64,000 nucleotides of DNA from Hemiscyllium ocellatum (Eukaryota), in the NCBI RefSeq assembly GCF_020745735.1, contig NC_083407.1, forward strand, positions 35,145,857 to 35,209,856. The letters are read 5' to 3'. The notes under the pieces were generated by a model. That model was given only the letters and a program-made list of their open reading frames with translations, was not told where the DNA came from and made no database searches. The position numbers and the translations under genes were made by a program. Shown one piece after another: positions 1 to 64,000 of this stretch (its first letter is position 1; every line of letters starts with the position of its first letter).

Positions 1-80
1 TTAAGCTGACTGATCTATAGTTCGCTGGATATTTTCTAGCTCCATTCTTAAATATAGGAATAATGCTAACTATCCATGGT

Positions 81-389
81 GGGCGGCACGATGGCACAAT
101 GGTTAGCACTGCTGCCTCACAGCGCCTGAGACCCGGGTTCAATTCCCGCCTCAGGTGACTGACTGTGTGGAGTTTGCACGTTTTCCCCGTGTCTGCGTGG
201 GTTTCCTCCGGGTGCTCCGGTTTCCTCCCACAGTCCAAAGATGTGCGGGTCAGGTGAATTGGCCATGCTAAATTGCCAGTAGTGTTAGGTAAGGGGTAAA
301 TGTAGGGGTATGGGTGGGTTGCGCTTCGACGGGTCGATGTGGACTTGTTGGGCCGAAGGGCCTGTTTCCACACTGTAAGTAATCTAATC
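81..389 (+). mobile_element. HE1-type tRNA-derived V-SINE, young and full length
   Basis: A box (TGGCACAATGG), B box (GGTTCAATTCC), V-domain core GTCTGCGTGGGTTTCCTCCGGGTGCTCCGGTTTCCTCCCACAGTCCAAAGATGTGC, and a (TAATC)n tail. Near-identical to the copies at 27060 and 47733. Confidence 0.9.
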
Positions 390-929
390 AGTCCTCAGGA
401 ATGAAACTTTTTTTGTAATGAATTCTTAGATGTGTGGAAGTGAATGAGTAACAAGCTAACAAATTAGTGAATATTATGCTCCAACCTCTCCATTTCTCAG
501 GCTGTCTAATTCTTCTGTACTTATCATCCCCAGGGCCAGTTATTCTTAAGGGCTCATTGGTCTTCGATGAAGTGACATGTCCACATTTCCAATCTGTAAA
601 CCTAGCATTCAGAAATGGCCAGCTTTCTAGATAGACAAAAACCTCTTAAAATATTTATGCAGCAGGACCTCTAAATAAGCTTAATTTGAAATGAGAAATT
701 CTGACTTCTACCTTTGCTTCAAAAAAAATCAGTAATCTTGTTTCTAGAATCAGTCAACTTGTGACTTGAATGAGTGAAAATTTGAGAACATCAGGAACTG
801 TGGGGTGCCTGGAGCACATGAATTAACTGTGTCATTAGCAACAAGTGTTTGCTTGTCCCTAAAGAGTAGTTGTGTCACTGGCATGGTCCAAGAGCTACAT
901 GATAACTGTATCCTTTCTCATATAGTTTT

Positions 930-1170
930 AATCAACCTGTTCAAATTTGTCTTGACACACATCTTGAGCAGGTGAGATAGGATGTCAGACTTTTTGGCCC
1001 AGAGGTGGGGACATTTTGATACAACTACATATGCAACCCTCTATCTTTTTTCGGTATTTTCTCATCAAGTGTTCAGTAATACTGTTACACACTTCTGGAG
1101 CAGGTGGGACTTGAACACAGAACTGTTAACTCAAAGTAGGGACACTGCTACTGCACCATAGAAGAACTAT
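930..1170 (-). repeat. Two tandem tRNA-like SINE-head monomers, same family as the 12.6-13.9 kb array
   Basis: The reverse complement gives TGGTGCAGTAGCAGTGTCCCTAC...GTTCAAGTCCCACCTGCTCCAGAAGTGTGTAAC...TGAACAC/AGGTTGAT twice. Confidence 0.65.
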
Positions 1171-1504
1171 CACCTTGTCCTTTTTATATTACCTAAAATA
1201 TCTGTTGATAGTGTTCTTTGTAATTGTCCTAGTTGAGGTTCAAAAAGAATGTTGAAACAATTTTATTGCAATAGGCAAAACTTTGCTTTAGCAGAGCATC
1301 TAAAAGCATTTGCTGAGTACAAACTCATAACAGTGTCACGTGAAAAACAAGGCAATAGCAATGTGAGTTGACAGGGAAAACAACACAGAAAAAAAGGTGC
1401 TACTTTTAAACTTTCTTCAAAAATCTCAGGGTCTGAAGGACTGAGACAATCCATGAAATAATTATTTTCAGTAGCGATGAGACTTATCAACAGTACTTAA
1501 TAAC

Positions 1505-2185
1505 TTCTGGGTGTTCAGGTCCATTGTTCCCTGAGAATAGCAATGCAGGTTATAGGAGTGGTCAAGAAGGCATACGGCATGCTTTCCTTCATCAAATGCA
1601 AGAGTTGGCAGGTCATGTTACAGTTTTATAAGACTTTGGTTTGGCCACATTTGAAATACTGCGTACAGTTCTGGTCGCCACATTACCAAAAGGATGTGGA
1701 TGCTTTGGAGAGGGTACAGAGGAGGTTCACCAGGATGCTGCCTGGTATGGAGGGTGCTAGCTATGAGAAGAGGTTGAGTAGATTAGGATTATTTTCATTG
1801 GAAAGAAGAAGGTTGACTGGGGACCTGATTGAGGCCTACAAAATCATGAGAGGTGTAGACAGGGTTGACAGCAAGAAACTTTTTCCCAGAGTTGAGGATT
1901 CATTATTAAGGGTCACAAGTTCAAAGTGAGGGGGAGAAAAGTTTAAGATAGATATACGTGGAAAGTTCTCACGCAGACAGCAGTGGGTGCCTGAAATGCA
2001 TTGCAAGTGGTGGTAGGGGTGGTAACGATAGCGTCATTTAAGATGTATCCAAACAGATACATGGATGGGCAGGGAGCAAAGGGATACAGATCCTTAGAAA
2101 ATAGGAGGCAGGTTTAGATAGAGAATCTGGATCAGCTCAGGCTTGGAGAGCTGACAGGCCTGTAAGGTTCTTTGGTCTTTGTTTA
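1505..2185 (+). mobile_element. CR1-clade (HER1-like) LINE 3' fragment
   Basis: ORF 1543-1929 has YKTLVWPHLKYCVQFWSP...LERVQRRFTRM...LFSLERRRL (CR1 ORF2 C-terminus), followed by the 3' UTR. Confidence 0.9.
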
Positions 2186-2529
2186 TGTTCATGTTGTTAA
2201 ATTAATGCATAAGCTTAATCGAAATATGGTATTTGTTTGCATATCCTATACAAATATATCAACTTTATGATCCTAAATACGCATCACTGATGAGTTGGTG
2301 CAACAAATGGCAGAGAGATACAATTCTGATAGAAACATTTGGATATTCATATGTAAATATGCTTTGATTCCATGTGTATATAAATAATGGCAAGAGCTAT
2401 CGGCATTTCTGTTACTTTGATAATGAATTCTGATCCATCACTCTTACTGCTGCATTCCAATAATATTCATGCCTTACCTTTGTGTTTTTCCTTAAGTCAA
2501 ATAGTTTGACCCTTCTTTTCATTCAGGTA

Positions 2530-4560
2530 TTTGAAACATTCGGCCATTTGGCCAATGGTATCTGTGCTAGCCCACAGAACATATAACACTTCTGTAATCC
2601 TTTTCAGGCTATGATACAGCTCTCTTTTGAAAGGCTCAATTGACTTAGCCTCCATCACATTCTCAAGCAGTGTGTTTCAGATCCTGCTCATTCATTTTCC
2701 TCATGTCATATTGTTTCTGTTGGTAATGACTTTTAATTTTTGTCTCTGGTTTTCAATCCTTCCACCTATTGAAACATCTTCTTGTTATCTACTCTGTTCA
2801 AACCTCTCATGATTTTGAATACCTCTGTCAAGTCTCTCCTCAATCTTCTCTCATCAAAGAAGAACAGCCCAAATTGCTCCAGTCTTTCCATCTCATTGAA
2901 GCTCTTCAATTCACTGGAATCATTCATGCAAATTTTTATTGCATCTTTTCTATTGTCTTCATGTCCTTCAGAAAGTATGGTACTCTTAACTCCAGTTAAG
3001 GCTGAACCAGTGTTTTATACAGATTGAGTGCAACTATCTCGCTTTTGTACTTTTGTATCATAATTTACAAAGCCAGAAATGCCATATGCTTTATGATCAA
3101 GGCGCCCTGTTACTTGCAGTAGCACATGCAAACATATACAGATTATTGATTACTGCAAGAATGAAAAAAAATCAGGGATATACAGAGATGTGGAGTTGAA
3201 GTTGAAATCAGATCAGCCATGATTTTATTAAATGGCAGAGCAGGCTTGAATGTCAGAATGGCCTAGTTCATGTGCAGCCAGGTCCCTCTGTTAGTGCACC
3301 CACTTTAGAACTGAACTCTTTGGTTTTCGTTGTTTTTCTGTACTCATCCAAATAGATTTAATGACCTCACATTTTGTTGCATCATATTTTATCTGTCCCT
3401 TTCCCATCAATTCTACCAACCTGTCCTTATCTGTTTAAAATTCCTCCTCATGATTGGTACAAACTTTAAAGGTTTTATTAAACTCTTGAATTTTGCATTT
3501 GCGTCCTTTGCACCATGATCTCAGTGATTAATATATATCAGGAAAAACATTGGTATTGATCGTTCTGCTATAAGGCACGTTTCATTAATGCAAATTCGCA
3601 GTAACAACTGAAAAATTGAACACTGTTTCTTAAGCATGAACTTTTAAAACAAGTGTTGGCTGGAACGCGATTATATCGCCAACACTTTAAGCTCTGTTTC
3701 AAAAATGAGAATTTTCTCGAATGCAGGGTTGCACAAGAACACAACCATTGCATTTTAGAAGAACTACCTGTACTTGGATGCTTCCATTTCCAATCCAGAA
3801 AAACAACCATTCACCAAATTCTTTCTTTTTAACTGTCACTCAACCAATTTCATATCCATGTTGCTTCTGTTAATTAGTCTGTCATGAGTTCTAACTTTGC
3901 TCATAAGTTTGTTTGTAACACTCCATTGAATGCCTTTGAAGTCAACATTCAACACATCAATAGCATTGCCGCGTCTTGTTTTTACGACATGGAAAACTCA
4001 ACCAAATTAGCCAAGCATGACTTGACTTTATCAAATCCATGTTGGCTTTCCTTAATTAATCTGGATTTTCCCAAGTGACTATTAATTTTCTTCAGAATTA
4101 TTAATTGCAAAACCTTCACCTCCATCAAAGTTGCAATGATTGACCAATAGATACTGGACTTATCTTTTGACCCATTTTTAAACAAGTGTGCAATTCTTCA
4201 GTCCTCCAGCACGATGCCAGATGCTGGCAGGTGGGACTAGATTGGGTTGGGATATCTGGTTGGCATGGACTAGTAGACCAAAGGGTCTGTTTCCGTGCTG
4301 TTCATCTCTTTGACTCCTAATTTAAAGGAGGATTAGAAAATTATGGATCTTGCATCCACCATTTTACTTCCCTCAGTGTTCTTGAATACTTCTCATCTGA
4401 GCCTGATCCCTTATAAATTTGAAGTTCAGACAGCTAATTTAGTATTTCCTGTTTATTCCATTTGTTCATTTTGAATATCTTAACTAATTTTGCTTTCTCC
4501 ATGCCCTGAATGGCATATTTTTCTTGATAAAGACAGATGCAAAGCAATCAATTAATACCA
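2530..4560 (-). mobile_element. Old degenerate CR1 LINE (RT region), interrupted by a MITE and short CR1 tails
   Basis: Minus ORF 3982-4185 contains LIKESQHGFDKVKSCLANLVEF. Short + strand CR1 3' tails lie at about 3180-3270 and 4218-4318. Confidence 0.7.
3554..3772. mobile_element. Tc1/mariner-type (pogo/Tigger-like) MITE
   Basis: Imperfect terminal inverted repeats: left TATTGATCGTTCTGCTATAAGGCA versus reverse complement of the right end TACAGGTAGTTCTTCTAAAATGCA. TA at both ends; non-coding; interrupts a CR1 fragment. Confidence 0.55.
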
Positions 4561-5360
4561 CAGCAGTGTTCCCAAACTCCATATTTTAATCCCTGTTTTG
4601 GTCCCTAATTGGTCTGAACTCTTAGCAATTTTTTGCGATAAGAGAAGATCTTTGGATTCTTTTTAATGTTAATTACTCATCTCTTCTCAAATTCCCTTTT
4701 TTTCCCCTCATACTTGCTTTTTTCAATTCTCCTCTGAAGTCATAAATAATTGGTTTACTTCTCAATTGTATTGTCCACTTGATGCCTCATATGAGCAAAT
4801 GTTTTCTTTTTCCTCACAATCTCTATCTCTCTCACAATCTCAATCTCTAGGTCTCATCCAGCGACCTATGAATTTGTTTGGCCTGTCATTCCTTCTAATC
4901 AGAATATATATCTTCAACTTGCTTGAAATCTTTACTCTGCAAAGGCAGACCATTGTACAGTTACAGTTTTACTTGCTAATCTTTAATTTCAATGAGTTTA
5001 CTCCTGCAGTGAAACTATTTTTTTTGGTCCTTCATTATGGATTTTGCAAAGAATCTTTTGAAATTATATTATTTTCTGTCATAAAAGTTCAGTGAGCTTT
5101 CTGGTATTTGTACTGGTTGTGGCTCATTTACTGCTTGTGAATGCTTCCTTAAAAAAATGCTCACTGTTAAACATTTCTGTCTTTTGTTTTGACTTAGCTG
5201 AGTTTTTTTTTAATCTCAGTAATAAATATTACTAAAAAAATTTGGATTCAGGCCAAGAAATACCTGTAAGAATACACAGGTAGGTCAGTCTGAAAAATGA
5301 TTGCTGTTATGTTATGGTCTTACACTGGGATATTTATATGCATGGGTCAACTTTGAAGTC

Positions 5361-5566
5361 GAACATAGAACATAGAACATAGAAGGATACAGCGCAGTAC
5401 AGGCCCTTCGGCCCTCGATGTTGCGCCGACCGAATCCTACCTAACCTATACTAGCCCAATAACTTCCAAATGCCTATCCAATGCCCGCTTAAATGACCAT
5501 AAAGAAGGAGAGTTCACCACTGATACGGGCAGGGCATTCCATGAACTCACAACCCGCTGTGTGAAG
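5361..5566 (-). mobile_element. CR1/HER1 LINE 3' end with (TTCTATG)n tail
   Basis: (GAACATA)3 followed by CAGGCCCTTCGGCCC; same tail type as the LINE at 56820. Confidence 0.85.
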
Positions 5567-5570
5567 ATGT

Positions 5571-6342
5571 TGAACATGTGTTGCTGGTTAAAGCACAGCA
5601 GGTCAGGCAGCATCCAAGGAATAGGAAATTTGACGTTTCGGGCATAAGCCCTTCATCAGCAATGAGGAGAGGGTGCCAGGCAGGCTAAGATAAAAGGTAG
5701 GGAGGAGGGACTTGGGGGAGGGGCGATGGAGATGTGATAGGTGGAAGGAGGTCAAGGTGAGGGTGATAGACTGGAGTGGGGTGGGGGTGGAGAGGTTAGG
5801 AAGAAGATTGCAGGTTAGGAGGGCAGTGCTGAGTTGAGGGAACCGACTGAGACAAGGTGGGGGGAGGGGAAATGAGGAAACTGGAGAAATCTGAGTTCAT
5901 CCCTTGTGGTTGGAGGGTTCTCAGGCAGAAGATGAGGCGCTCTTCCTCCAACCGTCGTGTTGTTATGTTTTGCCGGTGGAGGGGTCCAAGGACCTGCATG
6001 TCCTCGGTGGAGTGGGAGGGAGGGTTAAAGTGTTGAGCCACGGGGTGGTTGGGTTGGTTGGTCCGGGCGTCCCTGAGGTGTTCTCTGAAGCGTTCCGCAA
6101 GTAGGCGGCCCGTCTCCCCAATGTAGAGGAGGCCACATCGAGTGCAGCGGATGCAATAGATGATGTGTGTGGAGGTACAGGTGAACCTGTGGTGGATATG
6201 GAAGGATCCCTTGGGGCCTTGGAGGGAAGTGAGAGAGGAGGTGTGGGCGCAAGTTTTACATTTCCTGCGGTTGCAGGGGAAGGTGCCGGGAGTGAAGGTT
6301 GGGTTGGTGGGGGGTGTGGACCTGACGAGGGTTGGTGGGGGG
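5571..6342 (-). mobile_element. Penelope-like element family A, 5'-truncated (GIY-YIG + pLTR)
   Basis: Minus ORF 5796-6041 (AQHFNPPSHSTEDMQVLG...RRLEEERLIF...QPQGMN) is collinear with the ORF at 53786-54601. Confidence 0.92.
5628..5663 (-). ncRNA. Minimal type-I hammerhead ribozyme (family A); core intact, stem I weakened
   Basis: Reverse complement: attg-CTGATGA-A-GGGC-ttat-GCCC-GAAAC-GTC-aaat. Confidence 0.75.
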
Positions 6343-7599
6343 TTTGAAGTCAGTCACTAAAATACAGCTCTTAATCTGAATAAACATCTCATTGTATCAA
6401 ACTGCTATCTGAAGTTTTCTGAATGCAATGTTACTACTGAAATATTTTCTGTTCCTTAATGACTGTAATAGGCATCTCCATGGGTATAAGATTAGAAAGA
6501 GTTTAGAGGGACATGGGCCATGTTCCGACAAATGGGATTAGATTAGGTTAGGGTATCTGGTCAGTATGGATGAATTGGACCGAAAGGTTTGTTGCAGTCA
6601 GCCGTGAACCATTTTCACTCTCAGCTGACCTCACAGAAAACATCTCACAAAAATTTAGCAGTCTCTGCAGCACAAGTTTCCAATGTGCTGACATCAGTTT
6701 ATATTCAGGCCAAGATAAGGGGATTTGAAACTGTACAGCAGCAGTGTTCTCACCAATCAGCCAATTGTTTTGAAAAATCTCAGGAAAGAACAAGTCAGGG
6801 AGCCTTCTTAAAAAAATAATCTTTGTTGCTCCTTTCCTTTAAAGTTTCAGACAGCAAAATAACTTATTATGATTTGCTTAAGATTAACATTAGCATTAAA
6901 TACTTATTTTAAAAAAAAACATCGTTCCGAGACCAATGAGGGTGTTTATCGGTGATTATGAAATTATTACCTGACTAAAAACCTAGTTACACCTCATTCC
7001 ACAAGATTCACTTCCACTTTCCAAAGACTTTTGTTTTGACAGCAAGAGTTATCAATATAAAAATGGAATTTCTCAACAGTTCAATGTTTTCTTATTGATT
7101 GTAGTCTGCGTAGCTTTGAACTGTGCGAGTCACTTAGAAAATTGAGTACACTGCTAGATCCAAATGCTTTTGGATTTCTATATTCTTTTGTGCATTTGTG
7201 GATTCACAGAGTTGTTGTCATGATCAGTGGAGTATGGCAGTGACATCAATCAGTACTGATGCTGGACCTATCATTTTGGTTTTTGACACTATCCTTAACC
7301 ATCTTTTCAGAAACACACAGCTGAACATGCATTCATCTGCACAATGGACCTCCTACTCTTACAAACGTTAAAATTGCAAGTTAGATTATGTTGACTATCT
7401 ACTTGCTGCCGCAGTGTGTGGAAGTGCTGTTTTGTTGGAGGAGCTGTGGGAAGCTGTTCAGGTCAGAAGGGAGCATGCTGGACCCTTGGATGGAGTTATG
7501 AGGTTTTTTTTTAAAGACTTCAGGAGGCCAGTTTCTCTCAGTTTTGGCATTTATAGATGCAGTCACCCTTTAGCTGCAGTATCTGAGAAAAAATTGAGC

Positions 7600-7895
7600 A
7601 GTAACCACTTCCAGCTAGAAGGACAAGGGCAGCAGATATATAGAAAGACCACCACCTGCAAGTTCCTCTCCAAGCCAGTCACCATCCTGACTTGGAAATA
7701 TATCATTGTTCCTTCACTGTCACTGGATAAAAATCCTGGAATTCTTTCCTGGAGAGCATTGTGGGTCAACCCAAAGCCAAGTGGACTACAGCAGCTCAAG
7801 ATGGCAGCTCACCACTATCTTCTCAAGGACAACTAGGGATGGGAAATAGATACTGGCCAGGCAGAAACAACCATGTCCCACAAGTGAATAATAAC
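7600..7895 (+). mobile_element. LINE 3' end sharing its tail with the Deu-domain SINEs
   Basis: Collinear with 48990-49270 and with the reverse complement of 11430-11730. Ends CAACTAGGGATGGGAAATAGATACTGGCC...GTGAATAA. Confidence 0.75.
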
Positions 7896-8765
7896 AAAAC
7901 AAAAACAGCAAGGAAGAACAAGCTGTTGATAAAGGGAGGAAGAGGTACAGTCACAACAGAAGGTCTTACAAAGTCAGGTCTACTGGGAGCACTTCTACTG
8001 CACCTCAGCCAGGCGCAGAACATACAGATGCTGTGTCACCAAGAACAGGATACATCCTCAAGCAAACCTGTAACTTGACAGCATGTGAGGATAGTATTGT
8101 CAATGGCAATCAAGAAGATCATGACCCTTAATTTCTACCCTTTGGATCCTTTGACAGTAGAGCAAGCAATATCATTAACATATTGCTGTTTTCCATCTAT
8201 TGTTCTATCCAGGGTGTCACAGAAGTTCTGTTTAGCAGAGGAGAGCTGTCAGTGTCTTCTCTCTAAATAGAAAGACGAGTGACGAACAGGCTCTAGCTTT
8301 GCATACAAATAACAGGTTTCCCCATCAACTACGTACACGAGGCCTTGTGAATGTTGGACGTCAATAAGAGTGTGTACTGACACCTCAGAGTACCATTCAC
8401 TCAAGGTGTAGGTGATGTGTATGCCTAGAACATCATATGTTTGCTTTCCTGATAGTGCCATAGTGTTGAGACAGAGAGTGGGTGACTGACAACAAATGCT
8501 ATCCAGTGTACATGTGAATGATGACCTGCTTCCTTCACCTGTAACAAGTATCACTGCATTATCCTGAAGCAACTGTTCCATTGCCTGAACCACAATACAA
8601 CTTGTCTCACGATTTATAGGAATATGCTGCATCCTCCACAATCTGGCCATCATAAGGGCAGAGTGCTTACCATCACAATTTCAATGGCCACATTGAGAGG
8701 AGGTGGAAAAGGGAAAGGGGGAAAGTTGGCACATCCCATGGACAGCTTGTCCATGGACATATCAC

Positions 8766-9257
8766 AGCTGAAAATGTGTTGCTGGTTAAAGCACAGCAGG
8801 TTAGGCAGCATCTCAGGAATAGGGAATTCGACGTTTCGAGCATAAGCCCTTCATCAGGAATGAGAGAGAGTAGCCAAGCAGGCTAAGATAAAAGGTAGGG
8901 AGGAGGGACTTGGGGGAGGGGCGATGGAGGTGGGATAGGTGGAAGGAGGTCAAGGTGAGAGTGATAGGCCGGAGTGGGGTGGGGGCGGAGAGGTCAGTAA
9001 GGAGATTGCAGCTTAGGAGGGCGGTGCTGAGTTGAGGGAACCGACTGAGACAAGGTGGGGGGGAGGGGAAATGAGGAAACTGGAGAAATCTGAATTCATA
9101 CCTTGTGGTTGGAGGGTTCCCAGGCGGAAGATGAGGCGCTCCTCCTCCAGCCGTCATGTTGTTATGTTCTGCCGGTGGAGGAGTCCAAGGACCTGCATGT
9201 CCTCGGTGGAGTGGGAGGGAGAGTTAAAGTGTTGAGCCACGGGGTGATTGGGTTGGT
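8766..9257 (-). mobile_element. Penelope-like element family A, 5'-truncated
   Basis: Near-identical to the reverse complement of 54340-54830. Imperfect flanking repeat CATATCA(A)CAG at 8758 and 9258. Confidence 0.92.
8826..8861 (-). ncRNA. Minimal type-I hammerhead ribozyme (family A), intact
   Basis: Reverse complement: ATTC-CTGATGA-A-GGGC-ttat-GCTC-GAAAC-GTC-GAAT. Stem I is ATTC/GAAT, stem III is the palindrome ACGT, and the cleavage triplet is GUC. Confidence 0.85.
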
Positions 9258-10460
9258 CATATCAACAGACTCTGGTTTCCCTGAATAAATCCTTGGCTCC
9301 TTGTTCCTTTTCTGAGTTGCAGGACACCGCATCAGTGTCTTGGTCACAATCAAGATTTGGTTTATTCAAGAATTCTTTCAATTATATATAAAATATTCTA
9401 TTATTCACCTTTGTGTGTCCTATCAATACCTGTCATGTGGATGCATTTGTCTGATCTCGTGGTTTTCCCGAGTGCTGCCACAATTACTGCAATCAGTGGA
9501 AGATGGGAGAAAATAGCTAATGCCATTATAGAATGACTTAGAGCAATTTGGAACCTTGAGGATCCAGCTTTGGACTGCATCACATTAATGTGAGAGGCAA
9601 CAGTTTGGGCTGATTGTTGATAGGTAGAAAAGTGCCAGTGCTGAGAATATGGTTGTTATCATACTGAGAAGCAGCAGCAGGTTTTTGTAGAACAGAGTCA
9701 TAGCCCTGGGAGGAAACTTAACAGTGCAACTACTGGAGGACAAATTGCTGAACTTCAGTCAGAGTTTGTAAGTCCATACCAGCACTGTAACCTGCAGTGC
9801 TTCTGACAGTGTGATAGCAGCAGTCTGAGTCTGCGTGGCAGCAAGCTAGGGTTGTGAGACAACAAGCCGTGATCTTTTCACTTCAGCATGAGCTCACACT
9901 GCAACACTCCCAGGTTGTGTGGCTTCTGCCAGGCTGTAATGGAGGCAGGGACAACGACTTGATCCAGAATTGTTGTCATCAAGCTGACCAGCACCTTCAC
10001 CCAGAAAAGAATGAGCTCTAAAACTCTACATGGAGCCAGAGACCTCCATTCTCTTTGACACTGCTAGCTTGTGCTCAGATGAACCTTCCAATTTGCACAA
10101 AGAATTTCTATCAGCCTGACAGCAGAACTCTTTTCTGATTTTGAATTCCTGGAACTATCGTCTGCAGAACAACTGGAACTGATTAGAATCCACGCATGCC
10201 TAATGATTCACAGATAATGATCCTGTCTGTTTACAAGCCAACCCTGTCACATATAAACAATACCAATATTTAAACTGATAACTACACTTACCTGACCAAG
10301 TAATGCTGTTTTTTTTCCCTTGGAAGTATGTTCCTGTTCTGGTTCTTTGTTCTGCAACACCAGCATTGTTTAGGCTATAGTCATTGAGTGAGATGAGGCA
10401 ATGCAGCAGTGAATAGAAAGCAACAGGAGCAGGATTACAGCATCTACAGTGTTTACATCA

Positions 10461-10758
10461 TTGTTGTGGTTCTGTTCGCCAAGCTGGGAATTTGTGGCTG
10501 CAGACGTTTCGTCCCCTGTCTAGGTGACATCCTCAATGCTTGGGAGCCTCCTGTGAAGCGCTTCTGTGATGTTTCCTCCAGCTATAGTGGTTTGAATCTG
10601 CCGCTTCCGGTTGTCAGTTCCAGCTGTCCACTGTGGTGGCCGGTATATTGGGTCCAGGTCAACGTGCTTGTTGATTGAATCTGCGGATGAGTGCCATGCC
10701 TCTAAGAATTCCCTGGTTGTTCCCTATTTGGCTTGTCCTATAATAGTTGTGTTGTCCC
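10461..10758 (-). mobile_element. Penelope-like element family B, 3' fragment
   Basis: Reverse complement is collinear with 16545-16848. Possible 6-bp flanking repeat CATCAT at 10456 and 10758. Confidence 0.85.
10500..10539 (-). ncRNA. Hammerhead ribozyme (family B) with a C3U core change
   Basis: Reverse complement: GCA-tTGAGGA-T-GTCaCCT-agac-AGGgGAC-GAAAC-GTC-TGC. Confidence 0.7.
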
Positions 10759-11419
10759 ATCATATTGAATTGTTGGAAGAGGGTGAAGTAAGATTTGAGA
10801 ATGTGCATATGGCAGGAACATTCAACATCCTAGATATCTTCAGTGATATTGCTTGCCACAGCTTCAATGACAGTGATACCAATATTACAAACACCATCTT
10901 CTTCAGTAGGGTGAAGATGTGCAACCATATTTGTTTTCACTTATGTATTGTTGCTGTCACCTTGTTTAGCACAAAATAGGTGAAAATGTCAGTCTGTTCA
11001 AAGAGTATGTAATTATGACCTAGTAATGAAGGATTTTTTTGACCCCTCCTCAATTGATCGCAATATTCTTATTTTCATTTTATTGCCACATAACTTTAAC
11101 ACTTCATCAAAGATTAGTTAACAAGTCAAATTGAAGTTTCCACTCGCAAAAATGTTTTTTGAATGCAATAAAGAGCAATTTCATTACCTACCAGCACCAG
11201 GAAAAATAATAAATGCACCTCATTAAAAATGCAGACTCTAAAAATGTAAACGCAGGTCATAAGTTTAAAAAGGACCAGTATCTGCTTGGGACAGAAAGAA
11301 TAAAGCATCCAGAGATTAAAAGTCCTTAGAGTCTTTGAGGTGTGATCACTTGAAATCACAATTGTTTAATTGGTGACTGGTATTCTCAATAGTGTTAAAA
11401 TTTTTGAGTTTGAGATGTA

Positions 11420-12330
11420 TTTTTGAAAAAGTTTATTCGTCGGTGATACTCATTAGGCCAGCATTTATTGCCTATCCGTAGTTGCCCTTGAGAAGGTGGT
11501 TGTGAGCTGTTTTTTTTAATCACTGCAGTCCATTTGATGTAGGTATGCCCATAATGCTGTTGGGGGAAGGGGGTGGAGGTGTGTGGTGTTCTAGGATTTT
11601 GGTCCAGTGACATTGAAAGAATGGAAATACATTTCCAAGTTTGATGGTGAATGTCTTGGAGGGAGACCTGCAGATGGTGGTGTTCCCATATATTTGTTGT
11701 CTTTGTCCTTCTAGATAGTAATGATTGTAAGTTTGGAAGCTGCTGTCTCAGAATACTCGAAGAATTTTTGCAGTGCATCTTGTAGATCCAACACTGTGAT
11801 GCTCCTGGGTATTAGTAATGGAGGGATTAAATATTTGAATGATTGAATGTGATGCCAATCCAGCAGCTTACTCTGACTTGGCTGATGTCAAGTTTCTTGA
11901 ATGTTGTTGGAACTGTGTTCATGCAAGTCGGGAGTATTGGATCACATTTCTGATGTGTGATTTCGATAGAAGACATGCTTTGGGAACTCAAGAGGAAAGT
12001 TAGTCACTGCAGGACTCTCAGCTTCAAACTGCATTTGCAGCCTCAGTAATTGTATCATTAGTCCATTTAGTTTCTGCTTAATGGTAATTCCCTGGATAGT
12101 GGAAAATTCATTGATTGTAATATCAGTGAATATCAAAAAGAGAGAGTTAGATCCTTTCTTGTTGGAGGTGAGCAATGCCTGGTACTTATGTGGCATGAAT
12201 GCATTTTGCCATTTATCAATCCAAGCCTGAATCTTAACCTGGTCCCAATACGTGAAGACATGGAGTGTTTCAGTATCTCAGGAATAACAAATTGTACCGA
12301 TTATAGTATCATTAACAAAGATCGTCACTA
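11420..12330 (-). mobile_element. Degenerate LINE 3' region, same family as 47430-49270
   Basis: Reverse complement is collinear with 48180-49270 and ends with the GGGCAACTACGGATAGGCAATAAATGCTGGCC tail. Confidence 0.75.
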
Positions 12331-12589
12331 CTGTCCTTATAATGGAGAGAAACCATTTTTCTCATTTGTTTCGTTATCAAAAATAGATATTTGGGGTCCA
12401 TGCCTGAAAGAGGAATTTGGGCTTTTCATTTGCAAATGTAAATTACCTGTACTTTTTTTGAAATATCCTCTATAATATTAGTTTGGAGTGAGGCAATATA
12501 TAGCACCTGTTTTGAGGTCATTCAGATCTACTTAAAGTTCTGAAAGGGACAGCTGCAAGTTGTTGCCAAAAAAGTGATATCCTATGAAA

Positions 12590-13935
12590 CTGGGGCCCTC
12601 TTGTGGTGCAGAGGTAGTGTCCCTACCCTTGAACTGAAACACCTTGGTTTAAGTCCAACTGCCACAGGGATATATATTAATATCTTGGAATAGGTTGATT
12701 TGGAAAATGAGGCTGAATTTAAAAATTATACATTGAAGCTGGAGCCTTCTTGTGGTGCAGTGGTAATGTCCCTGCCCTGGACCAGGGAAGCCTGAGTTCA
12801 AGACCCACCGGCTCTAGAGGTATGCATAACATCTTTGAACTGGTTGATGAGGAGAAAAAACTGGGGTTTCTCTTGTTGGCAGTGGTAGTGTTTCTGCTTC
12901 TGAACTAGAGAGGCATGGGTTCAAGTCCCATGTCCTCCTGAGGTGTGTACTTACATCTCTGAGCAGGGTTATTAAAGGAAAAAGAATATGTGCTTTGAAT
13001 CAAAGAGTTATGCAACACAGAAACAGGCTCTTTGGTGCAACTGGTTCATGCTGACCAGATATCTTAAAGTGATCTAGTCCCATTTGCCAGCATTTGACCT
13101 ATATTCCTCAAAACCTTTCCTGTTCATGTATCCATCCAGATGCTTCTTAAAACAAGACCACCTACACCACCTCCTTTAGCAACTCATGTAGAAAAACTGA
13201 CAGGGCTCATGACCAGTGGTAGTGTCCCCACTAGAATAGGAGGGACTTGTTCCACATGTATGCAATAGAATCTCTGAATAGGTTGACTAAAAATACTATA
13301 TTCTGAAACTGAGAGGAATCTTGTGGCACAGTGATAGTGTCCTATTTCTGACCCAGTAGGGCCAGGCTCATGTCCCACCTGCTCCAAGGGTGTGTAATAG
13401 CATTTCTGTACAGATTGATTAAGAAAGATATCTATACTTTGAAACTTCTGTTTGTGATACAATGGTAGTGTCCCTGACTCTAGGCCAGAAGACCTGGGTT
13501 AAGTCCTACATGGACTGAAAATGTTTCATAACACAACTGAAATTTGCATACTTTGAAACTAGGGGCTCTTGTGCCACAGCACTGTCGCTACTCTGTGCCA
13601 GGAGGCCCAGCCTTAACTCCCACCTGCTCCAGATATGGTTGTGTCATATAGTTGAACAAATTGATTAAAAACACTTATACTTTGAAACAAGTTGTTCTTA
13701 AAGCAAAGCAGTACTGTCCATATCTCCGAATCTGGAAACCTGAAATCAAGAGTCTCATCTGCTTTAGAGGTGTATAATAACATGCTGAACAGGTTGTTTT
13801 GATGCTTTGAAACTATAGCTCTTGTGCAGTGATAGTGTTCCTACCTCTGAGCCAGAAAGCCTGGGTTCAAGTCCCACCTACTCCACAGATATGCCGTAAC
13901 GTGTTTGAACAGGGTTGATTAACAATATCTGCACT
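12590..13935 (+). repeat. Tandem array of about 9 diverged tRNA-like SINE-head monomers (~120-150 bp), interrupted by a CR1 tail at about 13000-13185 (-)
   Basis: Recurrent units CTCTTGTGGTGCAGTGGTAGTGTCCCTAC...GGGTTCAAGTCCCACCTGCTCCAGAG...GAACAGGTTGATT with the linker ATCTATACTTTGAAACT. Confidence 0.8.
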
Positions 13936-14456
13936 ATGAAGCCAGATACTGCAGGAACAGGAGTGCTTCCCCAAGCTCCATTTTAAAACACATGGCCTGC
14001 TGTTAGTCATGGATAAAAATCTCAATCTCCCCTCTATATCCTCCCTATACCCTCTGACTAATCCTGTCCACAAGAAGCCTCTTTCCCTCCTTCCTGTTTG
14101 TTCTTTCATGGTAATATGTCATCTCCCAACCCTTTTACATACATGTCAAAGAGCTTTCACCAGCAAAGCCTATTGGGTTCTGCACTGGTGACTTGCCTAA
14201 GGATATGAACAGCTGTCCACAGCTCGCTAGTTTAATATTAATGGGGCTCTTGGAAGAATGTTGGGTGTATCAGTATTAAGCCTGTCCATTTCAGCACAGG
14301 GATTATTCCCTATACCTTGTCTACACTTGATTTTGGTGCAAATTAATTTTAATCCCGAAATACAGTCTCAGTTAGAATGCCACTTTGCTTTAAAACACTT
14401 TACTGAGGATTATAGAATGAATTGGATGCACCTTAAATTAGAAACTGTCTTTTTTA

Positions 14457-14772
14457 GGGGTGGCACGGTGGCTCAGTAGTTTGCACTGCTGCCTCACAGC
14501 AGCAGAGTCCAATTCCCGCCTGAGGCGACTGTCTGTGTGTAGTTTGCACATTCTCCCCATGTCTGCGTGGGTTTCCTCCAGGTGCACCGGTTTCCTCTCA
14601 CAGTCCAGAGATGTGCAGGTTAGGTGAATTGGCCATGCCAAATTACCCATAGCGTTAGGTGTATTAGTTAGAGGGAAATGGGTCTTGGTGGGTTACTTTT
14701 CGGAGGGTCAGTATGGACTAGTTGGGCCTAAGGGCCTGTTTCCACACTGTAGGGAATCTAATCTAATCTAAT
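14457..14772 (+). mobile_element. HE1-type V-SINE
   Basis: GGGGTGGCACGGTGGCTCAG head, V core and (AATCT)n tail. Confidence 0.88.
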
Positions 14773-15880
14773 TCATAGCAGTGACATGACTCAATTCAGG
14801 CAAAGGCTATTCTGCAGTTTTTTTTAAATTGCATAAAGTATTGAAGGAATTCATTAGTAATTTTCCTTCTTACCGACCGTGAGCTTCTTGATTTATAAGC
14901 CAGAAGTCAAATAAACAATAAGAATTGCTTAGTTTGCAATTAGTCATTTTATAACATGTTAAAATGCCTAAGTAAAAAAGTAGTGTGAACTATTGACACA
15001 TATTCATCAGAGTACCAATGACCTCTAAATTCAAGTCCTTAGAGATCCATATGTTTTGACATATCTGCCAGTAAGGAAAAACCAGGCTCAATGATGCTTT
15101 TCCATTTTTAACCCCTTGCCCCTGTCTTCTATTGTGTAAATTGTCTAGTTGACATTGGTATATGTCTTGGTGCAGAGGGTAAGACCTATAAAATGAGTAA
15201 TGGAGTTGTTATCAGGAAATGACAAGTTTGTTCTGAGGTGAAATTCACTTCACCATCTTTTTGGCGGATGCCTCCAGGAAGCACTAAGGTTAGAAAGGAG
15301 GTTTCATGCTCAAAACTTGTCATTTTTTCAAACGACTCCTTTATTTAGCTAAGATTATTCTCATTTTCATGTTGACTAATAGAGTCTTTATTGAACTTGC
15401 AATTAAATGTTTTTAAATATAGATTTTTCAACCTTCAGAGGAACCTTTACAATGAACTGTGCTTTAGCAATTACTGTGAAGCTTGAGAGTAGCCGTGTCT
15501 TATTTACATTTGAATAACATTAGTGCCTATTGTAGAAAATTTCTTCCAGCAAATCTAAGGACCTCAGGGAAAACAAAATAATACACATTAACTTTTAATA
15601 TTAATTTATTTGGTCTTAGAGCAAATGTGTTTAAAATGGCTGTTATTCGTTCTGTTTTATCCCATAAAATGAATCTTAATGGATAGGAAGGTGGTTCAAA
15701 TTTGTTTGCGAACTGATGATGAATATGTATTTCTGAGAAATGTTAGAGTCACCAGAAGTAGTCTACAGCTAAATATAGAAATATTAAATATTGTTGCAAA
15801 AGGATACATTTTATTGAAACTTTTATTTTGCACTCATCAGACCAATTCACAGGAAATATCAAAGTGCAAGGAAACAAATG

Positions 15881-16884
15881 CTTGTTGTGGTTCCGTTCGG
15901 TGTTCTCTGTACTATCACGTCTAGGAATGGGAGTTGGCTATCCTTTTCTTCTTCTCTCGTGAATCGGATTCCTGTGAGTGTGGTACACAGGAAAACAACA
16001 CACACAGACCAAGTCCTAAACTATGAAAGTAACCACCCCAACACACACAAACGAAGCTGCATCAGGACACTATTCAAAAGAGCCACAACACACTGCAGTA
16101 CACCAGAACTGCGAAAAGAGGAAGAGGAACACCTATACAAGGTATTCGCCAAAAACGGATACCCGCGCAACTTTATCAACAGATGCCTAAGAGATAGACC
16201 ACGGAACGAGGACATGCCACAACCAAAAGGACTAGCCACACTACCATACATCAGGAGCGTTTCAGAACTGACAGCCAGACTACTGTGACCCTTAGGACTC
16301 ATTACAGCACACAAACCAACAGCCGTGCTCAGACAACAACTTACTAGAACAAAGGAGCCGATACCCAACATGAGCAAAACTAATGTAGTTTACAAAATAC
16401 CATGCAAGGACTGCACAAAACACTATATAGGACAAACAGGAAGACAGCTAACAATCCGCATACATGAACATCAACTAGCCACGAAACGACACGACCAGCT
16501 ATCACTAGTAGCCACACATTCAGACAACAAGCAACATGAATTCGACTGGGAAAACACTACTATCATAGGGCAAGCCAGACAGAGAACAGCCAGGGAATTC
16601 CTAGAGGCATGGCATTCATCCACAAAATCCATCAACAAACACATCGACCTGGAACCAATATACCAACCACTACAGCAGACAGCTGAAACTGACACCTGGA
16701 AGCGGCAAGGACAGACCACTATAAATACTGGAAGAAACATCAAAGAAGCACTTTGCAGGAGGCTCCAGAGCACTGATGATGTTTCCTAGCCAGGGGACGA
16801 AACGTTTGCAACAAAAACTTCCAGATCGGCGAACAGAAGCACAACAACAAGCACCCGAGCTACAAATCTTCGCACAAACCTTGA
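15881..16884 (+). mobile_element. Penelope-like element family B with a 5' inversion; RT C-terminus + GIY-YIG + hammerhead + tail
   Basis: VHRKTTHTDQVLNYESNHP... and VVYKIPCKDCTKHYIGQTGRQLTIRIHEH (GIY-YIG) lie in one frame broken by a single TGA at 16286. TSD AAACAAATG at 15872-15880 and 16885-16893. Confidence 0.92.
16770..16809 (+). ncRNA. Hammerhead ribozyme (family B), intact, sense to LRP1B
   Basis: GCA-CTGATGA-T-GTTTCCT-agcc-AGGGGAC-GAAAC-GTT-TGC: 7-bp stem II, ACGT stem III, GUU triplet. Confidence 0.8.
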
Positions 16885-16969
16885 AAACAAATGTTTATAC
16901 TGTATGAGAAGAAAATGCTGATTGGTTATCAAGAAGACTCTGATTGGTAGAGCATTGATGATGAGAATT

Positions 16970-17276
16970 AGAATCATAGAGTCATCAAACTGTACAAAAT
17001 GGAAAAGGACCCTTCAGACCATTTCATCCATGCCAACCAGATTTCTTAAATTAATCAGGTCCCATTTGCCAGCATTTGGCCCATATCCCTCTAAACCCTT
17101 GCTATTCATACACCCATCAGATGTATTTTAAATGTTGTAATTGTACCAGCCTCCACCACTTCCTCTGGCAGCTCCTTCCATACATGCACCACCCTTTGCT
17201 TGTAAAGTTGCCCCTTACATCCTTTTTAAATCTTTCCCCTCTCAACTTAAACCTAAGCCCTCTAGTTTAGGACTCT
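16970..17276 (-). mobile_element. CR1/HER1 LINE 3' end
   Basis: Reverse complement matches the 43925-44215 3' UTR. Confidence 0.85.
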
Positions 17277-18255
17277 GCTGCCCAGGATTACTATGAGAAG
17301 CGAGGGAAGAAATTGCTTTGCCTTTGGCAATGATCTTTGCATCCTCACTGTCCACCAGAGTAAGGCAGATGATTGGAAGATGGCAAATGTTATTCCCTTG
17401 TCCAGGAAAGGGAGTAGGGATAACCCTGGGAATTACAGACCAGTCAGTCTTACATCGGTAGTGGGCAAATTATTGCATTCTGAGAGACAGGATTTATGAT
17501 TATTTTGAAAACATAGTTTGATTAGAGATAGTCAGCATTGCTTTGTGAGGGGCAGGTCATGCCTTACAAGCCATATTGAATTCTTTTGAGGATGTGACAA
17601 AACAGGTTCATGAAAGTAGAACAGTGGATGTGGTGTACATTGGTTGCAGCAATGCATTTGGTACGGTTCCCCTTGGTAAGCTCATTCAGAAAGTAAGGAG
17701 CATGGGATACAGGGACATTTGGCTGTCTGGATACAGAATTAGCTAGCCCATAGAAGACAGAGGGTGGTAGTAGTTGGAAAGCCTGGAGCTCAGCGACCAG
17801 TGAAATTCTGCAAGGATTGGTTCTGGGACCTCTGCTCTTTGTGACTTTTATAAATGACTTGGATGGGGAAGTGTAAGGCTTGGTTAGTAAGTTTGCTGAT
17901 CACATGAAGGTTGGTGGAATTGTGGATAGTGTGAAGGGCTGTTATAGATTGCAACGGGCCATTGACAGGATGCAGAGCTGGGTTGAGAAGTGGCAGATGG
18001 AGTTCAACCTTGATAAGTGTGAAGTAATTAATTTTGGTAGGTTGAATATGAATGTAGATGACAGTGTTAAAGGCAGGAGTCTTGGCAGTGTCAAGGAAGT
18101 CCAGAGTTCTTTCAAAGTTGCAAGCCAAGTTGATATAGTTGTTAAGAAGGCATATGGTGTGTGTTGGCTTTCATCAGCAGGGGGACTGAGTTTAAGAGCC
18201 GTGAGGTTATACTGCAGCTCTATAGTGCCCCAGTTAGACATTGTTTGGAATCGCC
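17277..18255 (+). mobile_element. CR1 LINE RT fragment, degenerate
   Basis: DWKMANVIPL..KGSRDNPGNYRPVSLTSVVGKLL and SKFADHMKVGG...WQMEFN. Confidence 0.88.
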
Positions 18256-19360
18256 GTGACCTTGCCTTTCAGGCATACCCTATCTATTTCCTGGTACATT
18301 TTTTACCCGGTCGTGGCCACTGCTGGGAGGTCTGTATATAACTACCATTATGGTTTTTTTGCCTTTGTGGTTCCTCAACTCCAGCAGTATAGACTCCATG
18401 TCATCTGACCCTATGTCATTCAATGCCATAGATTTTATTTCATTCTTAACTAGCAAGGCAACCCCGCCCCCTCTGCCCATCTCCCTGACTTTTCGATAAG
18501 TTATAAATCCTTGGATGTTTAACTGCCAGTCCTGAACCCCCTGCAACTACGTCTCTGTAATTCCTACTACATCATAATCATTCACGATGATTTGTGTCAT
18601 AATTTCATCTGCTATGTTATGAATACTATGAGCATTCAGGTAAAGCACCTTAATGCTAATTTTTGTATTCTCATAATTTTCAACATCACTGGCAATATGT
18701 CCTCAGTTATCCTCCCTTTTTGCTGCCTTGAACTTAAACCCTGCACATATGCTGACCTGCTGCTTATCTTTCTACTTGACTCCATGTTCCCTGTTGCTTT
18801 TCCTTTCCTTTCCCATGAACCACAAGTTTAAAGTCCCAGTGACCACCCTCCTTATCCTTTTTGCCAGAACACTGGTTCCAGATCGGTTCAGGTGGAGACC
18901 ATCCCATCAGTACCCCGGTTCTAAAACTGATACCAATGTCCCATGAAATGGAATACCACACAAATCTCTTAGCCACGTGTTTACATTCCTAATTTTCTTG
19001 TCCCTATGCCAATTAGCACGTAGCTTGGACAGTAATCCAGAGATTATGACCCTCGAGGACCTGTTCTTCAATTTCCTTCCTAGTGCTTGATACTCCCCAA
19101 ACAGGTCCTCCTTCCTAGCCTTGCCTATGTTGTTAGTGCCAACATGAACCACAACAATGGGATCTTCTCTCTCCTGCTCCAATATCCTTTCAAACCAGTC
19201 GGGAGATGTCCTGTACCCTGGCACCAACCAGGCAACACACGACAACTACTTTTTCTTCCCCATTCTTGAATGGCTTTCTGCACCATGGTGCTGCGGTCAG
19301 CTGGCTCGTCCACAGCCATTTGCCTCATCCATACAAAAATCTCATACATGTTAGACAAGG
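18256..19360 (-). mobile_element. CR1 LINE 5' part: ORF1 SGNH esterase and ORF2 APE endonuclease start
   Basis: Minus ORFs EDPIVVVHVGTNNIGK...RVIISGLL (esterase) and DWQLNIQGF...GRGGGVALLVK...VIYRPP (endonuclease). Confidence 0.85.
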
Positions 19361-22300
19361 AAATATACTATGATCTCAATTTATGTATGATTGTTTTATT
19401 ATATCACATTTGAATATGTTGAGTGCAGCCTTATGGGGGTCTGAGCAATGTGAGGCATGGTGTGATTTGTGGCAGATTTGGATGAGCAGTCCAAAAAGGG
19501 CTATCTCGATGTCATGATCGTCTTGCTCCCTTTTTCATGCTTTTTCAAGTGGCATGACAAGTTTCTCACCAGGCAGTGACAAGTTGCCAATTTTTGCTTG
19601 GTATTATTAACACTGCAACTTGACTCATTAATATTCAACTCCTAGCTTTTCAAATTTGCCAAACAAACTTAGTGTCGAGAAAACATGATGTAACAATCAA
19701 AGTGAGTATTTGGCAACTTAAGCTCACCACAGTCTGTGAACAACCTCCATATTGAATGGCACCAAACAGTATCTCAAAGCAAATCCACAGGCACTGGAAT
19801 CCAGCATTTGCCAATTCGTCATGACCATCATGGCACCTGTCCTTTCCACTTGTGGACTGCTTAGGAAGAGCAGGCCTGCATTTCAGGGCACATCCAGTAG
19901 GTAATGCTGAAAGGCTGCAGCAGGGACACTTTGTACACTAAGACAGACAGGATGGGACTGCATCTCAGGGCTGCAAGTTTGCTCTCTTAGCCTTTACTCA
20001 CTTAGCACCTACCTGATGGTCTAAACATTTACGTCTTGCCTTACGAAGTCTATAAAGTTGGTGCTTAAGGCAACTAAAGCTAAAGACTATAATGTTGCCA
20101 TATTGACATTTTTTGGTACAGATGCACAGGCAGGCTGCTTATATGCTTGTCAGTAGGAATCTGTTGGGGGAAAATAGTAATGGGCACATGTTAATGTTCA
20201 GCACACCAAGACATTATTCTAACACCTCAAGCATATGCCAGTAGCTCTCAAAAATGGCCAGACACAATTGATGTGGATCGTTTGACAGAAATGATGTGAA
20301 GTCATATGGAGTGAGAATTTTTCATGAGGGACATAAGGTAGTTAATGAAGTGCATTTGGTAAGATACCATAAAAAATCTTGTTGGATTTTGTAGTGAGTA
20401 TAACTCCAAACAACATGCCGAGACTCAGACCGAGCCAAACTCACTTCAGATTCTGCTGGATGGTCTGTTCCCTTGAAACAATGTTTAGATGTACAATACA
20501 TTTTATTTGTGCTTAAGTAACAGATTATTTATGCTCTAGACTTTACCATCAACTTGACTTCTTTCTCTACTTAACTGTCCCAGAAAACATGATTGATTAA
20601 ATCAGCCAACTCTGGATGTGAAAAATAATTACGCTACCAAAACAAAAGTTGAAATTCTCAAATGAAGCCTTCTACAGTGTAATTGGATTATTGTCACTAA
20701 TATTGATGAATATATTAAAATGTTTCATGATATTACACTTTTAATATGTAATGCGATTTAACTAAATTATCCACCACAGTTGTAGAATATATAATTGTAA
20801 TTACAGAATATGTAATTTCTTCTATAACAAGTATCACCAATAGAGGAAACATTGATTTTATAGTGATTGTGTACAAGCAAATTATCAACTTTTTTTGCAT
20901 TTTGAAGAGAAGTGACAACATTATATTTTTAAAAATGTTCAATTGGAACATATTACGGATGTAAATTTCTTTGTCACTTGCTTGTCATTAATTTTGTGTC
21001 TGCTACAGAGACTATTGCAATAAGTAATGACATTCTATTGTCCAGCAAGATGCTTTGTATGGTATCTTTATAACAAATAGAATATAATCCAGCAGCAGAT
21101 ATATTTGTTTGCTTCTTGTCAGAATGTAATTAATAACAGTTGCTCTTCCATCCCAAAGTTTTACCAGATGCAAACAATCTGTTTCCTAATGTATATTAGA
21201 TCATTATATATTTGTTTTCATTTATTAATTACTTATAATGAATGATTTATCTTCCAAATAATCACTCATTTATTTCTACTAAAGCTTTTCAAAAGAATTG
21301 ATTGAACAATGCTTTCACGGTTTTCACTTTACAAATGATATCTATCATAGACGATCATCTTCAAAACCAGGATCACATTTTGAATTGGCATGTCATTTAT
21401 ATACTATTTGAAAAATGTAAATGAGAAAATAATCAAATTCTTAAAATATTCTATGATAAAAATGGTGGGGCTTTGTTATTAATAAGTTGTCAGACCTTTT
21501 AATTCTCCTTTTTTGATCCACTATATACCATTAACATTAAGACAGAAATGAAGGTGGGCAATTTGCCCAGTACTAATGACACAGCAATTTTCTCTAAGTA
21601 GTCATATAATAAAACCATAAATAGAAACTAATGGCCCATCAAAAATTGGTTTCTTACTCATAATTTTACACAAAGAGCATTTAATGGTATAGCAGTTTAG
21701 TGACACTGTCCAATTTATGTTTCCCAGTGCTCATCTTCATTTAATAGTAATTGTCCAATTAATAGGAGTACCACAATCCAAGACTGCCTTGTAGACGAGG
21801 AATAAGTACCAAATAATGGTGGAAAGTACTAGTCCTGCTGGAGGTGAGGTAGGAAGCAGAAAAAACACTTGATTCAGTAGGTTGGTGTCATGCCTAATTC
21901 CTGAAATCTCCATCAGAATTAAGTTCTGGTCAGGAATGTCAATAGGCTGACCATTCTAATTCACTACTAACTGTGAGCTTTAAGCGGCTATTTAACAACC
22001 ACATAAATACCTCCATCCCCTTTTGCATCACCGTTAATGGGCTTTGCATGTAAATTATTCCATTGGACACAGATGATTTGCTGGTGGTGGTTAATAGATG
22101 AAAATAAATACCATAGGTGATTTGGTGACGGAGAAAAACAAATTCACTTATGTGTGAGAGCACTTCTAGATACCAATAAAAAAAAGTTCAACTCTCCACT
22201 GCTGATGTTAATGCAGCTACAAGTGGGTCTACTGACAAACAGTGCCTCCACAAATGGGATTAGAAAGAATATGGGATGCTTTTTAACATTCTGGAGGTCC

Positions 22301-23197
22301 AGGAGATTTTGCGGACAGAGGGGTAGTTCAATCAAAGGCACTCAGTGCTTGATTAAGGGCAGATGCATAAGGCAGGGGTGTGTACCCCTGGCCTGCTTCT
22401 GCACACACTGCCAATCCCCCCCACAGCAGCCCAGACCTACTATGTGGCATTGCCAAGTATAGGAATTTCTGGCCTCCTGTCAGTTCCTGTTAGGAGGGAT
22501 AGCTGCCATTGGGAATCTGATTCCACGTTAAGGTCTTCAGCTGTCTTCTTAAATGCCCATTGGGCAGAAGATGTGGCCAGCATTCCTTGTGAGTGTCAGC
22601 ATGAGCATCTCCCTGCTTTTTCAGTCAACATGTGAGACACCCATACAAAGGACAATGCAGAAGCATTCAAAACAGTCTCCAGCCAGAAATTCTGAGTAGA
22701 CAATCCATCTCAGATCCTCCTGATGTCTGTTGGCATCTCAGATGCTGGTCTTTAGCCAATTTCATTCGCTCAACACGACATCAAGAAACCTAATTGCCTT
22801 TGTGAGGTTGCTGCATTTATATGGGGTGGGAGATCATGTTGGAGGAGTGGAAGTAGCTGAAGAAGTAAGTGACCTGTCCATACAAAGGCTCACATAGATA
22901 TGACAGGGAAGGTGGCTATGTCTCTATGTCTGCAGCACAACAAGATACAGCAGAGGCTGTGCATGGAGAAGGGGTGCTCTGCACAATGCTATCCACCTGC
23001 CTGAAGCTGAGGTCATTCATGCTCCTTGATGGTGACTGAGAGCTGTTTGGCAGGCCCTAGCCAATGCAGCCAGCATTCATGCCCATCAGGTACCTGCTGT
23101 ATCCGATCAAGTTCTTCATCTGAGTTATCTGCAGCAGAACTCGTCTATAACCTTATTCTCTGGTAAAATGTCAAATAACCCTAGCTTTGTCTCTGTG

Positions 23198-23525
23198 GGT
23201 GACATGGCAGCTCAGTAGTTAGCACTGCTTCTTTATCGCACCAGGGACCTGGGTTTGATTCCATCTTCTGGCAACTGTCCGTGTAGTCTCTACACATTCT
23301 CACCTTCTCTGTTTGGTTTTCCTCCGGGTGCTCCAGTTACCTGTCACAGTCCAGAGATGTGCAGATTACGTTGATTGGTCATGTTACATTGCCCATCATC
23401 TCCCGGGTCAGTAAGTTAGGTGGATTTGCCATAGGAAATGTTGGGTTACAAAAGTGGGTGGGATACTCTTCAGAGGGTAGGACTTGATGGGCTGAATGGC
23501 CTGCTTCCACATTGTAGGGATTCGA
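23198..23525 (+). mobile_element. Older HE1-type V-SINE
   Basis: Degenerate A and B boxes, V core TCCTCCGGGTGCTCCAG, and CR1-like tail. Confidence 0.75.
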
Positions 23526-23559
23526 TAATTTGAATGTAACTCACCAGTTCATGTTGATT

Positions 23560-23800
23560 TACCTCAGTTTATGGGGCTGATGAGCTCTGTTGCCTGGATG
23601 GCTGGTGTACAATGCAGAGTGAAATCGATAGCATGGGATCAATTCCCACACTGGTTGAGGTCACTATGAAGAAGTAATCTTCTCAATGTTTCCCTTCACT
23701 TGAAGCATAGTGACCTTCAAGTTAAACCACCATGGGATGTCTGTCTCTAATGAGAGAACAACCCTGTGGGCCTCTAGGATTATGGTGACTTTGCCTTTAT
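23560..23800 (+). mobile_element. tRNA-derived SINE (family not identified)
   Basis: B-box-like GGGATCAATTCCC. Collinear with the reverse complement of 30048-30365 (CTCTAATGAGAGA...TATGGTGACTTT). Confidence 0.6.
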
Positions 23801-24944
23801 TCCAATTATACGCTTACCTCCAAGGTACATGCAGGCTAATACAGCTGGCCAATAGCTGAAATGGAAGTTACACATTTCAGATTAAAGCTGCACTGTTTTG
23901 TTGGGCTGTTGCGTTTGGAAAAGTGACGTTCTTAGGTATTTGAAAGCAGTAGATCAGAAGGGGCAAATTCAAGTGGGGGAAGAAATCCATAGCAAAATAA
24001 TCCACAGCCACAGCATTAGCAGCTTGCCTCTTGTGCCACATAGCAAGACAGGGTGAGAAGGCCCACTGTCATTCTCATTGACTCTGGTTGCTGTGGATTC
24101 ATTCACAATCCATGACCAACAGCCACTGTCTCCACACAGGTGTTCTAGTCACATGCTGGTTCTGGTCTTCCTTCTGTCCTACATGACAGAAACTGAATGC
24201 CAGTGGTACTGTGGCATTTTCTTTGTCCAATGTGTATTCTGTAGTTGAATAGCTAGTGCTATGTGGAGGCAGTAAGAGGTGAATGCGTGACTGGCAGCAT
24301 TGGCTAATGTGTGTGAAGATGAGCGGAAGTATCTGGATGTTAGACTTGAATTCTGATTGCCAAGGAGTTAGTTAGGTGGGTGATAGAAACATCAAACAGC
24401 ATGAAAGATTGGTTGTGTGGGAAGCAGGAGATGTGTGATGATATACACAGTGATTTGGGGTCAGTCAGCAGGAATTGACATCCTTGCCCATCTGATCCCA
24501 GTTCAATTGATGGGTGATCCATGCAGGCTTTCTACAGCAATATAGACAATGAATTTCAATTCTGTGCTGGGAACATAGTTGCCAATTTACTTTCAAATCC
24601 CAAATCCAAGCAGTATGCTCTTAGCACATGCAATCAATTTTTAAAGGTCCAGGTTAATTATTGGAAGGAACCAAGCTCCTCTCCCAATTCTGAGCCAACG
24701 GAGCCTTAATCAGTGATGGATCAGTGATCCCACTGATCAAGGTGTGAGCTGTTGGTTTGTAAAGGTGAAAGAGAGGGCATTACACCAATATGAAGTTACC
24801 CTCAAAGGAAGATGTCAGTTTTTCACGTAGAAAATTTAAAGTGACTGTAATAGCATCAATTCAACTCCAAATTCTCTTGAATTTGATGAAATGTTTCCTC
24901 TACTGCACATCTTGTCTGGAGAAGAGGAGATGTTGGAATAGTGG

Positions 24945-25258
24945 AAATATTTGTAATCCAGAGCTGAAGCTAATGCTCTTACAGCAGCTGCTGGACTTTA
25001 AATTTAATGAATAAGTCTGGAATTGAAAGCTGATCTCACTTACTATGACATCAAACTATTGTCAATCACTATAAAAACCCATCTGGTTCATTAATATCCT
25101 TGAGGGAACAATTTTGCTCTGACCTAAGTGTGATTCCACACTCATCATAATGCTGTTTAATGTCCTCAGAAATACTCCAAACAAGCCGCTCAGTTCAAAA
25201 TTAAAGATGGGCACAAATGCTGACATTGCCCACATCTCATAAAAGAATGAATTAAAAT
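24945..25258 (+). mobile_element. Deu-domain SINE (SacSINE1-like), degenerate
   Basis: Core AAAAACCCATCTGGTTCATTAATATCCTT is shared with 62585-62925; LINE-like tail. Confidence 0.65.
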
Positions 25259-26157
25259 AATATCATATGCAGATTTTGTCTTTTGATTCATTGTTGTTCA
25301 TCTGAAGAATTTGTTTGAATTTGCAATCAATACTGACAATGTCAATAATATCTAGAAGTCTAATATCTTAAAGCATTATCCTTCCACATCATAAATGTGC
25401 ACATGAATGTGAAACAGTGCAGACTGAAGGAATGAAAGCCTGATTTTGCTGACTGCTGTGAGGGTTGTAAGTGTAATGAATTTGACCCAGTTCCAAGTGG
25501 CTTATGTCCACAAAATTCTCTATAATATGACACTAATTATCACTAAATTGGCAATCTCTTTTAGGTACTATAAGAGTAGTTGGGACAGAAAATAGAAATG
25601 TCATATTGATGCAGTAGAAGATTATCACTAGGAAGAGCAATGAACTTGATTCCATATATCACACCATACCTGGGTGAGCAGTAGTTAATGGTGACATTGA
25701 GTCAAAAGAGTCAAAAGCTTTTTACTCTCATAATCATGAAAGGGGAAGGAAAATCTTAAAGAAAACAAATTGAAAATATCAATTTTTCAAAACTGAAGAC
25801 AAAGTTTTTTTTTAATTAAGGTAAAGCAAAGAGGTAATTGAGACACCATTTTCCAAGCAACAAGAGAGTAATGTATGAAATTTCCCATTTTGGGAAAAAA
25901 AAAGATTTGTCATCAAAATCAAGTTTCCCTTTTCATCAAAGATTTAGGGCATTGCTCAGTTCTGTTATAAATATGATCTACAAATGTGAAATTACAATAA
26001 ATATAGTACAAAGAAGGAAGTGGCCTTTGTGTTGCCTCAGATTAAAAAAAACAAAGTTCTTCACAATTGATTTAATTCATTCAGAGGTTTAGTTATCTGC
26101 TTAAGTGGAAACAACCTCTTTTATTGCAAATACAGTTATTGACCTCTGTATTAAGGT

Positions 26158-26289
26158 AGGAGAAAGTGAGGACTGCAGATGCTAGAGATCAGAGCTGAAA
26201 AATGTGTTACTGGAAAAGCGCAGCAGGTCAGGCAGCATCAAAGGAGCAGGGGAATCGACGTTTCGGGCATAAGCCCTTCTTCAGGAATC
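26158..26289 (-). mobile_element. 132-bp Penelope pLTR mini-insertion (hammerhead + tail)
   Basis: Perfect 16-bp TSD ACCTCTGTATTAAGGT at 26142-26157 and 26290-26305. Confidence 0.9.
26253..26288 (-). ncRNA. Hammerhead ribozyme (family A), core intact
   Basis: Reverse complement: attc-CTGAAGA-A-GGGC-ttat-GCCC-GAAAC-GTC-gatt. Confidence 0.8.
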
Positions 26290-26589
26290 ACCTCTGTATT
26301 AAGGTGTCTTTTGATAGTGATCAATGAAACAAGAAACCTCTAATACCATAGTTGTTGCAACAACCATACAATCTTACTGTAAAATTGTAACTTAATGAGT
26401 CAACAAAATCTGTACAAAGAATTGTTTTAGCGTTCATGCTTTAATTGTGTACTATGCATAGAGTGGACACATTTGGAAATTAAAGTTATAAAATAGCTTA
26501 ATATAAAATGCATTTAGATTGAAAATAAAATTGAAAAGAAAACAAAAATAAAACATTTCTAACAAGGCACATCTTGCTTGTTTTTGAAG

Positions 26590-26730
26590 GAGACAAGCTA
26601 TGGTGGGCAGATCAAGCATCTGGATGGATTGGAATCTGCAATAAAGTGGATGGTTCAGAGCCTGTCATCATGCGGAAAAATATTGCAACTGTATTGCATA
26701 TGAAAGTCTATGGGAAAGAGATGCAGCAAG
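26590..26730 (+). CDS. LRP1B: LRP1B-like internal coding exon (141 nt), end of a YWTD beta-propeller
   Basis: Acceptor ttttgaag|G and donor CAAG|gtaaga; phase 1/1. Translates (G)DKLWWADQASGWIGICNKVDGSEPVIMRKNIATVLHMKVYGKEMQQ(G), matching the LRP1/LRP1B motif GDKLWWADQ...HMKVY. The short 'QQG' linker is LRP1B-like. Confidence 0.9.
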
Positions 26731-26847
26731 GTAAGAAAAAAGCCAACAAGACATAAAGGGCAAAGAATGGCTTTGTTTTCATTGGGATTCAGTTGTCCAG
26801 TGAATTAATTCAATAAGTGATTGACAAGAAAATTTAGAATGACGGAT

Positions 26848-27990
26848 TACTGCAGATTCTGAAATCTGTATTATAAAAAACAAATGCAGGAGATCAAAGG
26901 GGCTCAGACAACATCCTTGGAAAGAGAACAACCTACCATGTTGCATCTTGATGACTTTGTCAGAGTAGAAGTGTGGAGGGGCAGCATTTATGCTCTATTT
27001 GGAGGTGGTTGTGGTGGTGGTGGTGGGGGGGTGGGCTGCTGTGTGGAGGTTTTTTTTTTAGATTAGACTTACAGTGTGGAAACAGGCCCTTCGGCCCAAC
27101 AAGTCCACACCGACCCGCCGAAGCGCAACCCACCCATACCCCTACATTTACCTAACACTACGGGCAATTTAGCTTGGCCAATTCACCTGACCCGCACATC
27201 TTTGGACTGTGGGAGGAAACCGGAGCACCCGGAGGAAACCCACGCAGACACGGGGAGAACGTGCAAACTCCACACAGTCAGTCGCCTGAGTCGGGAATTG
27301 AACCCGGGTCTACAGGCGCTGTGAAGCAGCAGTGCTAACCACTGTGAGAGTGCTGGTGGAGAAAATATGTTGTTAGTTCAGATTAAGTGAATGGAATGTG
27401 AGAATGGCAGAACAATTGTGTGTCTAACTGACCAGACAGTCCACTAGGGTGGAGGGAGGGAAGAGAGGATATGGTGACAGAGAATGTAACAAGTAAAGCC
27501 AAGGGAACTAATGGGAGTTGATACAAAATTTGAAGGTTTTGAGCTCAATATTGGGTCCAAAAGGCTGCAAAGTGTCTAGTATGGAGATGGGATGTTGTTC
27601 CTCCAGTTTGCACTGTGATTCACTGGAACACTGCAGCATGCGTGGACAGACATGGCATACGAGCAGGATACTTTGTTAAACTGACCAGCTACAGGAAGGC
27701 TGATGTTATGCTTGCACACAGACTGGGAGGGGGGGGGGGGGCGGTGTCTGCAAAACTGTCATCCAGTCTACGTTTAGCTTTTCCAATTTAGAATAGGCCA
27801 CATTGGGTACAGTGAATATAATATAAAAGGTTGAAGGAGGTACAGGTGAAATGCTGCTTCACTTGGAAAGACTGTTTACGTCCTTGGGTGGTGAACAGGG
27901 AGGAGGTGAATGGGTAGGTGCTGCACCTTCTGCGGTTACATGGGAAAGTGCAGTGGAAAACAGAGTTGGTATTGATGGTCGTGGAATGCT
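26848..27990 (-). mobile_element. Old degenerate Penelope-like element interrupted by an HE1 SINE
   Basis: 27550-27960 is a diverged homologue of 5900-6290 (e.g. TACAGGTGAA, CACCTTCTGCGGTTACATGGGAAAGTG). pLTR-like end at 26848-26970. Confidence 0.7.
27060..27346 (-). mobile_element. HE1-type V-SINE, young
   Basis: Reverse complement is near-identical to 81-389. Confidence 0.9.
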
Positions 27991-28239
27991 GCGCCTGAAG
28001 TCAACAAAGCATAAACAAGAATTATTTTAAGGTGGTCATGACTGGGCAAAAATAAACCAGTTACTCTATCATCAATAATAGGATATGCTATCAGTAATTC
28101 CCCCTATTACTATTCATTTAAAGAGAACAAAGAAAACGTAAAGTCAGCAAAAATAGACTGTTGGTTTACTGTGAACACCAAATCAGTGAAAATTAAACAG
28201 ATATATCAAAATATGCTGTATATAAACATAAGGAAGAAT

Positions 28240-29470
28240 TTTCAAAAAGGCTCTCATAAATTTTTAAAAAGCAGGACAAATCTACTTTAATTTTTCAAGG
28301 ATGTAATTCCTGAAGTTGACAAAGAAGGGTATATGGATGTGGTTTACTTGGGCTTTCAGAAGGCTTTTAATACTGTTCTACATAAGAGATTAGCATGAAA
28401 AACTAAAGCACATGGAATTGAGGGATATTTACTGACATGCATTGAAAATTGAGTCAGCAGACAGGAAACAAAGTTTAGGAATAAATGGGTATTTTTTTGA
28501 CTGGCAGCAGTGACTCATGGGGTACCAAAGGCATCAGTGCTAGGACCCCAACTATTTACAGTATATTTTCACAATTTGGATGTGGGAACTAATGTAATAC
28601 CACCAAGTTGCAAATCACAGAAAGTGGGGTGGAAAGGTGAACTGTGAGGATGATGCAGAAATGATGTCAGTGTGATTTGGTCACATTGAGTAATTGTGCA
28701 AATGAATGGAGGATGATGTATAATGTGGATAAATGTGAGATTATCCAATTTGGTAGCAAGCAAAAGGATATAGATTATTATCTGAATGGTGATAGATTGG
28801 GAAAAGGGGAGGTACAATGACACCTGGTTAGCCTTGTACGCCAGTTATTGAAGGTAAGCATGCAAGTGCAGCAGGCAGTGAAGAAAGCAACTGTTGGTTT
28901 TCAAAGCATGAGGACTCGAGCACAGGAGCAGAGACGTTTTGCTGCAAAAGTACAGACCACATCCAGGTATTGTGTGCCATTTTGGTGTCTGTTTCAAAGG
29001 AAGGATGTTCTGGCTATGTTGGCAGTGTAACAATGGTGACTGTTGCCTGACATAGCAGGATTGATATATAGATCAATTAAAATTGTGTTCACTGAGGTTT
29101 TGAAGAATGAGTAGAATAAAATAAAACTCCATATAATTCTAACAGGAATAGGCAAGAAGGATGTTCCCAATGTTCTGGGAATCCAGAACCAAGGGTTACA
29201 GTCTAAAGGTACATGACAGGCCAAAGGAAAGATTTCTTCACACAGAGAGTCTTGAGCCCATTGAATTTTTTTTGCCACAGAGAATGGTTGAGACCATAAC
29301 ACTGAATTTTTTCAGGAAGGTTAGATATGGTTCTTAGGGCTAAAGAGATCAAAGAGTACAAGGAGAAAATGTGACCAAGGTGTTGGATTGGTTGATCAGT
29401 CATGATCATATTGAATGTTGTTGCAGAGTGGAAGGGCTGAATTACTGCTCCTATGCTCTATGTTTCTGTA
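28240..29470 (+). mobile_element. Degenerate CR1 LINE, RT to 3' end
   Basis: Remnants of the DVVYLxFQKAF and GVPxxSVLGPxLF motifs; tail GCTCCTATGCTCTATGTTTCT. Confidence 0.8.
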
Positions 29471-30047
29471 CATCTAAATGTTAACTCATTGAATTTTCAT
29501 TCCCTCAAAGGTTATTGACATGAAAATTTAACTCTGTTTCTCTCTTCATCTACTGCCTGACATGTTAAGTATTGTTTCAACATTTATCATTGTTAAGTCA
29601 TGGAGTTTATTTTATCTCAACTTAATAGTTTTAAATATGCTTTGTATTAGAAAGAAGATGAGAAATTAAAAAACCTTTAGAGGAGGAAACATGAATGATT
29701 CCTGCTGTGTTCTGTAGTAGGGTCCTAGTATTTGCACATTCTCATTCCATCCAGTCTTGTAGTTAGGTGTTTACCTTCTTTGCAAGCTGAAATTAGGGTT
29801 TTTTTTCCTCCATGGTATTTAGAAATGTAAAATAAAGTAAAATTTGAGCAGTCTCAACTAATGCTCCCTAAGAAGTTTTGAGGGATATGGACCTCTAAGG
29901 ATCAAAAGAGAAATACAATTTATGTGAGAATGTGGAATTTAGGAAACCTGCTCTTTGATTGAATACCAGCAGCCAAAATAATGAAAGCCTTAATGATTTT
30001 GGAATAGCCTGATTAATTGCACTAGTTTCAAGGGTTCTAAGGGCCAT

Positions 30048-30365
30048 GTAAAGTCACCATAGTCCTACTGGACCAGAGGGCTACTCTCTCATTAGGAAAA
30101 GATGGCTAGTTGCAATTTAACCCGGGGATCACGACACCTTAGGCAAGGGGAAAGATGAAGAAGGAGAACCCTTCATGGTCACCTCAGCCTGTGTGGGAAT
30201 TGAACTCATACTGTTGGTTACACCCTTCCTGATGAAGGGCCTATGCCGGAAACGTCGATTTCCCTGCTCCTCGGATGCTACCTGACCTGCTGTGCTTTTC
30301 CAGCACTGCATTTTCGACTGTTGGTCTCACCCGATATTGCCAATCAGCTCTTCGGCCATTTGAAC
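30048..30365 (-). mobile_element. tRNA-derived SINE (same family as 23560-23800) hosting a Penelope mini-insertion
   Basis: AAAGTCACCATAGTCC...CTCTCTCATTAG...GGGAATTGAAC; the homology resumes after 30332. Confidence 0.6.
30226..30316 (+). mobile_element. 91-bp Penelope pLTR mini-insertion; hammerhead at 30225-30260 with a mismatched stem II closing pair
   Basis: CTGATGA-A-GGGC-ctat-GCCG-GAAAC-GTC. TSD ACTGTTGGTnnCACCC (14/16) at 30210-30225 and 30317-30332. Confidence 0.85.
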
Positions 30366-31289
30366 TAAATAATACACCAAGGGACATGTATATGGGAAAC
30401 AAAAGTTCATGAACAAGATTATATTGTAGGACATATTATGTTTTGATAAGCATGGGCAGTGAACACAGTTGTGTGAAGGCATTCTAAAAGGGAGCTAAAC
30501 ATGTTCTTGAACGTAGCCAGGACCTCAACATATGGAAGCAACATGGATTATTAGGGATATATCACTCAGCCTCAATGATCTCCTTTTTTTTTGGATTGGA
30601 GAGAACTTCACAGTGCTAGCTAGTTCTAAGATTTTTAAGGTATTTTGTAAAATATTCTTCTGGTAGAATTCTGAGCAATTGCAAGGAAATTTGATGAGCT
30701 GTTAGGGGATGACTACTATTAGATATCATGGCCTTGGGAAGTGAACAAGTACACTACTCCTCAGCTTTCCTCCAAATTCTCTGATTCCCTCTGCCTTAGT
30801 GGGGGAGGTAGAGGGCCTTCTTCCTGCCCAGTGGCTAATACATCTTAGCCTGAAGTGACAAATTGAGGGCTGTTATGCAAGAGATTCAGGACCCTGGAGA
30901 AATCCAGCGATAATGTAATGGAGCTGCATGTCATAAAGTATAATTAGTATCCATATTGTGAATTTTGATCAAAAACACTCACCAATTCTAATTTGATTGT
31001 GAAAATTTACTCATCCCTTTTTATTCCAGGATCACATAAGTAAAATATTGTGGATGCTAGAAAAATGAAATAAAGACAAAAAATACTGGAACTATTCATG
31101 TTCATTCGTTAGAAGAAAAAAAGAGTTCATGATTGAGATTAATGAATCATTCAGGAAGAATCGCATTAGGACCATTTGGACAGAGAGTTACAAAGTTCTA
31201 AGATAAATATTTTTGTTATGACCCTGAATGTTGCTTTCAATGGTGAATGCTATTCCTGTCTCCTCACTCAAATTTAGCCATTCACCAAC

Positions 31290-31535
31290 CAGGCAATTGT
31301 CTAGTGGTATTATTGGAAAAATATTAACCTAAAAACTCAACTAATATCCTAGTGACCCAGGTTCAAATTCTGTCAAAGCAGATGGTGGAAATTGAATTCT
31401 ATTTACAACATTTAAAAGGCAGGGTTTAGAGAGATATGGGCCAAATCCTGGGAAATTGAACGGGCCAGATTGGAATGTCTGGTTGGTGTAGACGAGTCAG
31501 ACCAAAGGGTTTGTTTCCGTGCTGTATGACCATAA
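31290..31535 (+). mobile_element. Deu-SINE head fused to a CR1 3' tail
   Basis: CTAGTGGTATTATTGG...GGTTCAAATTC...GCAGATGGTGGAAATTGAATTC, then ATTTACAACATTTAAAAGGC...CTGTATGAC. Confidence 0.6.
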
Positions 31536-31919
31536 CTTGCTTGTTCAAATACAGCTGACAAAAGGTAAAGCTTTCCTATCTGTAGAACAATTTATTTCGT
31601 GAGGTTAAAAAGACCAACATGCTACAAAAAGATCATTACCATTTTGCTATGATAACACAATGATCATAAATTTTAATGCTAGATAGACTAATGCCATTAC
31701 TACTGTTTGATGTAATGCTCCATTATTCTAGCAAAATGTGCTTTTCAGAGCTATTTGATGCAGAAAGTTTAGTTCCAATTTCAAAAGAAGTTAGATTATT
31801 CATCAATCATATTGACATAGATCACTGTACAGTCAAGAGAAGTCTCATTATTCATGTAGAAGGAAGCTAACTGAAGCATTGGTAGGCTCCTAAACATTGA
31901 TTTTATATGCCTCATTTAG

Positions 31920-32045
31920 GTACTAATCTGTGTAGTGTGAACAACGGTGGATGCTCCCAGCTCTGCTTGCCAGTCTCAGAAACAAGGAAAACATGCAAGT
32001 GCACTGTGGGATATCAGCTACGCAGTGATAAAATGTCATGTGAGG
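31920..32045 (+). CDS. LRP1B: LRP1B-like internal coding exon (126 nt), EGF-like domain
   Basis: Acceptor catttag|G and donor GAGG|gtaagt; phase 1/1. Translates (G)[41 protein letters not shown](G), a 6-Cys EGF repeat of the LRP family. Confidence 0.93.
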
Positions 32046-33701
32046 GTAAGTGTTATTGTCAACTGAAGGAAACAACAGCTTTCCTGTGTGGAGAAAAGTA
32101 ATTAACTTCTTTTTATCCTGATTCTAGTCAGAGAAGCTCAGCTACCTTTGGTGCTGGTAATCAGGATAGCCATATAGTATCAGCTTCCTGCTGTTGCTCT
32201 TTCAGCTCATTTACCTTCACTGAGGTCCTTCTCCATTTGAAACCAGACAAAAAGTGTAATTGGTACCTATTCCCAAAAAATCCAGTAACAAATCCTGTCC
32301 ACCATGAGGTAAATTGAGGGGTTTACATTCTCATGTGCAGCTGATGTGTAGAGAACAGAATGTTTACCACCTCCGCTTTTATATCTTCACATAACCCTTG
32401 GAAGGCACAGTGACAAATGATGTGAGAGGCAGCTTTAAAACAATAAAACACATCACTCATAAAGATTGCTGTGCTTCTTTCTGGATATACATGTGGCTGT
32501 GTGTCACAGCAAAAATAAAATTGTAACGACACAGCAGATGGTTAGATGCAGCTATCAGAGGAATACACACACTGTTTACACAGTAATGCCCTCAATTAAT
32601 TCTAACATGAAATCTTCCCTGATGAAGGAAAAAGATGCATTCAGAACATAGTGCTGATGCAGCTTGCAGAGCATAGCAAGAAGTTGATAATTGCATAAGC
32701 TGAGTTGATTCTATAATCCAGGATGAAGTTAAGGTGTATTAATTTCAATAGAGATCTATTTCTAATTTGAAATGCTTCTATTAAAACAGTTAATTTCCTT
32801 TGTAGGGTCATGCAAAAAAATATTTTATACTTAAAATTGAAGCAAATATTTTCCAACGGTAATTGGAATTTAGTTTGTTCCAGATCTATTTTGCATAGTT
32901 GTTTCCCCCCTTTTATTTGGTCTGGTAGCTTTGATTGCAAAAGCAAATGCCCCGTGTGAATTTTCTGCTCCATCACTGTTGACAATTGAAAATACACTTT
33001 AAACAGCTGAATAAAATGTTCTGCAGTTACTATCAAGAATTTCAGATCACACTGCCTTCACTTCAAAGAATGCTATTGAAATTAGTCATTAAAGGCTCAA
33101 AAGAATCTAACATTGACAAGAAGAACACACTTTTCCTAAATTATAACTGTAACCAATAGCAATGTTAATAGAATATTGAAAGGAATACATTTGTTAAAAT
33201 AAATTAGAAATATTTTTTGAGAACCAGTTTTGATAGTTGACAATAAAATTACACTAAGCAGTAAATTTTTATGCCTGGGGCAACTTTTCAACTTTTCACA
33301 TAGTGTAAAGAGGTTGTACAGACCAGTTGGTCGTCATAGAAGCGGTCTGATTTTCACTTCCAATAAAGAAATTATTCATTTACAGTTCTTCATCCAATAT
33401 AGTGATAGAAATACTGCTTTAAACTTGTAGTAGAAATTGTGGAAAATGAAGCACATTGCATCAAACAAAAATATTGATGTTAGGAAAGTGAAAGAGCATT
33501 GCAAATTAATACTATTTTGAACTATTTCTGCTCTGATATAACTTGACATCAGTCAAAGCCTAGTCAGAAATGTCTACTTTTGTACATGCTTGAAAACAAT
33601 ATTGTCAAATTATAAATTGTGAAATCAATAGCTAATCAAATCTTATTTTCCATTTACTTATTTTCTAAGGGAATAACATAAAGAAAAATGATTTATTTAT
33701 T

Positions 33702-33833
33702 CATTCCTGAAGATGGGCTTATGCCCAAAACGTCGATTCTCCTGTTCCTTTGATGCTGCCTGACCTGCTGCGCTTTTCCAGCAACACATTTTTAAGCTCT
33801 GATCTCCAGCATCTGCAATCCTCACTCTCCTAC
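33702..33833 (+). mobile_element. 132-bp Penelope pLTR mini-insertion with an inactivated hammerhead (33703-33738) next to the LRP1B splice acceptor
   Basis: Perfect 14-bp TSD ATGATTTATTTATT at 33688-33701 and 33834-33847. Core reads CTGAAGA-T-GGGC-ttat-GCCC-aAAAC-GTC. Confidence 0.9.
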
Positions 33834-33853
33834 ATGATTTATTTATTGTCTAG

Positions 33854-33985
33854 GTTTTGAATCTTTCCTGATGTATTCTCTTCATGAAGAAATCAGAGGA
33901 ATATCACTTGAACCCAATGATAAATCAGATGCCTTGCTGCCAATTTCCGGTACATCGCTTACTGTAGGAATAGACTTCCATGCAG
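33854..33985 (+). CDS. LRP1B: LRP1B-like internal coding exon (132 nt), start of the next YWTD propeller
   Basis: Acceptor ttgtctag|G and donor GCAG|gtttgt; phase 1/1. Translates (G)[43 protein letters not shown](G). Confidence 0.93.
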
Positions 33986-34959
33986 GTTTGTATCATTTTT
34001 TGGCAATTTTGTTCATATTTGAAGGATTAATGAATGCATGTTCATTGGAGCAAGATTTAATTTTATTTGTCACAATTAAATTACAGGCTGAAGTATCAGC
34101 TATCTTTAAGAGGGAACATATTTTTTATTAACCTATTTGCTAGCATAAAACTTTCCCATGAATCTTTGGTTTGGCTTTTGTTATATTTTTCAAATTGACT
34201 CAGATAAACCCTTATGTGATTGCTACATGTGACCATAATTAATTAATAAGTGTTTGACTGATGTATTGACTGCAAATTGTAATGAGTATTAATGTACGCT
34301 AGATTACACCTTTTCCTTATCTGAACATGGGTCAAAATCTTTGGCTGACCTTGAAGTAAAGAAGGGCATTTAAGTTTTAAAGATTGACTTTTCATTTTGA
34401 ATACATAACACTCCTGTTAATACTGTTACTTTAATCTGCCGATAAATTAGCCTCATACTTATCTCAAAATGACCAAATAAAACTTAACAAACATCAGCCA
34501 TGAAGGCAACCAGTCTTTATTTGACTCTGCAATGTAATAAACACAGTAAATGAGGCATATCAAGAATTCCTAAATAGGAAGTCAAAAATGTCATGCATAC
34601 AGATATTTCATGGTAAACAATATGACAAGAATCTAACACAACAATGATCAAAGTTGTGAAGTGTCATGTTTCTGCAACAGCCACCTCAGTCTCAGTTAGG
34701 ACATAAGCCATCTGTACTGCCTGGCTGGAACCCTGATTCCAAAAGGGATTGAAAATGGGCAGAAGAATGAAGCTAAATGAATCAGTCTTTGAGAGAACCT
34801 GTGCCAGCATGATGGCTGAAATATTCATTTCTCTGATGCCGCCACAGAAGTGAGCTTAATAACTGTGTTTTGGGTGCATAATTCTTCTCCCAGAGTAACA
34901 TTCCCAGTACTTAAAATGAGTAAATGGGCAAAATTCATACTTTGTTGGGGGTTGCTGTT

Positions 34960-36295
34960 TAAGGGAAGATGTGTTGGATAGGCTAGAGGTTATTAAGGTG
35001 GTAAATCCCCAGGACCAGATGGTATCTATCCCAGGTTGCTGAGGGAGGCAAGAGAGGAAATAGCTGGGGCCCTGACAGATAACTTTGTGGCATCTTTAAA
35101 TACAGGTGAGGTGCTGGAGGACTGGAAGATTGCTCATATTGTCCCCCTGTACAAGAAAGGTAGTAGGGATATTCCAGGTAACTACAGACCAGTGAGCCTG
35201 ATGTTGGTGGTGGGAAAGTTGCTGGAGAGGGTACTGAGGGATAGGATCTATTTATACTTAGAAAAGAATGGGCTTATCAGTGAAAGCCAGCATGGTTTTG
35301 TGCAGGAGAGATCATGTCTTACCAACTTAATAGAGTTCTTCGAGGAAGTGACCAAGTTGATAGATGAAGGAAGGGCTGTTGATGTCATATACATGGACTT
35401 TAGTAAGGTGTTTGATAAGGTTCCCCATGGTAGACTAATGGAGAAAGTGAAGTCACATGGTATGCAGGGTGTTCTAGCTAGGTGGATAAAGAACTGGTTG
35501 AGCAACAGGAGACAGAGAGTAGTGGTTGAAGGGAGTTTCTCGAAATGGAGAAAGGTGACTAGTGGTGTTCCACAGGGGTCAGTGTTGGCACCACTGCTGT
35601 TTGTAATATACATAAATGTTCTGGAAGAGGGCACTGTTGGAATGATTAAGTTTGCAGATGACATGAAGATTGGTGGAGTAGCAGAAAGCATAAGGGATTG
35701 TCAAAGAATACAGGAGAATATAGATAGTCTGAAGAGTTGGGCGGATAAAGTGACAGATGGATTTCAATCCACACAAATATGAGGTGATGCATTTAGGCAA
35801 GACTAATTCTAGATCGAATTATACAATGAACGGAAGAGCCTTGGGAAAAGTATGATGGGCAGAGGTCTTGGAATGCAGGTTGCTGCACAGGTGGATAGAG
35901 TGGTCAAGAAGGCATATAGTATGTTTGCCTTCATTGGTCGGGGTATTGAGTATAAGAGCTGGCAAGTCATGTTAAAATTGTATAAAACATTGGTTCGGCC
36001 GCGTTTAGAATACTGTGTACAGTTCTGGTCGCCACATTACCAAAAGGATGTGAAGGTTTACGAGGATGTTGCCTGGACTGGAAGGTGCTAGCTTTGAAGA
36101 GGGGTTGAGTAGGTTCGGTTTATTATCATTAGAAAAAAAAGAGATTGAGGAGAGACTAGATTGAGATTTATAAAAGCATGAAGGATATAGACAGGGTGGA
36201 TAGAGAGAAACTTTTTCCCAGGGTGATGGATTCAATAACAAAAGATTACACTTTGAAGGTAAGAGGTGAAAAGTTTAAGGGGCATACACATGGCA
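34960..36295 (+). mobile_element. CR1/HER1 LINE RT fragment
   Basis: ORF 35036-35782 has GNYRPVSL, SQHGF, YMDFSKVFDKVPH, GVPQGSVL, KFADDMK; frameshifted downstream. Confidence 0.92.
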
Positions 36296-36554
36296 CATAC
36301 CCTATTCCACCCATTCCCCATGAATCCCAACTTCAGAGATCCACCCTGCCTTGAGCTACAGATACCGTACTCCTGGGTCCTCTGCGTTTCAGGATACCCT
36401 ACCAGCAGCAAGCAAAGTCCTCCTCCAAGGCATTGCCAAGTGCAAAGCCCTTCTAAGATCAGTAGACTTAAAGCACCAGCTCTGTTTTCTCTCCACTGTT
36501 GCTGCCAAGCCTGCTGAGTTTCTCTTAGCAATTTCTGTTTGATGCACATTAAAC

Positions 36555-36860
36555 CATAAGACAAAGGAACAGTTTTGCCCTTCAAGCCTACTTTCCCAAA
36601 CAAGAGGATCATGATGTTTATCTGACACTCCTCACGTCAATTTTCCTGCCTTTTCTCCATTATCTTGGATTCCCCTTCTAATCAAGAATCTATCTATCTC
36701 AGACTTAAATGGACAACCAGGATCATATTGAACAGCCAAATGGACTACCCTTGCACCTTTTTTCTCTGTTTCTATGAATGCCCCCACAGCTCTTTGTGGC
36801 AAGGAGTTCCAAAGACTCTCAACCCTCTATCAGAAGAAATTCTTCCTCATCTCAACTTTT
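36555..36860 (-). mobile_element. Degenerate CR1 3' end
   Basis: CCATAAGACAAAGG tail and GGCAAGGAGTTCCAAAGACTCTCAACCCTCT motif of the CR1 3' UTR. Confidence 0.6.
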
Positions 36861-39800
36861 ATCAAAGTTACTCAAATAAAACACCAAGGTTCATTTATTT
36901 TGCCTTCTACTATAAAAGGATATACATGATGTATGTACTGGTGATATATTGGAGCACTCAAAAATGTATTCACTGGAAACATTTCTTCGCGGTATAACAT
37001 TTTTACACATCAGACAAGAAGCTATTCATGAATGAACCAACATTTGATGTCTCTGATCTTATTCCTATCTTATGCAACACTTGGTAATTTCCATCTGTTT
37101 TCTGCATTGATTTGCAAGTGTAGTCGCTCATTCTATACTTGATAGTAACTAATTTTTCAATACACCTTGTGTGAACAAGCAACAAAGACAAAGACTTTGG
37201 TATGTTAAATGTTCAAATCTTCCTAAGTAATTAAAATTTTCGATCTAAGATTTTAATTGCAGTAATCTTATTGAGCTTTCTTTGCAACCATATAAAAGAA
37301 CAAATATTCAAAAGCACAGTGTTTAAGCATGATGAAGAATCAAAGTTAATTCCAGAAGCCATCTTGAAGTCTGCAACTGGCTTAAATTAACCTTTTGCCA
37401 CTTACTTAGAAGAGCCTTTGTAGTTTAGATAATCATAACTGTGAATCCTGATTAGGAACACAAAAATTGAACACAGATCCCCTCACTTAATTCTTTTGAA
37501 GTTCAGGATTAGTAGCAGGTGGCTTGAGCTCAAAACTTTTCTACCTTTAACATTTAAGTAGCTAAATCCAGTTCAAATGTATTTGTAAATTTCTCACCTG
37601 AAGAAATGTCATCTGTAATCAATGCATTACAAATGCATCTGGTACTGTGCACGGCAGGAGAAGTTAAGATCACTTTTCAAGCACTTCAGGTGAGGTTTAA
37701 GTTATTTAGTTAGATTAACTATAGCTGGACCGCTTCAAAGCTCCTATGAAATTCTTTCTTTGGTGAATAATTAGAACCACGTGTCTTTTACAAATCTTTC
37801 TTATTTAATAGGACTAAATGGAGAAAGTTGTATGTGATAAAGTCTTCAAACTCATGTAACAGAAATGTTTTTTACCCATTGGCTGCTGGAGTACTTTTCC
37901 ATAGACCTTGACTGTGACAGAGATATTTTGAGAATGCAGGCTATATAATAATGGACAAAAGTTGTAAAAGAACAGAGCATACTTTTAAGATCCCTCTGGC
38001 TGGAAACCAGTGGAATTTCAATCAGTTCTCAAAAGGTTACGATTCCAGAGGGATTATCCCTAAAATGGTCATACCCCTTGGTGAGGAGGGATGAATTGGT
38101 TCCCCTTCTTAATTTAATCGACTTTCACTTGGTTACTTTAAGGTTAATTTAAAATGACCCCTTCCCTCTTGGATGCCTTTTCCCAATCCAAATATACTTA
38201 TGTTTTAAAGGGAGCCATATGAGCCTGTCTTTCTTTAGTCAGAGAACTGGTGAGTTTATAAGTTTCTAAATGCAGGAAAAGACAATAGTGTTCTGCACAA
38301 ACAAATTAGAAATGTGACAAAATGTGACATTGTGGCAATTAATTTGGGTGATACCAGTAATACTGATATTGAAGCAGTTGGTTTGGAGATTTCTAGCTCT
38401 GTGAATTAGATGAAAACCTTTTGTCCTGTTTCCTTTTTAATGGTGATTCACGGGCTTGTCTGGCTTCCAGCACTCTGAATGAGAGTTGTTCTTCACTTTG
38501 AACACAGAACTGACTAATGGCTAGTCACAAACTGTTATACTCACAGCACACTAATCCACACAATCCAAGAGATTGCAGTGGGTTTTCAGGCCTTTTTTTC
38601 CTGCGTTCCAGGAAGAGTATAATGTCAATATTGTCTGAGGTTTGGAATAGAATCCATAAAAGTTGGTTTTATCTTAAGAGGGGTAGTCAGCTCCTCATTT
38701 TCTCTGCAGCCACAAGAGATCAAGTCCAGTTTGTTCTGAATTATATTTCTCCTTTTGAAAGATGGCAGACTGAAGTTTCTTGACAGCTTCTCAGCTGTTA
38801 ATTTAAATGACTCCCATCAGCATTTTGTGAGATAGTCATTGGATTTACATCTGTGGTCACCTCTTGGCTGCATGTCCTCTTTAAAATAAAACACATGTTG
38901 TAATTGAAGGTTTAATATATCTGTAAATTATCCAGTCCCAACAATATAAACCATATGGACCCCTTCTCTGTTTCAAACTTGTCTGTGGGCTATTGTACTT
39001 CCAGCTCGAATTGAAGGTTGCTAGGGTGAAGAGGGGTGGGAGGGAATTAAAATGGAGCATTGATTCCATATTCTTCTTTGACTCTTACTGATGATCCATA
39101 TTTCAACTGTAAATATGTGGTTAAGGTACCAGTTGGCAGGCAAGAGACTCATAGATTAACACATAATGACATCAAATGGGATCTGGATTGTATTTTGACC
39201 CAGACTAAGAGGGGAAGCTGTTTTCATGAGGCCTTCATAGATAAGTAAAATGATTTCCACAAGGAATTCTCAATCTCCCCTATACTTCCTTCCTCTTCCA
39301 TTCCATGAAACCCTCCTCACTCCAGTAAATTACTTACTGAATGGAAAGCCATCCTTTATTGCCAAGTGTGATCTCCTCGCTGCTTGAGGTGTTACTTCCC
39401 CTATCGACCAACTGCCACTTTGTGCAAGTTTAACAGATGAGGCCCCTGTTTTCTGACAAACAAGCAGATTACTTGTACTCAAATCATTTTGGAAGCATTT
39501 TCCCTTTTCACAGATGGTTAATATTACTGGCCGGAAAATTGCTGTGATGTTTCTCAAGCATACAGTATTTGGCATATTTAATAATTTCAAGGTTCATCTG
39601 TGGAGAAGGTTACAGAACATAATCAAATCCTTTAATTTTACAGTTTCCAGCTATTGTAGAGTAACAAGCTTATCCAACTTTCCTGTAGATTTGCACACCC
39701 TTGAAAAGAAACCTTTCTGACAATGACTAAAACAGCAATTTTGATTTTACATAGGTGAATGAAAAGACACAGTTATAGAATTTTAATGTTGAAAGCAAAT

Positions 39801-41288
39801 GGCGTGTAATTGGCTGATGGATGTAATAAATCAGATACCTATTGATATATCTAGGTCTGAACCATTTTGCATTCTGAACAATCTTACAGCTGCGCTGATA
39901 TGCCTGGTTTGGGATTAAGAATTGACAGACACTTGCAGCAAAGTCCAATTATCCCTTTGTGTAGGAAAGAATGAGCCAAGTTCATCTTTTGTCCAACTGA
40001 TGCAAGTGTAAGGAAAGCTAAATGTGCATTAAGCAGAGACACTTTCATCATATTTTTTTAATTTTCAACATTTATAGTAGGTCCTTGCTGTTAGTCTTGC
40101 AAATAATTTTTGGCATTTTGCATGAAAGAATTTGCCATAAGACTGCATGGGAACTAAAATAACCAATGGTACCTGAAGAAAGGACTTTTGTAATATATAG
40201 AAGTTAAAAGACAATCGCAAGAATGGTTGAATCCTGTAGAAATTCACAATTTAAAATGAGTGATTGAAGTTGACCTAAGATGCATAAATATAGAATTTTA
40301 TTGTTGAAGCAATCAAGCATGGAAGATAGTGTGTTCAAGACCTCAGCAGGATTTTCTGAGCAAGGCTTCCAAAACCTGTCACCATTTGTTTTTGCAGGCT
40401 CTGGCATACTGAGCTGGCAATGAATTAGGTGATCTGGAGGCCTTGGATCCATAGGGAAACAATTGAATAAATGTGACATCTGCTGAAACAATTTTTACAG
40501 CCAACCTTAACCATAGGGATGCCACTGCTAGTGGAGGTCAAAGTAACCTATGCCGTCAACCTTTCCAGTTCACCTCATTACAAGCCAGCATTGGGATCAA
40601 TAATAGCATTAGTCAACATGCTGCGTTCATACATGTAGTAAACAGATGGCTGACACATTAGTCATCTCTTTCTCTGCTAAATAGCAGCAGCATGGCTTGA
40701 CTTCTCAATGTTACTATGCTGTTCCAGTCCTGTGCCCAAAATATAGCAGTCATGATGGAGTTGCATAATAATCTTCCAGGCAGTAGCTTCCTCTCAAGCC
40801 CCTAGCTACTAACAAAGTGTTGTGAATAACTTGGTTCTGTCTGTACAAACTTACCAAATACAACTTCCAGATCGATATTCTGATACTTATAAACTAATGG
40901 AAATGAATTGAGGATGCAATGAGATTTTGTTTTACTTTTGATTTTTCTTCAAATCTTTCCTGCAGAAAGAGGATATGGATTAGAAAACTGGCTGCATGGC
41001 TCAAATCTAGCTTTGAAAGACACTGTATAAAATGTGAGTTATTGTATGATGAGCTATGTGGGAACTGCAGCGAATGCTTAAATGGCACATGTATTTATGT
41101 GGGAATAAGTGAGAAGAAGATAAGGTTTTAGCCTGTATTCTCTTGATGTTTCTCTGTGGAAGGGAATTTAGGGTAGCCCCCACCAAGAGAATCTAATGCT
41201 TATACTTTTGAAACACTTATTTAATTCAAATTAACTTTGATTTCCCATCTTGTCATGCATGAAAATAGTAGTTCATACTATAAGTTAG

Positions 41289-41751
41289 CTGAAAATGTGT
41301 TGCCGGAAAAGCGCAGCGGATCAGGCAGCATCCAAGGAGCAGGAGAATCGACGTTTCTGGCATAAGCCCTTCTTCAGGAATGAGGAAAGTGTGTCCAGCA
41401 CGCTAAGATAAAAGGTAGTGAGGAGAGGTCAGGAAGAAGCCGGAGTGGGATGGGGGCAGAGGGGTCAGGAAGAATCCCACCCCTCCTGATCTCTCCGCCC
41501 CCACCCCACTCTGGCCTATCACCCTCACCTTGACCTCCTTCCACCTATCGCATCTCCAATGCCCCTCCCCAAAGACCCTCCTCCCTACCTTTTATCTTAG
41601 CCTGCTGGACTCACTTTCCTCATTCCTGAAAAAGGGCTTATGCCTGAAACGTCGATTCTCCTGCTCCTTGGATGCTGCCTGACCTGCTGCGCTTTTCCGG
41701 CAACACATTTTCAGCTCTGATCTCCAGCATCTGCAGTCCTCACTTTCTCCC
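41289..41751. mobile_element. Head-to-head inverted Penelope pLTR insertion with two hammerheads: 41346-41381 (-) and 41622-41657 (+)
   Basis: 15-bp TSD CATACTATAAGTTAG at 41274-41288 and 41752-41766. The arms are reverse complements of each other. Confidence 0.9.
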
Positions 41752-42911
41752 CATACTATAAGTTAGAGGAGTATGTGCATAGAGCAACCTATACCTGACC
41801 TTTATCTCTCATTTGTGAAAGCGACAATACGTCATGCAAAAAGGTTGTGTAACAAAGGGTCTGTATAGGAAGACCTAAGAGATGTGACTATCCAACGATT
41901 GCCAAGGTGCAGTGGAATAGTGCTGGAAATTAGTTATGTACTATCAATGCTAAAAAATCTGTACAGTTACATAAAAATCGGAGTGAAGAATAAACTGAAA
42001 CACGTTAGTGTGCAACAGTTTATATTTTCATATAATATTTTTACTCATAAATTGTTTAAGGTTTTGAATCTCAATCCATTCTGTAAACAAGAACCTTTCA
42101 GAATTAACTTCAGTTCTCTCACACATTTGTTTTACCTGTGTTAACTTGATTAAATAAATTTAACAATGAAATTTAAAGGTAATTGTTAGGTTAACGTTAA
42201 GCCATCGTGTTTTAACTTCAAATATAGATAAAATTCTGTTATAATTGCATGTATTCTCGTAAAAGCAATGGGGATCAATAATTTAGCCTATAGGACCAAC
42301 CAGGTGATAGGATTGGATTACATCAACTTAAGCTAACTTGTATGAAAGTGTTTGATCATGAAATTAATTCTCAGAGAACAATATGTTTATACATGCCTGT
42401 GCTAAGGGGTTTGGAAAATGATTAGTCTTATTTTCCTTGCTGCTGTATGTCAAAGTAAATTACCAGCTAAATGAAAAAAACTTCTTCTGTTCATAAATTA
42501 ATCTCTGTCCAAAGGCAGGCATGTCTCATCAGCATAAACTCATTGTAGAAAAAGGTTCATTGCATCAACTAAAAATAAGCAATCAGTATTGATGGCAAAC
42601 AACTATTTTTATATTGTTATAAGTACTATTTTAGTCAATATAAAGAAACTGTCAGAAATAAATAACTATGCATCCATTTAGTTATATATTGTGTCACACA
42701 AGTAAATAACTTACAGAATTTACATATTTCATGCCTAGTTATTGTCATCTCTCCAGGAATAGATTGACAAATGAAGCATTAATAACATGAAGCCTTTATT
42801 CACGACTTGAAATACAATACTAATGGCAAAGGGAAATCAAGGAACTTATCTCTGTTGTATAAAAGATTGGAAAAGCAGAATGTAATTTTCCTTACTTCAG
42901 TTAGTTTTATC

Positions 42912-44225
42912 GAAAGGCAAGGACTGATTAGGGATAGTCAGCATGGCTTTGTGCATGGGAAATCATGTCTCACAAACTTGATTGAGTATTTTGAAGAAGT
43001 AACAAAGAGGATTGATGAGGGCAGAGCAGTAGATCTGATCTATATGGACTTCAGTAAGGCGTTCAACAAGGTTCCCCATGGGAGACTGATTAGTAAGGTT
43101 AGATCTCATGGAATACAGGGAGAACTAGCCATTTGGATACAGAACTGGCTCAAAGGTAGAAGACAGAGGGTAGTGGTGGAGGGTTGTTTTTCAGACTGGA
43201 GGCCTGTGACCAGTGGAGTGCCACAAGAATCGGTGCTGGGTCCACTACTTTTTGTAATTTACACAAATGATTTAGATGCGAGCATAAGAGGTACAGTGAG
43301 TAAGTTTGCAGATGACACCAAAATTGGAGGTGCAGTGGACAGCGAGGACGATTACCTCAGATTACAACAGGATCTTGACCAGATGGACCAATGGGCTGAG
43401 AAGTGCCAGATGGAGTTTAATTCAGATAAATGTGAGGTGCTTCATTTTGGGAAAGCAAATCTTAGCAGGACTTATACACTTAATGGTAAGATCCTGGGGA
43501 GTGTTGCTGAACAAAGAGACCTTGGAGTGCAGGTTCATAGCTCTTTGAAAGTGGAGTCGCAGGTAGATAGGATAGTGAAGAAGGTGTTTGGTATGCTTCC
43601 CTTTATTGGTCAGAGTATTGATTACAGGAGTTGGGAGGTCATGTTGCGGCTGTGCAGGACATTGGTTAGGCCACTGTTGGAATATTGCATGCAATTCTGG
43701 TCTCCTTCCTATCGGAAAGATTTGAAACTTGAAAGGGTTCAGAAAAGGTTTACAAGGATGTTGCCAGGGTTGGAGGATTTGAGCTATAGAGAGAGAGAGG
43801 CTGAACAGGCTGGGACTGTTTTCCCTGGAGTGTTGGAGGCTGAGGGGTGACCTTGTAGAGGTCTACAAAATTATGAGGGGCATGGATTGGGTAAATAGGC
43901 AAAGTCTTTTCCCTGGGGTGGGTGAGTCCAGAACTAGAAGGCATAGGTTTACGGTGAGAGGGGAAAGATATAAAAGAGACCTAAGAGGCAACTTTTTCAC
44001 ACAGAGAGTGGTATGGATATGAAATGAGCTGCCAGAAGAAGTGGTGGATGCTGGTACAATTGCAACATTTTAGAGGCATTTGGATGGGTATATGAAGAGG
44101 AAGGGTTTGGAGGGATATGGGCCAGGTGCTGGCATGTGGGACTAGATTTGGTTGGAATATCTGGTCGGCATGGACAGGTTGGACCGAAAGGTCTGTACAT
44201 CTCTATGACTCTATGACTTTATGAC
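42912..44225 (+). mobile_element. CR1/HER1 LINE, 5'-truncated, fairly young
   Basis: ORF 42807-43850 from ERQGLIRDSQHGF through YMDFSKAF, KFADDTK and LEYCMQFWSP; (CTATGACT)n tail. Confidence 0.93.
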
Positions 44226-45859
44226 TTATAAAACTGGGTTCTGTGGCCCAGTGACATCTTATATTCTGCTTTGTTTCTACCTAGATACAAATGAAATCTA
44301 ACTGTTCCCTTTCTTTTCTTTAATTTGTCTGCTTTCAGAAACAGTGACATTATAACTGTGTATAACTTATAGTTTCCTGTTGCGCTGATCAGATTTGGCT
44401 TGTCCAATGTGGTACACATATAGAATAAGAGAATTGAGAGGTACATAGTGTGCATTATGCAATGAGCCAAGGGGACCATAATTCTATTCTATAGAAGTGA
44501 AATACAAAACATTGCAGAATAAAAGGGTAATAACACTAAAGAAATGCCTTGAGAGTTATCAAAATGTCAAAGTATGTTCTCCTTGATTAAGATAAGAGAC
44601 AATGCTCAGTCTGCGAGAGCTGAATAAAACAGGAAAAAAAAATGTTTAAATATACTTTTGAAAAATACTCTGAGCATAAAAGGGAACTTTCATCAGTTGA
44701 TGTATCCATTCCATGATACAACTAAGTAAGTTGTGATAATTTATTGAGAAATTGGTATTGGCCAAATTAGATTAGAGAAATTAATGGGTGGTTCATAGAC
44801 CAGTGCGATGGAAGTTACAGTCAGTTTTGTGGACATGGAACCTGTCCTGAGGAAAGTAGGGCCTCTAGCATTGGAAATGATATATACTGACTGTGCTGGG
44901 ACTGACGATCTAGTGAACCACGTCATTCAGGGAGAAGGTAAGGTTGTAAACTATAAAGTAGAAGGAAGGAATCAAGTTTTGGAGAGTATGACAAATCAAA
45001 GAGTAGAAGAAAGGCAACAAAGAAAGGTATTAATACAGAAAATGATAAACAGATCATGGCAGGAAAGCATGGACAGTATTAATGTAAAACTAAATTAACA
45101 GATAGGGCTGAACATCACAAAAATAAGACAAGGTAAACTAAAGGCTCTGTGTCTGAATCATAGCACATTTCAAATGAAACAGATGAACTGATATGAAAAA
45201 TAGAAATAAATCCATACAATCTGATAGCCAATACAGAGATATTGCTTCATGATGGCATTGATTGAGGTTTAGGACAAGTATTAAAGCGTACATGATTTTT
45301 CACCAGGAAAGAAAGTTCAGAAAAGGTGGAACGATGGCTAAGTTAATTAATATTAGAACTAGCACAATGGCGGGGGAGGTTGGCAGGGTGGTGACCTAAA
45401 TTCAGGAAACAAGGACATACAGGGATTTCTTTTTTCTGGATGTGTCCACTGGGTCTTTGTCAATGGTGGCAACTCTAGAGAGCATTATATCAAAGTTTGG
45501 TAATGTTTCAACAAACGTGACAGTGATGGCACAGCCAACTGCTCCACAGTATTTGCATGGTGGTGGCTGAAATAACACTTTGGTCTTCAGACTCTGATTT
45601 GGAAACCAGGGTTCTTGGGAGCATTTGCCATGGTCTGGATATTTCCCTTGTAAGAAATCAGAATACCATAATCTGTGCGTAGACCTCTCAGATTACCAGC
45701 TCTGTAACTTTGGTGGAGATTTTTAGTCTTGGGAGATAGAAAAGAACATTCTACTGAGGCCATCAACAGAGGCACCCACTGTCCTTGGATTGTCTTTGTC
45801 AAATTGAGCAGTTGTCTGAGAAAGAAAGCCTGTTTCCTCAATTCTATGAAATAGATTAT

Positions 45860-46370
45860 AAAGATAATCAACTCAACTAAACATGACAAAGTCCCTGGTG
45901 CTGACAGCATTGCAGTAGAGATTTGGAAGTGGAATAGGAATGGTTTTGTTAAATAATTTACAGTCATCTTCAAAAAATATCTGGAGTGAAAGAAAGTCCT
46001 GAAGTAGTCAGCATCTGAAAAGGAAAAGAATCCAAAAATGTATTTATCGACCACTAATCAATAAGCCCTTTCCAACCTTAAGGAAAACTTCTTACAGGGA
46101 TTCGACTAAACAGTCTAAAAGTCCATCATAAAGAAGGTGTTCTTCTGCAATCCCAGTGTAATTTTAAGGTTAATCATGTGACAGAGAGCCAATACAATTT
46201 TTTTCACACCAAGCCTGACAAAAGAGAACAACATCATGATCTCTATCTGTTGTTCATAGACCTAACTGAAGCCTTTGACAATATAAGATTACTTGCTTTA
46301 TGGTGCGTACTTTCTAGACTAGAATATCTAAATAAATTTGACAAATCTCTGCACTTACTGAATGTGGCAT
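45860..46370 (+). mobile_element. Very degenerate RTE-like LINE RT fragment
   Basis: KREQHHDLYLLFIDLTEAFD...LWCVLSRL resembles the RTE-clade motif LYxxFIDLTKAFD. Confidence 0.5.
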
Positions 46371-46469
46371 GAGTTCTGGTGAAATGTCCAATGGTTGTCA
46401 CATAAGCAATTTTACAGGACTCATGGGTCCCCAACCTTTCAATCTCGTCTTTGTTACTATGCTTAAGGA

Positions 46470-46662
46470 AACCTCCAGAAGAAGTGGTGAAGGCTAGTAC
46501 AATTGCAACATTTAAAAGGCATCTGGATAGGTATATAAGTAGGAAGTGTTTGGAGGGATATGGGCCAGGTCTGGCAGATGTGACTAGATTGGGTGGGATA
46601 TCTGGTCGGCATGGGCAAGTTGGACCAAAGGGTCTGTTCCGTGCTGCACATCTCTATGACTG
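46470..46662 (+). mobile_element. CR1/HER1 3' tail
   Basis: Matches 44030-44210. Confidence 0.85.
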
Positions 46663-46824
46663 TAAATTCCAAAGCTGAATTAGTAGATAGTGGCAGTGTT
46701 TCTTTATTTCATCTTTAATATTCCAGGCACTCTCCTTAGTTATGATGCAAAATTGATATTTTGGATCTGAGAGAACACAAGATTTACCTACTGAGTGATA
46801 ATAGTGTTAACCTTCACCAGAATC

Positions 46825-47170
46825 GTAGCATCCCTACAGTGTGGAAACAGACCTTTTGGCCAAACAAGTTCACATCAACCCTCTGAAGATTATCCCACCC
46901 AAACCCATTTCCCTGCCCTATTACTCTGCATTTACCCCTGACTAATGCACCTAACCTACACGTCCCTGAACACTATGGGCAATTTCACACGGCCAATTCA
47001 CTTGTATATCTTTGGATGGTGGGAGGAAACTGGAGCATTGGGAGGAAACTCACGCAGACATGGGGAGAATGTGCAAACTCCACACAGACAGTCGCCTGAG
47101 GCTAGAGTCAAACCTGAGTCCCTGGCGCTGTGAGACAGCAGTGCTAACCACTGGGCCACCGTGCCACCCC
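46825..47170 (-). mobile_element. HE1-type V-SINE
   Basis: Reverse-complement head GGGGTGGCACGGTGGCCCAGTGGTTAGC and V core. Confidence 0.85.
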
Positions 47171-47532
47171 AATAAACAGGATAAAATCCAATAATGTAAT
47201 GATGTTCTTAGGACTACATGAGAATTTTCAAAATTTTATACTGAGTAGTTTTAGAGTCATAAAATAAATATGATATAGGTGGTGGGTCATTCGGCCATCA
47301 AGTATTTATGGCTCTCTGTAGACCAATGCACTTAATTCCATCTCATTGCTGAATACCCATAGCTCTGCATGTTTATTTCCCCCAAGTATCTATTCAATTT
47401 TCTTTTAAAATTGTGAATTGGTTGCACCTACACCACAAGTTCAGCACCAGTTGTAACTCCTCAGTTACTGAAGCAGTCCATGTTCAAATGCAACAAGACC
47501 TGGACAATATTGCAGACTTGGGACTGACAAGC

Positions 47533-48180
47533 ACAGTAGCTCACTGGCTGGCAATGCTGTCTCACAGAGCAAGGGTCCTGGGTTTGATTCCAGCCTCAAG
47601 TGACTCTTTGCGTGGAGTTTGCATATTCTCGCTGTGTCTGCATGGGTTTTCTCTGGGTGCTCCAGTTTCCTCCCACTGTCTAAAGAAGTGCAGGTTAGGT
47701 GAATTGGCTGTGCAAAATTGCCCACAGCATTTGGGGTGGCACGGTGGCACAGTGGTTAGCACTGCTGTCTCACAGCACCTGAGACCCGGGTTCAATTCCC
47801 GACTCAGGCGACTGACTGTGTGGAGTTTGCACGTTCTCCCCATGTCTGTGTGGGTTTCCTCCCACAGTCCAAAGATGTGCGGGTTAGGTGAATTGGCCGT
47901 GCTAAATTGCCCGTAGTGTTAGGTAAGGGATAAATGCAGGGGTATGGGTGGGTTGCGCTTTGGCGGGTCGGTGTGGACTTGTTGGGCCGAAGGGCCTGTT
48001 TCCACACTGTAAGTAATCTAATCTAATCTAAAAAGCATTTAGGGTTCTTTAGGTTAGGAACATTAGTCAGGGCTAAATGTAGAGCAATAGGATATGAGTT
48101 CGGATGGGTTACTCTTTGGAGGGTTGTTGTGGATTTGCTGGGGCAAATGGCCTCTTTCCACACAGTAGGATTTCTATTCT
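47533..48180 (+). mobile_element. Older HE1-type SINE split by a younger HE1 copy
   Basis: Head and V core at 47533-47732; tail at 48041-48180. Confidence 0.8.
47733..48033 (+). mobile_element. Young HE1-type V-SINE
   Basis: Full head to (TAATC)n tail; flanking AGCATTT at 47726-47732 and 48034-48040. Confidence 0.9.
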
Positions 48181-48525
48181 AAGTGGCAAGTAACGTTCAT
48201 GCAACACAATTGCCAGGAAATGATCGTATCTATTGTGAGACAATCTAACCACCACTTCTTGACATTTAATGGTGTTACCATCTCTGAATTCCCCACTATC
48301 TACATCCTGAAGTTTGCCAGCAACTCAACTGGATTTACTGCAGTGGTGACAACAGCAGGTAACTTACTTGTTGATGGCCAAAAGCCTATCCACTATTTAT
48401 GAGGCACAGGTCAGGAAGGAATACTCCCTACTTTGTCTATGTGAATGCAGCTCCAACAGCATTCAAGAAGCTTGACACTGTCCAGAACAAAGCAGTCTAC
48501 TTCATTGACACCACAACCACAAGCA

Positions 48526-48876
48526 GGCAAGAATTCTACCACTGAACCACCAATGTAACACAGTTTAACTCCCCCTTCCACTCTGCCAAGGACATGTAAG
48601 ACTTGGGCCTCCTGCACCACCAAATCTTAACCACCCATCCCCTAGAGAAAGAATGCCTCATATTATGCCTTGGACCCTCCAACAACATGTGATCAATGTG
48701 GATTTCACCAGTTTCCTCATTTCCCCTCCCCACACCTTATTCCACTCCCATTTATCTCTCATCCCCCTTGAGTCACAAGCCTCATTCCTGATGAAGGTCT
48801 TATGTTCGAAACATTGATTTTCCTGCTCCTCGGATACTGCCTGATCGACTGTGCTTTTCCAGAGCCACACTCTTCA
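48526..48876 (+). mobile_element. Older Penelope-like family A fragment with a decayed hammerhead (48784-48819)
   Basis: 16-bp TSD ACCACAACCACAAGCA at 48510-48525 and 48877-48892. Core reads CTGATGA-A-GGTC-ttat-GTTC-GAAAC-ATT. Confidence 0.85.
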
Positions 48877-51800
48877 ACCACAACCACAAGCATCAACTTC
48901 CTCCACTACTGACAGCAGCATTGTGTACCTCCTGTAAGGTGTACTGCAGAAATCTGTCAAAGATCGTTTGATCGCACCTTCCAAACCTAAAACCACTTCC
49001 AACAAGAAGGGCAAGGGCAACAGATATATGGAAACACCACCAATTGCAAGTTCCTCTCCAAACCACTCATCACCCTGACTTGGGAATATATTGGTGTTCC
49101 TTCACTATCACTGAGTCAAAATCCTGGAATTCCCTCCCTCAGTGCATTGTTCGTCTCCCTACAGCACGCAGACTGCAAGAATCTGGCTTACCATCATGTT
49201 CTCATGGGCAACCAAGAATGGACAATAAATGCTGGCCAGCCATTGTCATCCTTGTACCATGAGTGAATAAAATAAAGGACACAGTTGACAAATAATAAAG
49301 GCAAGAAATCACTTTGAGAGTGGTGTATAGAATATCCGCAACAGTAGTCTGCAGTTGACTGACATTGATCTCTACCCCCAGGGCTGAATTAAAAGTAGAT
49401 GGGAAGGTAATCGGCTTTCTAGCTGTAGCCTTTGCACCGGTAAAGGCACCTCCACCTCTCTGCTCAATCCTAGCGGGTGTGAAAAAGGAAGGTGTGTTTA
49501 ATTCAATGCAGCATTTTCCAACTAGCCTGACATGCTGGGTCTTATTCCAGCAATTTCCATCCATATTTTAATAAAGAAGCAATTATTTACCTTAGGAGTA
49601 AGACATTTTATAATATGTCAGACAGGAATTATGGTTAGTTTAAAGTAATTACATTATTATTAATATAAATACATCTTCAAATTAATGCAACAAAATTAAA
49701 ATCATAAGCATTACCGTACGAACAGATTATTTTGTGCAACACAAGTTGGATACAATGTAGTTCTAATATTTGTGCAGCAAACTTCTACATCTGGAAAACA
49801 TAGAAGTTTGCAGGATTTATTCTGAGTGTATTATTGGCAAATACATAATAATTAAACATTGTGAATCACATAGAAAGACTATTTTGTTAAAATTCCAGCG
49901 CTTAATATTTTAGCTGCATTTAGAATAAAATGTCATGTCTATCTGAACAATATAATACAACATCTATCCTCATTAGGTACTTTGCACTTTGAATTGTTTA
50001 TTGTGATTATTTTCAAATTTTGGCATTAACCAGCCTAGCTGTTCATAAGAAGTCAAAATGCAGAATATCAGAACTACTGTCTTCTACCCTGATGTTTCAG
50101 TATTCTCTCCATGCTCAGCAACTTGATTTAACAGTCACAATGCAAACATAACATTCCCATAGTCACTGCAGAAATCTGCATTTCCCAGGAACCCACACAC
50201 AGCTGAAATTTCAGACTAGATATTACAAGCTCGACATGTTTTTGGGGATGGGGATAGAATATAGATTGAGTGCCGAACCCACCATCTTCTCACCCATTTG
50301 TGAGCTCACTCCCATTCTACAGAGGGTGGGAATTACAGAGGTGGGGGTGGTATTTAAGTCACCAGCCTACCCATCATGTGTATCAAAATAATTAAGTGTG
50401 AATTGAAAGTTCCATTGACACCAAAATTATACTGCCTGGATTCCAAAATGCTTAGAATGGGCAGATAGTTAGTACCGTGGATTTATATATAATTTTAAAA
50501 GTGCTTAAAATGGTAGAAAACAAGTGGTTAATGCCATTGCATGGTGCTCCATGATTATAAGTTCCTTGCAAGCTACATGCTCTTCATGCCACCACCCCTA
50601 TCTACACTCCCAATCATGCAAACAAATCTCAGCCTGAAACCCAAGACTTACTTCACTTTAGGGATTCTATTGGGCCTCTTGTCTGGGCTTGTCTGCAGTC
50701 CCAGCAATACCCACAGCAGATCTCACATAATCATGACGCTTGATGTTGCTGACACCTTCAGAAGCTGGACTTCCCTCTCTGTAACAGTCGGATGTCCCAC
50801 TGCACCTGCCCACAGTGCTTCACAACCAGAGGAAAGGCACCTTGCCTTCTGAGGGGTTGAGCCTTGCAGTTCTAAAACTTCCTTTTTCATTTTGCCGTGA
50901 TACCCTAGAGTGCAAATGGGTAGGAGTCTATTTCTGATCAATAAAATCCAGACATTCTTTACTTCTTTCAGCAGGATAGTGGTATTGAGGACAGACTGTT
51001 TGAAGTAAACATCGATGGGAAACATTTATTGGTCAGAACAGAAAGAAATGCTTTAGTGTGGAAATAAGAGGGTGAGGTGACAGATTCTATTGACTGGGGA
51101 TGAGGCGGCAAGCTCAGCCCATTTCCTGGGCTGGCAGTTTTTGTTTGTTCAATCAAGAAGCTTGGCTGCACTTCAGGGCTTAATAAATTCATATAATCCT
51201 CATATAAATCTAAGTTATCCTTTAACTGACTGTAAATAATTGCATGGTAAACTCAATATAAAGATAAATGCTACTGATAAATATTTCTTCCTTCTACTGT
51301 ACTTTATGAAAATATAGAAGCTTCCAGATATTTTACCTCTCTGTCCTTGCATGTTTGGAATACATTGTTGTGAGCATGAAGATTAATCTGGTAATTTTGT
51401 AAGGGTCTGCTCCAGTGTGGAATCTCAGTAAACTGACATGTGTATTGGAGATAGCACTAAAGGGCAGGTTTTGAATATTGTACACCTGCCTATCAAGACT
51501 CTGTGCTGCAACTGAAGCCTAAATAAATCCTCTCTACATCTACAAATAAAAGCTTTCCAGCTGTCATAATGACTTGTGCTACATAATAAGTGAAAGTAAT
51601 TGTTCAACTATTGCCCCAGAGAGAACCAGATTCAATTTGTGTTGGAGCCATTTGTTTGCTAGTTCTGAATAAGAAATCTGAATAAGGAACCATCCTCCAC
51701 TTTCAAAGTTGATGTTAGCAACTTGTGGTTTAAAACTTAAAAGTGCCAATTTCTGATCATTGCCAAGATCTTGGTGTCAATTACAGATCTGGGACTTGGG

Positions 51801-52719
51801 GTCAATGGTTAAAGATCAGTGATTTAAGTGCAGTAGTCACTGATCATTGAAATTTACCTTCATGATGAATTTGCTTATAATATATAGCGAAAGGCAAAAA
51901 TGTACCATGTGGACATTGCTTATATATATATATAAAAAAAAATCACAACCATTCCGAACTTCAAGAATATTGATGTCAAAAGTAAATACATTAGCAGTTA
52001 GAGAACGGTGCATGACATTCACCTCTGAAAAGGTCTTCCATAAATTTTAAATGAGCTCCAGAGTGTTCACTTTGTCTTTTCAATTTGCCCCCTTCTGCAG
52101 CAATTTACAGCATCTAGAAACAAGGCAGCATCTGGAAAGCCAATTAATGGATCATGTTAACAAATCTTCATAGGGATAAAAGCAGGAAACATAAATACCA
52201 TGATACAGAAAGCAAAAAAGAAGTAAGGGAAAAAAAGAACTTAAATACAAAAATCAGCAGACATATATTAAACAATAATGTTCAGAGAGAATGACACTGA
52301 ACACTTAAAGAAGATGTTTCGATGCCAGGGAGATTATCTAGTTTATTTATGATTTATTAGTTAACTTAAGTTCATGCCTCAACAATGTTATTTAGATTGA
52401 CTCTATTGGAAAATACTACAACTGCACCCTATGGAGGACCAAGGTATCTCTGACAACCGCATAATATAACTCAGATGTAATCAGCTATTTGATATTGCTA
52501 GGAGTAAGTTTTATAAGTGTCTTCTGGTGGTGGGAGGTGAGGGGAAGAGTTTCCATCTGGCCCCTTGACATGGAACTTTAACTCGACAGGATGCAATATC
52601 TTTTCTATTAAACATGCTGTCTGGAAACCTTCCTGATTTATAGTCATGGCACCATTTTATGCAGACAGCATTCTGGGGAGAGTAACAAATAGGTGCCTTT
52701 TGCTGAATTAGTGGGAGAT

Positions 52720-53014
52720 CAGATTAGATTCCCCTACAGTGTGGAAACAGGCCCTTCAGCCCACCCAGTCCACACTGACCCTCCGAAGAGTAACCCACCT
52801 AGACCCATTTCCCTCTGACTAGTGCATCTAGCACTATGGGCAATTTAGCATGGCCAATTCACGTGACGTGCATATCTTTGGAATGTGGGAGGAAACCAGA
52901 GCACCCAAGGAGAATTTGCAAACTCCACACAGACAGTCGGTCAAGGCTGTGAACCGAACGTGGGATCCTGGTGCTGTGAGGCAGCAGTGCTAACCACTGA
53001 GCCACCGTGCCACC
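52720..53014 (-). mobile_element. HE1-type V-SINE
   Basis: Reverse-complement head GGGTGGCACGGTGGCTCAGTGGTTAGC and (AATCT)n tail. Confidence 0.88.
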
Positions 53015-53343
53015 CATGCTGATTAGGGAAGGAAGTCTAACCTTAGACCACAGGGTGGGTGGTGATGGGGTAGCATCTCTACAAGGACCATTTGGGGTGG
53101 GGTCCAGCTATTTGGGAACTGATTGGAAAGATTGCTACTCCGCCCTGTCCACACACAATGCTGTAGGGAAAATACCTTGGTTTTTAAATGGAAGATGTCC
53201 TCACAGTCTGGATGCTGCTCAGGAAAATCTGATTCATGAAGAATGTAAAGGAAGCTACATTATACTCAAATTAGCGGAAGTGTTGTCATAGAGAAAGGAG
53301 ATAAAAGGTATTCTGCATTCATTCTTCAGGGTAATGTCATTTT

Positions 53344-53607
53344 CTCCTCCCTCCCCTTCCTAGACCTTTCCATTTCCTCCTCCCTCCCCTTCCTAGACCT
53401 TTCCATTTCCTCCTCCCTCCCCTTCCTAGACCTTTCCATTTCCTCCTCCCTCCCCTTCCTAGACCTTTCCATTTCCTCCTCCCTCCCCTTCCTAGACCTT
53501 TCCATTTCCTCCTCCCTCCCCTTCCGAGACCTTTCCATTTCCTCCTCCCTCCCCTTCCTAGACCTTTCCATTTCCTCCTCCCTCCCCTTCCTAGACCTTT
53601 CCATTTC
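53344..53607 (+). repeat. 8 x 33-nt tandem repeat at the 5' end of the Penelope insertion
   Basis: Unit CTCCTCCCTCCCCTTCCTAGACCTTTCCATTTC, one T>G variant near 53526; encodes (ISSSLPFLDLS)n in the RT frame. Confidence 0.95.
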
Positions 53608-54732
53608 TATCTCGGGCGACCGACTCAACACAGACGTCTATTATAAACCGACTGACTCCCACAGCTACCTGGACTACACCTCCTCCCACCCTGCCCCCTG
53701 TAAAAACGCCATCCCATATTCCCAATTCCTTCGTCTCCGCCGCATCTGCTCCCAGGAGGACCAATTCCAACACCGCACAGCCCAGATGGCCTCCTTCTTC
53801 AAGGACCGCAGATTCCCCCCAGACGTGATCGACGATGCCCTCCACCGCATCTCCTCCACTTCCCGCTCCTCCGCCCTTGAGCCCCGCTCCTCCAACCGCC
53901 ACCAAGACAGAACCCCACTGGTTCTCACCTACCACCCCACCAACCTGCGCATACAACGTATTATCCGCCGCCATTTCCGCCACCTCCAAACGGACCCCAC
54001 CACCAAGGATATATTTCCCTCCCCTCCCCTATCAGCGTTCCGCAAGGACCACTCCCTTCGTGACTCCCTTGTCAGATCCACACCCCCCACCAACCCAACC
54101 TCCACCCCCGGCACCTTCCCCTGCAACCGCAGGAAATGTAAAACTTGCGCCCACACCTCCACACTCACTTCCCTCCAAGGCCCCAAGGGATCCTTCCATA
54201 TCCGCCACAAGTTCACCTGTACCTCCACACACATCATCTATTGCATCCGCTGCACCCGATGTGGCCTCCTCTATATTGGTGAGACAGGCCGCTTACTTGC
54301 GGAACGCTTCAGAGAACACCTCTGGGCCGCCCGAACCAACCAACCCAATCACCCCGTGGCTCAACACTTTAACTCCCCCTCCCACTCCACCGAGGACATG
54401 CAGGTCCTTGGACTCCTCCACCGGCAGAACACAACTACACGACGGCTGGAGGAGGAGCGCCTCATCTTCCGCCTGGGAACCCTCCAACCACAAGGTATGA
54501 ATTCAGATTTCTCCAGCTTCCTCATTTCCCCTCCCCCCACCTTGTCTCAGTCGGTTCCCTCAACTCAGCACCGCCCTCCTAACCTGCAATCCTCTTCCTG
54601 ACCTCTCCGCCCCCACCCCACTCCGGCCTATCACCCTCACCTTGACCTCCTTCCACCTATCCCACCTCCATCGCCCCTCCCCCTAGTCCCTCCTCCCTAC
54701 CTTTTATCTCAGCCTGCTTGGCTCTCTCTCTT

Positions 54733-54768
54733 ATTCCTGATGAAGGGCTTATGCTCGAAACGTCGAAT
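54733..54768 (+). ncRNA. Minimal type-I hammerhead ribozyme (family A), intact, sense to LRP1B
   Basis: ATTC-CTGATGA-A-GGGC-ttat-GCTC-GAAAC-GTC-GAAT; predicted cut after C54764. Confidence 0.85.
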
Positions 54769-55758
54769 TCTCTATTCCTGAGATGCTGCCTAACCTGCTG
54801 TGCTTTGACCAGCAACACATTTGCAGCTGTGATCTCCAGCATCTGCAGACCTCATTTTTTACACAGGGTAATGTCATGGCCAATCAGAATCAATCTGCCT
54901 GGTTTAAAATTTTTTAAAAAAGGAAAGCTTGGTAAGTTATTTCTCAAACAACATCTCTACTGCTCAGAGTTCACATATCAATTCATCAGCATTCTCCTCT
55001 CATACAGCATTAATGTTGTTTACTTCTTACATTGACATTTCTTGCTCTTTCTCCAGATGAATACAAGACAAAAAGCTTACACAAAATATGTCGGTTTTCA
55101 GCAATACCCAAGTTCTGCACTACCAATCAACTACTTTTATGAAGAAAAAAATAATGCATTAATATAATTAGGACAAACATCCATGCAACCTTCACTCAGT
55201 CTTATGTCTCCCAGCCTGTTGGTAGCCTATCCTTACCACTTCACCACCCTCCCCAAATATAGAGTTATCTGAATTCTTTTCCTCTGGAATTATTGATGGG
55301 CCATTCTTTTTGCTCCTATGATTCATTCTTATGATCTAAATAAAACCTAAACTACATCTTCTCAATGCAGCCTTTGGGGAGGCATTGTCAAGCTTGTGCC
55401 CAATTTAGGTCAAAGTTCAAAATTCCAGATCCTGACCCCTGTTGAAAATGTTTCTGTATATTTGTGTTAATATTTTTACAAATGAGACAAAATGGAACTT
55501 GACTGTGCTTTCAGTATAGGTTGCTCACATGTTTATACATGGTCTCATACATGAAGAACAGCATTGAAGTTCAGCAAAGGAATCATGTTAATGCATACCT
55601 TGCAGGCAGACAAAAGAAAATTGATGTGAACTTGAGGAAGTATGCGCCAAAATAAAGGTTCATTGAAAAGATAAAACATTCTTGTTAGACTTTGACTTGT
55701 GAACATCCTGTGAAATTCGTGACCTTCTGAAATTTCAATTATCTAATTTTATTTACAG

Positions 55759-55893
55759 GGAATGATACAATCTATTGGACAGATATGGGAAGGAGTACAA
55801 TTAGCAGAGCTAAACGAGATCAGACCTGGAGGGATGATATTATCACAAATGGCCTTGGACGGGTTGAAGGCATAGCGGTTGATTGGATAGCTG
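55759..55893 (+). CDS. LRP1B: LRP1B-like internal coding exon (135 nt), YWTD repeat; not in the ORF track
   Basis: Acceptor atttacag|G and donor GCTG|gtatga; phase 1/1. Translates (G)[44 protein letters not shown](G). IYWTDMG and [12 protein letters not shown] favour LRP1B over LRP1. Confidence 0.93.
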
Positions 55894-55984
55894 GTATGAG
55901 ATTTTTCTATCCATTTTTTCAATTACCTCCTAATGTTGTAGCTTGATGGAACATTAACATTTATCTCTTCTACATCTTTCACAG

Positions 55985-56114
55985 GTAATATATATTGGTC
56001 AGATTATGGCTTCAATATAATAGAAGTTGCAAGATTTAATGGTTCTTTTCGCTATGTGGTCATCTCCCAAGGGCTTGATCAGCCACGTGCAATAGCTGTC
56101 CATCCAGAAGAAGG
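55985..56114 (+). CDS. LRP1B: LRP1B-like internal coding exon (130 nt), YWTD repeat; not in the ORF track
   Basis: Acceptor ctttcacag|G and donor GAAGG|gtaaac; phase 1/2. Translates (G)[42 protein letters not shown](G). Confidence 0.93.
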
Positions 56115-56819
56115 GTAAACCAGCTCTCTTTTCATACGAGAAAATTATCCTGATGGCCATATTCAGTGCTATTCTTCATTTCAATCAACTGATCTATTTT
56201 TACATCCTTGCCTGCTCACTTCAACTGAGCAATGTCAGCCTCAATTTCTCATTCAGTCACTCCTAAGTTCATGGCTGAAAGCTTCTGAGTAGTCAGCTCC
56301 AGTTATATGATTTTGTGGATTGATCCACTTGGCAAAGAGCTGCAGAAGCTGTTTTTACAAAGGCATGAAGAATATGAAAAGATATGATAAAAATTAAATT
56401 GACACAGAATACTTTGATAGTTTGTGAGTGCCATTTTGCATTTTAAAAAAAAAGTATTTTATCATCTCGGAATTAATTCTGCACAATCCAACTTCCATTT
56501 TCATTGCAAGCCCTTAACGATAAATATAAATAATTCCTAAAGAAAAAGAATTGCGAATTCTTGATAATAAAATTTTAGAAGCGACAATAAATAAAGTTCA
56601 TGTCCTGTCTTATTGTTTACCACTCTTCTTTCCCCTCCCTCTCTTCTCTCTGAGCTAAATTTTCATTCCAGGGCACCTGATGCGGGAACCAGTTTGTTTT
56701 TTTCTTCAGTTGTCATAAGAAGTGGACACTGATGGTTGCATCACCACTTATTGCCCATCCTGAATTGTATAGAGGGCAGTCAAGAGTGAAACACATTGCT
56801 GAGGTCTCAGGTCAAATTT

Positions 56820-59807
56820 AGAACATAGAACATAGAAAAGTACAGCACAGAACAGGCCCTTTGGCCCACGATGTTGTGCTGAGGTTCAATCCTAACATAA
56901 AAAATAATAACTTAACATACACATCCCTCAACTCACTATTCTCCGTGTGCCTGTCCAGCAGTCACTTAAATGTCCCTAATGACTCTGCTTCCACCACCGC
57001 TGGCAATGCATTCCATGCACTCACAACTCTCTGCATAAAGAACTTACCTCTGACATCTCCTCTATTTCCTAATATAACCTAACATCTTAAAGCTATGACC
57101 CCTTGTACACGTCAAACCTGCCCTGGGGAAAAGTCTCTGGCCATTGACTCTATCTATTCCTCTCATTATCTTGTATGCCTCGATCTGGTCTCCTCTCTTC
57201 CTCCTTCTCTCCAGAGAGAAAAGTCTGGGCTTTTTCAACCTTTCTTCATAAGGCAAGCTTTCCAGTCCAGGCAACATCCTGGTAAACCTTCTTTGCACCC
57301 TCTCCAAAGCCTCTGTATCTTTCCTATAGTAGGACAACCAGAACTGGACACAACATTCCAAGTATGGTCTCACCAGGGAATCATAGAGCTGCAGCAAAAA
57401 CTTGTGGCTCTTAAACTCGATCCCCCTGTTAGTGAAAGCCAAAATACCATATGCTTTCTTAAAAACCCTATCCACTTGGATGGCAAGTTTGAGGGATCTA
57501 TGTCCTTGCACATCCAGATCCCTCTGTTCCTCCACACAATCAAGAATCCTGTCTTTAATTCTATATTCAGCATTTAAGTTTAACCTTCCAAAATGCATCA
57601 CTTCATATTTATCCAGATTGAATTCCATCTGCCATTTCTCAGCCCAGCTCTGCATCCTGTCCATGTCACGCCTCAGCCTGCAGCAGCCCTCTATACTATC
57701 GATGACACCTCCAACCTTTGTGTCATCTGCAAATTTACTAACCCACCCCTCAACCTCCTTGTCCAAGTCATTTATAAATACTACAAAGAGCAGAGGCCCA
57801 AGAACAGAACCCTGCAGGACCCCACTCATCACTGACCTCCAGGCAGAATACTTTCCATCTTCAACCACTCTCTGCCTCTGCCAGCCAACTAATTCAGAAT
57901 CCAGATAGCCAACGCTCCATTTATCCCATACTTCCTGACTTTATGAATGAGCCTACCCGGGGGAATGTTACCAAATGCCTCGCTGAAGTCCATATATAAC
58001 ACATCCTCAGCTCAACCTTCATCAACCTGTCTTGTCACATCCTCAAAGAACTCAATAAGATTGGTGAGGCATGACCTGCCCCTCACAAAGCCATGCTGAT
58101 TGACTTTAATCACGGTATGCTTTGCCAAATAGTCATAGGTCCTATCCCTCAGAATTCTTTCCAAAACTTTGCTGACCACACATGTAAGACTAACTGGTCT
58201 GTAATTGCCAGGGATTTCCCTATTACCATTCTTGAAAAGAGGAACAACATTCGCCTCCTCCAATCCTCTGGTATGACTCCCGGAGAGAGTGAGGAGGCAA
58301 AGGTCTTCGCCAGCAGCTTAGCAACCTCATTGATCACTTCATGGAGCAGCCTAGGATAAATCTGGTCTGGCCCTGGGCACTTATCAATCTTAATGTTTTC
58401 CAAAATTTCCAGCACATCAACTTCATCAATCTTGATCTGGTCAAGGCTGTATCCCAGCTCCTCAAAGTTCTCATTCACAACAAGGTCCCTTTCCTTAGAG
58501 AAAACAGAAGCAAAATACTCATTCAGAGCTTGCCCTATCTGCTCAGACTCCACGCATAAGTTCCCTATGCTATCCTTGATCGGTCCTACCTTCTCCCTGT
58601 TCATACTCTTATTCCTCACGTATGAGTAAAATGCCTTTGGGTTCTCCCTCATCCTATTTGCCACGCCTTTTTCGTGTCCCGTCCTGGCTCTCCTCAGTCC
58701 ATTTCTGAGCTCCTTTCTAGCAAGCCTGAAATCCTCTAAAGCTGTGCTAGATCCTTGCTTCCTCCACCTTACATAAGCTGCCTTCTTCCTTTTGACGAGA
58801 AGCTCCTCTGTTCTCATCATCCAATGTTCCTTAATCTTATCCCTTCTGAACCTGTCTCAGAAGAATAAATGTGTGCATCACTCGCAATAACTGCTCCTTA
58901 AATAGTCTCCATATGTCTGCTGTGTCCTTTCTGTGGAACAATTGCTCCCAGTCTGTGCTTCCCAACTCCTGTCTGATAACGTCATAATTTCTTTTTACCC
59001 AATTAAATATGTTCCCTCAGTAACTGTTCCTTTCCCTCTCTGAGGCTATGTTAAATATTAGGCAGTTATGATCACTATCACCAAAGTGCTCTCCCAACGC
59101 GAGATCTGACACCTGTCCTGGCTCATTGCAGAGCACCAAATCCAAAATGGCCTTTCCCCTCATTGGTCTGTCTACATCCTGAGTAAGGAAACTCTCCTGA
59201 ACATGCCTGACAAAAACGGCTCCATCCAAACTATCTGCACTTTGGAGATTCCAGTCGATATTGGGAAAGTTGAAATCACCCATAACTACAACCCTACTAC
59301 TTTTGCATTTTTCCAGAATCTGCCCGCCTATGTGTTCTTCAATCTCTCTACTGCTATTAGGTGGTCTGTAGTAAACCCTCAATGAGGTGGCTGCTCCCTT
59401 TCTGTTCCTGACTTCCACCCATACTGACTCAGCGGACAGACCTTCCTCAACAGCTTTCATTTCTGTAACTGTGATGTACTTTCTGATTAGCAATGCTACA
59501 CCCCCTCCTTATTTTCCACCCTCCCTGTTCTTTTTAAATGTTCTAAACCCTGGAACATCAAGCAACCATTCCTGCCCCTGTGAAATCCACATTTCCATTC
59601 TGGCCACAACATCGTATCCCCAAGTACTGATCAATGCTCCACTCTTACTTCTGACACTCCTTGCATTGAAGCAGACACTCTTTAACCAATTCCTCTGTTT
59701 CATCACATGAGAAACCTTCCCGACAGATTCACTGCATCCTGTCACTGCCCCAGCTGCAAATGTCCACCTCTCAGATATGTGGCTCTGATTCCCACCCCCC
59801 GCCAATC
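56820..59807 (-). mobile_element. CR1/HER1 LINE with near-complete but disrupted ORF2 (APE endonuclease + RT), inserted in a Deu-SINE
   Basis: Minus ORFs give CFNARS, YYRPP, VVMGDFNFP, GDSDH, GNYRPVSLT, KFADDTK and LERVQRRF; (TTCTATG)n tail at 56820. SINE halves lie at about 56715-56820 and 59808-59995. Confidence 0.93.
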
Positions 59808-60129
59808 TGTAGGTCAGACAAAGTAAGAAGGCAGGTTTCTTTCTCTACAGGACATTAATGAACTAAATAGGTCTTCACAAAAATTGACAGTGTTGCCGTG
59901 AGACTAGCAGGTTTTTTCCGGACTTTTTAAAATTGAATTTAAATCTCACCACCTGACATGGTGGGATTCAAATCCATGTCCTCAGAATACATGCCACTCT
60001 GACTTCTGCTTTAACCTTATCTATTGTGAAAATGGGGATACTTGAGTTGTTATTTTTGTTTAATTGTTTGTCACCATTCATGCCTGAATGTGACAGGATT
60101 GCAGAACTAGATCTTACCCGGTGGTTGTG

Positions 60130-61776
60130 AAATCACTTAGTTCTATCTATCTATCACTTGCTGCCTGTGCACTTTGGTATGTTATTGGTTGATGCCATGT
60201 TTTATAGTTATGCCTGGTGCTACCCCAGCATGCCGTTCTGCACTCCTCAATGAACGTGGTTGATCCCTGGCTTGATGGTAATGGTACAATGAAGGATATG
60301 ATTGGTCTTGAAGTTACAGCTTGTATTGTTATATGATTCTGCTGCTGATGACCCTTAGTTCTCATGGATGCCCAGTGTTGATTTGCAAGATTTGTTTGAA
60401 GTCTATCCAATTTAGCATGGTCATAGTGGTACACAAAACAATAGAGGGTGTCCTGAAAATGGAGATGAGACTTCATCCTCATAAGGAATGCATGGTGGTT
60501 ATACTTCCTGAATTATCTTTGGCAGACAGAGTGGTGAGGATGAGGTCAACTATGCTTTTCCCACTTATTGGTTCCTTCAGTACAATCTATAGGCTCAATC
60601 CAGCAGTTATGTCCGTTAGCATCCCACCAGCTTGATCATTAAAGGTGCTGCTGAGCCACTTTTGATGATGGACATTGAAGATCACCACCCAGAGTGCATT
60701 CTGCACCTTTGTTACTCTCAGTGCTTTATTCAAGTGGTGTTCCACATACAGGATTACTTATTTATCAACTGAGGTGGTATGTGTGGGGATTGGAGTCAGC
60801 ATTTCCTCTAATTTTCTTTCAGGCTACATGGACCCCAGAGTTTGGTGCACTGCAGCTACTTCTGGAACTGGAAGTCAATGCCAAAATTGGTGTGCTGACT
60901 CTAATCACTGAGAGCAGACCCTTGGCTGTGAATGCATGAAGTTTGGAGTGAATGTTGGAGATATTTCTTAATCACCTGCCAGAGTTTTTCTTGGTCATGA
61001 CTGGCAGCCTATCATGAGACATCATGGGGTCTAGAGTCAATGGTAGGGTCTCCCAAGGCAACTTCCTCATGACTTTCTACCATTGTGTCATCACGTCTAC
61101 AGGGGTCTTTTTGGATATGCTCAGGGATGGTGATGTTGCTACCTTGGTCTCAACAGAATCAGGTTACAGACAAATTTGCCATTTGTTTTAAAAAAAGGTA
61201 ACTCCTCCACCAGTGCAGCTAGTAATAAAAGCATTCCCAAACAGATGCCATTAAACCAAATAGTCTTGGTGTGGTGAGATATAGTTTTGTCTGTGGTAAG
61301 CAAAGATACTGTGAAGTTGGCTATGTCACACTGTTGCTTGACTAGTCCATGATACAGCTTTCCCAATTCTGTGACTAGCCCGCTGGTGACCATGCAGGTT
61401 CAACAGGCCTGTATTTAACATTGTCGTATCCAGTGTCTTAGTCAATGACAGATGGTCTATCTGGTTTTATTCCTTTTTTTGAGGCTTTTTAGCAACTGAA
61501 TAGTTTGCTGAACCAATTCAGAGAGCACTGAGTGTTGTAGATCTGGAATCATGTGCAGGTCAGACCAGGTGAGGCCAGTGAGTTTTCTTCCCTACAGTGC
61601 ATTAGAGAACCAGATGGAATTTTAACATAACTGATTCATGGTCATCATAAGACTATTAATTTCAGATTTTTATTGGATTCACATTTCACTATATGTCATG
61701 GTAGGATTCAAATCCTAGTCCCAGAACATTAGGTCTCGGATTACTAGCCCAGTGACATTACCACAGTGCTATTGCA
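60130..61776 (-). mobile_element. Degenerate LINE 5' region (APE endonuclease) headed by a tRNA/Deu SINE-like sequence
   Basis: Minus ORFs GLVTELGKLYHGLVKQQCDIA (endonuclease N-terminus) and YHYDHAKLDRLQTNLANQHW. 61500-61776 matches the SINE at 62585-62870. Confidence 0.65.
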
Positions 61777-62283
61777 GTTTTTTCCTCATATGTCCCGTGA
61801 TTCCAAGCTCTTTACAAACTCAAAGTGCCAGGTACATAATATTAAAGGAATAGAAGTATGTTCTCTTGAGACTGCTCCATCTTTCAATATGATTATTGTT
61901 AATTTTGCTTAATCTGCTTTTCCATCTGCTGTCCAAATCCTTTGCTTTCCAAGTTCTGTTTATCACAATCTGAATATACTCAACAATAGTGGAATTATTA
62001 TTCACTAAAAATCTGGAGTTATGAGTCTAATGATGATCATCAATTCATTGTTGATTGTCAGAAAAACTCATCTGGTTCACTCATGTCCTCTGGGTTGTAG
62101 AATGCAGAATTCCAAACATTCCAAAAGCAGAATTATCTCCTTGTCTAAACACTAAATAAAATGCTGAGACTGTGCTTTCACGTTTTGGATTCCATGCCCA
62201 GGAAAGATCAAATCCTTTCAGTATCTTGTATTGATTTAAATCAATCCAAGCTCCAAGAACTTCACTCACCCTTTCACCAGAGG

Positions 62284-62499
62284 TGAAAATGTGTTGCTGG
62301 AAAAGCGCAGCAGATCAGGCAGCTTGCAAAGAGCAGGAGAATCGACGTTTCGGGCATGAGCCCTTCTTCAGGAATCCTGAAGAAGGGCTCATCCCCGAAA
62401 CGTTGATTCTCCTGCTCTTTGGATGCTGCCTGACCTGCTGCGCTTTTCCAGTAACACGTTTTCAGCTCTAATCTCCAGCATCTGCAGTCCTCACTTTCT
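62284..62499. mobile_element. Palindromic Penelope pLTR insertion with two back-to-back hammerheads: 62340-62375 (-) and 62373-62408 (+)
   Basis: 14-bp TSD CCTTTCACCAGAGG at 62270-62283 and 62500-62513; 90-bp arms around 62374. Confidence 0.92.
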
Positions 62500-62584
62500 C
62501 CTTTCACCAGAGGGCCTTCCTTCCAGTCCAGAAATTATTTGAGTGAAATTTTGCTGTACCAACAACAATGCATGTGTATGGGGA

Positions 62585-62925
62585 AGAGAAGGCCTGGTGG
62601 TATTATCGCTGGACTGTTAATCCAGAGATCTAGGCCATGTTCTGGGGACCAAGGTATGAATTCCGCCATCGCAGATGGTAGAATTTGTATTCAATAAAAA
62701 TCTGGAGTTATGAGTCTTCCAATGATTATCAATTCATTGCCAATTGTCAGAAAAATCCATCTGGTTCACTAATGCCCTTTAGAGAAGGAAACTGCCATCC
62801 TTATCTGGTCTGGACTACATGTGACTCCAGATCCACAGCAATGTGATTGACTCTTAACTGCCCCCTTGAATGGGTTATAAATGCTGGTTTAGTCAGTGAT
62901 ACAATCATCCCACGAATGAATAAGG
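62585..62925 (+). mobile_element. Deu-domain SINE (SacSINE1-like)
   Basis: tRNA-like head, core CCATCTGGTTCACTAATGCCCTTTAG...TGTGACTCCAGA, tail ATAAATGCTGG...GAATGAATAA. Confidence 0.75.
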
Positions 62926-63729
62926 AAGAAAAAAATGCTTCTTTACATATGGAGAATCAAACTGCACACAGTACACCAGGCGTTGTCTGACAAAAGTCTT
63001 ACATAATTGTAGAAATAAATACTGAATCTTATATGCCAATTTGTTTATACCAAAGGCTGCTCTGTTACTGCATTACTGATTGTCTGTGGTACCGTCCATT
63101 AACTTTCTGTGTTACTTACACTTGTGCACTAAGTGTCTCTGAACATCAGAAATTAGACATTTCATACTATTTTTAAAAGACGTTGTTTTCTTAGTCTTAC
63201 AATTAAACAGATAATTTCACACCTATGTTCCATCTACACCTTTACTTTCTACTCACAAAGTAATCCATATCTCTCTCTGGTCTTTGTGGAAACCTACATT
63301 TTCACCTAACGAGGAAACATTGGAGACATTGTGCTCAGTCCCTTTATCAAAGTCATTGTTATAGATTGTAGATGGTTGAGACTCTGAAATTCATCCAAGT
63401 AATACATCACAATACAGCTACAAATTTGAAACTGTCCTGTTAATCTCAATTTTTCACTTCCTTTCCATTCACCAATCCTCCATCCATGGTGATGTAATGT
63501 TAAACACTGTATTAAAATTTTCAAGTATGATTTCGCTTTTGAACAATTATATTGACTCTGTCTGATCATTATGATTTTGTACATGCATTATTAAGAGTTC
63601 CTTAACAGTAGATTCTAGTATTTTTACAAAATCTGATATCAACTAACTGGCCTGTCGATCATTGTTTGCCAAAACCATTCTGAAATTTTGAGAACTTTAA
63701 AGAATCATATCCTATCAGTGAATCCATTG

Positions 63730-64000
63730 GGGTAGCAATTCCTCCTATTTGGCCTCTTTGAAAAACATCCCACCTTGACCCAGCCCTCCCACCTGTAATC
63801 CTGCATGAAGTTTTTACCATGGCAAATCCACCTGATTTGCATATGTCCCCGTGCACTATAGGGCAATTGTTTTTTCAGCATGGTCAATCCATCTAAGTTG
63901 TACATCTTTGGACTGTGGGAGGAAACCAGATTACCTGGAGGATACCCACGAAGACAACCATGAGAGTGTGCAAACTCCACGCAAACAGGCACCTGAGGCT
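63730..64000 (-). mobile_element. Older HE1-type V-SINE, cut by the window end
   Basis: CATCTTTGGACTGTGGGAGGAAACC...GTGCAAACTCCAC. Confidence 0.8.

What the first reader, a model, noticed from the sequence alone, without database searches (positions are those of the whole stretch)
33688..33853. Ribozyme mini-element inside an LRP1B 3' splice site: catalytic core dead, and it may now supply the branch point
Seen: a 132-bp sense-strand insertion whose 14-bp TSD ends at 33847, only 6 nt before the exon start at 33854. It pushes the original upstream intron sequence 146 nt away. Its hammerhead reads GCCC-AAAAC instead of GCCC-GAAAC (G12A at 33727). Established: G12 is the catalytic general base. 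The element's tail contains CTCAC (A at 33824, 30 nt upstream of the exon), a yUnAy branch-point match, followed by pyrimidines with no AG before the acceptor. Inference: the insertion is tolerated because it donates a branch point and lost self-cleavage. The G>A change is at a CpG, so it could also be neutral decay.
Basis: partly seen in the sequence, partly recalled or inferred. Interest (0 to 1): 0.72.

Follow-up and report, generated by a model that had tools for sequence, protein, structure and literature searches.

The report
Penelope retrotransposon tail in splice acceptor
A 132-bp stub of a known shark retrotransposon (a Penelope-like element with its minimal hammerhead motif) landed six bases upstream of an exon of an LRP1-family receptor gene; it probably now supplies the intron's branch point, while its "dead" ribozyme looks like ordinary mutational decay.

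Summary
A 132-bp sense-strand insert (33702-33833) is flanked by a perfect 14-bp target duplication. The second copy ends 6 nt before the acceptor AG of an exon that starts at 33854. The motif reads A where all 10 other window copies read G12, at a consensus CpG.

The insert is the 5'-truncated tail of a Penelope-like element (PLE). It carries the published "minimal hammerhead": core, bulged base, 4-bp helix II and GUC, with no helix III loop. Rfam hammerhead models do not detect even the G12-intact mini-copy I tested.

The branch-point idea is reasonable. The duplication preserves the last 20 intron bases. Every position from which a branch point could still select this AG lies in the element or the duplicated target. 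CUCAC at -30 is the best candidate and belongs to the family consensus. It is unproven; an A at -17 in the duplicated target is the rival.

The "tolerated because the ribozyme died" idea is not supported. Single minimal hammerheads show no detectable self-cleavage, five other sense copies in this gene keep G12, and the CpG is a mutation hotspot.

The scan has already described such mini-insertions elsewhere in this genome, but not at a splice site. LRP1-family identity is confirmed; LRP1B specifically is not. Interest is low to moderate.

The parts
31920..32045 (+). Upstream EGF-domain exon of the LRP1-family gene, ending ...MSCE plus G. The donor GTAAGT begins at 32046.
   Evidence: reading frame, CSVNNGGC motif, and the split codon G|GT continuing into the exon at 33854.
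32046..33853 (+). Intron of 1808 nt. Its last 166 nt hold the duplicated target and the insert.
33688..33701 (.). Target-site duplication, upstream copy (ATGATTTATTTATT).
   Evidence: two copies, 100% identical, spacing 146.
33702..33833 (+). Sense-oriented 132-bp 5'-truncated tail of a Penelope-like element (the mini-insertion).
   Evidence: eleven homologous copies in the window. Copy 26156-26288 has the same boundaries and its own target duplication. Copy 54733-54854 follows a GIY-YIG ORF.
33707..33734 (+). Minimal hammerhead motif: CUGAAGA (33707-13), bulged base (33714, T here, A in all 10 other window copies), helix II GGGC/GCCC with loop UUAU (33715-26), A12-A-A-A (33727-30, G12>A at 33727), C-G-U-C17 (33731-34).
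   Evidence: Architecture matches PMC4209133. No Rfam hammerhead hit for this copy or for an intact copy.
33779..33780 (+). Decoy acceptor AG inside the element (TTTTCCAG|C). Using it would add 73 nt and give a premature stop.
   Evidence: plus my reading of the frame.
33808..33809 (+). Decoy acceptor AG inside the element (ATCTCCAG|C). It is the last AG before the true acceptor. Using it would add 44 nt and give a premature stop.
   Evidence: (AG at -46/-45), plus my reading of the frame.
33821..33825 (+). CUCAC, the best branch-point candidate (A at 33824, -30). It is part of the family consensus tail.
   Evidence: full yUnAy match, 74% pyrimidines downstream, no AG in between. (CTCAC present in sister copies).
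33834..33847 (.). Target-site duplication, downstream copy. It holds the rival branch-point candidate AUGAU (A at 33837, -17) and most of the polypyrimidine tract.
33852..33853 (+). Acceptor AG.
33854..33985 (+). 132-nt exon, phase 1-1, encoding the start of a YWTD beta-propeller ([43 protein letters not shown]).
   Evidence: translation; LRP2 structures, E 2e-13; 78% identity to carp LRP1Ab 1877-1917, collinear with the exons at 55759-55893 and 55985-56114.

Best explanation
A Penelope-like retrotransposon made a very short, 5'-truncated copy of its 3' end: the minimal hammerhead motif plus the tail where its reverse transcriptase starts. That copy inserted in the sense orientation into the AT/T-rich polypyrimidine tract of an acceptor in an LRP1-family gene. 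The staggered cut duplicated 14 bp, so the last 20 intron bases (tract plus AG) are unchanged. This is the main reason the acceptor still works. The insert replaced a purine-rich stretch at -21 to -41 with the element's pyrimidine-rich end. That end carries a consensus branch site, CUCAC, at -30. The element also brings AG dinucleotides further upstream. A branch point that still selects the true AG must therefore lie between about 33795 and 33840, inside the element or the duplicated target. A33824 is the most likely choice (inferred, not shown). The G12>A change is a CpG transition that arose by neutral decay. It played no part in making the insertion tolerable, because a lone minimal hammerhead with no helix III does not cleave itself.
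For: Identity of the insert. There are 11 copies in the window. The same tail lies about 130 bp after a GIY-YIG ORF. Head-to-head inverted pairs occur at 62286-62498 and at 41292-41747, as described for PLEs. A second mini-copy, 26156-26288, has the same ends and its own duplication.

The motif. Core positions differ from the majority in 2 of 110 cells, against 10.6% elsewhere (Fisher p=0.0016). N7 varies U/A. The bulged base, the G10.1-C11.1 pair and the palindromic ACGU all match the min-HHR description.

The target. The top-strand break falls after ...TTATT, in line with the AT-rich/ATT preference of the PLE endonuclease.

The splice site. The AG-free zone is 44 nt. By the rule 'zone plus about 15 nt upstream', all candidates are in the element or the duplicated target. 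CUCAC scores 4/4 at -30. The reconstructed empty site has only 3/4 candidates, at -17, -32 and -40, and an AG at -26/-25.

Neutral G12A. It is 1 of about 5 private substitutions plus one 2-bp deletion in 132 bp. The CpG is altered in 4 of 11 copies. Five of six sense copies keep G12. A single min-HHR is inactive. The PLE hammerhead is protein-assisted and is dispensable for insertion in vitro.
Against: There are no RNA data, so the branch point is not mapped and correct splicing of this allele is assumed from the intact, conserved exons. The two AGs inside the element have acceptor contexts as good as the true one, so some mis-splicing is possible. Only 11 copies could be compared, and all are intronic in one gene. 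The two private changes in the motif (33714 A>T and 33727 G>A) happen to form a new U-A pair that extends helix II. The post hoc chance of that is about 1%, which is slightly odd for pure random decay. No orthologous locus could be fetched, so age and fixation are unknown.
Confidence: 0.7

Rival explanations
1. One reading: the insertion survived because it both donated a branch point and lost self-cleavage through G12A. With G12 intact it would have cut the pre-mRNA and been removed by selection.
For: G12A is the only G12 change among the 11 copies, and it sits in the copy closest to an exon. G12A slows hammerhead cleavage by more than 500-fold in minimal ribozymes and about 10^5-10^6-fold in full-length ones. 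Both core-killing changes in the window (G12A here, G8A at 41621) are in sense copies, 2/6 against 0/5 antisense. I estimate this is not significant (about p=0.45, my own calculation, no tool call).
Against: A single minimal PLE hammerhead shows no detectable cleavage. The anole PLE hammerhead needs PLE protein. Without a helix III loop the motif can only act with a second copy, whose core would cut this copy's GUC regardless of its own G12 (inference from topology). Five sense copies in the same transcript keep G12. The change is a CpG transition at a site altered in 4 of 11 copies.
Confidence: 0.08
2. The branch point is not in the element. It is the A of AUGAU at 33837 (-17) in the duplicated target, which existed before the insertion. 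On this view the element is a passive passenger that adds only pyrimidines.
For: AUGAU has U at -2 and a pyrimidine at +1, with 79% pyrimidines downstream. It is present in both the filled and the reconstructed empty site. The empty site had an AG at -26/-25, which favours a branch point close to the exon.
Against: A distance of 17 nt is at the short end of usual branch-point spacing. CUCAC at -30 matches the consensus fully and sits at the typical distance.
Confidence: 0.25
3. The insertion is not neutral. It is a young or polymorphic, mildly harmful allele that diverts part of the transcripts to the element's own acceptor-like sites or to exon skipping.
For: TTTTCCAG|C and ATCTCCAG|C inside the element have about 69% pyrimidines and a CAG. 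The true site has about 62% and a TAG (my count). Both decoys would give premature stops. In mammals, transposable elements are depleted within 50-100 bp of exons and are rare within 20 bp of acceptors.
Against: The copy has about 4-5% private divergence, so it is not brand new. The neighbouring exons are intact and 78-86% identical to carp LRP1Ab. If the branch point is at 33824, both decoys lie upstream of it and cannot be chosen.
Confidence: 0.15
4. G12A and the bulge A>U were already present in the source RNA, as a variant with a 5-bp hairpin, and were not acquired after insertion.
For: The two changes are complementary and extend helix II by one U-A pair. Hammerhead catalytic mutants insert normally in vitro. 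Another PLE family in the window, at 16773, has U at the bulged position.
Against: No other copy in the window carries either change. The G>A is the expected CpG transition.
Confidence: 0.1

Closest known systems
Minimal hammerhead motifs (min-HHR) of Penelope-like elements (Cervera & De la Pena 2014, PMC4209133)
   Same: CUGANGA and GAAA boxes. An unpaired base between A9 and G10.1. A G10.1-C11.1 pair. A short helix I (4 pairs). No helix III loop, with palindromic ACGU. A GUC site. The motifs occur mostly as single copies from truncated PLEs and as nearby pairs on opposite strands.
   Different: Helix II here is 4 bp, shorter than the 7-8 bp reported for Schistosoma families. This particular copy has A12 and U at the bulge. 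No shark example is named in the paper as far as I read it.
Poseidon PLE of Anolis (PAc; Frangieh et al. 2024, PMC11167929)
   Same: The hammerhead lies just upstream of the internal site where reverse transcription starts, so the 3' end of insertions is hammerhead plus roughly 100 nt of tail. The endonuclease prefers AT-rich ATT targets. Both DNA strands are cut and extended, which fits the head-to-head pairs.
   Different: In PAc the ORF starts at stem II. In this shark family the corresponding frame stops after 16 codons. The enzymology of the shark element has not been tested.
Fixed-start Penelope mini-insertions noted earlier in this genome (scan notes s1-146989 and s1-170732)
   Same: Same class of short product, starting at the base of the hammerhead and flanked by target duplications.
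   Different: This copy is the one that sits inside a 3' splice site. Those notes concern the origin of the fixed 5' end, which I did not resolve.
Transposable-element insertions near acceptors ('hazardous zones', Zhang et al. 2011, PMC3088655) and the AG-exclusion-zone logic for branch points (Gooding et al. 2006, PMC1431707)
   Same: A short, truncated element lies within 20 bp of an acceptor. The branch point is inferred from the AG-free zone.
   Different: Those data are mammalian. Here the element is sense-oriented and seems to preserve the acceptor, where most such insertions disrupt it.

Membership tests
Hammerhead ribozyme (PLE minimal type) | Conserved core C3-U4-G5-A6-N7-G8-A9 and G12-A13-A14-A15.1 | tested here: not met
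   This copy has A at G12 (33727). At family level the core is met: 9 of 11 copies are intact, with 2 of 110 core cells deviating against 10.6% elsewhere.
Hammerhead ribozyme (PLE minimal type) | Helix II hairpin closed by G10.1-C11.1, with an unpaired base 5' of it | tested here: met
   GGGC-UUAU-GCCC, predicted as the minimum-free-energy hairpin. The bulged base is A in all 10 other window copies and U here.
Hammerhead ribozyme (PLE minimal type) | Helix I between the bases 5' of C3 and those 3' of the cleavage site | tested here: inconclusive
   AUUC against GAUU gives 3 pairs plus a U.U mismatch in this subfamily. The CUGAUGA subfamily has 4 clean pairs (GAAU/AUUC). No covariation was seen.
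Hammerhead ribozyme (PLE minimal type) | GUH cleavage triplet and palindromic 15.2-16.2, with helix III formed only between two copies | tested here: met
   GAAAC-GUC with no loop; ACGU is self-complementary. However, cofolding of two copies prefers a GUCGAU self-pairing over ACGU.
Hammerhead ribozyme (PLE minimal type) | Match to curated hammerhead covariance models (Rfam) | tested here: not met
   No hammerhead hit at the gathering threshold in the whole window. None up to E=10 around this copy or around an intact copy. This is expected for a motif that lacks helix III.
Hammerhead ribozyme (PLE minimal type) | Self-cleavage | not testable with these tools
   Literature only: a single min-HHR is inactive and dimers are weakly active. 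The anole PLE hammerhead is protein-assisted.
Penelope-like element | ORF with reverse transcriptase and GIY-YIG endonuclease next to the hammerhead-bearing repeat | tested here: inconclusive
   ORF 53786-54601 matches Pfam GIY-YIG at E 1.3e-4, 22.7 bits against a cut-off of 22.6. It lies about 130 bp upstream of tail copy 54733-54854. The reverse-transcriptase part was not examined.
Penelope-like element | Typical insertion scars: 5' truncation, variable target duplications, inverted head-to-head copies | tested here: met
Spliceosomal branch site | yUnAy motif 18-40 nt upstream of the AG, followed by a pyrimidine tract with no intervening AG | tested here: met
   CUCAC, with its A at -30, 74% pyrimidines downstream and no AG in between.
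Spliceosomal branch site | Lariat formation at that adenosine | not testable with these tools
   No RNA data are available.
LRP1B | Orthology to LRP1B as opposed to LRP1 | tested here: inconclusive
   Three exons are collinear with carp LRP1Ab at 78-86% identity, and the best solved relatives are LRP2. No LRP1B comparator could be obtained. The 21.8-kb intron, and an unchecked scan note that places the gene's introns 420 kb upstream, fit a giant gene such as LRP1B.

The most novel reading that the evidence does not exclude
Sense-oriented Penelope tails may be ready-made acceptor modules, consisting of a branch site plus a pyrimidine run. Because the element's endonuclease likes T-rich ATT targets, the tails can land inside polypyrimidine tracts and take over branch-point function of constitutive exons. 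In this copy the paired changes at the bulge and G12 would have been favoured because they lock the hairpin and remove any residual cleavage risk.
Probability: 0.1. Interest if true: 0.5.

Novelty: new member of a known kind. Interest (0 to 1): 0.27.

Why it matters
Insertions this close to an acceptor are rare and usually harmful. This one shows how a target duplication can leave the acceptor core untouched while the element replaces the branch-point region. If RNA data confirm the branch point at 33824, it would be a clean natural example of a retrotransposon tail taking over a splicing signal of a conserved, constitutive exon. It does not reveal a new kind of element or ribozyme, and it gives no evidence that hammerhead activity is selected against in introns.

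Tried and rejected
1. Rfam at the gathering threshold on the whole window, and at E up to 10 around this copy and an intact copy, gave no hammerhead model hit. I therefore judged the motif against the published min-HHR description.

2. Searching for the orthologous site failed by every route. An exact look-up of the ORF spanning the exon found nothing. A homologue search with the 44-aa exon found no candidate. A search with the 97-aa open frame across exon and intron found nothing significant. Empty-site and timing tests were therefore not possible.

3. A metagenome scan for the motif, allowing either CpG decay product, found no contig, so there is no wider census of G12 against A12.

4. The representative search with a neighbouring exon, followed by cluster names, gave LRP1Ab (carp), LRP2-like proteins and unnamed fragments. 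It could not separate LRP1B from LRP1. I did not fetch the 86%-identical short fragments, because they concern a different exon and may be host contamination.

5. I considered that the element's 5' end might be produced by hammerhead cleavage and rejected it. The cleavage site (after GUC, 33734) is 33 nt inside the element.

6. I considered an ORF starting at the ATG created by the bulge change, as in the anole element, and rejected it. The frame stops after 16 codons (33761-63).

7. I first placed the exon end at 33987 and expected a frameshift on skipping. On re-reading, the exon is 33854-33985 (132 nt), so skipping would be in frame.

Full report
**What is there**

Reading 33400-34200 and the repeat search confirm a perfect 14-bp direct repeat, ATGATTTATTTATT. 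It sits at 33688-33701 and 33834-33847 and brackets 132 bp (33702-33833). Six bases after the second copy (GTCTAG) the exon begins at 33854.

The exon translates to [43 protein letters not shown]. Its first two bases, GT, complete a Gly codon begun by the last base (32045) of an upstream EGF-domain exon...[12 protein letters not shown]...MSCE-G. That exon has a GTAAGT donor. Two further exons, at 55759-55893 and 55985-56114, continue the frame.

Exons 2-4 align collinearly with carp LRP1Ab residues 1877-2006 at 78-86% identity. The best solved relatives are LRP2 structures. The gene therefore belongs to the LRP1 family and lies on the + strand.

I could not separate LRP1B from LRP1. The 21.8-kb intron, and an unchecked scan note placing the same gene 420 kb upstream, fit LRP1B.

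One correction to my first pass: the exon ends at 33985, with donor GT at 33986-87. It is 132 nt long and phase 1-1.

**What the insert is**

A 29-nt probe and then blastn with the 132 bp found 11 copies in the window, 6 on + and 5 on -.

- Several copies share further homology upstream, so the 132 bp is the 3' part of a longer element.
- Copy 54733-54854 lies about 130 bp after an ORF (53786-54601) that matches the GIY-YIG endonuclease domain. The match is borderline but above Pfam's cut-off.
- Copy 26156-26288 has the same two ends as ours and its own 12-16-bp duplication.
- Copies 62286-62375(-) and 62375-62498(+) are joined head to head at the same 5' position.
- Copies 41292-41382(-) and 41621-41747(+) form a wider inverted pair.

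These traits are described for Penelope-like elements. Most minimal hammerheads are single motifs from truncated PLEs or nearby pairs on opposite strands. The anole enzyme cuts and extends both strands at AT-rich ATT sites. It starts reverse transcription about 110 nt downstream of the hammerhead region.

Here the top-strand break falls right after ...TTATT. Follow-ups elsewhere in this genome reached the same classification for such mini-insertions.

**Is the hammerhead real?**

No Rfam hammerhead model matches, even at E up to 10 and even for a copy with G12. The motif does fit the published minimal PLE hammerhead point by point:

- CUGA-N-GA;
- one unpaired base;
- helix II beginning with G10.1-C11.1;
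- GAAA;
- the palindromic C15.2-G16.2 with no loop;
- GUC;
- a short helix I.

Across the 11 copies the ten invariant core positions deviate in 2 of 110 cells, against 10.6% for the other 80 positions (p=0.0016). The free position N7 is U in one subfamily and A in the other. I accept the motif as a family-level min-HHR, with two caveats. The copies are related and not independent. Helix I is weak in this subfamily, with a U.U mismatch.

**The G12 change**

Position 33727 is A in our copy and G in the other ten. G12A slows cleavage by more than 500-fold in minimal hammerheads and by about 10^5-10^6-fold in full-length ones. [quoted passage not shown] "Dead" is therefore fair in practice.

Nothing suggests the change was needed for the insertion to survive.

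- A single min-HHR had no detectable activity, and dimers or trimers had little.
- The anole PLE hammerhead did not cleave without PLE protein. Its catalytic mutants inserted normally.
- With no helix III loop the motif cannot fold alone. In a two-copy fold the 15.x strand of one copy pairs with the 16.x strand of the other. The partner's core therefore acts on this copy's GUC, whatever this copy's G12 is. This is my inference from the topology.
- Five other sense-strand copies in introns of the same gene keep G12: 30226, 41621, 48783, 54733 and 62375.
- The C11.1-G12 CpG is altered in 4 of 11 copies on both strands.

Our copy has about five private substitutions and a 2-bp deletion relative to its nearest kin. 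With 10-11 core bases, one hit is unremarkable.

One oddity remains. The other private change in the motif, 33714 A>T at the bulged base, pairs with A33727 and lengthens the hairpin by one U-A pair. The post hoc chance is about 1%. It could mean that both changes came from a variant source RNA. No other window copy has them.

**The splice site**

The 14-bp duplication plus the 6 bases make up exactly the last 20 intron bases. The pyrimidine tract and AG are therefore identical before and after insertion. What changed lies upstream of -20.

In the empty site, reconstructed by removing the element and one repeat copy, that stretch is purine-rich (AACATAAAGAAAA). It has an AG at -26/-25 and only partial branch-site matches, at -17, -32 and -40.

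In the filled site the stretch is CCTCACTCTCCTAC, with a full yUnAy match (CUCAC, A33824) at -30 and 74% pyrimidines downstream. CTCAC followed by a pyrimidine run belongs to the family consensus tail.

The last AG before the acceptor is at 33808-09. Under the published rule, candidates are sought in the AG-free zone plus about 15 nt upstream, because AGs within about 12-15 nt of a branch site are bypassed. The search space is thus about 33795-33840, all of it element or duplicated target.

A branch point left in the old intron sequence, now at least 153 nt upstream, would meet AGs at 33710-11, 33779-80 and 33808-09 first.

I rate an element-derived branch point at about 0.6-0.65, mostly A33824 and possibly A33802. 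I rate AUGAU at -17 in the duplicated target at about 0.25-0.3.

The element also brings two acceptor-like sites, TTTTCCAG|C and ATCTCCAG|C. Either would give a premature stop if used. They are harmless only if the branch point lies downstream of them or very close upstream.

**Context and verdict**

In mammals, transposable elements are depleted within 50-100 bp of exons and are rare within 20 bp of acceptors. Those found there tend to be short and truncated. A vertebrate survey of hammerhead-bearing PLE derivatives also reports a deficit in introns.

The position is thus unusual, but it has a simple explanation. The endonuclease likes T-rich ATT targets. The duplication preserves the acceptor core. 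The sense-strand tail happens to look like a branch site plus pyrimidine tract.

The element and its ribozyme motif are known kinds, and the scan has already described the same mini-insertions elsewhere in this genome. The new point is only this copy's position. Branch-point donation is plausible but unproven. The link between ribozyme death and tolerance is not supported.

No orthologous sequence could be retrieved, so the age, fixation and timing of G12A remain open.

Noticed in passing
window 62286-62498: Two copies of the same Penelope tail are joined head to head at 62375, both starting at the base of the hammerhead. One arm is cut short at about 90 nt, while the other runs to the normal tail end.
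   Followed up: partly
window 41292-41382 (-) and 41621-41747 (+): An inverted pair of longer copies, each with upstream repeat homology, separated by about 240 bp. The + copy has G8>A and C11.1>T. The - copy has C11.1>A.
   Followed up: partly
window 26156-26288 (-): A second mini-insertion with the same 5' and 3' ends as the one studied, an intact core and its own 12-16-bp target duplication (TTAATACAGAGG core). The shared 5' end lies 33 nt upstream of the predicted cleavage site, so ribozyme cleavage did not make it.
   Followed up: partly
window 33714 and 33727: The two private substitutions within the motif (bulge A>T, G12>A) are complementary and extend helix II by one U-A pair. The T also creates an ATG (33713-15), followed by only 16 codons.
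   Followed up: partly
window 16773-16802 (+): A minimal hammerhead of a different family: CTGATGA, a U bulge, a 7-bp helix II, then GAAAC. It is probably a second Penelope-like lineage.
   Followed up: no
window 53786-54601 (+): A 271-aa ORF with a borderline GIY-YIG match, about 130 bp upstream of tail copy 54733-54854. It looks like the C-terminal part of a 5'-truncated Penelope element. The reverse-transcriptase part was not examined.
   Followed up: partly
window 33725-33727 column across all 11 copies: The C11.1-G12 CpG of the motif is changed in 4 of 11 copies (C>G, G>A, C>A, C>T), making it a local mutation hotspot inside the otherwise conserved core region.
   Followed up: yes
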